From the NCBI GenBank assembly GCA_041690595.1, contig JAWLHB010000043.1:1-64000 (forward strand): 64,000 bases of DNA, written 5' to 3'. The notes below the pieces were generated by a model that was not told the origin of the DNA, searched no databases, and saw only the letters and a list, made by a program, of their open reading frames with translations. The position numbers and the translations under genes were made by a program. This document shows positions 1 to 64,000 of the stretch, in pieces (the stretch's first letter is position 1; each line of letters starts with the position of its first letter). Source of the DNA: Lentisphaeria bacterium. Its GTDB lineage: Bacteria > Verrucomicrobiota > Lentisphaeria > JABSQK01 > JAWLHB01.

Positions 1-77
1 TATTATATGCCACCTATGCAAGCGCTGCAAGAGCAGACTCAAATAATCTTTTCCGGCCAGCCGAACTGGCATAGGTA

Positions 78-188
78 TCATCTCTCAGCAGATTTCAGGT
101 CGCGTTCCCACTTCTCCTGGGTATGCAGATGCTCATGAGAATCCACCAACCGCATCGCGCGCACGTGTTCCGCCAGTTCCTTGTACAT
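78..188 (-). pseudogene. Truncated 5' remnant of an amidohydrolase-family gene (36 aa)
   Basis: GGAGG RBS, then MYKELAEHVRAMRLVDSHEHLHTQEKWERDLKSAER*. D-x-H-x-H is the N-terminal metal motif of amidohydrolases. The ORF stops after 36 codons. Confidence 0.6.
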
Positions 189-365
189 ATCAGCAGCCTC
201 CGTTGCCACTCACTATAGCACATCGATTGCCGAATACCGCGCAGCGAAAAGTCTTCCCGCGTGCAGCAGTTCTGCTCCGGGCTAATGCGCTTGTCTCCAA
301 TGGACCAGTCTGATCTTATCGATCGAAAGAGTCCCCGCGTCTCCGTCTCCCCGCGTCCATTGCCC

Positions 366-3300
366 CTACTCGACCGGCTGGTAACCGGCCGGCAGGCGCT
401 CCTGGAGGTACTCAACCGCGTCCTGCATTCCCATTTCTTCCCGGTTGAAGTGCAGCGTCTCGGCGACGCGCAAGGTACCGCCCATGGTCGCCTGGCGGTA
501 GACCTGACGAATAGGTGCGTGATTCCACAACTCACCCGCCAGACTCCCTGGGAAGCTCTGCACGCTCCCCCCGCCGATGTTGGCGGAACGGTTCGCCCCG
601 TAGAGCAGCTTGAACTGGATGCCTCCGCTGGCGGTCGTCTGAGTCGTCTCCGCCGGATCGTAGCCACCCAGGAAGGTATAGCTATTGCTCCCCACCAGCA
701 GTTGGTAGTGGAAAGCAGTTAGCGGCGTCCACTCCTCGACCGTGTACCAGGAACCGGTGGCATCGCGCCAGGCGAGGAGCGCCCGCATCTGGCCGCTGGC
801 CAGATCGAGCACGATGTAGCCGCCGTAGCTCAAGTTATGGACCTCGCCATTCCCCGCGTCGAGACCACTGTAGCTCAGACTGTAGCAGACCAGCCCATTG
901 CCCGCCGTTGCCAACTTCGCCGCCGGTACCGGTTTCGCCTCGGCGACCGCCGCCCGTTCGCCGATGACAATGCCCATGGAGTCGGCAAGCTCAGCGAGAA
1001 GCTGATCAAAGCTCGTGTTGGCCTGGTTGGCGGTGCGGCTGGTAACCAGGTCGATCCTCGCGCTGAGCGTGGCGGCGCCATACGTTGTCGGTGCTTCAAC
1101 GCACTCACCGTAACGCCAGACGCCTGTGAAGGCGGCGACCACCTCGTTCGTCACACCGCCGATGTCGACTGGAACCCCATGCTGCGCGCCCATCAGGTGG
1201 GCGTAGTTGTAGCTGCCAACCAGATCCGTCGACCCGGCGATGGCGCCGTTGGTGAGGAACCAGTAGGTGGTACCTCCGCCTGTGTCGGCAGTGTACCACT
1301 CGCCCCCGTCATGCCAGTCCCTCCGGTCCCCGCTGCCATCAGCCCAGCGAACAAGCAGCGTCGCCAGCTTGTTCTCCAAATCCAGCACCGCAAAGCCATC
1401 CCCCGCAATAACCTTCGCCTGCCCATACTGCTGACCGCGTACAGTCAGCTTATAAACCACGTTATGAGTCTTTGCCAAATACTGCGCGGTGACCGTCAGG
1501 TGGCCATTGACGTTATCGAACGCCACGTCCCAGCCGGTAAAAATCCAATCGGTGTTGCCGACGACCGTCGGCGCAATCGCGTCATCACCATGGGTGACGG
1601 TCTGCACCAGTTCGCCACCGCCAGTACGCATCCCCTTGTCCGCAAGGTCGAAAGTCACGGTGTAGGTCGTCACCACGTACTGTGCCGTCACGGTCAGGTG
1701 GGCTGTCACGTTATCCAACGCCACGTCCCAGCCGGTGAAGGTCCAGCCAACACCGCCGACTACCGTCGGCGCCGTGGCGGCATCGCCATGGACGATGCTC
1801 TGCACCAGTTCGCCACCGCCTGTACGCGTCCCTTTGCCCGCAAGGTCGAACGTCACCGTGTAGGTGACCGGATCGACGATGTAAACGACCGTCAGGGTCA
1901 TCGCTTCAGCAACTTCAAAGGCGATCGCCCGGCTGCTCACCCCACCGCTCCACGAGGCAAAGGAGTACCGCCCAGCCAGCTCGCCCACGGTCTCGGGTGC
2001 TTCCAGAGCAACACCGGTTCCATGCGCCACGGTCATCGTATATGCAGTCGTCCCGCCGTGACCGGTTGAGGATCCAACCTGCACACCCGCCGTCGGCGTC
2101 GATGTCACGGTGACCTGATACTGGTTAACGTCATAGGTTGCCGTGACATCCACGCTGGCGATGACGTTGCTGTCCGTTCGTGGGTTGATCGTCAGCCCGT
2201 CACTCCACTGCACGAAGTGATAGCCCTCCTCGGGGACCGCCGCTACAGCCGTTCCATCAGCACCATGAGCAACTGTCTGGGTAATCTGGCCGCTGATGGT
2301 GCCATGGACATCGGCATGATAACTGACAGAATAGGTGTTGATGTCGAAGGTCGCGGTGACTGTATGATGGGAAGTTACATTGGCTTCGGTTCGTTCGGCG
2401 ACCGTCACTCCATCGCTCCATTGCACGAAGTGGTAGCCTTCATCTGGAACAGCCAGAACGGACGATCCACTGTTGCCGTGCTCCACCTGTTGTGTCGTTT
2501 CCCCCTCAAGCGTCCCATGCTCATCCGCCGCATAGGCGAGGTTGTAGACATTGATCGCGAAAGTTGCCGTGACATCCACGCTGGCGATGACGTTGCTGTC
2601 CGTACGTGGATTAACGGTCAGCCCATCGCTCCACTGCACGAAGTGGTAGCCAGTATCTGGCACCGCATTGACCGCCGAACCAGCGCTGCCGTGTTCGACA
2701 GTCTGCGAAACCTCACCAGTCAGCGAGCCGTTGTCGCTGGCGGCGTAAGTCAGGGTATAGCTGTTGATCGCAAAGGTCGCCGTGATATCCAGGCTGGCGA
2801 TAACGTTGCTGTCCGTACGGGGATTGACGGTCAGCCCGTCACTCCACTGTACGAAGTGGTAGCCAGTATCTGGTACCGCCGTGACCGCCGAACCATCGCT
2901 GCCATGGTTGACCGTCTGCGAACCCTCGCCGGTCAGTGAGCCGTTGTCGCCGGCAGCATAGGTCAATGTGTAGCTGTTGATCGCAAAGGTGGCGGTCACA
3001 TCGACGCTGGCAATGACGTTGCTCTCCGTTCGTGGGTTGACCGTCAGCCCGTCGCTCCACTGCGCGAAGTGGTACCCGGTAGCTGGCACTGCAGTTACTG
3101 CCGTACCATCGCTGCCATGCTCGATTGTCTGCGCAACCTCGCCAGTGAGTGAACCGTTGTCGCCAGCGGCATAGCTCACTGTGTAGCTGTTGATCGCGAA
3201 GGTTGCCGTGACATCCACGCTGACGATCACGTTGCCATCCGTCCGAGGATTAACGGTCAGCCCATCGCTCCACTGCACGAAGTGGTAACCAGTATCTGGC

Positions 3301-6300
3301 ACCGCCGTGACCGCCGTACCAGCGTTGCCGTGATTGACCGTCTGCGATATCTCACCAGTCAGCGAACCGTTGTCGCCAGTGGCATAACTCAGGGTATAGC
3401 TGTTGATCGCGAAGGTGGCGGTGACATTGAGGATGGCATTGATATTCGTGTCGGTACGACTGGCGGTCTCCACGCCGTCGCTCCACTGCACGAAGTGGTA
3501 ACCAGTATCCGGTACCGCCGTGACCGCAGTGCCATCGCTGCCGTGCTCAACTGTCTGCGAAATCTCGCCAGTCAGCGAACCGTTGTCGCCAGCGGTGTAG
3601 GTCAGCGTATAGCTGTTGATCGCGAAGGTCGCCGTGACCTCCAGACTGGCGATGATGTTGCTGTCCGTTCGCGGATTGACCGTAACGCCATCGCTCCACT
3701 GCAAGAAGTGGTAGCCGGTAGCTGGCACCGCGGTGACCGCCGAACCATCGCTGCCGTGATTGACAGCCTGCGAAACATCGCCGGTCAGCGAGCCGTTGTC
3801 TCCGGCGCCATAGCTCAATGTGTAGCTGTTAATCACGAAGGTCGCGGTGACCTCCAGACTGGCGATGACACTGCTGTCCGTACGAGGATTAACGGTCAGC
3901 CCATCGCTCCATTGAACGAAGTGATAGCCAGTATCGGGCATCGCGGTGACCGCCGAACCACCGCTGCCGTGGTTGACAGTCTGCGAAACATCGCCGGTCA
4001 GCGAGCCATTGTCGCCGGCAGTATAGGTAATGGCGTAGCTGTTGATCGCGAAGGTCGCCGTGACGGTAAGTGCTGCAATGACGTTGCTGTCCGTTCGTGT
4101 GGTGACCGTCAGCCCGTCACTCCACTGCACGAAGTAGTAGCCAGTATCTGGCACTGCGGTTATCGCCGAACCATCGTAGCCGTGATTGACCGTCTGCGAC
4201 GTCTCACCAGTCAGCGAACCGCTGTCTTCGGCGCCATAGCTCAATGTGTAGCTGTTGATCGCGAAGGTCGCCGTGACGGTAAGGGCTGCGATGACGTTGC
4301 TGTCCGTGCGTGGATTAACGGTCGGTCCATCGCTCCACTGCACGAAGTGGTAGCCAGTATCTGGCACTGCCGCGACCGCCGTACCATCGTTGCCGTGCTC
4401 AACCGTCTGCGAAATATCACCAGTCAGCGAGCCGTTGGCGTCAGCCGTGTAGGACAATGCGTAGATGTTGATCGCGAAGGTTGCCGTGAACTCCAGATTG
4501 GCGATGACGTTGCTGTCCGTGCGTGGATTAACGGTCAACCCATCGCTCCACTGCACGAAGTAGTAACCAGTATCTGGCACTGCGGCAATAGAAGTACCAT
4601 CGCTGCCGTGATTGACCATCTGCGAAACCTCGCCAGTCAGCGAACCGTTGTCGCCGGCGGCATAGCTCAATGTGTAGCTGTTGATCGCGAAAGTCGCCGT
4701 GACCTCGACGCTGGCGATGACGTTGCTGTCCGTGCGTGGATTAGCGGTCAACCCGTCACTCCACTCCACGAAGTGGTAGCCCACATCTGATACTGCAGTA
4801 ACCTCTGAACCAGCGCTGCCGTGCTCGACTGTCTGCAACTTTTCACCAGTCAATGAGCCGTTGGCGCCTGCCGCGTAGGTCAACGTATAGCTGTTGATCG
4901 CGAAGGTCGCCGTGACGGTAAGGGCTGCAATGACGTTGCTGTCCGTTCGTGGGTTGACCGTCAGCCCGTCACTCCACTGCACGAAGTGGTAGCCAGTATC
5001 TGGTACCGCCGTGACCGCCGAACCATCGTTGCCGTGCTCGACCGTCTGCGATATCTCACCAGTCAGCGAACCGTTGTCGCCAGTGGCGTAACTCAGGGTA
5101 TAGCTGTTGATCGCGAAGGTCGCGGTGACCGCCAGACTGGCGATGACGTCGCTGTCCGTACGTGGATTGACGGTCAACCCATCGCTCCACTGCACGAAGT
5201 AGTAACCAGTATCTGGCACTGCGGCAATAGAAGTACCATCGCTGCCGTGATTGACCGTCTGCGAAACCTCGCCAGTCAGCGAACCGCTGTCTTCGGCGCC
5301 ATAGCTCAATGTGTAGCTGTTGATCACGAAGGTCGCCGTGACATCCAAGCTGGCGATGACATTGCTGTCCGTACGTGGATTGACCGTAACGCCGTCGCTC
5401 CACTGCAAGAAGTGGTAGCCGGTAGCTGGCACCGCGGTGACCGCCGAACCATCGCTGCCGTGATTGACAGCCTGCGAAACATCGCCGGTCAGCGAGCCGT
5501 TGTCTCCGGCGCCATAGCTCAATGTGTAGCTGTTGATCACGAAGGTCGCGGTGACCTCCAGACTGGCGATGACACTGCTGTCCGTCCGTGGATTAACGGT
5601 CAGCCCATCGCTCCACTGCACGAAGTGGTAACCAGTATCTGGCACCGCCGTGACCGCCGTACCAGCGTTGCCGTGATTGACCGTCTGCGAAACCTCGCCG
5701 ACCAGCGAGCCGTTGCCGCTGGCGGCATAGGTCAACGTGTATGTATTGATCGCGAAGGTCGCCGTGACATCCACGCTGGCGATGACACTGCTGTCCGTAC
5801 GTGGATTGACCGTAACGCCGTCGCTCCATTGCACGAAGTGGTAGCCAGTATCTGCTACCGCCGTGACCGCAGTACTATTGCTCCCGTGCTCGACCGTCTG
5901 CAAAACCTCGCCAGTGAGTGCCCCGTTGTCGCCAGCGGCGTAGGTCAGGCCATAGCGGTTGATCGCGAAGGTTGCCGTGACGGTAAGTGCTGAAATGACG
6001 TTGATGTCCGTCCGTGGGTTGACTGTGGCGCCATCGCTCCACTGTACGAAATGATAGCCTGTTCCTGGCACCGCGGTTACCGCCGAACCATCGTTGCCGT
6101 GCTCGACAGTCTGCGAAACCTCGCCGGTCAGCGAGCCGTTGTCGCCTGCGGCATAGCTCAATGTGTAGCTGTTGATCGCGAAGATCGCCGTGACATCCAC
6201 GCTGGCAATGACGTTGCTGTCCGTGCGTGGGTTAACGGTCAGCCCGTCGCTCCAATACACGAAGTGGTAGCCCTCATCCGGCACCGCTGTGACCGCCGAA

Positions 6301-7196
6301 CCATCGCTGCCGTGCTCGATTGTCTGCGAAACATCACCGGTCAGCGAGCCGTTGGCTCCGGCAGCGTAGGTCAGGCCATAGCGGTTGATCTCGAAGGTCG
6401 CGGTCACATCCACGCTTGTGATGACGTTGCTTTCCGTACGTGGGTTAACGGTCAGCCCATCGCTCCATTGCACGAAGTGGTAGCCAGTATCTGGCACCGC
6501 GGTGACCGCCGAACCATCGTTGCTGTGCTCAACCGTCTGCGACGTCTCGCCGGTCAGCGAGCCGTTGTCGCCTGCCTTGTAGGTCAGGATGTAGCTGTTG
6601 ATCGCAAAGGTTGCCGTGACGGTAAGTGCTGCAATGACGTTGCTGTCCGTTCGTGGGTTGACCGTCAGCCCGTCACTCCATTGCACGAAGTGGTAGCCAG
6701 TAGCTGCCACCGCCGTGACCGCTGAACCATCGTTGTCGTGCTCGACCGTCTGCGAAACCTCGCCAGTGAGTGAACCGTTGTCGCCAGCCGCATAGGTCAA
6801 CGTGTATGTATTGATCGCGAAGGTTGCCGTGACGTCCACGCTGGCGATGACGTTGCTGTCCGTGCGTGGATTATCCGTCAGCCCGTCACTCCACTCCACA
6901 AAGTGGAATCCAGTAGCAGCAGAAGCCGTGACCGAAGCGCCGTCAGTGCCGTACGCGACCACCTGATGCGTTTCGCCTTCCACTGAGCCGTTCGCTCCGG
7001 CAGTGTAGCTCAGCGTATGTTCACGCATCTCCAGCGCGAATGCCTCAGACATTAGCGATACTGCAGTAATGGGCTTCGTCGAAAGCCAAAAGCGTGCTGA
7101 AGGTGTGCTTGTCACTTCGGCAGCAAAACAGTTTAGACATATTCCCGACAGCGCCAAGAAAACAAGAAAGAAACAGCGAGACCGAGTATAAGCCAT
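366..7196 (-). CDS. Giant secreted repetitive surface (stalk-like) protein with InlB-B/Flg_new-like repeats
   Basis: Signal peptide MAYTRSRCFFLVFLALSGICLNCFA (alternative start 7247). 23 x 71-aa repeats (GYHFVQWSDG), two TYTVTFDL..G.TFTGW repeats and two related C-terminal domains. Confidence 0.88.
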   Translation of the reverse strand: MAYTRSRCFFLVFLALSGICLNCFAAEVTSTPSARFWLSTKPITAVSLMSEAFALEMREHTLSYTAGANGSVEGETHQVVAYGTDGASVTASAATGFHFVEWSDGLTDNPRTDSNVIASVDVTATFAINTYTLTYAAGDNGSLTGEVSQTVEHDNDGSAVTAVAATGYHFVQWSDGLTVNPRTDSNVIAALTVTATFAINSYILTYKAGDNGSLTGETSQTVEHSNDGSAVTAVPDTGYHFVQWSDGLTVNPRTESNVITSVDVTATFEINRYGLTYAAGANGSLTGDVSQTIEHGSDGSAVTAVPDEGYHFVYWSDGLTVNPRTDSNVIASVDVTAIFAINSYTLSYAAGDNGSLTGEVSQTVEHGNDGSAVTAVPGTGYHFVQWSDGATVNPRTDINVISALTVTATFAINRYGLTYAAGDNGALTGEVLQTVEHGSNSTAVTAVADTGYHFVQWSDGVTVNPRTDSSVIASVDVTATFAINTYTLTYAASGNGSLVGEVSQTVNHGNAGTAVTAVPDTGYHFVQWSDGLTVNPRTDSSVIASLEVTATFVINSYTLSYGAGDNGSLTGDVSQAVNHGSDGSAVTAVPATGYHFLQWSDGVTVNPRTDSNVIASLDVTATFVINSYTLSYGAEDSGSLTGEVSQTVNHGSDGTSIAAVPDTGYYFVQWSDGLTVNPRTDSDVIASLAVTATFAINSYTLSYATGDNGSLTGEISQTVEHGNDGSAVTAVPDTGYHFVQWSDGLTVNPRTDSNVIAALTVTATFAINSYTLTYAAGANGSLTGEKLQTVEHGSAGSEVTAVSDVGYHFVEWSDGLTANPRTDSNVIASVEVTATFAINSYTLSYAAGDNGSLTGEVSQMVNHGSDGTSIAAVPDTGYYFVQWSDGLTVNPRTDSNVIANLEFTATFAINIYALSYTADANGSLTGDISQTVEHGNDGTAVAAVPDTGYHFVQWSDGPTVNPRTDSNVIAALTVTATFAINSYTLSYGAEDSGSLTGETSQTVNHGYDGSAITAVPDTGYYFVQWSDGLTVTTRTDSNVIAALTVTATFAINSYAITYTAGDNGSLTGDVSQTVNHGSGGSAVTAMPDTGYHFVQWSDGLTVNPRTDSSVIASLEVTATFVINSYTLSYGAGDNGSLTGDVSQAVNHGSDGSAVTAVPATGYHFLQWSDGVTVNPRTDSNIIASLEVTATFAINSYTLTYTAGDNGSLTGEISQTVEHGSDGTAVTAVPDTGYHFVQWSDGVETASRTDTNINAILNVTATFAINSYTLSYATGDNGSLTGEISQTVNHGNAGTAVTAVPDTGYHFVQWSDGLTVNPRTDGNVIVSVDVTATFAINSYTVSYAAGDNGSLTGEVAQTIEHGSDGTAVTAVPATGYHFAQWSDGLTVNPRTESNVIASVDVTATFAINSYTLTYAAGDNGSLTGEGSQTVNHGSDGSAVTAVPDTGYHFVQWSDGLTVNPRTDSNVIASLDITATFAINSYTLTYAASDNGSLTGEVSQTVEHGSAGSAVNAVPDTGYHFVQWSDGLTVNPRTDSNVIASVDVTATFAINVYNLAYAADEHGTLEGETTQQVEHGNSGSSVLAVPDEGYHFVQWSDGVTVAERTEANVTSHHTVTATFDINTYSVSYHADVHGTISGQITQTVAHGADGTAVAAVPEEGYHFVQWSDGLTINPRTDSNVIASVDVTATYDVNQYQVTVTSTPTAGVQVGSSTGHGGTTAYTMTVAHGTGVALEAPETVGELAGRYSFASWSGGVSSRAIAFEVAEAMTLTVVYIVDPVTYTVTFDLAGKGTRTGGGELVQSIVHGDAATAPTVVGGVGWTFTGWDVALDNVTAHLTVTAQYVVTTYTVTFDLADKGMRTGGGELVQTVTHGDDAIAPTVVGNTDWIFTGWDVAFDNVNGHLTVTAQYLAKTHNVVYKLTVRGQQYGQAKVIAGDGFAVLDLENKLATLLVRWADGSGDRRDWHDGGEWYTADTGGGTTYWFLTNGAIAGSTDLVGSYNYAHLMGAQHGVPVDIGGVTNEVVAAFTGVWRYGECVEAPTTYGAATLSARIDLVTSRTANQANTSFDQLLAELADSMGIVIGERAAVAEAKPVPAAKLATAGNGLVCYSLSYSGLDAGNGEVHNLSYGGYIVLDLASGQMRALLAWRDATGSWYTVEEWTPLTAFHYQLLVGSNSYTFLGGYDPAETTQTTASGGIQFKLLYGANRSANIGGGSVQSFPGSLAGELWNHAPIRQVYRQATMGGTLRVAETLHFNREEMGMQDAVEYLQERLPAGYQPVE
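2125..7020 (-). repeat. 23 tandem 213-bp intragenic repeats
   Basis: Unit INSYTLTYAAGDNGSLTGEVSQTVEHGSDGSAVTAVPDTGYHFVQWSDGLTVNPRTDSNVIASVDVTATFA. 23 WSDG motifs counted; span is about 23 x 213 bp. Confidence 0.95.
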
Positions 7197-7248
7197 AAAG
7201 GGAGCGATGAAGCAGATCAGTGTCATTGCGATAACCAGAAAAGACATT

Positions 7249-8427
7249 TTATTGTGGCGGAGGTATCGTGGAGCAAAGGCGAAAGCCATAGTAATCGGTA
7301 CGTATACTAACTTGGTTCCAAGTGCGGCTAACGACACGGCAAAAGAATGCGCTTCTATACCATACACCACCGCAAAGTAGACGCGATAACCCTTCACGAT
7401 CTGGGTGCCAATTCCAATTCCATTCCCAGACGTTTCCGGCCATTCCATAAAGGCCAAATCCGTTAGCCGTAAAAGCGTCCACCGGGTTGGTATATGGCAT
7501 TTCCCCTACCTCATAGTAAGGGTGATATCCGTCAGAGGGGCTTACATCATAGCCGTAGTCCTCACCAGCGTAATAATTGGCTTGGCTATGAGTGATTGTG
7601 TCTCCCCACGGGAACCGCTTACTCACGAGTCCACCACGAGCAGCATACTCACGTTCAACTTCGGTCGGCAATCGATAACCGTTAGCACTCCATTTGACCC
7701 ATTCATCCTCAAGATCAAGTTCTTCGGTTCTATAGATAGTTGTATGATCTTGGTTAGTATAATAGACTGGAGTCAAACCATCTCTATCACTGCGCGCATT
7801 GCACCATTTCACTGCATCATACCAGTTAATCTGTACGACGGGGTGATCCAATCCTTTCGCATAGCCAATTGGAAGATCAGGATATCCGTTCTCGACAGCC
7901 CAGTTTCTTACCTCATCCCATAGGGCTTTCGTGACTTGATACTTGCCAATGTAATAGGGCTGCACCGAGAGGGAATACTCGCCTCTGTCTGGATCCGTAC
8001 CCGCATTTGTGCCTGCAGGAATGGCAACAAACTCCTCACCTGCAAAGATGCTGTCGCTGGCGGTGACGCGCACCCGCATTTGGTCGGAGAACTGGCCGAG
8101 CCAGTCGGTGCCCGCGGCCCATTGCAGTGTGCCGTCCGTCCAAGCCGCCGTCGCTTGCACGGACGTATCGCCGGTGAGGCTCAGAACCGGCATCACGTCC
8201 CAAGTGGCGCCATCATCTGCCGAAGCTTGCAGGCCGATCACTAGCGCGTCGCTGTCTGCATCCAGGTATCGATAGGAGACATTCACCACCGTCGCTCCCC
8301 CTGACCCGGTGACTGAAATGCCTGTCACCTCCACCTGCGGGTCGGCGGCAAGGCCGGTGACAGCCAACGCGATCAGCGCCGATGCCAAGATGAGCAGTCG
8401 AAGAGGGATGAAATGAATACCGCGCAT
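7249..8427 (-). CDS. Secreted FGE-sulfatase (SUMF1, C-type lectin fold) domain protein with N-terminal Ig-like domain
   Basis: Signal peptide; HPVVQINWYDAVKWCN, YRLPTE.EREYAARGG, NGFGLYGMAGNVWEW and GFR motifs. Confidence 0.9.
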   Translation of the reverse strand: MRGIHFIPLRLLILASALIALAVTGLAADPQVEVTGISVTGSGGATVVNVSYRYLDADSDALVIGLQASADDGATWDVMPVLSLTGDTSVQATAAWTDGTLQWAAGTDWLGQFSDQMRVRVTASDSIFAGEEFVAIPAGTNAGTDPDRGEYSLSVQPYYIGKYQVTKALWDEVRNWAVENGYPDLPIGYAKGLDHPVVQINWYDAVKWCNARSDRDGLTPVYYTNQDHTTIYRTEELDLEDEWVKWSANGYRLPTEVEREYAARGGLVSKRFPWGDTITHSQANYYAGEDYGYDVSPSDGYHPYYEVGEMPYTNPVDAFTANGFGLYGMAGNVWEWNWNWHPDREGLSRLLCGGVWYRSAFFCRVVSRTWNQVSIRTDYYGFRLCSTIPPPQ

Positions 8428-10118
8428 GAGGTTGCCTCTTTTCCTATTTGAAAACTTCCGAACACCTTCCTGACAACATACTTCGACGGGGCAAGTGATT
8501 TTTCTGATATGATTCAGTAAATCGGCCGCGTTCAGTCTCCCATTCCCTTCCACCTGCTATTGCTAAGTTGCGGCGATACGTCACCACACCATGACCAATA
8601 TTTCCGCCAATAGATCATTATCAAGACTATTAAGAAAGTCTTTCGCAAAATTACCTTGATTTGCCATTCACCCCCACCCTGCTTGGAATCCGTTATGCTG
8701 CGCCACCTGTCAACTCCTCTCCCCACCCCCGTATCCCTGGTTCGCCCCGGCTGGCTCTTCGCTCCGCTTGGGCCGGCTCCACCGTCCACGCCTTCCATGG
8801 CTCACTTTGCTTAGTAACCGGACATAATGTCACCTCACTGAACCGGCGGCGCGGAGCAGATCCGGAAACCGTGGAAGCTGCCGCGGTAGTGGGGGTAGTT
8901 CGCATTGCGGTTGGCGGAACGGCAACCGCTGGCGCCGTAGTTCCAACCGCCGCCGCGCAATACGCGGAGCGAACTTGTGTCACAGCCTTCTGGATCGATC
9001 ACCGGGTCGCTGCCCAGATTCGTCACCCACACGTCCAGGCACCACTCCAAGACGTTGCCGTGCATGTCGTACAACCCCCACTGATTCGGCAGGTAGCTGC
9101 CTACCTTCGCCGTGCCCACTGAGTCGTCACTGCCCTGACTATAACCAGAACCGCCGTTGAACCGGTCACGGCCCACCACCGCCATGTTCGGACATGGATC
9201 CGACGTAGCCGTCAAGTTCCGCCCTCCATCGTCCCAAGGCGCATTCAATGCCTTGGTGGTGCCGGCCCGGCAGGCGTATTCCCATTGCCCTTCTGTAGGC
9301 AGATCAACGGCCAGACCGCTCTTTGCCCGCAGTTTCCCAAGGAAGGTGGTGCTTCCAGGCGCGCGGCTGCCGCCAGGCCACTCGCCGCCGCGTACGTCAT
9401 CCCACGAGACCATCTCCACCGGACGCCCATCACGGTAGGTAGTGTTATTGAAGTAGCTCGGCCACGTATCCATCACCCGCTCATACTGCTTCTGGGTCAC
9501 TGGAAAAACGCCCATATAGAAGTCCTGCGTCAGTGTCACCTCATGTTGGGTTTCGCGATCATCCACGCGGCCTAGTTCGCCTACCGGACTGCCCATGGTG
9601 AAGGTACTCGCCGGGATGCGGCGCAGAACGATTTTCGTGGTGCGGTACTCATCCGGGATCGGATTCGGCAGCACCGCCAGCTTGGTTACCGGGTAGCTCA
9701 CCGCATCCGGCCCGCCAGTGACGTCGATGACGAGATAGGTCCAGCTGTCGCTGGCGGTGACGCGCACCCGCATTTGGTCGGAGAACTGGCCGAGCCAGTC
9801 GGCGCCCGCGGCCCATTGCAGTGTGCCGTCCGTCCAAGCCGCAGTCGCTTGCACGGACGTATCGCCGGTAAGGCTAAGCACCGGCACCGCGTACCAGGTG
9901 AGGCCATCGTTTGCCGAGGCTTGCAGGCCGATGACCAGCGCATCGGCATCTGCATCCAAGTAGCGATAGCCAACATTCACCACCGTCGCTGCCCCCGAGT
10001 CGGTGACCGAAAGCCCCGTGACCTCCACCTCCGGATCGGCGGCAAGGCCGGTGGCAGCCAGGGCGAGCAGTGACGCCAAGCTGAGTAGTCCACGGCCTAT
10101 CAAATGAAAAACGCGCAT
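8050..10118. repeat. Duplicated ~375-bp segment (8050-8427 vs 9744-10118) encoding signal peptide plus shared N-terminal domain
   Basis: Long near-identical stretches, e.g. gctgtcgctggcggtgacgcgcacccgcatttggtcggagaactggccgagccagtcgg at both 8050 and 9744. Confidence 0.95.
8835..10118 (-). CDS. Secreted FGE-sulfatase (C-type lectin fold) domain protein, possible DGR target
   Basis: RBS AGAGGAG; signal peptide; FTMGSP, LPTEGQWEYACRAGT, NQWGLYDMHGNVLEW and RVLRGGGW...CRSANR...GFR motifs. Confidence 0.92.
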   Translation of the reverse strand: MRVFHLIGRGLLSLASLLALAATGLAADPEVEVTGLSVTDSGAATVVNVGYRYLDADADALVIGLQASANDGLTWYAVPVLSLTGDTSVQATAAWTDGTLQWAAGADWLGQFSDQMRVRVTASDSWTYLVIDVTGGPDAVSYPVTKLAVLPNPIPDEYRTTKIVLRRIPASTFTMGSPVGELGRVDDRETQHEVTLTQDFYMGVFPVTQKQYERVMDTWPSYFNNTTYRDGRPVEMVSWDDVRGGEWPGGSRAPGSTTFLGKLRAKSGLAVDLPTEGQWEYACRAGTTKALNAPWDDGGRNLTATSDPCPNMAVVGRDRFNGGSGYSQGSDDSVGTAKVGSYLPNQWGLYDMHGNVLEWCLDVWVTNLGSDPVIDPEGCDTSSLRVLRGGGWNYGASGCRSANRNANYPHYRGSFHGFRICSAPPVQ

Positions 10119-10413
10119 GAAACTCAACTCCTCTTTATCGGTGAATTCCCGCAAATGCTTCCACCAGAAAGCGCATCCGCCTAGTTGGTCAGGAGTGACC
10201 TAAGGTGTAACCCGCGCCTCCACTCTGCTCGCCCCTGTTCCCCTTTGGTTGGCGGCATAGAAACTGCCCCTGATCATGGCTAATGTTACCATTCATCCCC
10301 TGTTTTCAAGCATAAGTCTCTATATTCCGTTGATTTCGCTTCGCGAACACTTTGTAGGACTTCCATAACGACACTGGGTGCAACACTTCATGCCCTGCTT
10401 CCTATGCTCATAG

Positions 10414-10515
10414 CTTGTCGGGATCTGGAGATCCGATCTCCGGAACCCGACAAGAAGTACCGAGGGGTCTGGGGAGGTGCGCCTCCCCAGCGGGGGCCGG
10501 GGGCAGCGCCCCGCT
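10414..10515. repeat. Cluster of intergenic palindromes (REP-like)
   Basis: cttgtcggg...cccgacaag long hairpin (10414-10454); ctggggagg-tgcg-cctccccag (10469-10490); ggggc-agc-gcccc. Confidence 0.7.
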
Positions 10516-10531
10516 GATCGTCTCCGCGGCT

Positions 10532-10559
10532 TTGCAGTGGTTGGAGTCGGGAGTATGCT
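10532..10559 (+). promoter_or_regulatory. Putative sigma70 promoter
   Basis: TTGCAG-N16-TATGCT upstream of RBS GGAG and ATG at 10580. Confidence 0.4.
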
Positions 10560-10579
10560 TATTGTAGAAGGAGAGTCAC

Positions 10580-11080
10580 ATGAGCAGCGCCAAACCATCC
10601 AGATCGAACAGCCAGGGAACCGTCGTATTGAACGAGGCGGCTCCGGCGGGCTGGTGGCTGCTGGTCATTGGGCTTCTGCTGATCCCGATCGGCGGGATGG
10701 CCGAGTCGACACCCACCGAATGGTCACTGGTGCTTGTGGCAGCCGTGCTCTGCGCCTCGCTTGGGGCCGCCATGCTGCTGGCCCGCCCCAGACTGACGCT
10801 TGACCTGACCACTCGGCAGCTTCACTATCGACGGAACCGCCTGCCATGGGGGAAGCAGCTGCGCGGCAGCATGGAGAGCCACCTGCGTGGGCTGCAGGCC
10901 GGCCCCAAGCCTTGCGGTAGCCGCCGGCAATGCATCTCGGAGTTCGGCGTCTGGATCGTCTTTGCGGCGGACGAGGAACGACTTCAGATCCGCCACCTGT
11001 CCAGCCTCGAGGACGCCATGGCCGAGGCCCGCACCCTGGCGGATGAATGGGGGTTGCCGCTGCTCGACGGTAAGGCGTAG
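10580..11080 (+). CDS. Hypothetical membrane protein (2 TM)
   Basis: RBS AAGGAG; two hydrophobic segments then a soluble domain. Confidence 0.7.
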   Translation: MSSAKPSRSNSQGTVVLNEAAPAGWWLLVIGLLLIPIGGMAESTPTEWSLVLVAAVLCASLGAAMLLARPRLTLDLTTRQLHYRRNRLPWGKQLRGSMESHLRGLQAGPKPCGSRRQCISEFGVWIVFAADEERLQIRHLSSLEDAMAEARTLADEWGLPLLDGKA

Positions 11081-11105
11081 GTACGGCAGCCACCCACCGG
11101 GGCTA

Positions 11106-13772
11106 TTATTCGCCGAGATCCTGCTTGAGCCGCCTCTTCAGGGATTGGTAGTCCGCTTTGCCGGTGCCCAGCTTGGGGAGTTCGTCGATGCGTATCTGCC
11201 TGCCAATGCGAGCCAGATTACTGAAGCCGGCATCCTTGAGGAGCTGGTTGGCTTCGTCAACCGTGCAGTCGAAGGTCGCAAAGAGGGCGAGCAGGGGGCG
11301 CTCGTCGTCACGTTCGAGCGAGATGATGGCAAGGCGCGGCTCACCGTCCTCATCGGGGTACTTCTCCTTGAGGGCGGCCTCCATGGCGGGCAGGCTGATC
11401 ATCTCGCCGCCAATCTTTACGAAGCGCTTGAGACGCCCGGAGATGGTGAGGTTGCCTCCCTCGTCGAGAAAGCCCAGATCGCCGGTGACGTACCACTTCT
11501 TCTTGTCGACAATGTGGAAGGATTCGGTATCGGGATTTCCCAAGTAACCGGGGAAGATGTTCGGGCCGCTGGCGAGGATCAGCCCCCGCTCTCCCGTGGG
11601 CACAGGTTCGCGCGTCTCTGGATGGACGATGCAGAGCTTCACGTTGCTGATCGGTTTGCCGACTCCCACACGTTCTTCGCCGACCCGATTGAAGGTGAGC
11701 ACCGGTCCGGTTTCGGTAATACCATATCCTTCGAGAATATCGGCGTCTGATAGCTCGCCAAGGCGGCGGAAAAGATCCTCGGAAGCCTTTTCGGCGCCGC
11801 TGAGGATGATGCGCAGCTCCCGCAGAAGATCCGTATCACGCGCTGCGCGGAGGATACCGGAGATGAAGGTGGGCGTGCCGCAGAGGACGGTGGGCTTCCA
11901 GCCGCCGATGCCACGAGCCAGATGCCGACTCTCGGTGGGGTTGGGATAGTAGCAGGTCTTCAGTCCGGCCACCATCGGCAGCAGAGAGGTGACCGTGAAG
12001 CCGAAGGAATGGAAGGGGGGCAGAAATCCGTAGAGCACATCGCTGGAGTACAGCTCGATCGATTCGAGGGCGCCACGCAGATTGCTGAGTACGTTGAAAT
12101 GAGTCAAGGGCACACCCTTGGGGGCCGCCTCCGAGCCGCTGGTGAAGAGAATCACCGCATGCTGATCGGATTCCCAGGACTCCGTGCGATAGCGTCGGCG
12201 CAAGGACTCGGCGCTTCGCATGCCGTTCAACGCGGCCACCAGCTTCGCGCGGAGCGGCATCTGGCGCCGACGCACCTCCTCCAGCGTCCAGAGTTTCTCC
12301 TTGATCAGGTCGAAGTTGAGGCCGTCGAGGCGATCGAGAAAGCGAGCCGAGGAGATGATCACCCGGATTCCCGAGAGGTCGAGCACATGCTTGAGATTCG
12401 CATCGCCGAGGGTCCAGTTGAGCATCACCGGCGTCTTGCCAGCAACAAGGGTGGCGAGGATCACGAGGTCGGCACCGGCAGTGGCCGGCAGCATGATGCC
12501 GATATTGCGTTCCGGCCGCACACGGATGATGTCGGCCAGGAGGAGCACGCCGATCTTTGCCTTGCGATAGGTGATCACGCCACTTGTTTCGTCGCCGATG
12601 GCGACCGCGCTTCCGTAGGAATCGCAGACCTGAAAGAAATTTTCCTGGACGGTCAGGTGGGGATCGGGCACATGGATGTCGGGCCTTCCGCCGTCTTCGA
12701 ACCATTCATGCGGCACCTTCAGCTCGGCACCTGGATTCCTGTCGCCCAACTCACCGATCGCGGCAGCCTGCACATCCTGCACACTTTGCAGGTCCTCCAC
12801 ATTCACATCCATGCTGCCATATTCTTCCTCGATCCAACTGATCAGCTCGCCCAGATTCAGGGAGTCCATGCCCAGATCTCTGGAAAGAAGCATGTCGTCC
12901 CGCAGTTCTTCGGCATTGCGCCCGCTCAGTTCGGCGAGCTCGGCGGCGACCTTCTCCCTCACGTCATCCGGCACCTCCAGCTCGCGCAGCGCTCTCTCTT
13001 CGGCTCCTTTCGCCATCTGAAAGTAGTGGCGCCTCCAGAAGTAGTAGGATACCGGGACGGGCTCTTCGGGACCTGGGGTATTGTACCACGCTTCCAGCCA
13101 GCGGTTGATCTCCATCTTGTCACCGCGGCGGGGAAAGTCATCGCCGGGCACCTCGATTTCCACGCTCACTTTGCGCCGGGGCATGAAGAGGATAAGGTTG
13201 AGGATCAGGTACTTGATGGCGAGCATCAGCTTGATGCCCAGTTCGGGTCGGTGCTGGTTTGCGTACCAGGAGAACATGCTGCCGATCAGCCCTCGGGTAC
13301 GGACCAGGACGATGGGTTGATCGGGTCGGCGCTGCAGCAGATCGAAGACGGCGGAGGCCCCCTGCAACTGCTCTTCCTTGCTGCGCATCAGGCGACCGGC
13401 GGGATAAAGCAGCACGTTTTCGCCCCGATCGAGACGCTCCGCCACGCCATCCAGCCCTTCCTGTACGCGAAGCCGTTTGTAACTTCCCGAACGTCCCTCC
13501 ATATTCGGCATCGGTACCGCCCCGAAGAGCTTGAAGAGCCAGTGCAATCCGGGGGTATAGTAGAAATCCTCAACAACCATCGGCTGCGGCATGAGCCGGC
13601 GCCGGAAGACGGTCATGACGATAACCGGATCCATCTCGCTCGGGTGGTTAGGCAATATCAGCACGCCGCGTGAAGTCTGCACCTTTTCACGCCCGCGCAC
13701 ATCTATCCGGTATCGCAGGGCCAGCAGCAGACGGGTCAGCGATGCCAACAGCCATAGAAATCTTTTCTTCAT
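11106..13772 (-). CDS. Aas-like acyltransferase (PlsC) + acyl carrier + AMP-binding acyl ligase fusion
   Basis: NHPSEMD (HxxxxD) and YPAGR; ACP motif DLGMDSL; LFTSGSEAAPKGV, EGYGITE and WYVTGDLG. Confidence 0.9.
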   Translation of the reverse strand: MKKRFLWLLASLTRLLLALRYRIDVRGREKVQTSRGVLILPNHPSEMDPVIVMTVFRRRLMPQPMVVEDFYYTPGLHWLFKLFGAVPMPNMEGRSGSYKRLRVQEGLDGVAERLDRGENVLLYPAGRLMRSKEEQLQGASAVFDLLQRRPDQPIVLVRTRGLIGSMFSWYANQHRPELGIKLMLAIKYLILNLILFMPRRKVSVEIEVPGDDFPRRGDKMEINRWLEAWYNTPGPEEPVPVSYYFWRRHYFQMAKGAEERALRELEVPDDVREKVAAELAELSGRNAEELRDDMLLSRDLGMDSLNLGELISWIEEEYGSMDVNVEDLQSVQDVQAAAIGELGDRNPGAELKVPHEWFEDGGRPDIHVPDPHLTVQENFFQVCDSYGSAVAIGDETSGVITYRKAKIGVLLLADIIRVRPERNIGIMLPATAGADLVILATLVAGKTPVMLNWTLGDANLKHVLDLSGIRVIISSARFLDRLDGLNFDLIKEKLWTLEEVRRRQMPLRAKLVAALNGMRSAESLRRRYRTESWESDQHAVILFTSGSEAAPKGVPLTHFNVLSNLRGALESIELYSSDVLYGFLPPFHSFGFTVTSLLPMVAGLKTCYYPNPTESRHLARGIGGWKPTVLCGTPTFISGILRAARDTDLLRELRIILSGAEKASEDLFRRLGELSDADILEGYGITETGPVLTFNRVGEERVGVGKPISNVKLCIVHPETREPVPTGERGLILASGPNIFPGYLGNPDTESFHIVDKKKWYVTGDLGFLDEGGNLTISGRLKRFVKIGGEMISLPAMEAALKEKYPDEDGEPRLAIISLERDDERPLLALFATFDCTVDEANQLLKDAGFSNLARIGRQIRIDELPKLGTGKADYQSLKRRLKQDLGE

Positions 13773-13865
13773 GTTTCCTCGGGGTTCGACCGCGCTGTGT
13801 ACCAAACGTCCTGAATGTAAGGCCTTTTCCGGGAATTCCAAAAGTACTTACGAAGAGGATGCGAC

Positions 13866-14951
13866 ATGTGGTGGCTGATTGGCCTTGTCGTTGTCGTTAT
13901 CGCGCTGGCCTCGTTGTGGCGTCCCCGGCCGGTTCGTCCTCCAGCGCCGCTGGCGTCAGATCCGATTGTGGATATGCATTGCCACATCGCGGGCATTGGT
14001 GCGGGAGGCTCGGGTTGCCACCTTCATCCGCACATGCGCAAGAGCTGGAAGTACAAGCCCTACCTGCGTTGCTTTCATGTCTCTCATGAAGAGCTGAACG
14101 CCTTTGGGGATGCCCTTGTCGTCGAGCGCCTGGTGGCGCGGCTCCGTCAGTCTTCCCTGGTGCAAGGGGCCGTCATCCTGGCCATGGATGGGGTAATCGG
14201 CAGCGATGGTGAGCTGGACTTGGACCGGACGCAGCTCTACGTGCCGAACAGCCATGTATTCGCGCAGGTGGCGAAGTACGACTGCCTGTTTGCTGGAGCC
14301 AGCGTCAATCCCTATCGGCGCGACGCGCTCGAACAGCTGGAGGCGGCCAAGCGGCAGGGAGCCGTGCTTCTCAAATGGCTGCCGGCGATACAGCAGATCG
14401 ATGTAGCCGACGCGGCGCTGGTTCCCTTCTATCAGCGGCTGGTCGAACTGGACCTGCCCCTGCTCACGCACACGGGCGCGGAACGCTCGTTTACCCATGC
14501 CGATCACGATGCCGGCGATCCCGAACGCCTGCGGCTTCCCCTGGAACTCGGCGTCACCGTCATTGCCGCTCATGTCGCCTCGACCGGCAGGAGTCATGGG
14601 CAACGTCAGATCGACCGGCTCATCGCTCTCTTCCCGCACTACCCGAACCTCTACACCGACATCTCCAGCTTGACACAGCTCAACAAGCTCGGCTATCTCA
14701 ACAAAGTGCTGCGCCATCCTGAGATGTTCGATCGGCTGCTCTACGGGACCGACATGCCACTGCCGGATACGCCGCTGGTTTCCCCTTGGTTCTTCCCCTT
14801 GAACCTGCGTCTCGGCCAGATGCGAAAACTTGCATCAGTGGGCAATGCCTGGGATCAGGATGTCCTGCTCAAGCAAGCTCTCGGTGTACCGCCGGAGTGC
14901 TTTACAAGAGCCGTATCGCTCCTCGACCTTGCGATCAAGCCTCGGAGTTGA
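13866..14951 (+). CDS. Amidohydrolase family 2 protein with N-terminal membrane anchor
   Basis: DMHCH, LLTHTG, IAAH and LLYGTD motifs. Confidence 0.85.
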   Translation: MWWLIGLVVVVIALASLWRPRPVRPPAPLASDPIVDMHCHIAGIGAGGSGCHLHPHMRKSWKYKPYLRCFHVSHEELNAFGDALVVERLVARLRQSSLVQGAVILAMDGVIGSDGELDLDRTQLYVPNSHVFAQVAKYDCLFAGASVNPYRRDALEQLEAAKRQGAVLLKWLPAIQQIDVADAALVPFYQRLVELDLPLLTHTGAERSFTHADHDAGDPERLRLPLELGVTVIAAHVASTGRSHGQRQIDRLIALFPHYPNLYTDISSLTQLNKLGYLNKVLRHPEMFDRLLYGTDMPLPDTPLVSPWFFPLNLRLGQMRKLASVGNAWDQDVLLKQALGVPPECFTRAVSLLDLAIKPRS

Positions 14952-16071
14952 TGGGCAGCCAGAGGCGAAAGATCGTGCCTGCTTCGGCGCTCGAGGAGAA
15001 GGTGACCTTGCCATGCAGGTAACGCTCGCCGAGCAGCTTCATGCTGTAGGTGCCCAGACCACGGCTGCCTCCTTTCGTTGAGAAGGAGCGCTGAAAGATC
15101 TGCATTTGCACCGCCTCCAGCAGCTGTCCTGGATTGTGTACCCAGTATTCGACCCCACCTTCCGCACTCTGCCGGCAGCCGATTCGAACCAAAGCGCCCG
15201 CCCGCACGGCTTCGAGGGCATTCTTCACCATGTTGCCGATCACGCGCCGTACCAATGCCGGATCCGAGACGATGGTGCAACTCAGGCATTCGTCCTCGAT
15301 CTCGACGGTTTTCTGGCGCCCCACCTCGTGGGTACGATAGAGGCTGGCGACGTCCTCCAGCAGCTCGCGGGTATTGAAGGCAGTCGTATCGAGCGCCAGT
15401 TCGCCATTTTCGGCGGCAACCAGCTGGCGTTGGGCGCAGATCTCGTCAATCAGTTTTTCGGTAAGCCGATGCAGGGCTCCGCGAAACTCCTGCAGCTCGT
15501 CATCCTCGGCGTCCAGCAGCATCTCGGAGTAGCCAAGCAAGCCGCCGGCGGTGTTGAGAATGTCATGGAAGAAGATGCGCTCGAGAACCTTGCGGCGCTT
15601 CTCGTCGCTGACATCGAGAAGTGCCATCATCGTATACATCAGATCACCGATGGGCAGAGGAGTCGTCCACACGCGCAGATCGATGGCAGAACCATCCTGC
15701 TGCAAGATGCTGCATTCAGCCATACCTCGTTTGCCGGCCTGGCTGTCAATAATGGCGAGGAGGGCTCCGCAGGCGCGGCAGGCATTGGCGGTCCCGCAGC
15801 CGCCAGACGTCACGATCGAATTTCTGCATCCAAGCGCTTCCCCGGGACGCTGTCCAAGCAGGCAAGCGGAGGCCGGCAAGCCAAGTCGACGGAGCAACGC
15901 TTCGTTGGCATGTACAATCTGTCGATCTGGATTGAGGATGATGAAGACATCCGGAACGCTGTCGAGTATCGCCGTAGCGTTCAACAAACGCTCATCCACC
16001 TGCCTCGCCTGGATTTCGAGTTCCTCGGAACCGGAGCGCCTCGATGATGCGACATCCTGCAATAATGACAT
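14935..16071 (-). CDS. PAS-domain sensor histidine kinase
   Basis: FFHDILN H-box, NMVKNALEA N-box, FSTKG..RGLG; N-terminal PAS with Cys cluster. Confidence 0.9.
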   Translation of the reverse strand: MSLLQDVASSRRSGSEELEIQARQVDERLLNATAILDSVPDVFIILNPDRQIVHANEALLRRLGLPASACLLGQRPGEALGCRNSIVTSGGCGTANACRACGALLAIIDSQAGKRGMAECSILQQDGSAIDLRVWTTPLPIGDLMYTMMALLDVSDEKRRKVLERIFFHDILNTAGGLLGYSEMLLDAEDDELQEFRGALHRLTEKLIDEICAQRQLVAAENGELALDTTAFNTRELLEDVASLYRTHEVGRQKTVEIEDECLSCTIVSDPALVRRVIGNMVKNALEAVRAGALVRIGCRQSAEGGVEYWVHNPGQLLEAVQMQIFQRSFSTKGGSRGLGTYSMKLLGERYLHGKVTFSSSAEAGTIFRLWLPINSEA

Positions 16072-16269
16072 GATTCACCCCTGTTGGTTAACGTGTGCGC
16101 TAACTATAGCATCCCTGGCCACAGACGCAACACTCGCATTCGTGACTCTTGCCACAACCCCGTGCCCGGAAGTCATGATCCCGCGGCGCCGGTTGATTGT
16201 TTACCTGATCAAGGCTATGCTTGCGAGACGGCAGATCCCCTTCAACCAACCAGAAACGGAGAGAGCCCG

Positions 16270-17058
16270 ATGCAGTATGGCGTATGTGGAAACCCTGCCA
16301 TTGCCGAGGCCGCTGCCAAGGCCGGCTATGATTATCTCGAAACCACGGTGCAGGCGCTGCTCAAACCGCTGGAAGACCGGCAGGCGTTCGAAGAAGGAAT
16401 GAACGCCTATGGCGCCGCCCCGCTTCCGTGTCGCGTGCTGAATTGCTTTGTCCCCGCCTCGCACCCGATTACCGGGCCCGCTGTCGACTTGGCAACCTTG
16501 CGCAGCTACGTGACCACCGTCTGTTCCCGTGCCGAGGAAGCCGGCGTCGAGGTCATTGTCTTCGGCTCCGGGGGAGCCCGCCGCATCCCGGACGGTTATC
16601 CGCGGGCGCAAGCCTGGCAGCAGCTGGTCGACTTCGGGCGCATGCTCGGGCCGATCGCCGAGGCGCATCGGATCACCATCGCGGTGGAACCGCTCAACCG
16701 CAATGCCTGCAATGTGCTGACGACGGTGGGCGAGAGTGCCGCCTATGTGCGGGAAGTCGACCATCCTTGGTTTCGTCTGCTCGTGGATGCCTATCACTGG
16801 GGCATTGATGAAGACAGCGCGGCTGACATTGTGCAGGCGGGGCCACTGCTCCGCCACCTTCACATCGCCACCTATGCGAATCATCTGGCACCCGCCATGG
16901 AAGCGTGCGACTTCGGCCCATTCTTCGGGGCGCTGGCAACAGCGGGCTATGACGGTCGCCTCTCCATCGAGTCGGAACTTGGCGATCCCGACGCCACTCT
17001 CGCGCCGGCCCTTCAGGCCATGCAGGAGTTGGTGGCTGAGGCCAGGCGTAACGGCTGA
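16270..17058 (+). CDS. Sugar phosphate isomerase/epimerase (xylose isomerase-like TIM barrel)
   Basis: VFGSGGAR, VEPLN, DAYH, HIA and GYDGRLSIE motifs. Confidence 0.88.
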   Translation: MQYGVCGNPAIAEAAAKAGYDYLETTVQALLKPLEDRQAFEEGMNAYGAAPLPCRVLNCFVPASHPITGPAVDLATLRSYVTTVCSRAEEAGVEVIVFGSGGARRIPDGYPRAQAWQQLVDFGRMLGPIAEAHRITIAVEPLNRNACNVLTTVGESAAYVREVDHPWFRLLVDAYHWGIDEDSAADIVQAGPLLRHLHIATYANHLAPAMEACDFGPFFGALATAGYDGRLSIESELGDPDATLAPALQAMQELVAEARRNG

Positions 17059-17093
17059 TTTCGTTTTCACGCCGCGGAAATGCGAGGCAGTAG

Positions 17094-17122
17094 TCGACAC
17101 GCCTTCCGCATGCGGCTATACT
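17094..17122 (+). promoter_or_regulatory. Putative sigma70 promoter
   Basis: TCGACA-N17-TATACT ahead of the second epimerase. Confidence 0.55.
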
Positions 17123-17158
17123 TAGATGAACCGTCAATCACCAAAGCAAGGAGCTTGT

Positions 17159-17938
17159 ATGCAATTCGGAGTATGTGGAGGCGCGGATATCGCCACCCCG
17201 GCGGCCGGTGCCGGTTATGATTATTTTGAGTCTTCGGTCGGGGCACTGCTGAAGCCGCTCGAGGATCGCGAAGCGTTTGCGAGCGCCTTGCTGGCGCACA
17301 AGAGCGCCCCCCTGCGCTGCCCGGTCGTCAACTGCTTCGTACCCGCCAGCCATCCGATAACCGGCCCGAACGTCGACATGGCGAAGCTGAAGGATTATGT
17401 GACGACCGTCTTCGAGCGTGGCCAGGAGGCGGGAGTGGAGGTCATTGTCTTCGGATCCGGCGGGGCTCGTCGTATTCCCGATGGCTTCTCCCGCGAGCTT
17501 GCATGGCAACAGCTGGTGAAGTTCGGCAAGATGGTCGGCCCGCTTGCCGCGGACCATGACATCATCGTCGTCGTCGAACCGCTCAACCTGACCGAGTGTA
17601 ATGTCTTGACGACGGTCGGTGAAAGCGCGGACTATGTTCGCGAGGTGAATCACCCCAATTTCCTGCTTCTGGTGGATGCGTATCACTGGGGCAAAGACAA
17701 GGACAGCTCGCAGGCGATAGCCAAGGCGGGCCCCCTGCTTCGCCATGTCCACATCGCCACCTATGTGAACCGCCATGCACCGGGCATGGAGCCCTGTGAT
17801 TTCCTGGCCTTCTTCCAGGCGCTCAAGGCCGCGGGCTATGATGGGCGCATCTCGATTGAAGGCAGGCTCGGCGAGCCGGCGGAGAGTTTGCCAATCGCAC
17901 TGCGGACCATGCGCGAGCTGATAGCCCAGGCTCAGTAG
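17159..17938 (+). CDS. Sugar phosphate isomerase/epimerase, tandem paralog
   Basis: RBS AAGGAG; same motifs as the upstream gene. Confidence 0.88.
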   Translation: MQFGVCGGADIATPAAGAGYDYFESSVGALLKPLEDREAFASALLAHKSAPLRCPVVNCFVPASHPITGPNVDMAKLKDYVTTVFERGQEAGVEVIVFGSGGARRIPDGFSRELAWQQLVKFGKMVGPLAADHDIIVVVEPLNLTECNVLTTVGESADYVREVNHPNFLLLVDAYHWGKDKDSSQAIAKAGPLLRHVHIATYVNRHAPGMEPCDFLAFFQALKAAGYDGRISIEGRLGEPAESLPIALRTMRELIAQAQ

Positions 17939-19911
17939 CGGTAAAACGCGAAGCTGAATGGGTTTGGCAGGGCGAATTCCGCTGCACCGTTTTCATCAAC
18001 GGAGACGGTGCAGCTTTCGCCATCACCCGCCAGAAGGGTGCACTCCATGGCAGGCGTGGGCGCCTCCCAGAGCTTCAGACGCGCGCGCGGCCGCTGGTTC
18101 CATTCCCGCAGGATCAGCAGGTAGCCATGGTCGCCGTCGCAAGATTGGAAGCCGGACCAGCCGGTACCGGAAGGTTCCTCGCCGATGGGGAAGATGCGTC
18201 CGGCGTGGACCGCCGCAAGGTGGTCGCGACAGGTGCGAATCAAGGGGGCGATGGCAAAGGCATCCCGCGGCAGCCCCTGCGCCTCGAACCATCCCAGTGG
18301 TTGTGCCATCATGGTGATGGCAAAGGCATAAGCAAAGGGGACATTGGCGGGGCGCAGAGGATCGTCGGCAGCATACTTGTGCTCATTGCGCCAGAGATTG
18401 AGGAATTCGACCTGGAGAGACTGCGGCGGCACGTACCGGGAAAGCTGCCACAGGTTTCGCAGCGTCCAGTGCGGGTAGTAGTTGCCCCAATCGGTGTAGC
18501 GATTCTCCAGGAAGAGGTTGCCGTATTCTGCCCCGAGGTGATAGCCCCATCGTCGGCCGGCCGTCACGTCGAGGTTGAAGACAACCTCACCAGCGGTGGC
18601 CGCGTGTACCGCTTCCAGAAAGGCGCGGAAATTGCGGTGCGCCCGGTGATCGGGCATGACGACGCCATCGATCTTGAAGGTTCGCGTGCCGTGCCGGCGA
18701 TGCAACGCGATCAACGTGTCGGCATCATCCCGCCAATGGGCATAGCCGTCGTCCTTGCTTGGATTGAACCATAGGCAGAGTTCTATTCCCAATTCACGGG
18801 CGCGGTCGACGACCGGCTGCAAGCCGTTGGGGAATCGTTCCGGGTGCGGGTGCCAGTAATCGGGCTGCTGCCAAATACCGTCGAGCGATCCGCCGCGAAA
18901 GGCCGAGTTGCTGGACTGCCCCTTCTGCCAGCCATCATCCAGCTGCAGATGGGTGGCTCCCAGCCGCTTGCAGGCATCGAGTTCAGCCAGGGCAAACGCT
19001 TCCCTGATGCGCGAATCCTGTCCTCTGTCTCCCCACGTGTTGACGAGAATCATCTGATCACGATCGGGCCTCATGAGTCGTCGCCGGTGCTGATACTCGC
19101 GCAGCTCGTTCAGCCCTCCCACACCCGTGACCAGGCCGTAGCCCTGCCGCCATTCATCAGGAGAGAGATCCTCGGGATCCAGGCCGATCCCCACCGGCAC
19201 AATATTTCCGCGCTGCACGACGAAGTCGGCGCCGGGCCATGCCAGCTGCACATCGGAACAGGGCGCCTCCTTGACCAGGAAGAGCCCATCGTCCGCCAGC
19301 ACATCGCGGATCAGCAGGAGATTGCCGACCAGATGCACCGGCTCCCTGTATGGCAGGATCGACTCCCGCTGCACCAGGTTGTTACGCAAATCGGTGATAT
19401 CGAAGAAGCGTACGGCTTCAACCTCCAGATGATGACGCCGAAGCAGGCGCAAGCGCTCTACGTGAGGGCCGGGCAGCTCATGGCGAAAGGCGCTCTTCAG
19501 CCGCTCGATGTTTCCCTTGTCCCCTGCCTCCTGGCCGACATTGCGCCATGGGAGTACAGCCGTTCCCTTCAGCCACACTTCACCGGCAATGGCCGGACAA
19601 TCCGCATAGAGACGAAAGAGCCGGCGGATCTGGATGGTGGGATAGCGGCAGGTGACGGTGACTTCCAGATGAGCCCAGGTGGATGCCCCTTCCGCCACGT
19701 CACGGCGGCTTATCGTCAGCTCGGCGCCGGTCTGCTCGACACCGGGCAGCCCGACATCCAGTGCCTGATCGTCGAGGCTCCAGGTAGTGTTGCGGCGATG
19801 ATCGCGGATCGAGCATGCATGCAGGCCGCCTCCGTCAAGACGAAAGCGTCGTTCGATCCTGCCGGTATCGAGCACCAGCTCGTCATCGGTCCATACAGCA
19901 GTGGGGGGCAT
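17932..19911 (-). CDS. Alpha-galactosidase-like glycoside hydrolase (GH36/clan GH-D)
   Basis: NTWG, QLDDGWQ, ERFPNGL, LCLWFNP and FKIDG motifs. Confidence 0.8.
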   Translation of the reverse strand: MPPTAVWTDDELVLDTGRIERRFRLDGGGLHACSIRDHRRNTTWSLDDQALDVGLPGVEQTGAELTISRRDVAEGASTWAHLEVTVTCRYPTIQIRRLFRLYADCPAIAGEVWLKGTAVLPWRNVGQEAGDKGNIERLKSAFRHELPGPHVERLRLLRRHHLEVEAVRFFDITDLRNNLVQRESILPYREPVHLVGNLLLIRDVLADDGLFLVKEAPCSDVQLAWPGADFVVQRGNIVPVGIGLDPEDLSPDEWRQGYGLVTGVGGLNELREYQHRRRLMRPDRDQMILVNTWGDRGQDSRIREAFALAELDACKRLGATHLQLDDGWQKGQSSNSAFRGGSLDGIWQQPDYWHPHPERFPNGLQPVVDRARELGIELCLWFNPSKDDGYAHWRDDADTLIALHRRHGTRTFKIDGVVMPDHRAHRNFRAFLEAVHAATAGEVVFNLDVTAGRRWGYHLGAEYGNLFLENRYTDWGNYYPHWTLRNLWQLSRYVPPQSLQVEFLNLWRNEHKYAADDPLRPANVPFAYAFAITMMAQPLGWFEAQGLPRDAFAIAPLIRTCRDHLAAVHAGRIFPIGEEPSGTGWSGFQSCDGDHGYLLILREWNQRPRARLKLWEAPTPAMECTLLAGDGESCTVSVDENGAAEFALPNPFSFAFYRY

Positions 19912-20024
19912 CGGCTATTCCTCTGGTTTTGATCGTGGAGGGGCACTATAGCGCCCGTCACCACGACATCAAGCACGGCAGCGCCAGGAAACCAGACGCA
20001 CTTTGGTAATTGCCATTTCAGCCC

Positions 20025-20053
20025 TTGCACACCGAGCCGCGGCTCTCTATGTT
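20025..20053 (+). promoter_or_regulatory. Putative sigma70 promoter
   Basis: TTGCAC-N17-TATGTT before the dGTPase gene. Confidence 0.4.
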
Positions 20054-20083
20054 GAGCTCCACACCAACAGCCGGGGGAGCCCA

Positions 20084-21232
20084 ATGGCCTTGTACGATCG
20101 TCTGAAACAGCTGGAGCTGGAGTCGAGTGCCCTTGCTCCCTATGCACTCAGCTCCGCCAAGAGCCGTGGGCGGCGTCACGCCGTGCCGCCTCATCCCTTG
20201 CGCACGGAGTTTCAGCGCGACCGTGACCGGGTCATTCACTGCCGCGCCTTCCGTCGGCTTGAATACAAGACGCAGGTCTTTGTGGCAGGTACCGCCGACG
20301 ATCATTTTCGCACCCGCCTGACGCATACGATCGAGGTGGCTGGCATAGCGAGGACCATCGCCAGGGTGCTTGGCCTCAATGAAGATCTCGCGGAAACGAT
20401 CGCCCTCGCCCATGACCTGGGGCATACCCCCTTCGGTCACTGCGGTGAACGCGAGCTGAACCGCCTGCTCAGCGACCATGGGGGGTTCGATCACAACCTG
20501 CAGGCTCTCAGGGTGGTTGATGAGCTGGAAGAGAAGTACCCGGGCATTCCGGGACTCAACCTCACCTGGGAGACGCGCTCGGGGCTGTTCAAGCATCGAC
20601 ACGAGGGGCAGCTCCTCGATGGAGAGCCATTGCCACCCCGCCCGAGCCTCGAAGCGCAGGTCGCCGATGTCGCCGACGACGCCACCTATCTCAGCCACGA
20701 TATCGACGACGGGATCAATGCCGGCTTGATCGACGAGAGCGATCTGGGCTCGCTGGAGATCTGGCAACAGGCTCATCGGCGTCTGGCGGAGAGCGGCATC
20801 GTCCCGGGTCATCCCACCTATTACCCCATCATGGTGCGCAACCTGATCGACCTCCTTGTGGCCAACATCATTCATTCAAGTCGCGAGTGCATCGAGGCAG
20901 CAGGTCTTTCCGATCCGATCGCTGCCCAGCATTGGCCGCAGCAACTGGTGAACTTCAGCGACGACTGCCTGCGGAATTGCCAGGAGCTGCGCAAGTTCCT
21001 TTATGAAAAGGTCTACTGGCATCCGAAGGTGGATACGGACAATCGGGTTGCGGTCGAGTGGATGCGGCAGCTTTATCACTTTCTGCTTGCTCATCCCGAG
21101 GAACTTGGCCGTAAAGCCAGAAGGCGCCTGGAATGTACAGGTCTGCCTATCGCCGTTGCCGACCACATCGCCGGCATGACGGACCGCTATGCCTTGCTGG
21201 AGTGCCAGCGCCTCGTTGGCGCGGGCAAGTGA
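20084..21232 (+). CDS. dgt: Deoxyguanosinetriphosphate triphosphohydrolase (HD family)
   Basis: RTEFQRDRDR, FRRLEYKTQV, RTRLTH, AHDLGHTPFGH and IAGMTDRYA. Confidence 0.93.
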   Translation: MALYDRLKQLELESSALAPYALSSAKSRGRRHAVPPHPLRTEFQRDRDRVIHCRAFRRLEYKTQVFVAGTADDHFRTRLTHTIEVAGIARTIARVLGLNEDLAETIALAHDLGHTPFGHCGERELNRLLSDHGGFDHNLQALRVVDELEEKYPGIPGLNLTWETRSGLFKHRHEGQLLDGEPLPPRPSLEAQVADVADDATYLSHDIDDGINAGLIDESDLGSLEIWQQAHRRLAESGIVPGHPTYYPIMVRNLIDLLVANIIHSSRECIEAAGLSDPIAAQHWPQQLVNFSDDCLRNCQELRKFLYEKVYWHPKVDTDNRVAVEWMRQLYHFLLAHPEELGRKARRRLECTGLPIAVADHIAGMTDRYALLECQRLVGAGK

Positions 21233-21308
21233 CACGTGAAGCGCGGCATGCCGCCGACGCCGCTCAGGCGAGCGACGCCGGCAACGTCACGCGGAGAGGC
21301 GAAACCGA

Positions 21309-21917
21309 TCAGCGGGTGACGCGGAAGGTTCCGTTCTGTTCCGCAGTACCGCTGGGGCTTGTCATCGTCATGTTGACGGTGTAGGTCCCAGGTTCGGCAC
21401 TATCCGGCAGGCGGATAGGGACCGTGCTCGCATAGGTGCCAGGAGTCCGCACAACCTCGACACTGGTGTTCGCGACGCGGGCGCCGTTGAAGGTAATGTC
21501 GATGCGCTCTACGACGTCGAGACGTTCATCGTCATTCGGCGCCAGCACGGCATAGCGGCTGGTGATTTCCATCGTGCCGCCGGCGCGAACGGAATCCGGC
21601 TGAATCGTCAGACTGACCGGTTCGAGGCGCCTGCCAGTAGCCGGATCATAGCCGAATGCTTCTTTCGTCTCGTCCGCATCACGTTCTTTCCGATCCATGT
21701 ACTGCCCAACGGCTCCGCCGGCAAGGGCGCCGAGGACCGCGCCCACAACGGCTCCCTTGGTACCTTGGGTGGCCGCGCCGATAACACCGCCTGCCGCGGC
21801 GCCGACGGCCGCGCCCTGCGTGGTCCGGGGATTGTCTTCCGTATATTGGCAGCCTTGCAGCACCATGCCCGCGGCAATCGCGCAGACACCTATGATCAGG
21901 ATCGCTTTCTGTTTCAT
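21309..21917 (-). CDS. Glycine-zipper lipoprotein
   Basis: Lipobox LQGC; GAAVGAAAGGVIG...GALAGGAVG; C-terminal beta domain. Confidence 0.85.
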   Translation of the reverse strand: MKQKAILIIGVCAIAAGMVLQGCQYTEDNPRTTQGAAVGAAAGGVIGAATQGTKGAVVGAVLGALAGGAVGQYMDRKERDADETKEAFGYDPATGRRLEPVSLTIQPDSVRAGGTMEITSRYAVLAPNDDERLDVVERIDITFNGARVANTSVEVVRTPGTYASTVPIRLPDSAEPGTYTVNMTMTSPSGTAEQNGTFRVTR

Positions 21918-22107
21918 CCGTTCGCTCCATTTGATGTCGTGAATGAAGACGACACGCAATACGCGCCGCCCAGTCCCTCCATCTACTACCATATCAGACG
22001 TACATAGCCGGGTACAACCGACCATCGTTCCAGCCAAGCATTGCATCACCGGCACAGGCAACTATCTTTCAAGGTCGACAACCCCAGACCACAGGAGCTT
22101 TTCTTTC

Positions 22108-24279
22108 ATGCGGCGTTCTGCATTTTTCTTCTTCCTTATTGTGACTGGAACGATTCTTGGCGCACCGCCACTGCCGCCAATCGAAGTGGGCACTCCCCGC
22201 GCCACCATGCGGACCTTTCTTGGCGCCATGAACGACTACCGTGCCGGCGTAGCGAACGACGATCCCCAGTTGCGCGCCCGTCTGGACGACGCCTTACTGT
22301 GCATGGACCTGTCCGCGCTCGAAGCAGCCAACCGAGAGGCTGCCGGTCGCGAAGCCGCGATGCTGCTCAAGGAGACCATCGACCGCATCTTTTCGCTGAA
22401 CCTGCAGGAAATCCCCAACAGTGCCGAGCTTCATCGCTGGCAGGTGAACGACACCGCTATCGCGCTGGTCAGGCAGGATAGTGGAGAGCAGCGCGGTGAC
22501 TATCTCTTTTCATCCAGCACTGTCGCCCGGGCCAGGACGCTCTACGAGCGAGTGCGGAATCTTCCCTACCAGGCTGGCGGCACCGGTGCGCACTATGAGG
22601 AGATGAAGAGCCGAACCCAGCCAGGCACGACGCTGCTGGCCCCCATTCAGACCGAGACGCCGCGGGAAACCATGCGGACCTTTCTGCGCGCCATGAACGA
22701 TTACGTGCAGGGAGTCAAGAGTGACGATCCGAAGCTGCGCAACAGGATGAAGGACGCCGTGCAGTGCCTGAATCTGACGGATATCAGTCCCCTTCTGAGA
22801 GATGAGAAGGGCGAGGAATCCGCGGTGCTCTTGAAGGAGGTCATCGACCGGGTAATCTATGTCGACTACAGCAAGATTCCGGATACGCAGGACGATCCCG
22901 CCTGGCGCCTGAAGGGGACGAGCATCCGCATCTCCCAGGTGCAGGAGGGGGAACGCAAAGGGGAGTACCTCTTCTCGGCGGACACGGTCGCCAACATCAA
23001 GAATTACTATGAGATCGTCAAGGATCAGGATTACATTTCAGGGGGAAAGGGGGCGCTCTACCGGGAACCGTGGCTGGAAGCCAATGTACCGGCATGGGCT
23101 CGATCCAAAACACTGGAGGTTGCCAACTGGCAGTGGATCGGGCTCTTCCTGGCCATCCTCATCGGCCTGATCATCCGCACGATCACGGCCTGGCTGGTGC
23201 TCTTCGCGAAGAAGCTTGCCGACAAGTCACGCACAAAGTGGGATGATCGCATTGTCATGGCGATCGACAGACCGATCGCCCTGTTGAGCGCCAGCTTCTT
23301 CTGGTTTGTGGCGGTCTACGCGCTTCGCTTCAGCGGTAATGCCCAGAAGATCCTGCTGATCGCGGTGCAAGTTATCTTCAGCCTTGCCCTCATCTGGCTC
23401 CTCTTCAAGCTGGCGGATCTTTTCACGGAGTACCTGAAAAGCCTGACTGACCGGACGGAATCCACGCTTGACGATCATCTCGTGCCGTTGCTCAAACGGG
23501 CGCTACGGATCTTTGTGATTGTCTTCGGCATCCTGGTAACGGTTCAGAATCTGGGCGTGAACATACTCTCGCTCCTGGCGGGCCTGGGCCTTGGCGGCCT
23601 TGCCTTTGCGCTGGCCGCCAAGGACATGTGCGCCAACTTCTTCGGCTCACTGATGATCTTTCTGGATCGTCCTTTCCAGATCGGCGACTGGGTGGTTGCC
23701 GGCGGAACGGAAGGAACGGTCGAGGAGATCGGCTTTCGCTCTACGCGAATCCGCACCTTCTACAACTCGCTCATCTCCGTTCCCAACTCGGTTCTGGCCA
23801 ATGCCAACATCGATAATATGGGCCGCCGCGAGTACCGTCGCATCAAGGCCCACTTCGGCGTCACCTACGATACGCCCCCCGAACGGCTGGAAGCCTTCAT
23901 CGAAGGGATCAAGAATATCGTCAAGGCGAATCCTTTCACGCGAAAGGACTACTTCCATGTGGTCTTCAACAGCTATGGAGACTTCTCGTTGGAAGTGATG
24001 CTATATTGTTTTCTGAAAGTACCCGACTGGTCGACCGAGTTGGTGGAGCGGCAGAACATCTATCTGGAGATTCATCGCCTGGCCCATGAGTTGAACGTGG
24101 AGTTTGCCTTCCCGACTCAAACCCTTCACATGGAAACCTTTCCAGAGAAAAAGCCCGTTCGCGGCACTGCCCCTGTCGATCGCGAACAACTCGCCACGAC
24201 GGCCGCCGAATTCGGCGGCGACGGCCGCCTCGCGCGCCCGGGTGGCCTCGGGCTCTTCACACCACCATACAAGGAGTGA
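22108..24279 (+). CDS. MscS-family mechanosensitive channel with duplicated periplasmic domain
   Basis: LAGLGLGGLAFALAAKD, DRPFQIGDWV, GTVEEIGFRSTRIRT and FAFPTQT. Confidence 0.93.
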   Translation: MRRSAFFFFLIVTGTILGAPPLPPIEVGTPRATMRTFLGAMNDYRAGVANDDPQLRARLDDALLCMDLSALEAANREAAGREAAMLLKETIDRIFSLNLQEIPNSAELHRWQVNDTAIALVRQDSGEQRGDYLFSSSTVARARTLYERVRNLPYQAGGTGAHYEEMKSRTQPGTTLLAPIQTETPRETMRTFLRAMNDYVQGVKSDDPKLRNRMKDAVQCLNLTDISPLLRDEKGEESAVLLKEVIDRVIYVDYSKIPDTQDDPAWRLKGTSIRISQVQEGERKGEYLFSADTVANIKNYYEIVKDQDYISGGKGALYREPWLEANVPAWARSKTLEVANWQWIGLFLAILIGLIIRTITAWLVLFAKKLADKSRTKWDDRIVMAIDRPIALLSASFFWFVAVYALRFSGNAQKILLIAVQVIFSLALIWLLFKLADLFTEYLKSLTDRTESTLDDHLVPLLKRALRIFVIVFGILVTVQNLGVNILSLLAGLGLGGLAFALAAKDMCANFFGSLMIFLDRPFQIGDWVVAGGTEGTVEEIGFRSTRIRTFYNSLISVPNSVLANANIDNMGRREYRRIKAHFGVTYDTPPERLEAFIEGIKNIVKANPFTRKDYFHVVFNSYGDFSLEVMLYCFLKVPDWSTELVERQNIYLEIHRLAHELNVEFAFPTQTLHMETFPEKKPVRGTAPVDREQLATTAAEFGGDGRLARPGGLGLFTPPYKE

Positions 24280-24770
24280 TCATGATTGCCACCCGATCTC
24301 GCACCTGCTTCTTCCGGCGCCCTGCCCTCTTCTTCGGCATGGTCGTCACGATGGCCATGCTGCTGATCAGCGGCTGTGCGAGCCTGGAGAAGCGGATCGA
24401 GCGTAATGCGGACTACTTCGCGACACTTCCACCCGAGCGCCAGGCGCTGATATCGAGCGGGGAGATCGATGTCGGCTTCAGCAAGCAGGATGTTTACCTG
24501 GCATTGGGTGAAGCGGATGTGAAATACACGCGCAGAACCAGCGCCGGTGAAAGCGAAGTATGGAGCTACCGAGAGTACGAAACCGCTCCACCCTACTTCC
24601 ATGATGACTGGGCCTGGCATGGGGGGCTGCACCACGGCCCGCATCCGTATCGCGGCTATCCTTTTGCCTATCGGCACAGCTGGTACGATCGTCCCCGTTA
24701 TGCCCGTGACGTCATGAGGGTTGTCTTCGAGAACGGGCAGGTGAGTGCGATCGAACGGGAAGTCGATTAG
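24276..24770 (+). CDS. Hypothetical lipoprotein (SmpA/OmlA-like)
   Basis: Lipobox ISGC; VGFSKQDVYLALG, EVWSY and VVFENGQV. Confidence 0.7.
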   Translation: MIMIATRSRTCFFRRPALFFGMVVTMAMLLISGCASLEKRIERNADYFATLPPERQALISSGEIDVGFSKQDVYLALGEADVKYTRRTSAGESEVWSYREYETAPPYFHDDWAWHGGLHHGPHPYRGYPFAYRHSWYDRPRYARDVMRVVFENGQVSAIEREVD

Positions 24771-24780
24771 GTCAGCGCGT

Positions 24781-25677
24781 TCAGGCCAGGAGTCGCTCCG
24801 CGTTGCCGTGGAAGATCTTCGCCAGTACGTCCATGGGCAGTTCCAGCGACAGCAGGAACTCCTTGTGGCCGTTGTCGAAATAATCTCGGCCGAAGAGAAT
24901 GCGATCCTGAAACTCCAGAATGAAGTCACGGCCGAACTCACGGTCACGCGATAACGCTTTCCGACCGCTGCCGGCGGAAATGTCGCAGTAGAGATTGGGG
25001 TAGGCGCGGAGCAGTTCCGGGAGCTTGCCACCGGGGGTGACGGGGCCATCCGGATACGGCACCTTGTCGTACTGATCGTCACCGGAAATATGGGCCCAGA
25101 AGCCGGGAGCATGGCCCAGAAAGCTGGTCTCTGGACACGCGGCAACCGCACGCTCGAAGGCAGCGATGCCGCCACCGTACCAGTAGTTCGGCCGTGGGTA
25201 CCTGGTCTCCGCATCGAACTCGTAGTCGATATGGACCGTGACCGGCAGTTTCAACTCACCACAGACGCGCCACATGCGCAGCGCGTCGGGATTGTCGTAC
25301 ATCATGCGCAGCTTGACCTCGCCACAAACTTTGACGCCATAGATGGTGACCGCCGCGCGCAAAGCGTCGATGGCATCCGGACGGCGCGGATCGGGGGCAT
25401 AGCCCAGGACGAAGCGATCCGGATGTTTCTCCACGTAGCTCAATCCACGGCAGAAGGGGATCGGCCCGCGATCGGCGGCAAGGCCAAGCGGGCGCCCCGG
25501 CGTCAGACAGTCATAGTGCGGGTGATACTCGTTGTCTGGAGCTTCCCAGCTCAGCATCCACGTGCGGGCGATCCCATGGTCGTCCATGTTGGCCAGAATG
25601 CGGTTGATGTCATGTCCATGCCAATCGGCGTGGTTATGACAGTCGATAATCTTGCCATCGAAGGGTGATTTGCTCAT
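24781..25677 (-). CDS. Amidohydrolase family protein
   Basis: IIDCHNH, GEVK, LGHA and ILFGRD. Confidence 0.85.
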   Translation of the reverse strand: MSKSPFDGKIIDCHNHADWHGHDINRILANMDDHGIARTWMLSWEAPDNEYHPHYDCLTPGRPLGLAADRGPIPFCRGLSYVEKHPDRFVLGYAPDPRRPDAIDALRAAVTIYGVKVCGEVKLRMMYDNPDALRMWRVCGELKLPVTVHIDYEFDAETRYPRPNYWYGGGIAAFERAVAACPETSFLGHAPGFWAHISGDDQYDKVPYPDGPVTPGGKLPELLRAYPNLYCDISAGSGRKALSRDREFGRDFILEFQDRILFGRDYFDNGHKEFLLSLELPMDVLAKIFHGNAERLLA

Positions 25678-25694
25678 TCCGGCCTCCCGTGGTC

Positions 25695-26921
25695 TTAACC
25701 CAGTTGCATCAGTTCTTCTTTGGGCAGCAGCTCGGCGATTTCCACCGTGCGGCCCTCACGGCGCGAACGTTCGGCGGCATCGGCGATGACGACGCTGAGG
25801 GTACCTTCGCGGACGGAGGCGCATGGAGCGGCCCCGGAACGCAGGTTGTTCACAAAGCTCTCGACCATCATCGGATCGGCGCCGCCATGGCCACCTTCAG
25901 GGCGTCCCAGCGTGTAGTCGATGCGATCCTGCGTCCATCGCGGATAGATGGAGACGGTAGAGGTTGAGAGATCTGCGTCCAGATGCCCCTTGTTGCCGAT
26001 GATGGTGAATCGGCGGGTCGACAGCGGGGTGAAGAAACACTCCCAGTGGGATGCGCGAATGCCGTTGTCGTATTCGACGATGGCGATGCCGTTGTCGTGG
26101 GTATCCTTCTCGGAGAGGAAGATGCAGGTATCCTTGTCGTAACCGTCAGCCTCGCGTGCCGCGCCGGTAAAGAGCGGATTGTCGCTGATATCCACACGAT
26201 CGGGGCACTTGTCAAAGACCTGGCATGCCTGACAGTATGGACCTGCCTTCTCGCCTGGCTTCAGCTCGAAGGGCAGCCCTTCCGGCGTCAGCACATTGAC
26301 TTGGGCAAAGGCGGATACGCGCACCGGCAGGCCACCACCAGAATACCAGTTGAGAAGGTCGAAATCGTGCGATCCCTTGTGGCAGAAGAGCCCGCCGCTC
26401 TTCTCGTAAAAGCGATTCCAGCGTCCCATATAGGTGCGGCCGCCATTGTAGTAGTCGCGATTGTCGATGACATGGACGCGTCCAATGGCGCCGGAGTCGA
26501 TCAGCTGCTTGATCTTCTTGCAGACGATCTCGTGGCGCAGGTTGAAGCCCATATCGACAATGCATCCGCTTTCGCGGACGGCGCGGGCAATGCGCAGACA
26601 GTCCGATGTGCGGGTGGAGAGCGGTTTGTCCACCAGGACATGCCTGCCCGCGTTGAGCGCCGCGAGCACATGTTCGCAGTGCATATAGTCAGGGGTGGTG
26701 ATGATGACGGCGTCCAGATCTGCCTTGGTCACCATCTCCTGTGCGGACGTGTACAAGTCGATGCTGCTGTCCTGGAGCATGTCGCGAGCGGCATTCAGTC
26801 GGACCGGGTTGAGGTCGGCGAGAGCGGCCACGCGGCAATCGTCGCGCTTCTGGAAGAGCATTCCAAAACAATGGATGCCGCGACTTCCGGTGCCAATGAT
26901 ACCAATATTCAGAGGGGGCAT
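25695..26921 (-). CDS. Gfo/Idh/MocA oxidoreductase
   Basis: IGIIGTGSRG, VLVDKP, HDFDLL and GGHGGAD. Confidence 0.9.
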   Translation of the reverse strand: MPPLNIGIIGTGSRGIHCFGMLFQKRDDCRVAALADLNPVRLNAARDMLQDSSIDLYTSAQEMVTKADLDAVIITTPDYMHCEHVLAALNAGRHVLVDKPLSTRTSDCLRIARAVRESGCIVDMGFNLRHEIVCKKIKQLIDSGAIGRVHVIDNRDYYNGGRTYMGRWNRFYEKSGGLFCHKGSHDFDLLNWYSGGGLPVRVSAFAQVNVLTPEGLPFELKPGEKAGPYCQACQVFDKCPDRVDISDNPLFTGAAREADGYDKDTCIFLSEKDTHDNGIAIVEYDNGIRASHWECFFTPLSTRRFTIIGNKGHLDADLSTSTVSIYPRWTQDRIDYTLGRPEGGHGGADPMMVESFVNNLRSGAAPCASVREGTLSVVIADAAERSRREGRTVEIAELLPKEELMQLG

Positions 26922-26930
26922 GAATTCTCC

Positions 26931-28121
26931 TTAGTTGCCGACTTGGCGGACGTTGACAAAGCTGCCAGTCTCGGCGGATTGTTTCGCGGCGAGACAGCTG
27001 TAGACGCTTTGCAGGCCGGTTTCGATTGGGGTACGTGAAATTTTGCTTCGTCCGGTCACCAGGTCGAGGTAATCGAGCGCCAGCTCGTCGTCACCCCCGA
27101 AGTGGCTGAGGCCTTCTCCAGCATCAATGGTGTCCGAGAAGGGTTCGTGGTGACGCACTCGGCGGATCTTGTTGGCATACCAGTCAAAGGTGACGGTGCC
27201 ATCATAGCCGCTGATGGATGCGCCACGGGTGTGGGCGTCCCGGCGGGAGATGAAGACCTGAGTATAGACGCCGTGCACGCCATTGGCGAACCGCAGCAGG
27301 GCGCTCGAGCAGTCCTCGTTCATGTTGGGCGGGGAGCCGATGTCTTCGCCGAAGACGCAGGGATGATCATGCACGACGCCGCCCGAACGGTGGCGGTGAC
27401 GATTTCCGGGACTTTCGGGACAGGTCGCCTTCTCATCGCACGCCGAACAAACAAGCCCGGCCGGTTTGGTGCCGCCAAATACGCGACCGTAGTTGGCCAT
27501 CGCCGCCACCTGGACGATGGGAGAGCCCACCAGGAACATCAGGTAATCGAGGTCGTGGGTGGCCTTCTGCAGAAAGAGGCCGCGCGTCATCTCGAAATTC
27601 CTGTACTCGTGGTCAAAATAGACGCTGCCGTACGAGACATAGTTGGAGGCCATGACATGCTCGATTCGCCCGACCGAGCCGGTTGTCAACAACTCATGCA
27701 CCTTGAGGCATAGCGGCGAAACGCGAAGCGGGAAGCTGACGACTACCGGACAGCGCGCTTTCTCGTAGGCTTTTTCCAGTGCTTCCGCCTGTTCCATCGT
27801 CACGGCTACCGGTTTCTCCAGATAAAGGGGGACATCGTACGCCGCCGCTTCGATGGCATACGGTGTATGGAGGTGACAGCGTGTGCCGATGAGCAGACCG
27901 TCAAGCTGCGCGTGTCGCATCATGGCTGCCAGGTCCGGATAGAAAACCGCGGTCTCCCGGTCCTGCTCGGCCAAACGCTTCCTTGCCCCTTCTTCGTTCG
28001 GATCGACAATGCCCACGACACGGATCTCTTCCCGGAGAGTCTCGGGTCCTGCCTGGCGCAGACAATTGTTGATCACGCCACTGATACGGCCGCCATGGCC
28101 CACCACCCCCAGTCGGATCAT
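26931..28121 (-). CDS. Gfo/Idh/MocA oxidoreductase
   Basis: LGVVGHGGR, LEKPVA, KATHDLD and HFGGD. Confidence 0.9.
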   Translation of the reverse strand: MIRLGVVGHGGRISGVINNCLRQAGPETLREEIRVVGIVDPNEEGARKRLAEQDRETAVFYPDLAAMMRHAQLDGLLIGTRCHLHTPYAIEAAAYDVPLYLEKPVAVTMEQAEALEKAYEKARCPVVVSFPLRVSPLCLKVHELLTTGSVGRIEHVMASNYVSYGSVYFDHEYRNFEMTRGLFLQKATHDLDYLMFLVGSPIVQVAAMANYGRVFGGTKPAGLVCSACDEKATCPESPGNRHRHRSGGVVHDHPCVFGEDIGSPPNMNEDCSSALLRFANGVHGVYTQVFISRRDAHTRGASISGYDGTVTFDWYANKIRRVRHHEPFSDTIDAGEGLSHFGGDDELALDYLDLVTGRSKISRTPIETGLQSVYSCLAAKQSAETGSFVNVRQVGN

Positions 28122-28277
28122 GCGGAACCCTCCTCGCGATTTCCCAAACTTGTTTGAGCAACGTAGCGCCTGGCCCCCCGAGGGTTGGCGCGAAAGATCA
28201 TGTAAGCTGCGCCGCAAAGGCAGTCTCGTCAAGCCGTTTCAGCAGGAAAGCCATCGCCGCGCGCCATGTCAGCAGGC

Positions 28278-28712
28278 TCAGAAGGCGTTGAACATGTACG
28301 GGTGGCGCAAGCGCAGGCGCTGGGCGAAATGCCGCATCAAGCGCTCGTCATCGCACAGGATGGAGACAATGCGACGGCGCAGGCGCAGACGCTGCCGCCA
28401 CTCCATGGGGGCGGTCTCCAGTTCTTCGAAAAGTACCTGAAGCTGGATGATGCGTTCCTGGAGAGAATCTGGCCCGCCGTTATCGTATCGCCCCAACTGG
28501 CGCTCGATCAGTGGAAAATTGAGCCATTGATTGCCGACGTGGCGAATGGCAAGGGCAACAGCAAGGCTTCCGCTCCCGAAGATGGCCGGGATGAGTTCCA
28601 AGCTGACGAGGGCACCAAAGGTGAGGAAGACGCCCGCGATGAAAGAGAAGATGGAGAAGATGTAACAGGCGCGCTCAAACATCTCGCGCGGGCTGTTGAT
28701 GTTGGTATACAC
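28278..28712 (-). CDS. Hypothetical membrane protein (2 TM plus helical tail)
   Basis: Starts 7 bp after the NfeD stop; two hydrophobic helices. Confidence 0.7.
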   Translation of the reverse strand: MYTNINSPREMFERACYIFSIFSFIAGVFLTFGALVSLELIPAIFGSGSLAVALAIRHVGNQWLNFPLIERQLGRYDNGGPDSLQERIIQLQVLFEELETAPMEWRQRLRLRRRIVSILCDDERLMRHFAQRLRLRHPYMFNAF

Positions 28713-28719
28713 GGCTCGA

Positions 28720-30963
28720 TCAGGCGTTGCGCTGGTCGTTGCCCTCGGCGGCTTCCGGCGCCTTCGCCTTCACCACCTCGATGCGTGGACCGTTGACTCT
28801 GGTAATGCGGACATAATCCCCTTTAAGAATATAATCACCGGCGCTGACTACATCCAGTCGGCGTCCCTGTATGCGGGCCATGCCGGAAGGACGCAGATCG
28901 GTCATGGCCAGGCCCGATGCTCCAATCAACGCCTCGTTGCCGCTGACATCGACCCCCACATATCCCTCATCCGCCCGCTGATTGGAGAGCAGGACCAGCT
29001 TGCTGAAGGGGCCGGTACGCGGCAGGTACTTGGCGAGAAACCAGAAGCCGATAACGGAAATGACAAGCGTCACCGCCAGGTTGAGCAACGCGCCCTCGAC
29101 AAACGGCTGCAAGGAACTCAGGCGCTGCAGCTCGTCGGTGAGCTTGGGAACCTTCGGCAAGTTTGGAATCATGACCAGAACCACACCCGTCAGGATGCAG
29201 CCAATACCAATCATGCCCACAAAGCCGAAGCCGGGGATAACGAAAAGTTCGACGATGAGCAGAATAATGCCCAGCCCGATGAGCGCCATATCTTCGTACC
29301 CCGCCAGGCCGGCCACATAATGGCCAAAGAGCAGTATACCCAGGCAGGTCAAGGCGATGACGCCGGGCACGCCGAAACCAGGGGTGTTGACCTCCGTATA
29401 GAAGCCAATGAAGAAGCCGATCATCAGGAGTGGTGCAAGGGCCGTGATCCATCGGGCAAGCTTGTCCACCGAGGTCAGCGTCACCTCCTTCACGGTGACG
29501 CCTTCAATCCCGACGAAGTCCATCAGCGCCTCGACATCGAGAACGACTCCCGAGGCAAAAAGGGGCTTGCCGAGGGTTGGATAGTATTCGGCAGCTTCAA
29601 CAGCGGTGAGAGAAAGCAGCTCTCCTTCCTCGCAGACAACGCGATCGCCGATCACCACGCGCTTGGAGCGGTCGATGAAGGCTTCCGCCAGTTCCGGATG
29701 ATAGCCATTTTCCTCCGCCAGAGCGCGAGCCATGCCCCGCAGATGAGACATCATCTTTTCCTGAAAATCTTCGTTCGGCTGCTCCGCGCTCATCCCCATA
29801 ACGGGCATGGCGGAACCAAGATTGCTGCCGGGAGACATGAAGACCGCATTGCTGGCAAGAGAGATGATCGCGCCGGCGCTGGCGCCCCAGCCATCGACGA
29901 AAACGTAGACAGGGGAGCGCTGCTTAGCCTCACGCATCATGTCGATGATCTCCTTGGTGAGATCGACCTGCCCGCCCGGTGTATCCATGTGAATGACGAT
30001 AGCCTTCAGATCCTCGATCTGCTTGGCCTCACGGAATGCACGGCGCAGGGGAATGATCAAGGCTTTGTCGATGGGGCCCACCAATGGAACGACCAGCACC
30101 GTCCCCTCGGTGACGCCAAGCTTCTTGAACGTCCATGCTTCCGGCGTGAGCTGCGGCTGGTCAGAGCCTTGGAGCTCGGCCACCTCGGCGGCCACCAGCC
30201 CTTCGGCGCTGGGCAACATCAATTCGGCATTGGTGATACCCACGACATCCAGAATGGCCGGCACGTTGTCTACCATGGCCGCGGCGAAAAGGGGACGCCC
30301 CAGCTCGGGATAAACGCGGGTCGCCTCGCGTGCCGTCATACTGAGCAGTCTTCCTTCCGGGGAGATGATTTCATCACCGATTTGCAGGATATGCGTGGGG
30401 TCGACCAGCGCCATGGCCAGCTCGCGGTTGTGCCCATTGTCATCAGCCAGACCGCGCACGCGGACCCGTGCCTCCGCCAGCAGCCCCTCGTCATCTTCGG
30501 AGGGATCGTCCGCCCCTGCACTGCTCGCCCATCGAGATCCGGCGGGGCCAATGTAGCTGCCGCTGGCCATGAAGATGGCATCGCTGGCCAGGCACAACAG
30601 CGTCCCCACGCCACTTGTGCGTTTCGAGATGAAGGCGTAGATGGGAAGGTTTTTACCCGTTTCGCGCAGGGCCGCAAGCAACAGGTCGACATTGCTGCTG
30701 GTGGCTTTGGTCAAGAGGCCGATATCGAGGACAATGGCGCGCACGTCCTCGGTGGAAGCGGCGGTCCTCAGCGCCCTCACAAGATGCTGGGTTGCGGCGT
30801 CATCCAAGCCATGGCGCATTGGAATCACGACCACCTGACCGCCTTCCACGTTCAGCTTGTCGAATTCCCATGAGTCGCCATTCGCCGACTGAGCGTGGAG
30901 AGAGGGGGAGAGCGCACACCCACACATGATGAGAATAAGGAGAGCGCGATGTAGGATGATCAT
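28720..30963 (-). CDS. NfeD-like membrane-bound serine protease with two ClpP-like domains
   Basis: DTPGG, ASAGAIISLA, EVNTPGFG, ELFVIPGFG and C-terminal TDLRPSG OB domain. Confidence 0.88.
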   Translation of the reverse strand: MIILHRALLILIMCGCALSPSLHAQSANGDSWEFDKLNVEGGQVVVIPMRHGLDDAATQHLVRALRTAASTEDVRAIVLDIGLLTKATSSNVDLLLAALRETGKNLPIYAFISKRTSGVGTLLCLASDAIFMASGSYIGPAGSRWASSAGADDPSEDDEGLLAEARVRVRGLADDNGHNRELAMALVDPTHILQIGDEIISPEGRLLSMTAREATRVYPELGRPLFAAAMVDNVPAILDVVGITNAELMLPSAEGLVAAEVAELQGSDQPQLTPEAWTFKKLGVTEGTVLVVPLVGPIDKALIIPLRRAFREAKQIEDLKAIVIHMDTPGGQVDLTKEIIDMMREAKQRSPVYVFVDGWGASAGAIISLASNAVFMSPGSNLGSAMPVMGMSAEQPNEDFQEKMMSHLRGMARALAEENGYHPELAEAFIDRSKRVVIGDRVVCEEGELLSLTAVEAAEYYPTLGKPLFASGVVLDVEALMDFVGIEGVTVKEVTLTSVDKLARWITALAPLLMIGFFIGFYTEVNTPGFGVPGVIALTCLGILLFGHYVAGLAGYEDMALIGLGIILLIVELFVIPGFGFVGMIGIGCILTGVVLVMIPNLPKVPKLTDELQRLSSLQPFVEGALLNLAVTLVISVIGFWFLAKYLPRTGPFSKLVLLSNQRADEGYVGVDVSGNEALIGASGLAMTDLRPSGMARIQGRRLDVVSAGDYILKGDYVRITRVNGPRIEVVKAKAPEAAEGNDQRNA

Positions 30964-31033
30964 GACCGGGGCATACCTTGCACTGAGAGGATTGGGTTGG
31001 GACGCTGCCGAATGCTGCGCGCCAGGCGCCGAA

Positions 31034-33985
31034 TCAACCGGGTTCTACGATAGTGGGCTCTGCTTCGTCGGGGACATCCGCATCGGAATCGTCCTCTCTT
31101 CGCGGCGGTGCCGGCAGCACGGGTGCATCGTCATGCTGATGAATCAGGCGATGCACAAGTAGAATCACCAGAAAACCGATGGCATGCAGGAAGGTCACCA
31201 ATGGCCACAGCAGGTGTTCATCGGCACCGATGGCGGTCCCCTGCAGCACGACAAAGCCGATCACGCCGAAGCTCCAGCCGAGGGTGCAGGCGAATCGCGC
31301 GGGCAACTCCAGCCCATCATGGTTGAAGAGGTCAATGATAATCCAGACCAGAGTCACGACGATCAGGGGATGGAGGAATGGATACTGCTGGACAAGGCCT
31401 CCCAGCAGTAATCCGGCGATCTGGTGCACCAGATAAACCAGGGGTGAACTGACAATAAGAAACGCCAGCAGGGTCAGTCGCGGTGATCGGCCCACCGCAA
31501 TCATCTGGGACTCAAAGCGGTTGAACCGCTTGCCGCGGCTCAGCACGACCAGCACCAGCGACATAACCAGCAGGACTGATGAAAGGCCAAGCCCGCGTAC
31601 GGCACCGGCAATCGTCAACTCACTCAAGGGAAAAAGGACCTCTCGCCACTGGAACCAGAAAAAGAAGGCCCAGAAGACGGCCAACGCAGCCAGGACACGG
31701 CGGCTGATGGTATTGGCCTGACGGCGGCCATGCACCTTGGCGCGATTGGGAAACTCCATGGCATACTGCCAAAGGTTCGAGGGGGTCAACTGCTGAGGGA
31801 TCATCAGAAATTCCTCCCAGGCCCGCGCGGCTTTGTGGTAGCGCCCTTTCTTCTCCAGCTCGATGGCAGAGTTGTATCGCTTGACGATCTCGTGATTGCC
31901 GGCGGTGCGCAGCTTCTCACTGAGGCGCCGCCATGCGACAGAGTCGCTTTTCTTCAGTGCACCCAGCGAGTTCACGATGTTGTCCCACTGATTGCGCTTC
32001 ACCCAGTCACCGACGCTCTGTTCGATGGTGGCGGTGAGGGCTTTATCGATCTTGATGATGCGATCCTGCGCCGCACGATCGCCGGATGCGGGGGTGATTT
32101 CGCTGTTGTTTGGCGGCAGGCGGAACTTGGCCATCTGCTTGACCAGGATCAACGCTTCCGAGAAGCGTCCTTCGCGGATAGCCTTCTCGGTCTCTTCGAT
32201 TGCCTCCTCGCGCTTTTCTATCAGTTCCCGGCAGGTCGCGGAGAGACGGCTGCGGCGATTTCCGAGTTCCCCGCCCTTCCATGGAGCGGTGGCGTCGATC
32301 ACTTCCTGCGCATGAGTGATGCAGTTCATGCCGGCAGCCAGCCCCGCCTGGGTGAGGGAGTTGTCCAGGTCATGCTCGATATGCAGGAGCTGCTGATTGA
32401 CCACATGGCAGACATCATCACCGAAGACCTGGTTGAGGTAGCGGATGGTCTCGGTGAATCGAGCCAGGTTGAAGTCCTGCTTTGCCCGATTGGCTGCTTC
32501 GATCAGCATCTGCTTGAGTTCCTGCAGCATGCTGGAGAAACTGCTCGAAACCTTGAAGTCGGCGCTTTCGGAGAGGCATTCCTCGGGGACCATTTTCTGC
32601 AGTTCCACCGCCAGCTCGATGGCCTTCTCGATATTATACACGCGCAGGGCCGAGTCGAGTTCCATCAGCAGATTTCGTCGTCGGAGGATGGCCTCACGCC
32701 ATTCCTTGTACAACTGGCGCGCTTCGGGACTGGCATTGCGAGTGGTCTCATTGAGATAATTGAGCGCGGTTTCAAACTCGCAGAAGCTGGCGTGATTCTT
32801 CGCGGTCGAGAGCATGGTGGCGGATTCTTCCACCAGCTTGACATCGACGCCGCATCCCGGGCAGTGCTGCAAGCCGACGCGGTAGAGAGTTCCGCAGTTG
32901 GGGCAGTTGTCCAGCCCCGAGGCGCCGCAGTGAATGCAGTACTTCGCCGAATCGGGGCTTGTCTGTTCGCAGTTGCGGCATACCCAGAAAGCCTGAGTGG
33001 TGTTGACGTCGACACTCGGCTGGGGATCGATGGCGGCACTTCGGCTGACGACCTCCTCCTCTTCGTCGAGCTTGTCCAGGTCGAGGAGGAAATCGCCGAC
33101 GGTGGGATAACGTTCATCCGGCTTGGCGGCCAGGGCCTTGCCGATGATTTCGGCGAGATCCTTGTCGAGGTCGTGCTCACGGAAATAGCGGGGGGATCGG
33201 CCACTGATGGCGTACCAGAAGACGCCGGCCATGGCATAGATGTCAGCGCGTACGTCGACGGCGCTGGCATCGCCCCATTGTTCCGGGGCACAGTATTCGG
33301 GGGTGCCCAGGATGGATCCGGCGAGGGTGATTTCCTCTGACTTGGCCAGATTGATGGGCCGAGCCAAGCCGAAATCGACGAGCTTGGGTTCGAAATCGAC
33401 GTTGAGGAGGATGTTAGTGGGCTTGATATCGCGATGGATGATACCCTGGTTGTGGGCGTATTGCAGGGCATTGCAGACGCGCCGCATCAGGGTGATGGCC
33501 ATCTCCGGTTCCATCGGGCCATGCGCATTGACGTACTGATGCAAGTTCAGCGGCATGGTTGGGTTCGACGGCTTTGCCTTCTCGCTGAGCACCGGCCCCG
33601 CGACGTACTCCATGACGATATAATGGCCTTCCTGATCCTGGCCAATATCGAAGATGTTGACGATGTTGTAGTGGCCGAGGGCGGCAATAGTCTGCGCTTC
33701 CCGCAGAAAACGACGCTGGACCGTACGCGCATTGTAGGACTTGACTACCAGTCGCTTGATGGCGACGTTGCGCTCGAGTCTCTGATCCATGGCGAGGTAG
33801 ACGACGCCCATGCCGCCAGTGCCGATCTGTTTGACCAGCTTGTAGCGCCCTTCGACGAGGGTATCGGGTATCTGTTCGCGAGGCGACTGACCGCTGAAGG
33901 TCGTACGGCCGACGTTGCGCTCAGCCCCATCGGCACGAATGGTATCATATCGACTATCGAGGGAATGTCCCTTGGATGCATCCAT
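31034..33985 (-). CDS. Hanks-type Ser/Thr kinase with double zinc ribbon and C-terminal TM bundle
   Basis: IGTGGMGVVY, VAIK, HRDIKPTN, DFGLA, GTPEYCAPEQ; four CxxC; several C-terminal TM helices. Confidence 0.92.
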   Translation of the reverse strand: MDASKGHSLDSRYDTIRADGAERNVGRTTFSGQSPREQIPDTLVEGRYKLVKQIGTGGMGVVYLAMDQRLERNVAIKRLVVKSYNARTVQRRFLREAQTIAALGHYNIVNIFDIGQDQEGHYIVMEYVAGPVLSEKAKPSNPTMPLNLHQYVNAHGPMEPEMAITLMRRVCNALQYAHNQGIIHRDIKPTNILLNVDFEPKLVDFGLARPINLAKSEEITLAGSILGTPEYCAPEQWGDASAVDVRADIYAMAGVFWYAISGRSPRYFREHDLDKDLAEIIGKALAAKPDERYPTVGDFLLDLDKLDEEEEVVSRSAAIDPQPSVDVNTTQAFWVCRNCEQTSPDSAKYCIHCGASGLDNCPNCGTLYRVGLQHCPGCGVDVKLVEESATMLSTAKNHASFCEFETALNYLNETTRNASPEARQLYKEWREAILRRRNLLMELDSALRVYNIEKAIELAVELQKMVPEECLSESADFKVSSSFSSMLQELKQMLIEAANRAKQDFNLARFTETIRYLNQVFGDDVCHVVNQQLLHIEHDLDNSLTQAGLAAGMNCITHAQEVIDATAPWKGGELGNRRSRLSATCRELIEKREEAIEETEKAIREGRFSEALILVKQMAKFRLPPNNSEITPASGDRAAQDRIIKIDKALTATIEQSVGDWVKRNQWDNIVNSLGALKKSDSVAWRRLSEKLRTAGNHEIVKRYNSAIELEKKGRYHKAARAWEEFLMIPQQLTPSNLWQYAMEFPNRAKVHGRRQANTISRRVLAALAVFWAFFFWFQWREVLFPLSELTIAGAVRGLGLSSVLLVMSLVLVVLSRGKRFNRFESQMIAVGRSPRLTLLAFLIVSSPLVYLVHQIAGLLLGGLVQQYPFLHPLIVVTLVWIIIDLFNHDGLELPARFACTLGWSFGVIGFVVLQGTAIGADEHLLWPLVTFLHAIGFLVILLVHRLIHQHDDAPVLPAPPRREDDSDADVPDEAEPTIVEPG

Positions 33986-34231
33986 ACTCGTTTCGACCCC
34001 ACGAGCTTGCGTTCTGAAGATATGGCCTGCGCTCAGGATTCCCGGCCGCCGTTAAAGTACCACGGCTTCGACTACTATTCAACGAATTTCCTCTGTCAAC
34101 GATTTCAATTTGCCTGACGGATGATAGATTAGGAACTTGCGTTTTCTCGTATCCTCGAATTCGCCCCGGAGCTTATCATTTGAGTCGCATCCAGGAATGC
34201 CGCCTCCGGCCAACCGTAGTTGAGACCTTTC

Positions 34232-37201
34232 ATGCACTATCGAATAGAAGTCGCCCCTCTTCCAAACCAGGTGGACGCTCGCGGCAAAGCGGTCGTCCAT
34301 CAGGCCGAGACCTTCCTGGGAACCGGCATTCGCCAGGTCACGACCCGGGATGTGTACAGCCTGTTTGCCGATATCAATGACGAGCAGGCGGAACGCATTG
34401 CCGCGGAGTTCACGAATCCGGTCATACAGCAGTATGCGATGGGATCGTCCTCGACGTATTCCTTCGACTGGCTGATCATGGTGGGTTATCTTCCAGGCGT
34501 TACGGACAATGTTGCCCGTACGGCGCACGATGCGATCCGCGACATCATCGGCCGGCCGCTTCGCCCTCATGAGGCCGTCTTCAGTTCCGTGGAATACCTG
34601 GTTTCGGCGCCGGCGGTCAAACGCCAGGAGATCGAGCGCATTGCGGAGGAGTTGCTGGCGAACCGTCTGATTCAGAGCATCGATGTGCGTAGCGCCGAGG
34701 ACGTGGCGAGCAACGGCATCCCGGTCAACCGGCCGGAATTTGTGGCCGTGGGTGAATGCGCGATTGAAACGATCGATCTGGATGTGACGGACGGGGCCCT
34801 GCAACGCATCAGCGACAGTCGGACCCTGGCGTTGAGTCTCGGCGAGATGAAAGCGATTCAGGGGTATTTCCTTGAGGTGGCCAGCGATCCCGGACGCATC
34901 GCCCTCGGGCTTGGCGCGCAGCCCACCGACGCGGAACTGGAGGCCATTGCGCAGACGTGGTCAGAGCACTGCAAGCACAAGATTTTCGATGCCATCATCG
35001 ACTATGAAGACGACGCGGGGAAGCAGGAGCGGATCGACAGCTGCTTCAAGAGTTTCATCCGCAAGAGCACGGAGGAGATCGGCAAGGAGATCCCGTGGCT
35101 GCGTTCTGTCTTCGTGGATAATGCGGGGGTGATCGGTTTCAACGACAAGGTGGACCTGGTCTACAAGGTAGAGACGCACAACAGCCCGTCCGCGCTGGAT
35201 CCTTACGGCGGTGCCATGACGGGGATCGTGGGGGTCAATCGCGATCCGCTGGGCACCGGCATGGGGGCCAATCTGCTGATCAACGTCTGGGGCTACTGCC
35301 TGGCCTCGCCGTTCACGGGGACGGACGAGGTACCGGAAGGTCTGCTCCATCCCCGGCGCATCCGGGACGGCGTCCACCAGGGTGTGATCGAAGGTGGCAA
35401 CCAAAGCGGGATTCCGTATGGCTACGGCTGGGAGTTCTTCGAGCCGCGCTACCTGGGGAAACCCCTCGTCTTCTGCGGCACGGTTGGCCTGCTGCCCCGC
35501 ACGCTGGGAGACAAACCCGGCCATGCCAAGTCCATCCAGCCTGGCGACCTGATCGTCATGGCAGGTGGACGCATCGGCAAGGACGGCATCCATGGTGCCA
35601 CCTTCTCCAGCGAAGAATTGCACGCAGAGTCGCCGGCGCAGGCGGTTCAGATCGGGGACCCGATCACGCAGAAGAAACTGGCTGATTTTACGATCGAGGC
35701 GCGGGACAAGATCCTTTACCGCTTCATTACCGACAACGGGGCCGGCGGTCTCTCCAGCAGCATCGGCGAGATGGCTACCCAGTGCGGCGGCTGTGATCTC
35801 GACCTGGCCAAGGCGCCGCTGAAGTACCAGGGGCTCCGCCCGTGGGAGATCCTCGTCAGCGAGTCGCAGGAGCGCATGAGCTATGCGGTCCCGCCGGAAT
35901 GCATTGCGGAGTTCCGCGCGCTGGCCGCTCGTCGCGAAGTCGAGGTGACAGTGCTGGGCACCTTCACGGATTCCGGTTATTTTCACATCCGTCACGGCGA
36001 CGCGACGGTGGTATACGTGAAGCTGGATTTCCTTCATGACGGTTATCCCCGCCTGCAGTTGAAGGCGAAGTGGCAGCCGCCCGTGCACGAGGAGCCGGAG
36101 ATCCCGCACGAAGAGGATGTGGACGACCTTCTCAGGCGCATGATCGGCAGGCTGAACGTCTGCTCCGGGGAGAAGAAGGCGCGTCAATACGACCATGAAG
36201 TGAAGGGTCTGAGCGTGATCAAGCCCTTTGTGGGGGTGGCGAACGACGTCAGCAGCGATGCAACGCTCTTCATGGTGGAGCCGCTCAGCAAGGAAGGGAT
36301 CATCCTGAGCTATGGCATTCAGCCGCGCTACTCGGACATCGACACGTATCACATGACGGCCTCGGTGATCGACCTGGCACTGCGCCGCATCATCGCGGTG
36401 GGGGGGAAGCTTGGGCATATTGCCGCGCTGGACAACTTCTGCTGGCCCGACCCGGTGCAGAGCGAGAAGACCATGGACGGGGAGTACAAGCTCGCGCAGC
36501 TGGTGCGCGCCAATCAAGCACTTTACGATTATACCCGCGCCTTCAAGCTCCCATGCGTATCGGGCAAGGACAGCATGAAGAATGACAGCACTCGTGGCGG
36601 CCGCAAGATCTCCATCCCCCCCACCCTGCTCTTCTCGGCCGTGGCGCGTATGGAGGACATCACCAAAGCGGTCACCATTGAAGCGAAGCGGGTCGGCGAT
36701 CTTGTCTATGTGATCGGCGACACGCATCGCGAGCTGGGCGGCAGTGAGTTGTTCGCCATGCTCGGCGCGGTGGGCAACGATGTGCCGCGGGTGAATGCGG
36801 CACAGGCACTGATCACATACGAAGCCATTTCGAAGGCTATCGAGCAGGGACTCTGCCGCTCGGTCCATACCCCAGCGCTGGGCGGCCTTGCCATTGGATT
36901 TGCCAAGGTTGCCATGGGTGGACGTCTGGGCATGGAGATCGATCTGGCGGCGATTCCACGGCAAGGGGAGCTGGAACCGGTCGAGCTGCTCTTCAGCGAA
37001 AGCAACAGCCGTTTCATCGTGACGCTTTCGAAGGTCCACAAGGAGGCTTTCGAGGCGTTACTGAACGAGGTGCCGCACGCTTGCGTCGGGACAACCACCT
37101 ACGACAACGCGATCACCTTCTATGATGGCGATTCGCTTGAGACCGCGGTGGAGCTGGAAGATTTGATTGATGCATACAAACTGACTTTGAGTGAACTGTA
37201 G
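34232..37201 (+). CDS. purL: Phosphoribosylformylglycinamidine synthase subunit PurL (PurS-like N-terminus)
   Basis: QTWSEHCKHK, KVETHNSPS, DNGAGG, SESQERM and SGKDSM. Confidence 0.95.
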   Translation: MHYRIEVAPLPNQVDARGKAVVHQAETFLGTGIRQVTTRDVYSLFADINDEQAERIAAEFTNPVIQQYAMGSSSTYSFDWLIMVGYLPGVTDNVARTAHDAIRDIIGRPLRPHEAVFSSVEYLVSAPAVKRQEIERIAEELLANRLIQSIDVRSAEDVASNGIPVNRPEFVAVGECAIETIDLDVTDGALQRISDSRTLALSLGEMKAIQGYFLEVASDPGRIALGLGAQPTDAELEAIAQTWSEHCKHKIFDAIIDYEDDAGKQERIDSCFKSFIRKSTEEIGKEIPWLRSVFVDNAGVIGFNDKVDLVYKVETHNSPSALDPYGGAMTGIVGVNRDPLGTGMGANLLINVWGYCLASPFTGTDEVPEGLLHPRRIRDGVHQGVIEGGNQSGIPYGYGWEFFEPRYLGKPLVFCGTVGLLPRTLGDKPGHAKSIQPGDLIVMAGGRIGKDGIHGATFSSEELHAESPAQAVQIGDPITQKKLADFTIEARDKILYRFITDNGAGGLSSSIGEMATQCGGCDLDLAKAPLKYQGLRPWEILVSESQERMSYAVPPECIAEFRALAARREVEVTVLGTFTDSGYFHIRHGDATVVYVKLDFLHDGYPRLQLKAKWQPPVHEEPEIPHEEDVDDLLRRMIGRLNVCSGEKKARQYDHEVKGLSVIKPFVGVANDVSSDATLFMVEPLSKEGIILSYGIQPRYSDIDTYHMTASVIDLALRRIIAVGGKLGHIAALDNFCWPDPVQSEKTMDGEYKLAQLVRANQALYDYTRAFKLPCVSGKDSMKNDSTRGGRKISIPPTLLFSAVARMEDITKAVTIEAKRVGDLVYVIGDTHRELGGSELFAMLGAVGNDVPRVNAAQALITYEAISKAIEQGLCRSVHTPALGGLAIGFAKVAMGGRLGMEIDLAAIPRQGELEPVELLFSESNSRFIVTLSKVHKEAFEALLNEVPHACVGTTTYDNAITFYDGDSLETAVELEDLIDAYKLTLSEL

Positions 37202-37211
37202 GATAGCGACC

Positions 37212-38024
37212 ATGAGCGATACTGTGCGCGTGCTCATCATCACCGGCTTCGGACTCAACTGCGAAGTCGAGACGGCGGCGGCCTTCCGCGCCGCCGGCGC
37301 CAGCCCCCGGCAGGTGCATCTCAATGACCTGATCGCCAACAGCGATCAGCTTCGCGACTATCAGATCCTTGCCTTCATCGGCGGTTTTTCGTTCGGTGAT
37401 CATCTTGGCGCGGGAACGGTCTTTGCCAATCGTCTCAAGCATAACATCCGTGAGGAATTGCATCAGTTCATCAAGGATGGGAAGCTGGTCATCGGCATCT
37501 GCAACGGCTTTCAGACGCTGACGCGTCTTGGGCTGCTGCCGGCGATCGATGGCGAGTATTTTGTGCCGCGGACGGCGCTGGCGCCGAACGATCAAGGGGT
37601 CTTTCGGGACGCCTGGGTCACACTGGGCGCCAACCCCGAGTCGCCGTGCATATTCACGCGCGGGATCGATCTGCTTCCGCTGCCGGTGCGCCACGGGGAG
37701 GGCAAATTCGTGACATCCGACAAGGAATTGCTCGCGGCTCTGGAAGAGCGGCAGCTGGTGGCCTTGCGTTACGTCGACCCTGAGACGGGTCAAGCCACGC
37801 AGGAATATCCGTACAATCCAAACGGCTCGGAGAATGCGATCGCGGGGATCTGCGATGAAACGGGCCGCGTGTTCGGCTTGATGCCGCACCCGGAAGCTTA
37901 TCTTTCGCCGTACAACCATCCGCATTGGCAGCGCCAGATGATCAACGGTGTGTTGCCTGAAGAAGGTTTGGGGCAGAAGATCTTTCGCAATGCGGTGGCT
38001 TACGCGGAAAAGACCTTGATCTGA
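37212..38024 (+). CDS. purQ: FGAM synthase glutaminase subunit
   Basis: GGFSFGD, GICNGFQ, HGEG, NPNGS and MPHPE. Confidence 0.95.
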   Translation: MSDTVRVLIITGFGLNCEVETAAAFRAAGASPRQVHLNDLIANSDQLRDYQILAFIGGFSFGDHLGAGTVFANRLKHNIREELHQFIKDGKLVIGICNGFQTLTRLGLLPAIDGEYFVPRTALAPNDQGVFRDAWVTLGANPESPCIFTRGIDLLPLPVRHGEGKFVTSDKELLAALEERQLVALRYVDPETGQATQEYPYNPNGSENAIAGICDETGRVFGLMPHPEAYLSPYNHPHWQRQMINGVLPEEGLGQKIFRNAVAYAEKTLI

Positions 38025-38050
38025 GGCAGCCGCCGGAGGGGGAGCACGGC

Positions 38051-39592
38051 ATGTACGATCGCCTCAAGCAGTACCTGCCGCTGCTGGTTGCCCTCGCTGT
38101 ATGGGGAGGCATGATCGCCCTGCAGCTCTTTCCGAGCAATTACCTGCACGGGACGGACGGCTATTATCACGTTCGGGTGTCGCAGGTGATGGTCGAGCAG
38201 GGGATGGATCTGGAGAGTTTTCCGTATGCGACGGAATCGATCTGGTCGAATCGTTTCTTCGACAAGGAGTGGCTGTTCCATGTCTACCTGATGCCGTTCC
38301 TGGGTCTAGGGCTTCTGCGCGGCGCTCAGGTCGCGGTGCTGTTGCTCAACCTCGGTATCGTGCTGGCGCTCTGGTATGGGTGCCGGCGGATGGGGCTTCG
38401 ACAACCGGGCTGGCTCATTGCGCTGCTGCCGTTCCTGGCGTACACGGCCCTTTGGGAGCGCCTTCTGCTCTGCCGTCCCCACCTCTTCTCGATCATCCTG
38501 CTCTTTCTCGCCTTCGGCGCCATGGTGAGCCGGCGACGGCTCCTGCTGGGGCTGATCAGCTTGGTCTACGCGCTCAGCTATACCGGCCACTGGCAGTTGC
38601 TCGGGCTGGTCTTCATCTACGATTGCCTGTATGGCTTTCTTGATGAAGAGGGGCGACGTCGCGAGCGTTTCCTTCGCGGTGTGCCGCTGCTGGTGCCTGC
38701 CTTTGTCGGCATGGCAATCGGAGAGATCATTCACCCGCAGTTCCCCACCAACATCATCGGCCTCTACATCCAGAATGTGCGGGTACTCTGGCAGTACTGG
38801 CAGGGGCAGAGCAGCGAAATCCTCTTCATGATGCGGCCAGACGAAATGCGCGCCTATCCAATGGGCGAGTTTTTCGTGCACCTCTGGTTCATCCTGGCGG
38901 GGCTGGTCGCTGCCGGCATCTACCTGATGCACCGGCGGCCGCGGCTGGACCGGACGCTGGTTTTCATGGCGATCTGCACAGCGGGTTACCTCTTCATGAC
39001 GTGGCGGAGCAAGCGTTTCACGGAATACTTCGTGGCAGTCGCGGTGGTCTTTCTCGGGCTATGCTGGGAGCGTTACGAGCTTGGCAAGAAGCTGAAGTGG
39101 CGGGGGCTCAAGGGGCTGGGCGCGGTTCTCGTGGGGGCGCTTGTGGTTACCGTGGTCTACCAGGCGGGAGAACGGGCACGGCATCTGTCCGGGCCACTCC
39201 AGCAGGCGTACAACCGCCAACCTTTCCAAGTGGCCGGGGAGTGGCTGGCCGAGCACGGTGCCGAGGGTGAGATCGTCTTTGCGACCTCATGGAGCGACAA
39301 TCCGTTCCTCTGGTTTCAGGCACCCGAGCAACGCTACCTGGTCTTTCTCGATCCGTACTTCATGTACGCACAATCGCCAGAGCGTTTCGCGCTGTGGCAC
39401 CAGACGCGTATTGGCCTGATCGAAGAGCCAATCGAGGTGATCCGTGTTATCTTCGGAGCGCGCTACGTCTTCACGCAACGCAATCACAATTTTCAGCTCC
39501 TGATCGACTATCTGGATGGCGCGCCGGGCGTGGAGCGGGTTGTGGATAAGGCATCGTATCTGCTGTATCGATTGCCGGCTCCGCCACCGTGA
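38051..39592 (+). CDS. Polytopic membrane protein, probable GT-C fold glycosyltransferase
   Basis: DGYYH after the first TM, RPH motif, about 11 TM helices and a C-terminal periplasmic domain. Confidence 0.6.
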   Translation: MYDRLKQYLPLLVALAVWGGMIALQLFPSNYLHGTDGYYHVRVSQVMVEQGMDLESFPYATESIWSNRFFDKEWLFHVYLMPFLGLGLLRGAQVAVLLLNLGIVLALWYGCRRMGLRQPGWLIALLPFLAYTALWERLLLCRPHLFSIILLFLAFGAMVSRRRLLLGLISLVYALSYTGHWQLLGLVFIYDCLYGFLDEEGRRRERFLRGVPLLVPAFVGMAIGEIIHPQFPTNIIGLYIQNVRVLWQYWQGQSSEILFMMRPDEMRAYPMGEFFVHLWFILAGLVAAGIYLMHRRPRLDRTLVFMAICTAGYLFMTWRSKRFTEYFVAVAVVFLGLCWERYELGKKLKWRGLKGLGAVLVGALVVTVVYQAGERARHLSGPLQQAYNRQPFQVAGEWLAEHGAEGEIVFATSWSDNPFLWFQAPEQRYLVFLDPYFMYAQSPERFALWHQTRIGLIEEPIEVIRVIFGARYVFTQRNHNFQLLIDYLDGAPGVERVVDKASYLLYRLPAPPP

Positions 39593-39595
39593 CGA

Positions 39596-41104
39596 TTATT
39601 CAGTCGGTGCGATGGTGGGTTCGGAGCTGACCATCTGCTCCAAGACCTGCTCGGGGAAGTTGAGGGAGCGCAGGTAATCGATGCGGTCAGAACGACTGGT
39701 GTTCTTCCACTCGTTCATGAACTTCATGGCGAAGACCTTGTCCTTGCGCTTCTCCAGTTCAGCCAGAAGCTCTGGCGGAAAGAGAACCGGCGCCAACTGC
39801 AGCATGAAGAACTCGCCGGATTCGATTTCTTCCTTGATGTTGACAAATTCTCCACCGCCGAGGGCCAACTGGCGATCCTTGGCCGCGGCATCGCGGATCA
39901 TGCCATCATCCCATTTCTCCAAGTGCAGCATGGAGGTGGTGTCGTTCTGCACGCGGAGCAGGCGACTCGGCGTGAAGTCACCGAGGTAGACGGGGGAGTT
40001 GGTTACTCGCACCTCGTCCAGCAGGAAGCCTTCCGTATCCCCCGCGACAGTGCTGATGATGCGGTAGCCGGTCGTGACACTGGTGGTGGAGACGGCTGAC
40101 TTCTCGCGGTCGACCTGGAAGCCGCCCACATAGAGCTGAATCTGGCCAGTGGTGAGGGGGTCGTATACTCCCGCGATATGCACCCAACGGTTTTCGACGT
40201 CTCGCGGTACCTTCATGACAGTGGGCTGCCCGACACTTGCCGGAATGGAGAACTCCGCCTCAAAGTCCCCGCTGTCGTTGCGGGTAAAGGAAAAGCGGAA
40301 GGTCTCCAGTGTCTGATCAGAGCCTTCGCCCGTGATCAGCATCGTCTGCCTGGAGGTGCCAGGCAAGGGTTTGATCCAGCATTCGACGGTCAGTGGACCA
40401 TCGGCGGCGGTCATATCGGCAACCGGAATATCAAAGGTGGACTGCAGCTTCAGTGCCCATTCATGGGTATAGACAACGGCGCCGCCAGCGCCATCGTCTA
40501 CGACTTTATCCTTGTCAACCTTGACCCGAGGACCGGCCAATCGCGCCCTTTCACGGTCGACGTAGTCCATCAAGAAGTAGGCCACCCCCGCCAGAACGAC
40601 GACAACGGCGACCGCGGCGACGGTCAGGATGATCACCATGCGCTTGTTCAGGTTGATCGGCTTTTCTTTCTTGACCTGGCGCTGGAAGGCGGCCGGCATG
40701 TCTGGGCCGGCTGCTTCCTCTTCATCCGCGGGACTTGCCTCTTCGGCATCACTGCTGCTGCGCAGCCCGATTTTCTTCTTTTTCGGGATCTCCTTGACGG
40801 AGTCTTCGACATCAGGCGGGAGTGGTGCAGCCGGTGCCATAGGCTTTATGCTGGGGGCCGCGGGACCGTTTTCGGCTTGTCTGGCAGCTGACTCTTCCTC
40901 TTCAAACTGCTTTCTCTGGGCGCTGTTGATGATCTTCGTTGCCTGGGAGAGGAACTGATCGTCGGGAAGATTTTCGAGCTTTTCCAGATCCTCCTTTTCA
41001 ATGAGAGGCATCAGAAGCTGAATATTGGTGATCGGCAATCCCAGGAGTTTGGACATCCGCTGGGCAAGTGCTTCCCGCCTTGCATTATCTTCGACTACAT
41101 CCAT
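39596..41104 (-). CDS. Single-pass membrane protein with LamG/concanavalin-like domain
   Basis: LTVECWIKP, WVHIAGVYD, LYVGG and LDEVRVT after one TM helix. Confidence 0.8.
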   Translation of the reverse strand: MDVVEDNARREALAQRMSKLLGLPITNIQLLMPLIEKEDLEKLENLPDDQFLSQATKIINSAQRKQFEEEESAARQAENGPAAPSIKPMAPAAPLPPDVEDSVKEIPKKKKIGLRSSSDAEEASPADEEEAAGPDMPAAFQRQVKKEKPINLNKRMVIILTVAAVAVVVVLAGVAYFLMDYVDRERARLAGPRVKVDKDKVVDDGAGGAVVYTHEWALKLQSTFDIPVADMTAADGPLTVECWIKPLPGTSRQTMLITGEGSDQTLETFRFSFTRNDSGDFEAEFSIPASVGQPTVMKVPRDVENRWVHIAGVYDPLTTGQIQLYVGGFQVDREKSAVSTTSVTTGYRIISTVAGDTEGFLLDEVRVTNSPVYLGDFTPSRLLRVQNDTTSMLHLEKWDDGMIRDAAAKDRQLALGGGEFVNIKEEIESGEFFMLQLAPVLFPPELLAELEKRKDKVFAMKFMNEWKNTSRSDRIDYLRSLNFPEQVLEQMVSSEPTIAPTE

Positions 41105-41371
41105 GGCAAGCTTCCTCGATCCGTGGTTGACTGGCTTCGCCAGGAGCAGGAGCGCATCGCGCCCACGGCCCACTCACAGCGACTTCGATAGTATATGCGG
41201 GCAACACCCCTTTGGCAAGTCGAAACGGTACCCCGTGAGGGTGAGATCCTTGCGGCATGGTGAGGAACGATTCCAGCTCAGGCTGGGGATTCTTTCGCGC
41301 ATTGCTCGAAATTGATTTGCAAAAGAGTATTCGATATTGCACTATTATTCCAACTTCATTCGGAGTGATTC

Positions 41372-42451
41372 ATGGTACAGTCAGATCTGACAGATAAGCC
41401 GATTCCGTTTCAGGGGGTGAAGGACGACCTGCTCGGGCAGATCATGTCGGGAGGGCTTCGGCCGGGTGACAAACTGCAATCGACAGCACGTTTGGCGGCC
41501 CATTACCAGGTCGCCGTGCCTACAGCGCACCGGGCGCTGAACGAATTGGCGAAACAGGGTTACCTGACGCGCAAGACTGGGGTGGGCACCTTTGTCCGGC
41601 AGGCTGATGTGGCACGCGTCCACGATACGGTTGGCGCGGTGATTCGGTGTGACGGGCACATATGGTCCGACTTCGCTAACAGCCTGTTGCGGAATTTGCG
41701 TCAACTGGAGGTAAACACGATCACCGTCAACGTGGAAGAGCTGGCTTGCGACGAGATCGTCACAGCGCCTGCGTTTCTGCAGTTGATGGAGAGCCTGCCG
41801 GCGACGGTAATCGTGCAGTACACCAAGGTTGGTGAAGAGATCCTGAAGGTCGCGCCGGAGACGCATGTTATATCGCTGGAGCCGAACCCGGGCCATCGGC
41901 ATCTGGACATGGTGGCGCCGGACTTGATGGAGGTGGGGAGCATGGCAGCGCGACACCTGATCGAGCGTGGCTACCGGCGTGTCGACCTCGCGGGGATTTT
42001 CGTCACCGGAGAGGGGCCTTACCGGCCGAGCCTGGAGACCCGCACGCTGCGCGATGGTCTGGACTATGAACTGCAACAGGCGGGGCTGCCGCCAGCGAAT
42101 CTGGTCGATATTCGCAGTGGCGACGATGCTTCGGAACACCTTCGCGCCTATCTGAGTTCGGCGGAGCGGGCGCCGGCCATCGTCTGTTCGATGGCTCATC
42201 GGTCAGCACAACTGGTGCGGTTGGCGCGGGAGCTTGGTTTGCGGATTCCAGAAGATCTGGCGCTGGTATCGGCCTTGGAATCGCCCTGGACTGAAGCTTA
42301 CGATCTGACGGCGATCGATCAGCGCCATGGATCGATAGCGGAACTCTGCGTTGCACTCATCAACGAAAGCCGCGACGGTGGTCGCGGTCCCATTCGCCAT
42401 CGACGCGCTTACACAGTCGCGCCGCAACTCGTCATTCGTCAATCCACTTGA
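41372..42451 (+). CDS. GntR-family regulator with LacI-like sugar-binding domain
   Basis: GDKLQSTARLA...TAHRALNELAKQGYL.RK.GVGTFV; RIPEDLALV and LVIRQST. Confidence 0.9.
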   Translation: MVQSDLTDKPIPFQGVKDDLLGQIMSGGLRPGDKLQSTARLAAHYQVAVPTAHRALNELAKQGYLTRKTGVGTFVRQADVARVHDTVGAVIRCDGHIWSDFANSLLRNLRQLEVNTITVNVEELACDEIVTAPAFLQLMESLPATVIVQYTKVGEEILKVAPETHVISLEPNPGHRHLDMVAPDLMEVGSMAARHLIERGYRRVDLAGIFVTGEGPYRPSLETRTLRDGLDYELQQAGLPPANLVDIRSGDDASEHLRAYLSSAERAPAIVCSMAHRSAQLVRLARELGLRIPEDLALVSALESPWTEAYDLTAIDQRHGSIAELCVALINESRDGGRGPIRHRRAYTVAPQLVIRQST

Positions 42452-42469
42452 TCAGAAAGAAGGCCCAAC

Positions 42470-43330
42470 ATGCGCATACTTTCAGCCGCTTCACCATCAC
42501 GACGCCACTTCACGCTCATCGAATTGCTGGTCGTGGTGGCGATAATCGCCGTACTGGCGTCACTGCTGTTGCCGGCGCTGAGCCGGGCGCGGGCGCAGGC
42601 GCGGGTGGCGTCCTGCTCGTCGGTGCTCAAGCAGGTGGGTATGGCCATGGCCATGTACAGCGGAGATTTCGAAGACTACTTCGTGCAGAAGGAGACGGGT
42701 TGGGCGCAGGGGCAGGATCGCTACGGTCGTCCGGTGGGTGAGTCGCCGCAGACGAATGCGGTGGGCCGTTTTCGGGATATTGTGCGTCTGGGGTATGCGA
42801 CGCAGGATGTGTTGTATTGTCCGGCGCAAAGTAGGCCGACAAGATGGCTGCCGGGATATCTTGCCGGTCAGGACTCGGGTAATCTGATCATCAGCCATCA
42901 CTACGGCGGCAGTGGAGACTGGATCTATTTTGGGGGTGGGGTCATGAATCTGGGAGGGGTCGGCATGAACGTCTATACGGACAAGACGCTTCGGGTGATC
43001 GATGTGAATGCGGAACGGTGGCCGTTGGTGATGGACCGCATCGCGGATCCGACCCATCGCTATTACTTACAGGGCGGCACCAATCATGAGCCCGGAAACT
43101 GCCGCGGCGGGAATATTGTCTATGCGGACGGCCACGCCGGCTGGATCGCGCTGGCTGATACCCAGCGGGCCGGTGACAACCGGGACGTCCTGTGCAATGT
43201 ACCCAAAGACGAGTTGGGGCGCTCGATACCGCACATCGGCTATGGAGGATTGAACTACATGAACAGCCCGACGGCGGTGGTCAGCAAGACAGTGGTTCTC
43301 AACAGCGGCTTCCTGTACCGCGCGCCTTGA
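42470..43330 (+). CDS. Prepilin-type N-terminal cleavage/methylation protein with H-X9-DG-like motif
   Basis: [30 protein letters not shown]...[11 protein letters not shown]. Confidence 0.9.
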
Positions 43331-43348
43331 GACCGGTCGAAGGTGCGT

Positions 43349-43792
43349 CTATACCCATTTGCCAAAGCTGCGCAGGACGACAAAGCTCTCCGTGCGCGCA
43401 ATGCCCTCGACAGATGAGAGCGACTCGGTAAGGAACTGAACGAGTCCCTTGTTGGAGTCAACCAGGATCTCTGCCAGGATGTCGAAGCGCCCACTGACTA
43501 TCGAGACGGAGAGGACCTGATCGAGGGTGGAGATGCGTTCGGCGATCTCGCGCAAGCGGCGGGATTCCTGGATGCCGATGCCGATGAAGGCGAGCTGCTG
43601 ATCGGCGAGCACCTCGGGATCGATCAAGGCGCGAACGCCGAGGATTCCCGCCTCTTTCAAACGCTTGAGACGCTGGCGGACGGTACCTTCCGAGATGCTC
43701 AATTCGCGGGCGATAGCGTTGTTGCTGACATGCTCGCGCTGGAGGATCCGGATGATCTGCCAATCGATGTCGTCAGGTTGCATGGAGGTCAT
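43349..43792 (-). CDS. Lrp/AsnC regulator (AldR-like)
   Basis: DDIDWQII..LQ, IARELSISEGTVRQRLKRL and VSGRFDI; 4-bp overlap with ald. Confidence 0.9.
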   Translation of the reverse strand: MTSMQPDDIDWQIIRILQREHVSNNAIARELSISEGTVRQRLKRLKEAGILGVRALIDPEVLADQQLAFIGIGIQESRRLREIAERISTLDQVLSVSIVSGRFDILAEILVDSNKGLVQFLTESLSSVEGIARTESFVVLRSFGKWV

Positions 43793-44904
43793 GAGAGTAC
43801 CTGGTCGACGTCGGAGTACGGCAGTTCGAAGGCGTCGGCAACGGCAGCATAGGTAATTTTGCCGTCATAGGTGTTGAGGCCGCGACGCAACTGGCGCGAC
43901 TGGCGGCATGCTTCCTCCACACCGAATTCGGCGAGCGCGAGACCGTAGAAGAGGGTCGTGCTGGTCAGGGCGCGCGTGGATGAGAGGGCGACGGCGCCGG
44001 GCATGTTGGCCACGCAGTAATGAACCACACCGTCAACGACGTAGACCGGATCCTCGTGGGTGGTCGGGCGGGTGGTTTCGCAGCAGCCGCCCTGATCGAC
44101 CGCCACATCGACGATAACGGCGCCTGGTTTCATCAGCTGGAGGTGTTCACGCCGCACCAGCGTTGGCGCTTTGGCGCCGGGCTTGAGGACGGCGCCAATG
44201 ACGACATCACTCTGGGCAAGAACGGTCTCGAGGTTGCTGTCGGTGCTGTAGAGGGTGGTGATGTGGGTGCTGAAGATGTCGTCGAGGTAGGAGAGGCGAT
44301 CGTGGCTGATGTCGAGGATGGTGACATCGGCGCCCATGCCGACGGCGATTTTGCAGGCATTGGTGCCGACAACGCCACCGCCGATGATGCCGACCTTGCC
44401 GCGCGGTACGCCGGGTACGCCGGCCAGGAGGACGCCGCGTCCGCCGTAGGTCTTTTCGAGGTATTTGGCGCCTTCCTGGACGGAGAGCCGTCCGGCGATC
44501 TCACTCATGGGCTTGAGGCAAGGGAGGGCGCCGGAGTCGGTCTCGATGGTTTCGTAGGCGACAGCTTTGACCTTTCTGTCCAGAAGCATGCGGGTGACGT
44601 CGCGTGCGGCAGCGAGGTGGAGATAGGTGAAGAGGATCTGTCCTTCGCGGAAGAGGGCAAATTCCTCCGTCTGCGGTTCCTTGACCTTGACGATCATCTC
44701 TGCTTCGGCGAAGACGGTCTCGGCGTCAGGGAGAATGGTGGCGCCGGCTCTCTGGTATTCCTCATCGGCGAAGCCCGCGGCGGCGCCGGCATCCCGCTCG
44801 ACAACGACATCATGTCCCCGCGCTACGTAAGATCTGGTGCAGTCGGGGGTCAATCCAACGCGGTATTCATGCTTCTTGATTTCACGAACGGTACCGATTC
44901 GCAT
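43789..44904 (-). CDS. ald: Alanine dehydrogenase
   Basis: [35 protein letters not shown] and [11 protein letters not shown]. Confidence 0.97.
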
Positions 44905-44923
44905 GGAGATCCTCATCCTTGTA

Positions 44924-44963
44924 CGAGTTTCGAAGTTTGATACTACTATACCTTCGAATTTCG
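44924..44963. promoter_or_regulatory. Inverted repeat operator candidate upstream of ald
   Basis: cgagtttcgaag (44924-44935) and cttcgaatttcg (44952-44963) match at 10/12 and flank a minus-strand TATAGT. Confidence 0.5.
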
Positions 44964-44988
44964 CACATCAAGGCGATCCGCTGGAAAT

Positions 44989-46698
44989 TTATCTCAGCCA
45001 GAAGTAGTGCCATGTGTAGTCGAGCTGGACGGCTTCGCCAGCATCGAGGTCGAGGCTCCAGTCCATGCGTCCGATGATATTGGCTCTGCTCCACCACCAG
45101 TTCCAGTGTGAGTGGTACCACCAGTAGGCCTCATCGGCCAGCAAAGAATCGGCGTCCTGCCAGTCGGCGAGGCGGCGAATGCTGCCATCGTGACTGGCGC
45201 TGTCGGGATCACCGAAGATGGCGCGACTGACCTCGATCCGGATGGGCTCGGCAGTGCGATTGGTCAGGACGATCATGCCTTTCATATCGGTTCTGGTAAA
45301 CAGGTGGCCGTTGATTTTGAGAGCGCCGTCGGTAAAGGCGGTGGCTTCGGAGGCGAGTTTGACGGGGACGTTGACAGCGGTAGTCAGGGTGAGGTCGCCT
45401 TTGGCACCGCGAGGAGTGTATCGCATCATTCCCTGTGCCAGGAGCCGGCCGTTCCGCAGCAGGAGGACTGGGGCGGTGGTGAGGGGATAGTCGCTGGAGT
45501 TGGTCAGGCGCACTTTGTGCATGACCAGAGGTTGGCGCGAGACACGGGCGACATTGTCGCGCGACCATCCCTGGATGAGTTGGGTCGGCGGTTGAAAGGC
45601 GATGTCGATCGTGTAGAGATCCTCGTATGGGATCTCGAACTCGAGAACGGGGAGGACGAGTCGCTCGCCTTTGCGCAGGGAGATGTCGGTCAAGGTGAAG
45701 ACGAATAGATCATCGGTGGCTGTCGACTCGATATGCGGTCCCAGGTCGAGGACGGGGGCGGTGGGGGTATGGACCGTGGTATCGATCTGAGGCATGCTGA
45801 CTTGGGACATGATGGAGTTGGTCATGAAGTTGTGGGTCTGCGCCTGTGGCTGGAAGTGGCGGGAGAGGGTGACCATGGTACGCTGAAAGGAGATGGGGTC
45901 GGGTTGGTCGGCAAAGGCGAAGGTGGGGACGCCGACAACGAGGTTGAGGGTGACCTTCTCCAGGTCGAGCATCTCGTTGATGAGAGTAGCCTGGAGCTTG
46001 ACGCGGGCATGGCCGTTGTCGTCGAGATCGATGCGATAATTGGGAATCCAGCGAATGCCGCGCTGGACGTAGGCCATGCCGACTTCGGCCGGAGCGGCGC
46101 CTTTTCCGCCGAGGGTCATGGTGAGCATGTGACGATCCTGTCGGCGTGTGAGGTCGGTGGCTGGTGGCGAGAGGAAGGTGATGTCGCGGATAAGGGAGAC
46201 GGGCAGGACTCGCGTGCCGGCGCCGGTTTCCAGCATGACGAGGCCCAGCGGCAGCCAGGGGTTCGCGGGATCTTCCGGGGCGGTGGCCGCGGGGCGCTCC
46301 TCTCCACGCAAGGGGACGGAGAGGATGGTAGCGGTGTAGCGCTCGTTGTTCTGTTCGACGATGAGCACCTTGGCGCCGATGTTGGCCTGCAGGAGCTGGA
46401 GAAGATCCCGTGCCGGATGGCTGACACTGCCTTCGTGCAGCCCGGATCGGACACTCTGCAAGGGGCGCTTTTCGTCGGCGCTGAAGGGCCAATATGCGCC
46501 GAGAATGGGCATGGGGAGATAATCGACGATCACCTGTCCGTCGGCGTCCGGCACCACAGTGCCCCGATGCATGACAAAGGCGTGACCATCCTTGAAGACG
46601 GTGACCTCCCGGACCGGCATATCGGCCAGCTTCACCAGATTGTCCGCGTTGACCAGACTCATCATTGCCATTGTGACAGCAAGTGCGAAACTACGCAT
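44989..46698 (-). CDS. DUF4139/DUF4140-like secreted protein
   Basis: RBS GGAGG; signal peptide; VTVFKDGHAFV, W.P.YRIDL and LQATLIN. Confidence 0.75.
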   Translation of the reverse strand: MRSFALAVTMAMMSLVNADNLVKLADMPVREVTVFKDGHAFVMHRGTVVPDADGQVIVDYLPMPILGAYWPFSADEKRPLQSVRSGLHEGSVSHPARDLLQLLQANIGAKVLIVEQNNERYTATILSVPLRGEERPAATAPEDPANPWLPLGLVMLETGAGTRVLPVSLIRDITFLSPPATDLTRRQDRHMLTMTLGGKGAAPAEVGMAYVQRGIRWIPNYRIDLDDNGHARVKLQATLINEMLDLEKVTLNLVVGVPTFAFADQPDPISFQRTMVTLSRHFQPQAQTHNFMTNSIMSQVSMPQIDTTVHTPTAPVLDLGPHIESTATDDLFVFTLTDISLRKGERLVLPVLEFEIPYEDLYTIDIAFQPPTQLIQGWSRDNVARVSRQPLVMHKVRLTNSSDYPLTTAPVLLLRNGRLLAQGMMRYTPRGAKGDLTLTTAVNVPVKLASEATAFTDGALKINGHLFTRTDMKGMIVLTNRTAEPIRIEVSRAIFGDPDSASHDGSIRRLADWQDADSLLADEAYWWYHSHWNWWWSRANIIGRMDWSLDLDAGEAVQLDYTWHYFWLR

Positions 46699-46885
46699 TG
46701 TCGTTTCCTCCATGGAGTTGTGGGTAATCATTCACTATGCGTTGGGGAGGCGGAGCGGGTGTGCGGACAGTGCAAAAGAGTTGTAAAAAGCATGTCAGTA
46801 AGCTTGCGCTCGGAATACTGCACTTGCAGGCTGGCGGTGTGGCGCTATATATAGGCAAACGCCAACCCACATTCGCGGAGGTCCC

Positions 46886-47947
46886 ATGTCAAGCACCCGG
46901 ACTCGTGTTGCGATCATCGGCTGCGGCAATATAGCCGGCCATTACGCCAAGAACCTCGCCAGCTATCCGGAGGTCGAGTTGGTCGGGGCAACGGATCTGG
47001 ACGCCGAGCGCGCCAAGGCGCTGACGGATGCGCATGGGGGAAAGCCTTATGCATCTCTGGACGGACTGCTGGCGGATCCTTCCATCAGCATTGTGGTGAA
47101 TCTGACAATACACCATGCGCATTATGAGATCACCAAGCGCTGTCTGGAGGCTGGGAAGCATGTCTTTTCGGAGAAGCCGATCGCGTTGACGCCGGGAGAA
47201 GCGCATGAATTGGTGCGGTTGGCGGATGCCAAGGGGCTACGGCTGGGTTCGTCGCCATTCACGTGGATGGGTGAAGCGCAGCAATCGGCGTGGAAGCTGA
47301 TTCGTGAGGGCAAGCTCGGCAAGGTGCGGCTGGTCTTCGCGGAAGTGAATCATGGTCGCATTGAATCGTGGCATCCTAATCCCGGTCCCTTCTATGCGGT
47401 GGGCCCGTGGTTCGACGTGGGGGTCTATCCACTGACCCTCCTCACCACCTTTTTTGGGCCGGTGCAGTGGATCCAGGCCGCGGGTGACGTGCTTTATCCG
47501 GATCGGGTCACCAAGGAAGGTAAGGCTTTCCACATCGAGACCCCGGATTGCATGCTGGCGACGCTGAAACTGGCGGGTGGTCCGTTGGTGCGGCTCACCT
47601 GCAACTTCTACGTGAAGACGACCCGCCAGGCGGGGATCGAGTTTCACGGAGATGAAGGGTCGCTGCATCTGGGCAGCTGGCAGGCGTTCCAGGCAGAAGT
47701 TTGCTACGGCGCGTTCGGTCAGCCACTGGACCTGATCGCACCGGATAGTGAGCCATATGTCGGGACGGAATGGGGGCGGGGCATTCGTGACATGGCGGAA
47801 GCGATACGGATGAACCAACCTCATCGGGCGACTGGGGCGCAGGCAGCGCACGTGGTCGATGTCCTTGCGGCGGGGATGCAGTCGATGGAGCAGGGCAAGC
47901 GCATGGTGATCGATTCGAGCTTCCCGGCGCCGCCACCGATAGGCTGA
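46886..47947 (+). CDS. Gfo/Idh/MocA oxidoreductase
   Basis: VAIIGCGNIA, GKHVFSEKP and FDVGVYP. Confidence 0.92.
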   Translation: MSSTRTRVAIIGCGNIAGHYAKNLASYPEVELVGATDLDAERAKALTDAHGGKPYASLDGLLADPSISIVVNLTIHHAHYEITKRCLEAGKHVFSEKPIALTPGEAHELVRLADAKGLRLGSSPFTWMGEAQQSAWKLIREGKLGKVRLVFAEVNHGRIESWHPNPGPFYAVGPWFDVGVYPLTLLTTFFGPVQWIQAAGDVLYPDRVTKEGKAFHIETPDCMLATLKLAGGPLVRLTCNFYVKTTRQAGIEFHGDEGSLHLGSWQAFQAEVCYGAFGQPLDLIAPDSEPYVGTEWGRGIRDMAEAIRMNQPHRATGAQAAHVVDVLAAGMQSMEQGKRMVIDSSFPAPPPIG

Positions 47948-47959
47948 GCGTCCAGCGCT

Positions 47960-48391
47960 GACGAAAGTGGACGAAGTGGACGGTAGTGGAATTGAGCTCA
48001 CGCGGGGAAGAGTTACGCGGTGGACGCAACCCTTTCAGGGTTGATGTATGGGCGGCAGTATACCCAGGGTAGCACCGCCTTTGGCGGCACAACCCTGGGC
48101 TATGGGACGCAGCCCCGTTGGGGCAAGTGGACGCAGTGGACGAAGTGGACGGGGCAGGCGCGAAGGAGCAGCAGGTCGCCGCTCGGGGAGCGGCTCCAGG
48201 TGGGGGGGCAGGCGAGTGGCATGCCCAGGGGCGTGGGAGCGGTGATGGCGTTGGGGAGGGGCAACGGCCAACGCCGGTGCCACTCAGGCGAGTGGCGTGC
48301 CCAGGGGGCGCGGGAGCGGTGATGGCGTTGGGGGGGGGGGCAACGGCCAACGCCGGTGCCACTCAGGCGAGTGGCATGCCCAGGGGGCGCG
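47960..48391. repeat. Composite REP-like palindrome/tandem repeat cluster
   Basis: 9-bp agtggacg(a/c) runs; caaccct-ttc-agggttg; cccagggt...accctggg; 2.3 tandem 76-79-bp units containing gccactc-aggc-gagtggc. Confidence 0.85.
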
Positions 48392-48456
48392 TGTTGAATT
48401 GCGCCTCAAGAAGGTGAGAACAGGATTCGTCGGCACTGAGCAATCGCGGAAGATTA

Positions 48457-48484
48457 TTGCAGAACGGCGAGGCTGCGGTATACT
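48457..48484 (+). promoter_or_regulatory. Putative sigma70 promoter
   Basis: TTGCAG-N16-TATACT before the ATG at 48527. Confidence 0.45.
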
Positions 48485-48526
48485 ACAGAACTCGCCCATC
48501 GTCTTGAACCTGCAGAAAGCCATCTC

Positions 48527-49255
48527 ATGCATCCATTCCTGCAACGCTCTCTCCTTGCATCGAACTTCATCTGCGGCCTGCCAAAAGAGATCGAGGCTCC
48601 GGAGGATTATGCATCGCTGTTGCCGTGGTTTCTAGTACCCGCCATCGCGTTGGGAATCGGGACACTTCTGCTGGGGCTGCTCTTTACGTTGCCATTGCCG
48701 CCGATGGCGACGGCGCTGCTGGGATCGATGGCGATCGTGCTTTTCTGGCTGGCGGTGAGCCGTGGGCAGAACCTGCTTGCCGCGGGAACGATCGCTCACG
48801 TGCTGGAGGTGCAGCTGAGCGCGGGTGATGGCTCGCGGGAAGAGGGCGCAACGTTGAGCCGGCAGTTGGCGATCTTCGTGGTGCTGATTTTGAAGCTGGG
48901 TTGCGTGGCGATCCTGCTCCACAAGGGGGGCTGGGGCGGCCTGTGGTGGCTTTTCCTGGTGCCGGTCTATTCAGTCTTCTACGCGATGGAGATGTCGAAC
49001 TATCTGGGGTATTTCGGGGAAAATCCGGAGCTTTCGGGCCCGAAGCGGGCAGTGGCGGTGTCACTTTTCCTTGCTCTGGGCCTGGTGGGGGGCTTCAAGG
49101 GTCTCTTTGCGGCGCTCTTCATCTGGCTTTTGTGCCACATGGTGGGTACCTGGGGCCGGCAGAAGGAGGCAGAGTTTCGCGCCGTTCTGGTGAATGGCGG
49201 CTCAGAACTGACAGAAACGCTCATGCTTCTCCTTGGCGTGATCCTCCTCAACTGA
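48527..49255 (+). CDS. Polytopic membrane protein, distantly CobS-like
   Basis: 6-7 TM; C-terminal GGSELTETLMLL resembles the CobS GA..ELxE ending. Confidence 0.5.
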   Translation: MHPFLQRSLLASNFICGLPKEIEAPEDYASLLPWFLVPAIALGIGTLLLGLLFTLPLPPMATALLGSMAIVLFWLAVSRGQNLLAAGTIAHVLEVQLSAGDGSREEGATLSRQLAIFVVLILKLGCVAILLHKGGWGGLWWLFLVPVYSVFYAMEMSNYLGYFGENPELSGPKRAVAVSLFLALGLVGGFKGLFAALFIWLLCHMVGTWGRQKEAEFRAVLVNGGSELTETLMLLLGVILLN

Positions 49256-49262
49256 TCGTATC

Positions 49263-50132
49263 ATGAAATCATCTCTGATAAAACTGGTCGCCCTGCTCGT
49301 GATTCCGCTGCTCCTGCCGGCTCAGGAGGAGGTGGAACGAGCGGTAGTGACGGCGGACCGGCTGAATGTGCGGGCCGGAGCTGGTACCCGTTATGAAGTC
49401 ATCGCGCAGTTGCGGGAACATACGGAAGTGCGCGTACTGCGGCGGCAGGAGGTGTGGGTAGGGATTCAGACGCCGCCACACGCGGATGCCTGGGTACCCG
49501 CCAATTCGCTGGATGCGCAAGGGGTGGTGACGGAAGAAGAGCTTCACATCCATGCCGGGCCGGGCATCTATTACACGGGGTACGGTGTGCTCAAGAAGGG
49601 GGACAAGGTTGAAGTGCGGCGCAAGAAGGATGGCTTGTGGGCTGAGATTGTGCCGCCGGAAGGGGTTGTTTCCTGGGTGCATGGCGACTACCTGAAGGCG
49701 CCCAGTACCGCGGTGGATCCGCCCGAAGGGGAGGAAGCCGGAGATCCCGAGATAGCCGCGGATCCAACCGATCAGGTGGAGCCGTCGGAGCAGGTCGAGG
49801 CGTTGCCCCCGCCAGGGGACGATGCCGCGCAGCGCACGGTGGGCAGCCCACAGCAGGTGGAACGCACCGGGTACATTGTGCCGCTGGGCAGCGAGCCAGG
49901 ACCGTGGACCTTTGCGCTGGCGCAGAAGGTGGAACAGAGGTACTACCCGATCGCCTACCTGGGCAAGGGATATCCGGACATGAAGCAGTGGTTGTGGAAG
50001 GAGGTGGTGGTGACGGGTATGCACGAATGGCTTCAAGGGTGGCCGCGGCCCCGGATCACGATCGAATCCCTCAAGCTGGCATCAGAAGGCGAGCCGGAGA
50101 GAGCCGAAGCTCCCGCGGCGCCGGCGGAATAA
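49263..50132 (+). CDS. Secreted protein with two bacterial SH3 domains
   Basis: Signal peptide; LNVRAGAGT.Y and LHIHAGPG..Y...WVHGDYL. Confidence 0.85.
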   Translation: MKSSLIKLVALLVIPLLLPAQEEVERAVVTADRLNVRAGAGTRYEVIAQLREHTEVRVLRRQEVWVGIQTPPHADAWVPANSLDAQGVVTEEELHIHAGPGIYYTGYGVLKKGDKVEVRRKKDGLWAEIVPPEGVVSWVHGDYLKAPSTAVDPPEGEEAGDPEIAADPTDQVEPSEQVEALPPPGDDAAQRTVGSPQQVERTGYIVPLGSEPGPWTFALAQKVEQRYYPIAYLGKGYPDMKQWLWKEVVVTGMHEWLQGWPRPRITIESLKLASEGEPERAEAPAAPAE

Positions 50133-50134
50133 AG

Positions 50135-50704
50135 TCAGTTCATGCGGGGATCGTCGGGGAAGTTTGCCAGGAGGCGAAAGTCATTTCCCATGCTGGCGAG
50201 AGTACGACGCCAAAGGTTGGTGGCATCCTTGTCAAAGACGAGGTCGGGGCGCGCCTTGCGCAGGTACCATGAGTCCTGGTCGATCTCTCCGTCGAGCTGC
50301 CCTTCGCCCCAGCCGCTATAGCCGACAAAGAAGCGGAAATCGTCGACGTCGGCTTCGCCATACTTGAGCAACTGACTGAGGCGCTCGAAGTCGCCTCCCC
50401 AGTAGATGCCCGGGCAGACCTCCTGGCTATCGATATTGAGATCGGCGCGAGCATGAATATAATGGAGAGAATTCTCCTGAACGGGCCCACCGCGATAGAG
50501 GTTTGCATCCCAGCCGAGATCTTCGCTGACGACATCGCGAAGGCGAATAGGCAGCTTGCGGTTGAGGACCAGGCCGAAGGTACCCTCGGGCTGGTGCTCG
50601 CAAAGAAGGATGACGGTGCGCGAGAAGTTAGGGTCGAGCAGGTTGGCTGCCGCAACCAACAGGACGCCGGCCGCCGGCTGCAAATCATCATGTTCGGAAG
50701 ACAC
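50135..50704 (-). CDS. YqgE/AlgH family protein
   Basis: DPNFSRTVILLCEH, GLVLN, GGPV and GYSGWGEGQL. Confidence 0.93.
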   Translation of the reverse strand: MSSEHDDLQPAAGVLLVAAANLLDPNFSRTVILLCEHQPEGTFGLVLNRKLPIRLRDVVSEDLGWDANLYRGGPVQENSLHYIHARADLNIDSQEVCPGIYWGGDFERLSQLLKYGEADVDDFRFFVGYSGWGEGQLDGEIDQDSWYLRKARPDLVFDKDATNLWRRTLASMGNDFRLLANFPDDPRMN

Positions 50705-50790
50705 GGTTGCACCTGATGAAAGATGTTGTCACTCTCTTTATCACAGTACGAATTCCGCTCCGGCTGTGCAAGGGTCTGTGGAGAAAAAGG

Positions 50791-51636
50791 TCAGGCTACC
50801 GTACTCTTGAGCTGACGACAGTAGTCGGCATAGGTGGTGAGATCGAGACCTTGTTCGCGAACATAGGCAAAGAGGAGGTCGAGCATGCGGAGCTGCTCGT
50901 CGAAATTGAAGAGTGACCATGGATGCCAGATGAGGGAGACGAAGCCGAGTTTGTCCTTGACGGCGCGATCGATGAAGATCTTCTCGAGGTCGAACTGTTC
51001 CTGTGATGACTCGATGCGCCTGGCAGGGATGGCCTCGGGCATGATGGGCGGCCAGGCAATCATACGGCTGGGTGGACGGTTCCAGGAGTTTTTGACGACG
51101 TTGTCATGCCACCCATGCCCTGGAATCTCCCAGAGGTCGGGATGTCCCTGCTCGGCATAGGTATAGGCCTGGATGAGGGGCGACGGCATGGTGTAGTCCC
51201 GCCCCCACAGTTGACTGCTGACGTACTCGAGGCCCGCTTCCCTGGCCAGTTCGAGGCAGAGGGGGGCGGTCTGGAAGCCGTCATCAAAGCCGCAGCCGGG
51301 GCGTAGCCCCAGGCACTTTCGCTCGAAGAGATCCTCGACGGTGCGGACGCCGTCGATAATCTGCTGGCGGATCACGTCTGGAGTGCCGGCGGGGCCGCAG
51401 ACGGGGTGATCCTTCAGCATGAGATGGGAATAGGTGTGGGAGGCCACCTCGACGAGGGGGTGGTCGGCAAAGAGGGCCTTATACTCGCTGCCCAGCTTTT
51501 CGAGGAGCCTGCCGACAATGAAGAAGGTGCCGGGCATCTCGTGACGCTCATGAATTTCGAGGATCTTCCGGCAGGCGGGCAGGCAACGTTCCATGTTTTC
51601 GGTATCGTAAGCGGCGATGAAAGCTGGCATCGGCAT
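50791..51636 (-). CDS. Polysaccharide deacetylase family protein
   Basis: AYDTE, GTFFIVG, VASHTYSH, GLRPG and WHPW. Confidence 0.82.
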   Translation of the reverse strand: MPMPAFIAAYDTENMERCLPACRKILEIHERHEMPGTFFIVGRLLEKLGSEYKALFADHPLVEVASHTYSHLMLKDHPVCGPAGTPDVIRQQIIDGVRTVEDLFERKCLGLRPGCGFDDGFQTAPLCLELAREAGLEYVSSQLWGRDYTMPSPLIQAYTYAEQGHPDLWEIPGHGWHDNVVKNSWNRPPSRMIAWPPIMPEAIPARRIESSQEQFDLEKIFIDRAVKDKLGFVSLIWHPWSLFNFDEQLRMLDLLFAYVREQGLDLTTYADYCRQLKSTVA

Positions 51637-51642
51637 GGTCCT

Positions 51643-53541
51643 TTATGGGGTGGATAGTCCGAGCAACTGCACAAGCATGTGGAGCTGGGAAAAATCGCCG
51701 ATAACGATATCGGCGCCGGCCCGGATCAGTCGTTTCCGTTTCTGCATGTCACGACCGTATCGCCGAACTTCATCGGACGCAACCCCAATGCAGAGGGCGC
51801 CGACCTTTTTTCCTTCGCGAATCTCGACCGGCCCGTCGCCGATGATCATCAAGGCATCTCCGGCGCAGGCAGCCTCGCGGAGAATGCGGGCGATGACCTG
51901 GCGCTTGGCATCGCCGATGACATTGCCCCGTGAGCCAAAGATACCACCGTTGAAGAGGTGGGAATAGCCGAGAATGTCCGCCTCGCGCCTGACATCGTCC
52001 TCGTCGGTGCCGCTGGCAAGGTAAAGGCGCAGATCGAGGCGACGCAGCAGGTCGAGCAGGTTGACGGCGCCTTTGATGGTGAAGTCGGCGACATCCCTCT
52101 CGCCGCACTGGAACTGGCGGATTCTGATCTCGACCTGCTCCATGAGGCGGTCGAGGTAGAGCTGTTTGTAGCCGGCTGCATCGCGGCGCTCGGAGTCGGG
52201 CACCAGGGCTTCGCTCCTGACTATATCTTCGAGGTACATCATCTGCTGAATGGTCTGAATGCCGGTGGTCTGCTCGATCATGCGCCGCACGCCGGCCTCG
52301 ATGCGCGACCAGTGTTCGAGGGTCACGGAGGAGGCTCGGGAACCGGCGATGCATTCCATGGCCACCTGAAACATCACACTTTCCCACCCTTCACGCAGGG
52401 TGGAAAGGGTACCGTCATGATCCAGAATGACATGCCGGACAGCGCCGGCGGAGCATGAGTTGACCACTTCGATACTGCTTTCGCCGTGCCAAGTGGCGAG
52501 GCGAGGATCGGCGGCAATGTCGGGGTGGTAGACGAACTGACCATCGCGATGACAGTCTATAATTTCGGCGGGGGTTGCGGTGCCGGTGCAGTTCAGCTTG
52601 CGGACGGTGACGCCGGCAGCGTAATTGGCGATCCTGGCAGCTTCATCCCAGGTGGCGCCGGCGCCCAGGCAGGCACTGAAGGCGGCGATGCAGGTGTCTC
52701 CCGCACCGACGGTATCAGTCTCGCCGAGGACAAAGAGCCCGGGCACCTCGATGAGTTCGCCGCGATGGACGGCGAGCATGCCGTATTCGCCGCGCGTCAT
52801 CAAGACAGACGCATCCCCCAGGCGGGCGGCGACCTGCATGAGTGCTTCGCGGCAATGGAGCTGGACACTCTCGTCGACTTCGCGCCCGAGGATGCGTGCC
52901 ACTTCATGCACATTAAGCTTGTAGATAACGCCCTGCAGGCGCTCGGCGGCGTGGCGGCAGTCGGCGATGGCCAGCAGGCGCGGGTGCGAGCGCAACAGCT
53001 CGTTGACACCGGCGATCATCGTGGGGGTAAGCAGCGGGGCGTTGAACTGCTGATTGAGGATGAGGAGATCCAGCTCGGGCATGGCGGCGGCAAGGTGATC
53101 GAGGATCACCTTCTCGCTTTCCGGAAGTACCTGGTTGAACTCTCCAAAGTCGAGGCGATTCTGCTCCTCGAGTTCGCGGAGGGGTTTGATGTAGGTCTGG
53201 CTGACCCACTCGTGGGGCTGCACATGCAAGGCGGAGACATCGACGTGCTGGCGCTGGAGCTGGTAGCGCAGCTCGCGCCCATAGAGGTCGTCGCCGATCA
53301 GCCCGAAGAGCTGCAGGGAAGCGGGCTGGAGGGCAGCGAGATTGCAGACGACGTTGCCGGCGGCGCCGGGTGTCGCCCTGACGGAGCGGCCATAGAAGAC
53401 CGGCTTGCCAGTTTCGAGCGAGAGGGCGCTGGATGCTTCGGTGTAGTCGTAGTAGAGGTCGAGAGCAAAGTCGCCGAGGATGCCAAAGCGCAGCTTGCCG
53501 ATAGCAGCCAGTATTTCTCGCAGACGTTCCGATGTCAGCAC
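51643..53541 (-). CDS. PfkB (HldE/RfaE kinase-like) plus HAD hydrolase fusion
   Basis: GDFALDLY, PGAAGNV, DTVGAGD, NYAAG; then LDHDGT and IGDGPVE. GTG start with GGAG RBS. Confidence 0.85.
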   Translation of the reverse strand: MLTSERLREILAAIGKLRFGILGDFALDLYYDYTEASSALSLETGKPVFYGRSVRATPGAAGNVVCNLAALQPASLQLFGLIGDDLYGRELRYQLQRQHVDVSALHVQPHEWVSQTYIKPLRELEEQNRLDFGEFNQVLPESEKVILDHLAAAMPELDLLILNQQFNAPLLTPTMIAGVNELLRSHPRLLAIADCRHAAERLQGVIYKLNVHEVARILGREVDESVQLHCREALMQVAARLGDASVLMTRGEYGMLAVHRGELIEVPGLFVLGETDTVGAGDTCIAAFSACLGAGATWDEAARIANYAAGVTVRKLNCTGTATPAEIIDCHRDGQFVYHPDIAADPRLATWHGESSIEVVNSCSAGAVRHVILDHDGTLSTLREGWESVMFQVAMECIAGSRASSVTLEHWSRIEAGVRRMIEQTTGIQTIQQMMYLEDIVRSEALVPDSERRDAAGYKQLYLDRLMEQVEIRIRQFQCGERDVADFTIKGAVNLLDLLRRLDLRLYLASGTDEDDVRREADILGYSHLFNGGIFGSRGNVIGDAKRQVIARILREAACAGDALMIIGDGPVEIREGKKVGALCIGVASDEVRRYGRDMQKRKRLIRAGADIVIGDFSQLHMLVQLLGLSTP

Positions 53542-54845
53542 GTGTATTGCTCCATCTGGGCCATCAGCCGGAGGCGCGCCTCCGCAGCTGGCCCGGTTGC
53601 GCAAGATAAGAGGTTGTGCAGCTCTCCGGGGTCATGGAGGAGGTCGAACAACCAGTCGGTTTCGAGAAAATTGCGGATCAGTTTGAAGCGTCCGTCGGTA
53701 ACCATCCGCCATCCTCCATAGGCACTGTAGGCGACCTCACGATGGAAGTGTCGTCGCCCTTCGAGGAGAGGACGGAGGGAGCGTGCATCCATGTCCATAC
53801 TGGCGCCGGCCCAGTCGAGGAAGGTGGCGGCAAGGTCGAGCATGGGGATGGGCTGGTCGCACGTGGCGCCGGCGGGAATGCCGGGGCCGGCGATAATGAG
53901 GGGCACATGCACGGAGCCATTCCAGGGGACGGCTTTGCCGAAGCGGTCATGATCTCCGAGCATCTCGCCATGATCGCTGCTGAAGACGACAACGGTTCGC
54001 TCGCTTTCACCGCGGCGTTCGACTTCAGCCAGGAGGTCGCCGATGCGGCGATCGATGTTCTCGCACATGGCGGCATAATTGCGGCGGATTCCGAGGTGCG
54101 CCTCGGGTGTGAGCAAGGTGCTGGCGACGGGTTGGGGGAAGTCAACGTCGGCGTACCAGTCAGCCATGTTGCGGGTGATATCCCACGGATCGTGGGGGCC
54201 GGTGAAGTTGACCTGGAGGAACCAGGGACGGTCAGCCGGGGCTTCGCGGAGCAGCTTGAGCCCGTTGTCTGCCAGCCAGTTGTCGCAATAGGCTTCTTCG
54301 GGGAGGGTGGTGGGGAAAACGGCGGATGGGTTACCGCGCCGGCGGTCAAAGTCGTCCAGATGCGCCTGGCGCAAACCGTTTTCCTCCAGGAACCGCAGGT
54401 AGGGTCCCCGGGGCGTTTCACGGCCACTGCCCGCGCCATCCCACTTGCCCTCGTTGTCGATGCCGGCGGAGAAGCCCCACTCGGCCAGGGAGCGGCTGCC
54501 GTCGAGATGCCAGTCGCAGGATCCCTTGTGGAGGTCGAACTTGCCGCAGCCCATGGTGTGGTAGCCTTTGCCTTGGAGAGCCTGATACATGGTCGGCTGG
54601 TCCAGGGGAAAGTCGCGGGCATTGGAGGGGACCCGGCATCGTTCGTACTGCATGCCGGAGGCAAGGATGGCGCGGCACGGGGCGCAGATGGGGGAAGGCG
54701 AGACAGCCTGGGTGAGGGTTGTTCCGCGGGCGGCGAGGCGCTCCAAGTTTGGAAGCCGGAGGGGGAGTTGCGGATTGGTGCTCAGCCAGTCGCCGCGCCA
54801 CTGATCTGGAAAGAGAAAGAGGATGTTGGGAAGGCTCTCAGTCAT
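53535..54845 (-). CDS. Sulfatase (Cys-type)
   Basis: PNILFLFPDQ, CAPCR, GKFDL and SDHGEMLGDH. Confidence 0.93.
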   Translation of the reverse strand: MTESLPNILFLFPDQWRGDWLSTNPQLPLRLPNLERLAARGTTLTQAVSPSPICAPCRAILASGMQYERCRVPSNARDFPLDQPTMYQALQGKGYHTMGCGKFDLHKGSCDWHLDGSRSLAEWGFSAGIDNEGKWDGAGSGRETPRGPYLRFLEENGLRQAHLDDFDRRRGNPSAVFPTTLPEEAYCDNWLADNGLKLLREAPADRPWFLQVNFTGPHDPWDITRNMADWYADVDFPQPVASTLLTPEAHLGIRRNYAAMCENIDRRIGDLLAEVERRGESERTVVVFSSDHGEMLGDHDRFGKAVPWNGSVHVPLIIAGPGIPAGATCDQPIPMLDLAATFLDWAGASMDMDARSLRPLLEGRRHFHREVAYSAYGGWRMVTDGRFKLIRNFLETDWLFDLLHDPGELHNLLSCATGPAAEARLRLMAQMEQYTC

Positions 54846-56154
54846 GGTGGGCACCTTCAGTTGAGGTGGTTGAGGCGCCATCGCGCCAGACGGATTCACC
54901 GCGGGTTCGGGCCCATTCGGCGACGCGGGCAGGATCGCCTCCCCACAGTCGCTCGCGCCCCCACTGGCCGGCGCGGGGGCTCTCGGCGCAGGTGAGGCGG
55001 ATGACGGGGAAGAGCGAAGTCGGCCGCTCGATGGGCAGGTTGCCGAGATGCAGCTCACCCGGCTGCTGGTCGATGGAGAGGGGCTGTCCGGTGGTGATCA
55101 GGTCAGCTGCCAGGACGGTGCTTTCCAGATCGGGCAACCGCATGCTTGTGGTGCCCGGCCAGAAGCGGAAGATAAGGTAGAGCCGATTGCCGCGAACCGT
55201 CTGCCACCCCCAGGTGGTAAATTCGGTGAGATTCCCCCCACCCTCTCCCCGGATGGCTTCGCCATGGAGCCGCATCCAACGGCCAAGTTCGCCGGCACCA
55301 TCGAGGAAGGCGGCGGGCAATCTGCCTTCGCCATCGGGACCGACATTGAGCAGCAGATTGCCTCCCATGGCGGCGCACTGGCCGAGCATGTCGAGCCATT
55401 GGGCGGGGCTTCGCCAACGCTCTCCGGCGGCATATCCCCAGAGGCGCCAGGTGGTCACCTGACAGGATTCCCAGAGTTTGCCGGTGACGGTGATGTGGTG
55501 CTCCGGGGTGCCGACGTCGCCAAGGGGGAGCGTCTCGCCGGCGGGGGTGCCGAGGCGATCATTGACGATGATATCGGGCTGCAGCTCGCGAATCATCTGG
55601 AGGAGTTCGCGTCCAGCGATATCTTCGGTGGTGCGAGGCCAGAGGCCATCGAAGAAGAGGTAATCGATCCTGCCGTAGCGGGTGAGCAGCTCGCGCACTT
55701 GGGCGTGAATGTAGTCGCGCATGGCAGCCCACGCGGCAGGATCCCTGTCGGGGGGCTCGAAATAGGCGGGGATGCGCCAATCCATCAGGGAATAATAGAG
55801 GCCGACGCGCAGCCCTTCGGCCCGGAAGGCGGCAACATAGTCGGCCACGAAGTCGCGCTGGGCGGCCTGTCTGGCGCTGGAGTAGTCGGTGGTGGCGGTA
55901 TCCCAGAGGCAGAAGCCGTCATGGTGACGGGTGGTGAGGCAGGCATAGCGAAAACCGGCATCGCGTGCGGTTGCGGCCCACAGCCGGGGATCATAAAAGC
56001 GGGGATTCCAGGCGCATGCCATATCGGCGTATGCCTTCTGCTCCATGTGCTCACGGAAGAGAACCTGTTCGCCGCGTCCGATGCATGCGTAAGGCCCCCA
56101 ATGGATGAAGAGCCCCAGGCGCCCTTCGGTAAACCACCGCCATCCCTCTGCCAT
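54838..56154 (-). CDS. Alpha-L-fucosidase (GH29)
   Basis: GLFIHWG, TTRHHDGF, GLYYS, FFDG and GNLLLNVGP. Confidence 0.93.
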   Translation of the reverse strand: MAEGWRWFTEGRLGLFIHWGPYACIGRGEQVLFREHMEQKAYADMACAWNPRFYDPRLWAATARDAGFRYACLTTRHHDGFCLWDTATTDYSSARQAAQRDFVADYVAAFRAEGLRVGLYYSLMDWRIPAYFEPPDRDPAAWAAMRDYIHAQVRELLTRYGRIDYLFFDGLWPRTTEDIAGRELLQMIRELQPDIIVNDRLGTPAGETLPLGDVGTPEHHITVTGKLWESCQVTTWRLWGYAAGERWRSPAQWLDMLGQCAAMGGNLLLNVGPDGEGRLPAAFLDGAGELGRWMRLHGEAIRGEGGGNLTEFTTWGWQTVRGNRLYLIFRFWPGTTSMRLPDLESTVLAADLITTGQPLSIDQQPGELHLGNLPIERPTSLFPVIRLTCAESPRAGQWGRERLWGGDPARVAEWARTRGESVWRDGASTTSTEGAHHD

Positions 56155-56197
56155 CGTCGGTCTCCTGCTTATGCCGGTTCTGCCTTCACCTCAAAGA

Positions 56198-57106
56198 TTA
56201 GCCGTCTCCCTGCCGCGGAGCAAGTGCAACCTGCCCGACGACTCCATTGAGCGACGGCTCAACGTGCACAAAGGCGCGGTCGATTGCGGGAATCGTTTCG
56301 ACATGGCTGCGGACTGCTTCGGCGATGTGATGCGAGTCGTGCGTGGTGAGATCGCCGTCGATGAGGACATCGAGTTCCACATGGACGAAGTGGCCGACAT
56401 AGTGGGCGCGTATATCGTGCACGGCCTGGACGTTGGGGATACTGGCGGCATGACGGTCGATCTCCATCAGGAGGGAAGCATCCGGCACGACGCCCATCAG
56501 GTAGTCGACGTTCTCGCGGCCGACTTCATAGCTGCCGTAGAGGATGTAGACGCCAATGGCCATGGCCGCCAGTGCGTCGAAGAGGGGATAGCGATGCGCC
56601 ATCGCGACGCCGAAGATAGCGAGCATGGCGACACAGACATCGTTGCGGCAGTCGATAGAGGAGGCGCGCAGGGCGGGGCTGTTGACCTCGCGCGCGGTCT
56701 TGCGCAGATAGATGGCCATGCCCAGCTTGATGACGAGGGTGATGATCAGCGCGGGGAGTGTCAGGATTCCGACTTCGATATCGGTGGTCTGCTGACCGAG
56801 TCGCTCGAGGGGAGAGCTGAGGACTTCCCACCCCATGATGCCGGTAAAGATCGCCACGACGAGTCCCGCGATCGGCTCGGCCCTGGCGTGGCCGAAGGGA
56901 TGATCTTCATCGGCGCCGCGGGCAGCCATGTGCACGCATACGAGGACCGCCATGGAGGCAAAGACATCCGTGAGGGAGTTGACGGTCTCGGAAAGGATGG
57001 AGAGGGTGTCGGAGAGTCTCCAGGCGATGGCCTTGATGATGAGGAGGAACAGATTGAGGCCAAGGACGAAATAGGTCGCCCGCTGCGCCACTTTCTTCTG
57101 GGGCAT
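56198..57106 (-). CDS. Cation diffusion facilitator (FieF-like) transporter
   Basis: SLTD, HPFGHARAE, RND, HDIRA and VHVEP. Confidence 0.92.
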   Translation of the reverse strand: MPQKKVAQRATYFVLGLNLFLLIIKAIAWRLSDTLSILSETVNSLTDVFASMAVLVCVHMAARGADEDHPFGHARAEPIAGLVVAIFTGIMGWEVLSSPLERLGQQTTDIEVGILTLPALIITLVIKLGMAIYLRKTAREVNSPALRASSIDCRNDVCVAMLAIFGVAMAHRYPLFDALAAMAIGVYILYGSYEVGRENVDYLMGVVPDASLLMEIDRHAASIPNVQAVHDIRAHYVGHFVHVELDVLIDGDLTTHDSHHIAEAVRSHVETIPAIDRAFVHVEPSLNGVVGQVALAPRQGDG

Positions 57107-57262
57107 GAGAAGTACCAGCTGTGTGAGTAGGAAGAGAGATCAGCCGGAACTATATCACGGGGGCGCCGGCATTCCACCGGCAATCGCGAGTCAATCGACA
57201 CGGGAGTGGGGGGGCGCCGGATGAACATGGGCGCTGGTGCGGGATGTGGCAATTCGCACGGG

Positions 57263-57445
57263 GCCACTCAGGCGAGTGCGTGCCCGGGGAGCGCGGGAGG
57301 GGTGAGGGGAAGTTGGGGAAGGGGCGCGCGCAATGGGAAGAAGGGGAAGAAGAGGAAGTATGCGGGGCTGGCGGGGGGATCGGCGTTCTTGGGTGAGGCG
57401 AGTGGCGCGTCCGGGGAGTGCGGGAGGGGTGATGGAGGTTGGGGA
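57263..57445. repeat. Two degenerate copies of the 48209-48391 repeat unit
   Basis: gccactcaggcgagtg...ccggggagcgcgggag at 57263; aggcgagtggc...gggaggggtgatgg at 57396. Confidence 0.7.
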
Positions 57446-57605
57446 CAGTCGGAATATCTCGGAATATCTGGCTTATCATGGTAAGCTTGTTGAGAAGGGC
57501 GACGATGAAGCGGCAGCTAAGAAGATGGAGGAGTTCAGGGTGAGGTTGCCCGATTTGTTGCGCGACCGCAAGGAGATGGATAGATTCCTGAGCGACTTGG
57601 AGTGA
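57432..57605 (+). pseudogene. Short helical ORF, probable gene remnant
   Basis: 57 aa, MEVGDSRNISEYLAYHGKLVEKGDDEAAAKKMEEFRVRLPDLL...; its ATG lies inside the degenerate repeat. Confidence 0.35.
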
Positions 57606-57690
57606 CAATCCGCCGCACCTCCGCACCGGTTGAAGGCTATTCAAGGCGTGTGACGTACCGCAGGGGTGTAGGTAAGAGGCAGGAGCGAGG

Positions 57691-59151
57691 TTACTTGAAT
57701 TCCTGGGGATGGCGGCGCTTGAGTTCGGGGATCTTGTCGGCGCGGCCGGTGGCTTCAAGGCGCTCGATATAGGCTGGGAGGGCGCCGCGGGCATGAAGGG
57801 GTCCACCTTCGCGGATGACGGTCCAGAGGGGATCGGTGGGGGAATCCATGGTGGCCATCATGCGGTCGTGCCATTCGTTGAGGTAGTAGACGGCCTCGCG
57901 CAGGAGATCGGGCCTGGCAGCGGCCAGGTCGTGCTGCTCGTGGGGATCTTCCTCGATGTTGAAGAGCATTTCCCGCGGGAAGAGATGGAAACCGTCATGG
58001 TAGGTTCGCATGTAGAGCCATGGGCCAAAGCGGACGGAGCGCTGGCAGACGTGGGCGCATTGACCGATGACCAGGTAAGGATGGCCGGATGGGGCACCAT
58101 CGGTGATGGTGGAGGCGAAGCTCTTGCCGTCCCAGGAGGGTTGGGGAGGCTGGCCGAGGAGTTCGGCGAGGGTTGGCGCGAGGTCGAGGTTGTAGTGCAG
58201 CTGGTTGTCGACATGGCCGCTGACGGCGCCGGGCCAGCGGACGATCATGGGGATGCGGCAGGTGCCGTGATCGGCGGTGGCGTGTTCGCCGTAGATGCCG
58301 AGTTCGCCTTGGTTCTCCGCGTGATCGGAGCTGATGATGATGATGGTGTCGTCGAGGACTCCGGTCTTGCGTAGGGCGTCGAGGATGCGGCCGACATGGT
58401 CATCGGCGTAGCGGATGCCGCAGTCGTAGCCATCGATCATGCGGCGCAGGTCGGCCATGTCCTTGATCTCGCCGGGATGTCGCGGGAAGGCGGGATTGGT
58501 GCTGTTGTCCCACATGGCGATGTCCTGAGCACTGTGCGGGCCTGCTTTGAGGCGGTGCTGGGCGAGGAGATCCGCGGTGAGCCACTCGGGCAGGGGATCT
58601 TCGGCAAAGGGATTGCCGAACTCTTCGGGGGCGCGGTAGGGAGTGTGGGGATCCCAGTAGTTGATGTGGAGGTACCAGTTGTCGCCGGCGGCATGGTCCT
58701 GAATCCACTTGAGGACGGTGGGGGTGACTTCCTCGGCGGACTCGAGCCCTCCTTTGCCGGTGTTGTGCATCTCGTTGAAGCCGCAGTAGAAGGTGAAGGT
58801 GCTGTGGCGTTCGGCGAAGGGGCTGATCAGGGCGGTGTGCATGCGGTTGCGGCGGAAGATGGCGGGAAGACAGGAGCGGTCGAGGGTGGTACGGAAGCCG
58901 CGGTCGGCGCCGTCGAGGCGGAAGTCGGCGGCGGTTCCGCCATGACCGACGACGCCGCTGTGAATGCCGTGCATGCCGGACATGAGGGCGGTGCGGGAGG
59001 GGAGGCAGGGGGCGTCGGAGCAATAATAGTTGTCGAAGCGGATACCCTCGGCAGCAAGGCGGTCGATGTTGGGGGAGGTGTTGCGGTGGTAGCCGTAGCA
59101 GCCGAGATGGTCAGCGCGAAGGGTGTCGATATCGAGGTAAAGGAGACGCAT
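57691..59151 (-). CDS. Sulfatase (Cys-type)
   Basis: DIDTLRADHLGCYGY, CLPSR, DPHTPY and SDHAE. Confidence 0.93.
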   Translation of the reverse strand: MRLLYLDIDTLRADHLGCYGYHRNTSPNIDRLAAEGIRFDNYYCSDAPCLPSRTALMSGMHGIHSGVVGHGGTAADFRLDGADRGFRTTLDRSCLPAIFRRNRMHTALISPFAERHSTFTFYCGFNEMHNTGKGGLESAEEVTPTVLKWIQDHAAGDNWYLHINYWDPHTPYRAPEEFGNPFAEDPLPEWLTADLLAQHRLKAGPHSAQDIAMWDNSTNPAFPRHPGEIKDMADLRRMIDGYDCGIRYADDHVGRILDALRKTGVLDDTIIIISSDHAENQGELGIYGEHATADHGTCRIPMIVRWPGAVSGHVDNQLHYNLDLAPTLAELLGQPPQPSWDGKSFASTITDGAPSGHPYLVIGQCAHVCQRSVRFGPWLYMRTYHDGFHLFPREMLFNIEEDPHEQHDLAAARPDLLREAVYYLNEWHDRMMATMDSPTDPLWTVIREGGPLHARGALPAYIERLEATGRADKIPELKRRHPQEFK

Positions 59152-59293
59152 GATGAGGGCTCTTTCCTGGAAGCGGTGGTGGTAAAAAGATGGGTAAACT
59201 ATAGGCGCTCGGCCGGCAAGTGCGAGTGGAGATCTTGACGCCGTGTCGGAAATGCATCAGACTATGGTAACAGATCAACGGAATGGAGGGATC

Positions 59294-60094
59294 ATGGAGT
59301 TGTCAAAGCAGCAGTTTATGGCTCTGCGAGAGGAAGGCTACGTGGTCATCCCCGGCGCGGTATCGCGGATCTTGATCGACCGGGCACGGCGGGCGATCCA
59401 TCACGACCTGGGGACGCGGGGGATGGACCCGGCGCGGTTCGACGAGTACCGCGGGCGAAGCTACTGCCCCGAGGTGAAGAACACGGCGGCCATCAGCGAC
59501 TTGTATACGGCCTCGCCTCTTTCCGGATTGGCTGCGTCGGCTTTTGGCGAGCGAGCGCTGATGCCGGTCGGCGGGGGGCAGATCGCGCTGCGCTTTCCGT
59601 CGGATGCGACCATGCCGCGACCGCCGACGCCGCACATCGATGGGGCGGATTACCAGAAGCGCCACGCGAACGATCAAGTGCCACCCATCGGGACGCTCCA
59701 CTCGTTTTCGATGCTCTGCGGGGTCTTTCTGGCGGACATTCCGACGACGGATGCGGGCAACTTCACCGTGTGGCCGGGGACGCATCGGCTGATCGGGGAG
59801 TGGGTTCGCGAGCATGGGGTGAAGGATGTGGCCACGCCGGAGAATGTGCGCGGGATCATCCCGCGATTGCCGGACTGGCCGGAGCCCGTGCAGGTGACGG
59901 CAGCGGCTGGGGATGCCGTGCTGACGCATCACTTCACGGCTCATGGCATCGCCAACAACCTCAGCCCGAACATTCGCTATGCAGTCTTTTTTCGCCTCAC
60001 GTGCGAGGGTCACCGCGAGCGGGCGGACGAGGTCTTCAGGGAGATGTGGTTGGAGTGGGAGGGGCTGCGTCGCGCGCTGGATGGGGCGGTATGA
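59294..60094 (+). CDS. Phytanoyl-CoA dioxygenase family (Fe/2OG) protein
   Basis: EEGYVVIPG, PHID, GNFTVWPGTH, AGD..L.H...H and NIRYAVFF. Confidence 0.87.
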   Translation: MELSKQQFMALREEGYVVIPGAVSRILIDRARRAIHHDLGTRGMDPARFDEYRGRSYCPEVKNTAAISDLYTASPLSGLAASAFGERALMPVGGGQIALRFPSDATMPRPPTPHIDGADYQKRHANDQVPPIGTLHSFSMLCGVFLADIPTTDAGNFTVWPGTHRLIGEWVREHGVKDVATPENVRGIIPRLPDWPEPVQVTAAAGDAVLTHHFTAHGIANNLSPNIRYAVFFRLTCEGHRERADEVFREMWLEWEGLRRALDGAV

Positions 60095-60106
60095 GGCGAG
60101 GTGGCT

Positions 60107-62635
60107 TCAGCGGAGCCGGGGGAGCTTGTCGACCAGTTCTGGCGTGATGTCGATAATCTGCCCATCGCGACTGACGGCCCGTTCGAGGCGCTCGAAGATG
60201 TGATTGCCGGCGTTGGCCTTGAGGCAATCGATGTCGCCGATGATGATGAGTTCGCGACGACAGCGCGTATGGGCGACGTTGATGCGCTGGGGGTCGTCAA
60301 CGAAGCCGATGCCGCGGCCGTCGTTGCTGCGAACATAGCAGATGACCACGGCGTCGCTTTCGCCGCCCTGGAAGCTGTCGACGGTGGAGATGCGGGTGTA
60401 GATGAAGGCATCGCGCTCGGTCTCGGTCATGTCGCTTCGCCCGGTGAGACTGCGGAGGGCGGGGAGGCTGAGGGCGTCGCGGATGAGGCGGACCTGACGC
60501 CGATAGGGCGCGATGATGGTGATCTCTTCCGGCGGGTAGCGGCGGAGGAGTTCGCCGAAGGCCAGGACGCAGAGGCGTGCTTCGAGGTGGTTTTCGAGGC
60601 CGGGCCTGTGGCCATGCGCGATGTATTGCTCCTGGCGAATATGGAGGGGGAGCTTGCTGGTGCGGTAGATGCGCAAAGTGGCGGGCGGGTACTTGCGCGT
60701 TCGATCCTGATAGGAAAGCTGATAGTAGTCGGCACTCTGACTGGTCTTGACACGGGCGTTGTAGAAGAGGGTGGAGGAGAAGCGCATGAGACGCGGATTC
60801 TGGCAGCGGTAGGTGGACTGCAGGAGGAAGACGGGGAAGCCGCGTTCCTCGCTCAGCCACTCGAGGGCGCTGTGCTGGAGGATTCGCCACTGGCGCCGGG
60901 GAACGGGGCCGCGCTGTTCGAGGATGTCGATCACCTCCTGAGGCAGCGGGAAGGGGGGGAGCTGCTGGTGGTCGCCGAAGAGAATGACGCGCCGGGCACG
61001 CATGGCACAGAGGATGAACTGGTCGAGACGGGCCATACCGGCTTCGTCGAAAATGATGCAGTCGAAGGGTCCATGCTGTTCGGCTTCGGCCGCGATGACC
61101 TCGTCGCGCAGAATGCCGACGTGGGTTCCGGCATAGATGGCGCCGGGAGACTTGCGGCGCTCTTTGGCCACACGCTGCACGGCATCGAGATCGCCTACCC
61201 AGCAGGTGGTGGCAATGGTCGGATCGACGCTTTCGCGATCGTTGCCGACCCGGAGGAGCGGGAGATCGCAGATACGGCGGCAGACATTGTCGATGGCGGT
61301 ATTACTGGGGGCGGTGATAAGAATACGCTGCCCGCGGCTGAAGAGCTCGCGGACTACCTGCTCGAGGACGTGGGTCTTGCCGGTGCCGGGGGGGCCCTGA
61401 ATGAGCATGACGGGGTTCTGCTCGTGGACCGCATTACACCATGCCCGAGCTTGAGAATGATCCAGACCGTCCATGACAGCCCCGGCACCGACATCCTCGA
61501 AAGGTGACTCGTGAACACCGAGAGCCGCCTCGATTCCCGGGGCGCTCAGGGTGCCCTTGTCGCGGAAGATCTGCACGACGTGGTTGACCAGGCCGGCCAG
61601 ATAGCCGTCAGGCCCCTGTCGCGGCCGGGCGAAGAGCTTGCCAGAGTTGATGTCGACAACGGAGAAGGAATCATTCCAGGAGAGGCGTCCATAGACGGCA
61701 TCACGCTCGAGGTGATCGACGTTGAGCATGGCAATGCTGCCACGCGCACCGCGCATGAAGACCCGGAGGCGGTCGCCGACCTGAATATTGGGGGGCACCC
61801 GCGCCGGGACGCGCAGGACATGGCCGGTGCTGGAGCTTTCGAGGATCTCGGCAGCCGAGAGGTCGAGAATGAAGGTTTCATCGAGGCTGGCGAGAGCCAG
61901 GCAGGCGTCCTGGATGAAGGCAAGATCCTGAAGAATGTGCCAGTTGGTGCGCTTCGCCAGACGGATGGTGATGGCCTGAGTCTCCTGCTGGGGCGAGAGT
62001 GCCGATGCGGGAGCAGGGGTGGCATAGTTGCCGTCAAGCGGCAGCATGAGCTGGTTGCTCCACTCATCGCGGGGCAGGTCCTCGAGAGCACGTGCGAGGA
62101 GCTTCTGTATGGTGGGCTGGCGGAGCCCCCGCATGACGGCGACGGCCTGGGTGCTGTACCGTGGAGCGATCACCTTGAGAACATTGAGGAAGGTGCGCCG
62201 GTTCAGCTTGTGCAGGTCGCGGCCGGGCTGATTGCGGCGAATGTAGGCGACGACGTCGTACATGACCTCGAGCCTCTCGCCGAAGGAGAGCTCGGTATCT
62301 TCCAGAAGTTCGAGGGGCTGCTCGGTAATGACGGGCATACCATCCTGGAAGTCGATCAGGATGTTCTGGTCGAAGCTTCTGCCTTCGACGCGGAGGCAGG
62401 CGCAGCCTTCTTCGTCGTGCCAGTCGAAATAGGCGAGGATACCGGCTTCATCGGGAAACGTTATGTCACAGCCGGGGAACTGAAAGGTGGTTGTATCGAG
62501 GAAAAAGGGGTTGGCCTGGGCACTCGCCTCCCAAAGCTCGAAGAAGTCACGGGTGAGAACAAGGTCGGGATTGCTTTCCCAGAGGCGCTCAGCCTCATCG
62601 AAGTAGTCGTTGATCTTCTCGAATTCGTTCATCAT
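60107..62635 (-). CDS. Superfamily 1 (UPF1/DNA2-like) helicase with long N-terminal extension
   Basis: QGPPGTGKT, TAPSNTAIDN, FDEAG, GDHQQLPP, YRC, VDSFQG and NVAHTR. Confidence 0.9.
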   Translation of the reverse strand: MMNEFEKINDYFDEAERLWESNPDLVLTRDFFELWEASAQANPFFLDTTTFQFPGCDITFPDEAGILAYFDWHDEEGCACLRVEGRSFDQNILIDFQDGMPVITEQPLELLEDTELSFGERLEVMYDVVAYIRRNQPGRDLHKLNRRTFLNVLKVIAPRYSTQAVAVMRGLRQPTIQKLLARALEDLPRDEWSNQLMLPLDGNYATPAPASALSPQQETQAITIRLAKRTNWHILQDLAFIQDACLALASLDETFILDLSAAEILESSSTGHVLRVPARVPPNIQVGDRLRVFMRGARGSIAMLNVDHLERDAVYGRLSWNDSFSVVDINSGKLFARPRQGPDGYLAGLVNHVVQIFRDKGTLSAPGIEAALGVHESPFEDVGAGAVMDGLDHSQARAWCNAVHEQNPVMLIQGPPGTGKTHVLEQVVRELFSRGQRILITAPSNTAIDNVCRRICDLPLLRVGNDRESVDPTIATTCWVGDLDAVQRVAKERRKSPGAIYAGTHVGILRDEVIAAEAEQHGPFDCIIFDEAGMARLDQFILCAMRARRVILFGDHQQLPPFPLPQEVIDILEQRGPVPRRQWRILQHSALEWLSEERGFPVFLLQSTYRCQNPRLMRFSSTLFYNARVKTSQSADYYQLSYQDRTRKYPPATLRIYRTSKLPLHIRQEQYIAHGHRPGLENHLEARLCVLAFGELLRRYPPEEITIIAPYRRQVRLIRDALSLPALRSLTGRSDMTETERDAFIYTRISTVDSFQGGESDAVVICYVRSNDGRGIGFVDDPQRINVAHTRCRRELIIIGDIDCLKANAGNHIFERLERAVSRDGQIIDITPELVDKLPRLR

Positions 62636-62934
62636 GGCAGGTATATCGTGGATCGACGGAGTGCGGATGAGATGGGCAGGGAGTGCCGACCGTGCGGCTG
62701 GTAACATGCAACGCGGCGACAGGTTGCGCAAGTGTGGCACGAGGCGGAAGAGAAGGAAGTCACATTGGTAGAGTTGGAAAAGTGGAACTATTGCACTTGC
62801 TTTGGGCTGCAGGCTGGAACTTATTGCCAACTGCTAGTAAATTGTGAAACTACGGCTTTACAGCCTTCACCCGGACTCCTTTCATATCACGCTAAGGCTC
62901 AGCCCCCCAGGCGGTACAGCAGTACCACTAATCT

Positions 62935-64000
62935 ATGGAAAAGCGTTCCTCACTCAACGACGCGAACATCGCCTTCATTGAAGACCTCTACAAACTGTAC
63001 GAAAAGGACCCGCGTGCCCTTAGCGAAGAGTGGCAGCACTTCTTCGAAGGGTTCGACTTTGCCTATAGCCGCAACGGCACGGGCGAGCTGAAGTCGCGGG
63101 AAATGTCGGACAAGGAAGTAGCGGTAGTGAAGCTGATCAACGCCTTTCGCGGCCGCGGTCATCTGGTCGCCGCCACCAATCCAGTACGTCCACGACGGCA
63201 CCACGATGCCGACCTGGACCTGGAGTATCACGGCCTTTCGGAGGCAGACCTCGACACCAGCTTCGAGGTGGGGGCGGAGGTGTGGATCGGCACCGCGACA
63301 CTGCGCGAGATCCTCGATCACCTCAAGCGCACCTACTGCGGCTCGGTGAGCGTGGAGTACCGCTACATCCGCGACTCGGAGATCCGGACCTGGCTGCACG
63401 AGCACATGGAATCGCCAAAGCTGCGCATCGAGTACGACAAGGAGCAGAAGCGGCAGATCCTCATGAATCTGACGCAAAGCGTCGGCTTCGAGAAGTTCCT
63501 CCACGTGAAGTATACCGGGCAGAAGCGTTTCTCGCTGGAAGGGTGCGAGGCCTTTGTTCCCGCGCTCAATATCCTCGTAGAGCAAGGGGCCGCCCTTGGG
63601 GTGCGTGAGTTCGTGATGTGCATGGCGCACCGCGGCCGCCTCAATGTGCTGGTCAACCTCTTCCGCAAGAGCTACGAGAACATGCTCTCCGAGTTTGGTG
63701 GGAGTGTGCTGCCGGATTTCATCCACGGCGATGGCGACGTGACGTATCACCGCGGTCACTCTTCGGACATTGTCACCGACAACGGCTTTCCGGTCCACCT
63801 GAGCCTGACCTTCAATCCCTCTCATCTGGAAGCGGTCTATCCCGTGACCGAAGGGACTGTGCGCGCCAAAGGCGAGCGGATGTATGGTGGCGATTTCAGT
63901 AAGATCGTGCCGATCGTGATCCACGGCGATGCGTCGGTCTCTGGACAAGGGGTAGTCTACGAAGTGGTGAACATGTCCAAGCTGGGGGGGTACTCCACCG
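62935..64000 (+). CDS. sucA: 2-oxoglutarate dehydrogenase E1 (partial, runs off window)
   Basis: Translated by hand: MEKRSSLNDANIAFIEDLYKLY...EEWQHFFEGF; LINAFRGRGH, KRFSLEG, MAHRGRLN, NPSHLEAV and IHGDA. Confidence 0.95.
   Translation, partial: MEKRSSLNDANIAFIEDLYKLYEKDPRALSEEWQHFFEGFDFAYSRNGTGELKSREMSDKEVAVVKLINAFRGRGHLVAATNPVRPRRHHDADLDLEYHGLSEADLDTSFEVGAEVWIGTATLREILDHLKRTYCGSVSVEYRYIRDSEIRTWLHEHMESPKLRIEYDKEQKRQILMNLTQSVGFEKFLHVKYTGQKRFSLEGCEAFVPALNILVEQGAALGVREFVMCMAHRGRLNVLVNLFRKSYENMLSEFGGSVLPDFIHGDGDVTYHRGHSSDIVTDNGFPVHLSLTFNPSHLEAVYPVTEGTVRAKGERMYGGDFSKIVPIVIHGDASVSGQGVVYEVVNMSKLGGYST

Follow-up and report, generated by a model that had tools for sequence, protein, structure and literature searches.

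Donor-strand complementation is a known route of pilus polymerisation. In the tip adhesins of chaperone-usher pili (FimH-FimG, PapG-PapF), a binding domain is joined to an Ig domain that lacks strand G and is completed by the N-terminal extension of the neighbouring product. In the cellulosome, one scaffoldin carries repeated docking sites (cohesin-dockerin) for a portable module with varied payloads. Usher-free donor-strand pili with a constant attachment module and variable payloads are described, in the available parts of the reports, for the Elr (WxL; 10.64898/2026.10.17.759780) and Pam (CPR; PMC13278184) systems, and the latter has an acceptor-only tip, PamT (PMC13278184). Similarly limited to the available part of the source, the DGR-diversified type V tip adhesins of Bacteroides have a C-terminal C-type lectin (CLec) variable region, the tip is attached to the stalk by strand intercalation, and the tip gene adjoins the structural genes (10.1101/2024.11.15.621889).

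We analysed a 64,000-nucleotide stretch of contig JAWLHB010000043.1 from a Lentisphaeria bacterium (assembly GCA_041690595.1), which we call the window. Three adjacent genes at one end of it probably encode a surface display system in two parts, between which an Ig fold is divided. Their features are as follows.

366-7196, minus strand: scaffold (giant) gene, an ORF whose mature protein has about 2,250 aa
369-1469, minus strand: C-terminal domain of the giant, 367 aa, without a known family
1470-2120, minus strand: three divergent B-repeat-like units (Flg_new, 24 stretches)
2121-7019, minus strand: stalk of 23 x 71-aa Flg_new_2 / InlB B-repeats (PF18998)
7023-7058, minus strand: putative donor G strand 2, degenerate, with Glu-Met where the consensus has Asp-Thr
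7074-7109, minus strand: putative donor G strand 1, degenerate, with Ser where the consensus has Asp
7249-8427, minus strand: tip gene 1, signal peptide (by eye), acceptor, and FGE/CLec domain (ORF, Pfam)
8050-8343, minus strand: acceptor of tip 1, without a Pfam family, used in co-folding with the donor segment
8835-10118, minus strand: tip gene 2, signal peptide (by eye), acceptor, and FGE/CLec domain with a TvpA-like all-beta N-terminal extension (ORF, Pfam, AF2)
9744-10037, minus strand: acceptor of tip 2, a predicted Ig/FN3-like sandwich ending at strand F, 88% identical to the domain of tip 1

The tip and scaffold genes

An initial annotation of this DNA had described three co-oriented secreted proteins. 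This was borne out: the three minus-strand ORFs (two tips and the giant) are intact, with signal peptides recognised by eye, and the giant may start at 7247, 7226, or 7196. The tips were also said to share an N-terminal domain and then to switch abruptly, and we found 98 aa at 88% identity followed by divergent FGE-sulfatase (PF03781) domains (E-values of 3.4e-38 and 8.4e-37; 132 and 128 bits versus a cut-off of 23.3). In tip 1, the first FGE strand directly follows the acceptor domain. Across the signal peptide and acceptor domain, the DNA of the two tips is 85% identical, and by sequence they look like a recent duplicate; the C-terminal region of tip 1 is divergent.

The best structure match for the payload of tip 2 was TvpA (2y3c; Z of 32.0, rmsd of 1.7, 232 aligned residues, model residues 98-397), and the structure of PvdO aligns with model residues 97-397. 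True formylglycine-generating enzymes (FGE) have two active-site cysteines after RGGSW. Each tip has just one Cys in that segment, and all of the NCBIfam enzyme models scored below their cut-offs, so we rejected this activity for the tips.

In the giant, two motif copies (17 aa apart) precede exactly 23 repeats, as originally described. These repeats belong to PF18998 (23 stretches, E = 4.8e-245) and are not Ig domains, and they differ from each other (mean DNA identity of 77%, maximum of 96%). The 367-aa C-terminal domain has 29 matches in this genome and 0 in 60 relatives, and an Atlas search with it returned nothing; it may be an anchor or sorting domain. Similarly, the terms “adhesin,” “lectin,” and “distal end of a stalk,” which the initial annotation used, describe what the window proteins may be.

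The acceptor domain and its G strand

The acceptor domain is unannotated, although it is common (473 representatives at 50% identity; 387 genome stretches). Searching PDB sequences and Pfam with it gave no credible family: the best E-value was 0.019, and the oxalate decarboxylase and BNR matches were rejected as chance. An Atlas search gave unnamed clusters (at 0.89-0.90), and apart from the two proteins of the window, a homologue search with the single sequence found nothing.

The AF2 model of tip 2 alone, with no donor, is confident (pLDDT of 91.7). In a fold search with this model, Ig-fold matches reach only residues 1 to ~94-102, and their end near residue 98 supports the earlier claim that the domain stops at strand F. 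As modelled, this is an Ig-like domain without strand G, a feature of chaperone-usher pili, and the strand lists and aligned ranges suggest a groove beside strand F.

If strand G is missing from the tips, then it should be present in homologues that carry their own, and the initial annotation had anticipated fused forms in which the domain directly precedes an S..F.L strand. We found these both in tandem repeats and in four fused homologues (L005, L012, L020, and L026), in which the motif S-x-x-F-x-[LV]-D-T-R comes directly after the domain. A loose G-strand pattern follows 346 of the 544 domain copies in multi-repeat proteins, versus only 3 of the 70 untruncated N-terminal copies. L033 is a natural insertion form (domain-FGE-linker-motif). 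In its AF2 model, the motif forms a strand (379-388, pLDDT ~81) that is preceded by a disordered linker, and strand F spans 84-96, versus 90-96 in the tip-only model. All 11 of the PDB Ig chains that were common to both fold searches align 12-19 residues further with L033 (for example, 182-302 versus 183-288 for 7nit and 183-300 versus 184-286 for 3cmg), in a comparison of models of two different proteins, one of which (L033) used an alignment with 9 cis-fused rows that could steer it. It is well supported by these sequences and models that the motif is the domain's G strand and that the tips are without that strand.

Donor motifs in other genomes and in the window

The initial annotation proposed that the domain and the motif co-occur across genomes, and they do. 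We scanned 74 new loci from new genomes: within 4 kb downstream of the tip, 29 of 50 loci have a motif in the same orientation, versus 2 of 60 upstream and 0 of 50 on the opposite strand in the same scan. (Fisher's p of 1e-10 is an overstatement because the loci are related and because the motif pattern was widened after an earlier result was seen.) The scan used the closer alignment, A7; the broad alignment, A2, had no usable stretch, L016 and L018 were removed from the alignments as false hits, and four loci that repeated earlier ones (L090, L114, L131, and L151) were left out of the co-occurrence and number counts. Beside cis-complete loci, we found no donors (0 of 10). In-frame tandem motif arrays are present in 2 of 301 genomes, and each adjoins a tip gene; the tandem DNA pattern matched five genomes, but three of the matches (L170-L172) were out of frame and were dropped. 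Donors are found on unrelated scaffolds (Calx-beta, CARDB, TSP3, MBG_2, and B-repeat), and the payloads fused to the acceptor include FGE, Lcl_C, LamG, RCC1-like, RHS/teneurin-like, and DUF5050 domains.

The agreement between motif number and tip-gene number that the initial annotation expected is not supported as a rule (Spearman rho of -0.23, p of 0.13, for 45 donor loci that include L053, an internal chance match). In this genome, “two motifs match two tips” fits both loci (2:2 and 1:1). Elsewhere it often fails, as 20 of the 45 loci have one tip and 2-4 motifs. A single tip gene beside an array of 2-4 strands suggests multivalent display.

Eleven of 152 homologous ORFs are DGR targets, with a TR that has adenine-specific differences (e.g., 17/17, 18/18, or 19/19 mismatches are at TR adenines). 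For seven of these 11 ORFs, the DGR is positioned between the tip and donor genes. bAvd was above its cut-off at 3 of 3 DGR-bearing homologous loci tested, as was RVT_1 (3 of 3). The DGR link of homologous tips is new here. We found no DGR in the window, and we rejected the window's tips as DGR targets: this genome (G000) has no TR-like match, and its two RT matches are on other contigs.

These loci bear on whether a donor is needed at all. The six-stranded domain might be stable alone, as a spacer or by self-association, and the N-terminal motifs might be left over from gene splitting or serve some other purpose. Consistent with this, no donor was found within 5 kb at 80 of 125 loci with strand-deficient domains (contig-truncated loci were counted), the strict motif is absent from the whole genome in 4 of the 5 tested genomes with orphan tips, and, as mentioned above, the tip alone is modelled with confidence. 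However, divergent donors that the search pattern missed are visible in L036, L050, L058, and L069. Also, relic motifs would not persist on unrelated scaffolds in arrays of 3-4 with a modal spacing of 18 aa, and they would not stay linked across an intervening DGR cassette. We consider this explanation to be unlikely.

Alternatively, the strand could be a transient folding or export chaperone, so that the N-terminus of the scaffold escorts the tips during secretion and then releases them instead of displaying them. Strand donation by chaperones is known from the available parts of the reports on ElrE (10.64898/2026.10.17.759780) and PamC/D, and some donors are small (e.g., the 141-aa ORF of L040). 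But the donor shares its sequence with the G strand that is permanently in place in cis forms, and with three copies of the domain and two donor proteins, the genome encodes no further donor for an exchange. This makes a transient role quite improbable.

Returning to strand donation for display, the window's own motifs are degenerate. Against a profile of cis G strands, they score 3.7 and -5.1, versus 24.6 for the consensus motif at C7, a second locus in this genome. That locus repeats the tip-donor pairing, as the C7 tip precedes a scaffold that has a single consensus motif. The literal pattern S..S..F.L..[KR] is unspecific by itself and matches 25 six-frame ORFs of this genome. Among 28 examined ORFs that share the giant's C-terminal domain, only two contain S..F.[LVIM].[TM][RKT], and both sit directly downstream of domain-bearing gene(s). 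Because of this position and co-occurrence, we consider the window motif to be more than a chance match. Furthermore, the only three copies of the acceptor domain in the whole genome are in tips without an N-terminal motif, and the scaffolds lack the domain.

We also considered the co-folding of the tip 1 acceptor with the giant's donor segment, which the initial annotation had suggested. This weakly passed, at 0.56 (runs of 0.56, 0.70, and 0.46) versus 0.02 for the best of three controls; 116 of 157 solved pairs and 2 of 215 mismatched pairs attain this mark, and the range up to 0.60 holds only 18 of those solved pairs and both mismatches. Contact agreement across the runs was at least 0% (perhaps there are no common contacts), the partner's pLDDT was at least 56, and the model may be reproducing the docking of strands into Ig domains that solved pili show. 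Of the claim that the stalk motif supplies the missing G strand, the identity of the motif stood (from the fusions and the L033 model); co-folding weakly favours docking of the window's peptide on its acceptor.

The low profile scores, the weak co-fold with low contact agreement, and the divergent C-terminal region of tip 1 in what resembles a recent duplicate might instead indicate that the mechanism is right for the family and that the window's locus is decaying or asymmetric, with one or neither of the motifs still docking a tip. We doubt this strongly: the three ORFs are intact, both motifs keep the S-x-x-F-x-L core and the final basic residue, and similar substitutions occur in other donors (Ser for Asp, as in strand 1, in L112 and L150; Glu at the same position as in strand 2 in L032). 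Finally, the YLVID-type strand of tip 2 (101-105), although just behind strand F, can hardly be a cis G strand, as it aligns with the FGE/CLec structures (TvpA and PvdO) where the Ig matches stop, is absent from tip 1, and coexists with trans donors (L001, L074, and L079) and with a C-terminal G strand (the third tip of L078).

The proposed display system and known systems

We propose that each secreted tip would consist of a payload (here, an FGE/CLec ligand-binding domain) fused to an Ig/FN3-like sandwich whose last strand, G, is missing. The neighbouring large secreted protein would expose free G strands right behind its signal peptide, and each of these would complete one tip by donor-strand complementation, inserting into its groove next to strand F. 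The tips would then sit at the N-terminus of a long stalk of B-repeats, which would be held at the cell surface by its conserved C-terminal domain. The scaffold would not polymerise, and the number of strands would set the valency (two here and often 1-4 elsewhere). The proposal further supposes that the tips are bound stably in vivo, that the strands are occupied at the same time, and that the payloads bind ligands or adhere.

More broadly, we lean slightly towards the view that Verrucomicrobiota and relatives use a non-polymeric plug-and-socket system for display that had not been described before. In such a system, a portable strand-deficient Ig domain would clip any payload to arrays of 1-4 free G strands on unrelated scaffolds, and some lineages would have a DGR-hypermutated, antibody-like CLec payload. 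In this antibody-like form, the multivalent scaffold would be constant and the binder hypervariable, and the binder's C-terminus would have to stay free for diversification. In the literature, as searched by title or the start of the abstract, we found no description of this system; these proteins, or a name for the domain, could appear in the DGR target catalogue of PMC8144416 or the source data of PMC7159879.

Here, the chemistry by which pili polymerise apparently acts as a modular code for docking to a scaffold of one chain, via an unannotated domain and a short linear motif. If so, this would explain the surface retention and avidity of many secreted FGE-domain proteins in uncultured Verrucomicrobiota, including the DGR-diversified ones, and it would give a common hypothetical domain a testable function. 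It would also provide protein engineering with a small natural split-Ig pair, or peptide tag and catcher, with tunable valency.

Like chaperone-usher tips, the window's tips have a putative binding domain and a predicted G-less Ig domain, with a putative donor strand near the N-terminus of the neighbouring product. Unlike in those pili, the Ig domain precedes the payload, several donor strands are on one single-chain scaffold, and no subunit has both donor and acceptor, which implies that there is no polymer. Searching this genome (97% complete) for the usher (PF00577) gave no match, and the E. coli control was positive. As for the type V tips, in the available part of the report, they share the C-terminal CLec, the (here proposed) strand attachment to a stalk, and the tip gene beside the stalk gene; however, their pilins are lipidated and form a polymer through strand exchange assisted by a protease, versus a split Ig/FN3 domain and a one-polypeptide stalk here, with no DGR in the window. 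The signal peptides of the window proteins end in Ala-x-Ala with no lipobox Cys at +1, as judged by eye. Elr and Pam share usher-free donor-strand complementation (proposed here) and a constant attachment module with variable payloads, but as far as the available parts of the reports describe them, they are polymers built with membrane-anchored chaperones; without a profile search, we recognised no such chaperone gene beside our loci.

The cellulosome scaffoldin also has repeated docking sites on one scaffold, a portable module, and varied payloads, but the docking site here is a fold-completing strand of ~10 residues rather than a folded domain, and the three window proteins have no cohesin or dockerin match in Pfam. 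The payload fold is that of TvpA-type FGE/CLec variable proteins of DGRs, and the 11 homologous ORFs with an adenine-specific TR extend this likeness; unlike those proteins, the window's tips carry a strand-deficient Ig dock and are without a TR or a linked RT. Tandem Ig-repeat giants (such as P0007, an “Ig-like domain-containing protein” from Patescibacteria) have the same domain family in complete form, with each copy followed by its own G strand, whereas the window has the fold divided over two genes.

Tip and scaffold genes in one genome

Three co-oriented genes on contig JAWLHB010000043.1 encode two small secreted proteins ("tips") and a giant scaffold protein:

8835-10118, minus strand: tip 2
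7249-8427, minus strand: tip 1
366 to about 7196, minus strand: giant

The tips share a 98-aa domain (88% identity) that has no Pfam family, and Pfam places FGE-sulfatase domains after it in both. Right behind the signal peptide of the giant come two S-x-x-F-x-L-x-x-[KR] motifs with 17 aa between them. After these, 23 Flg_new_2 repeats lead into three divergent ones and, at the C-terminus, a domain of 367 aa. The initial annotation was right that S..S..F.L..[KR] occurs twice in the giant, but this literal pattern turns up easily by chance (it matches 25 ORFs of the genome), so the case rests on context. The window motifs are degenerate (profile scores of 3.7 and -5.1), and their single substitutions are also present in other donors, which are proteins with S-x-x-F-x-[LV]-D-T-R type motifs. 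Around 7249-7500, tip 1 ends and the scaffold begins within the window's lowest-GC 2-kb block (0.54); the last conserved motif of tip 1 is degenerate. Upstream of the tips (11106-13841, minus strand) is a fusion of acyltransferase, acyl carrier, and AMP-binding domains, which we take to be Aas-like; it showed no sign of belonging to the docking system.

The genome has three copies of the tip domain. The third (C7:36978-38219, on another contig) is again joined to FGE, and directly after it is a second large secreted protein with one consensus motif at its start and Calx-beta repeats. If we join it across an assembly gap, this scaffold appears to terminate in the giant's C-terminal domain as well. 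The 367-aa domain (369-1469 in the window and 28 other places) has 29 matches in this genome, none in 60 relatives, and none in Pfam, NCBIfam, or Atlas. It is internally duplicated, ends many of this genome's large secreted proteins, and possibly serves in lineage-specific sorting or anchoring. Among 28 ORFs examined from this family, a tighter motif was found only in the giant and the C7 scaffold. Two other genes, both on the minus strand, resemble parts of the system. In the large secreted protein of C14:871-8301, the signal peptide is followed by no more than the first strand of the 98-aa acceptor domain and then by another domain; the gene is likely a recombination remnant of a tip gene. 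In C21:68077-70719, an FGE domain similar to that of tip 1 runs straight into the shared C-terminal domain, with no acceptor; this is a single-chain alternative to docking.

The motif as the missing G strand

A profile search for the domain gave 473 representatives. Among the best 150 of these, 346 of the 544 domain copies in multi-repeat giants are succeeded by a loose G-strand pattern, as are 3 of 70 untruncated N-terminal copies; of those three matches, two fall within the first FGE strand and the other is in a repeat-protein fragment. Three giants (P0003, P0004, and P0007, the last named from Patescibacteria) have 14-30 complete copies. Fused homologs of the kind sought in the initial annotation do exist: loci L005, L012, L020, and L026 are single fusions of domain and motif. 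In an insertion form, seen in L033 and in the third tip of L078, the motif comes behind the FGE domain. Both sequence and modeling point to the motif as the G strand of this domain.

The AlphaFold2 model of tip 2 (pLDDT 91.7) has an N-terminal beta sandwich whose final strand is at residues 90-96. The part of this model matched by FGE/CLec structures begins at residue 97-98 (TvpA: Z = 32.0, rmsd 1.7, 232 aligned); the part matched by Ig folds is about 1-98 (best Z = 7.9). The YLVID strand that follows, a candidate cis G strand, therefore belongs to the FGE lobe. In the L033 model (pLDDT 91.8; its alignment included nine cis-fused rows), strand F spans 84-96, the motif forms a strand at 379-388 behind a disordered linker, and Ig/FN3 chains cover 1-388. 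All 11 Ig chains listed in both fold searches gain 12-19 residues C-terminally in L033 relative to tip 2, with middling Z (7-9) and across two different proteins.

Docking of the stalk peptide on the tip 1 domain, as the initial annotation proposed, is weakly favored by ESMFold2 co-folding: with a 35-aa donor segment, the score was 0.56 (runs of 0.56, 0.70, and 0.46) versus 0.02 for the best control, with contact agreement of at least 0% and partner pLDDT of at least 56. Of 157 solved pairs, 116 came up to the mark, as did 2 of 215 mismatched pairs; among these, 18 of the solved pairs and both of the mismatched ones scored 0.60 or less. Part of the score could come from likeness to solved donor-strand complexes.

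Donors, payloads, and hypermutation across genomes

The domain was found in 44 of 301 genomes searched from the phylum and in 387 genome stretches; the titles of the best 78 loci of these are mostly Verrucomicrobiota, Lentisphaerae, or Kiritimatiellae. We counted 74 of the 78 (four duplicates were left out). The expected co-occurrence of domain and motif was borne out: 29 of the 50 loci having at least 2 kb of sequence carry a co-oriented motif no more than 4 kb downstream of the tip, versus no opposite-strand motif in the same scan and upstream motifs in 2 of 60 loci (both are donors in the same cluster). Because we broadened the pattern after an earlier look at loci, and the loci are related, this is a strong association rather than an independent test. 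Donors are absent beside all ten loci whose domains are exclusively cis-complete, and in-frame tandem motif arrays occur in 2 of 301 genomes, each adjoining a tip gene. No donor was found within 5 kb in 80 of 125 strand-deficient loci (truncated contigs counted), and the strict motif is absent from four of five orphan-tip genomes. Divergent donors outside the pattern are visible in L036, L050, L058, and L069, and some tips may be truly donor-free.

The initial annotation's matching of motif number to tip-gene number fails. Among 45 donor loci (one of which is a false match), 22 pair one tip with one motif, 20 pair one tip with 2-4 motifs, and the other three combine several tips with one motif, with no correlation between the two numbers. 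Multivalent display of one tip would be the more general reading. The modal spacing in motif arrays is 18 aa. In contrast to motif clusters behind the signal peptide, a second style of donor has motifs scattered among short repeats along the protein (L034, where the repeats are TSP3, and L106, L110, L112, L121, and L132). A protein of roughly 2,000 aa begins with the acceptor in both L031 and L040 (RHS/teneurin-like in L040), and a small partner of 141-438 aa, encoded downstream, carries a single donor strand. Across 31 hand-picked proteins, other acceptor-fused payloads were Lcl_C, LamG, RCC1-like, DUF5050, and RHS/teneurin-like, and donor-headed scaffolds had Calx-beta, CARDB, TSP3, MBG_2, or carboxypeptidase-regulatory domains.

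For diversity-generating retroelements (DGRs), which are hypermutating systems, we scanned the 3' end of each of 152 ORFs bearing the domain (139 loci). Eleven ORFs have a template-like repeat whose differences fall mostly on adenines (17/17 to 24/28). Reverse transcriptase homologs occur in 13 loci; bAvd and RVT_1 were each confirmed in 3 of 3 tested. DGRs target acceptor-bearing tips in L048, L080, L096, L101, L108, L125, L128, L133, L145, L148, and L158, and in 8 of these 11 loci the cluster also contains a donor gene. The reverse transcriptase and template lie between the tip and donor genes in L096, L101, L125, L133, L145, L148, and L158; in L128 the donor is upstream. The window tips have neither a template nor a linked reverse transcriptase. 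By eye, the gap between tip and donor in L091-L158 often holds small PIN-like, nucleotidyltransferase/HEPN-like, or transposase-like ORFs. DGR variable regions are described as lying at the C-terminus of CLec folds (PMC8144416; 10.1101/2024.11.15.621889). An N-terminal dock would attach such a binder with its C-terminal end unblocked.

Comparison with known systems

The tip-scaffold pairing is real and, as a probable split-Ig docking system, apparently undescribed: literature searches outside most subscription journals turned up no description of one. We consider the proposed docking mechanism probable, given the sequence patterns and the models, and we infer roles in adhesion, ligand binding, and anchoring. 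A chaperone-usher pilus does not fit, as no usher was found in this genome and there is no self-polymerizing subunit. The tip-scaffold pair would work similarly to FimH on FimG. Our comparison also took in PMC8144416, PMC10907252, and PMC7159879. Set against type V pili (10.1101/2024.11.15.621889) and against Elr and Pam pili (10.64898/2026.10.17.759780; PMC13278184), this would be a tip-scaffold system without a polymer.
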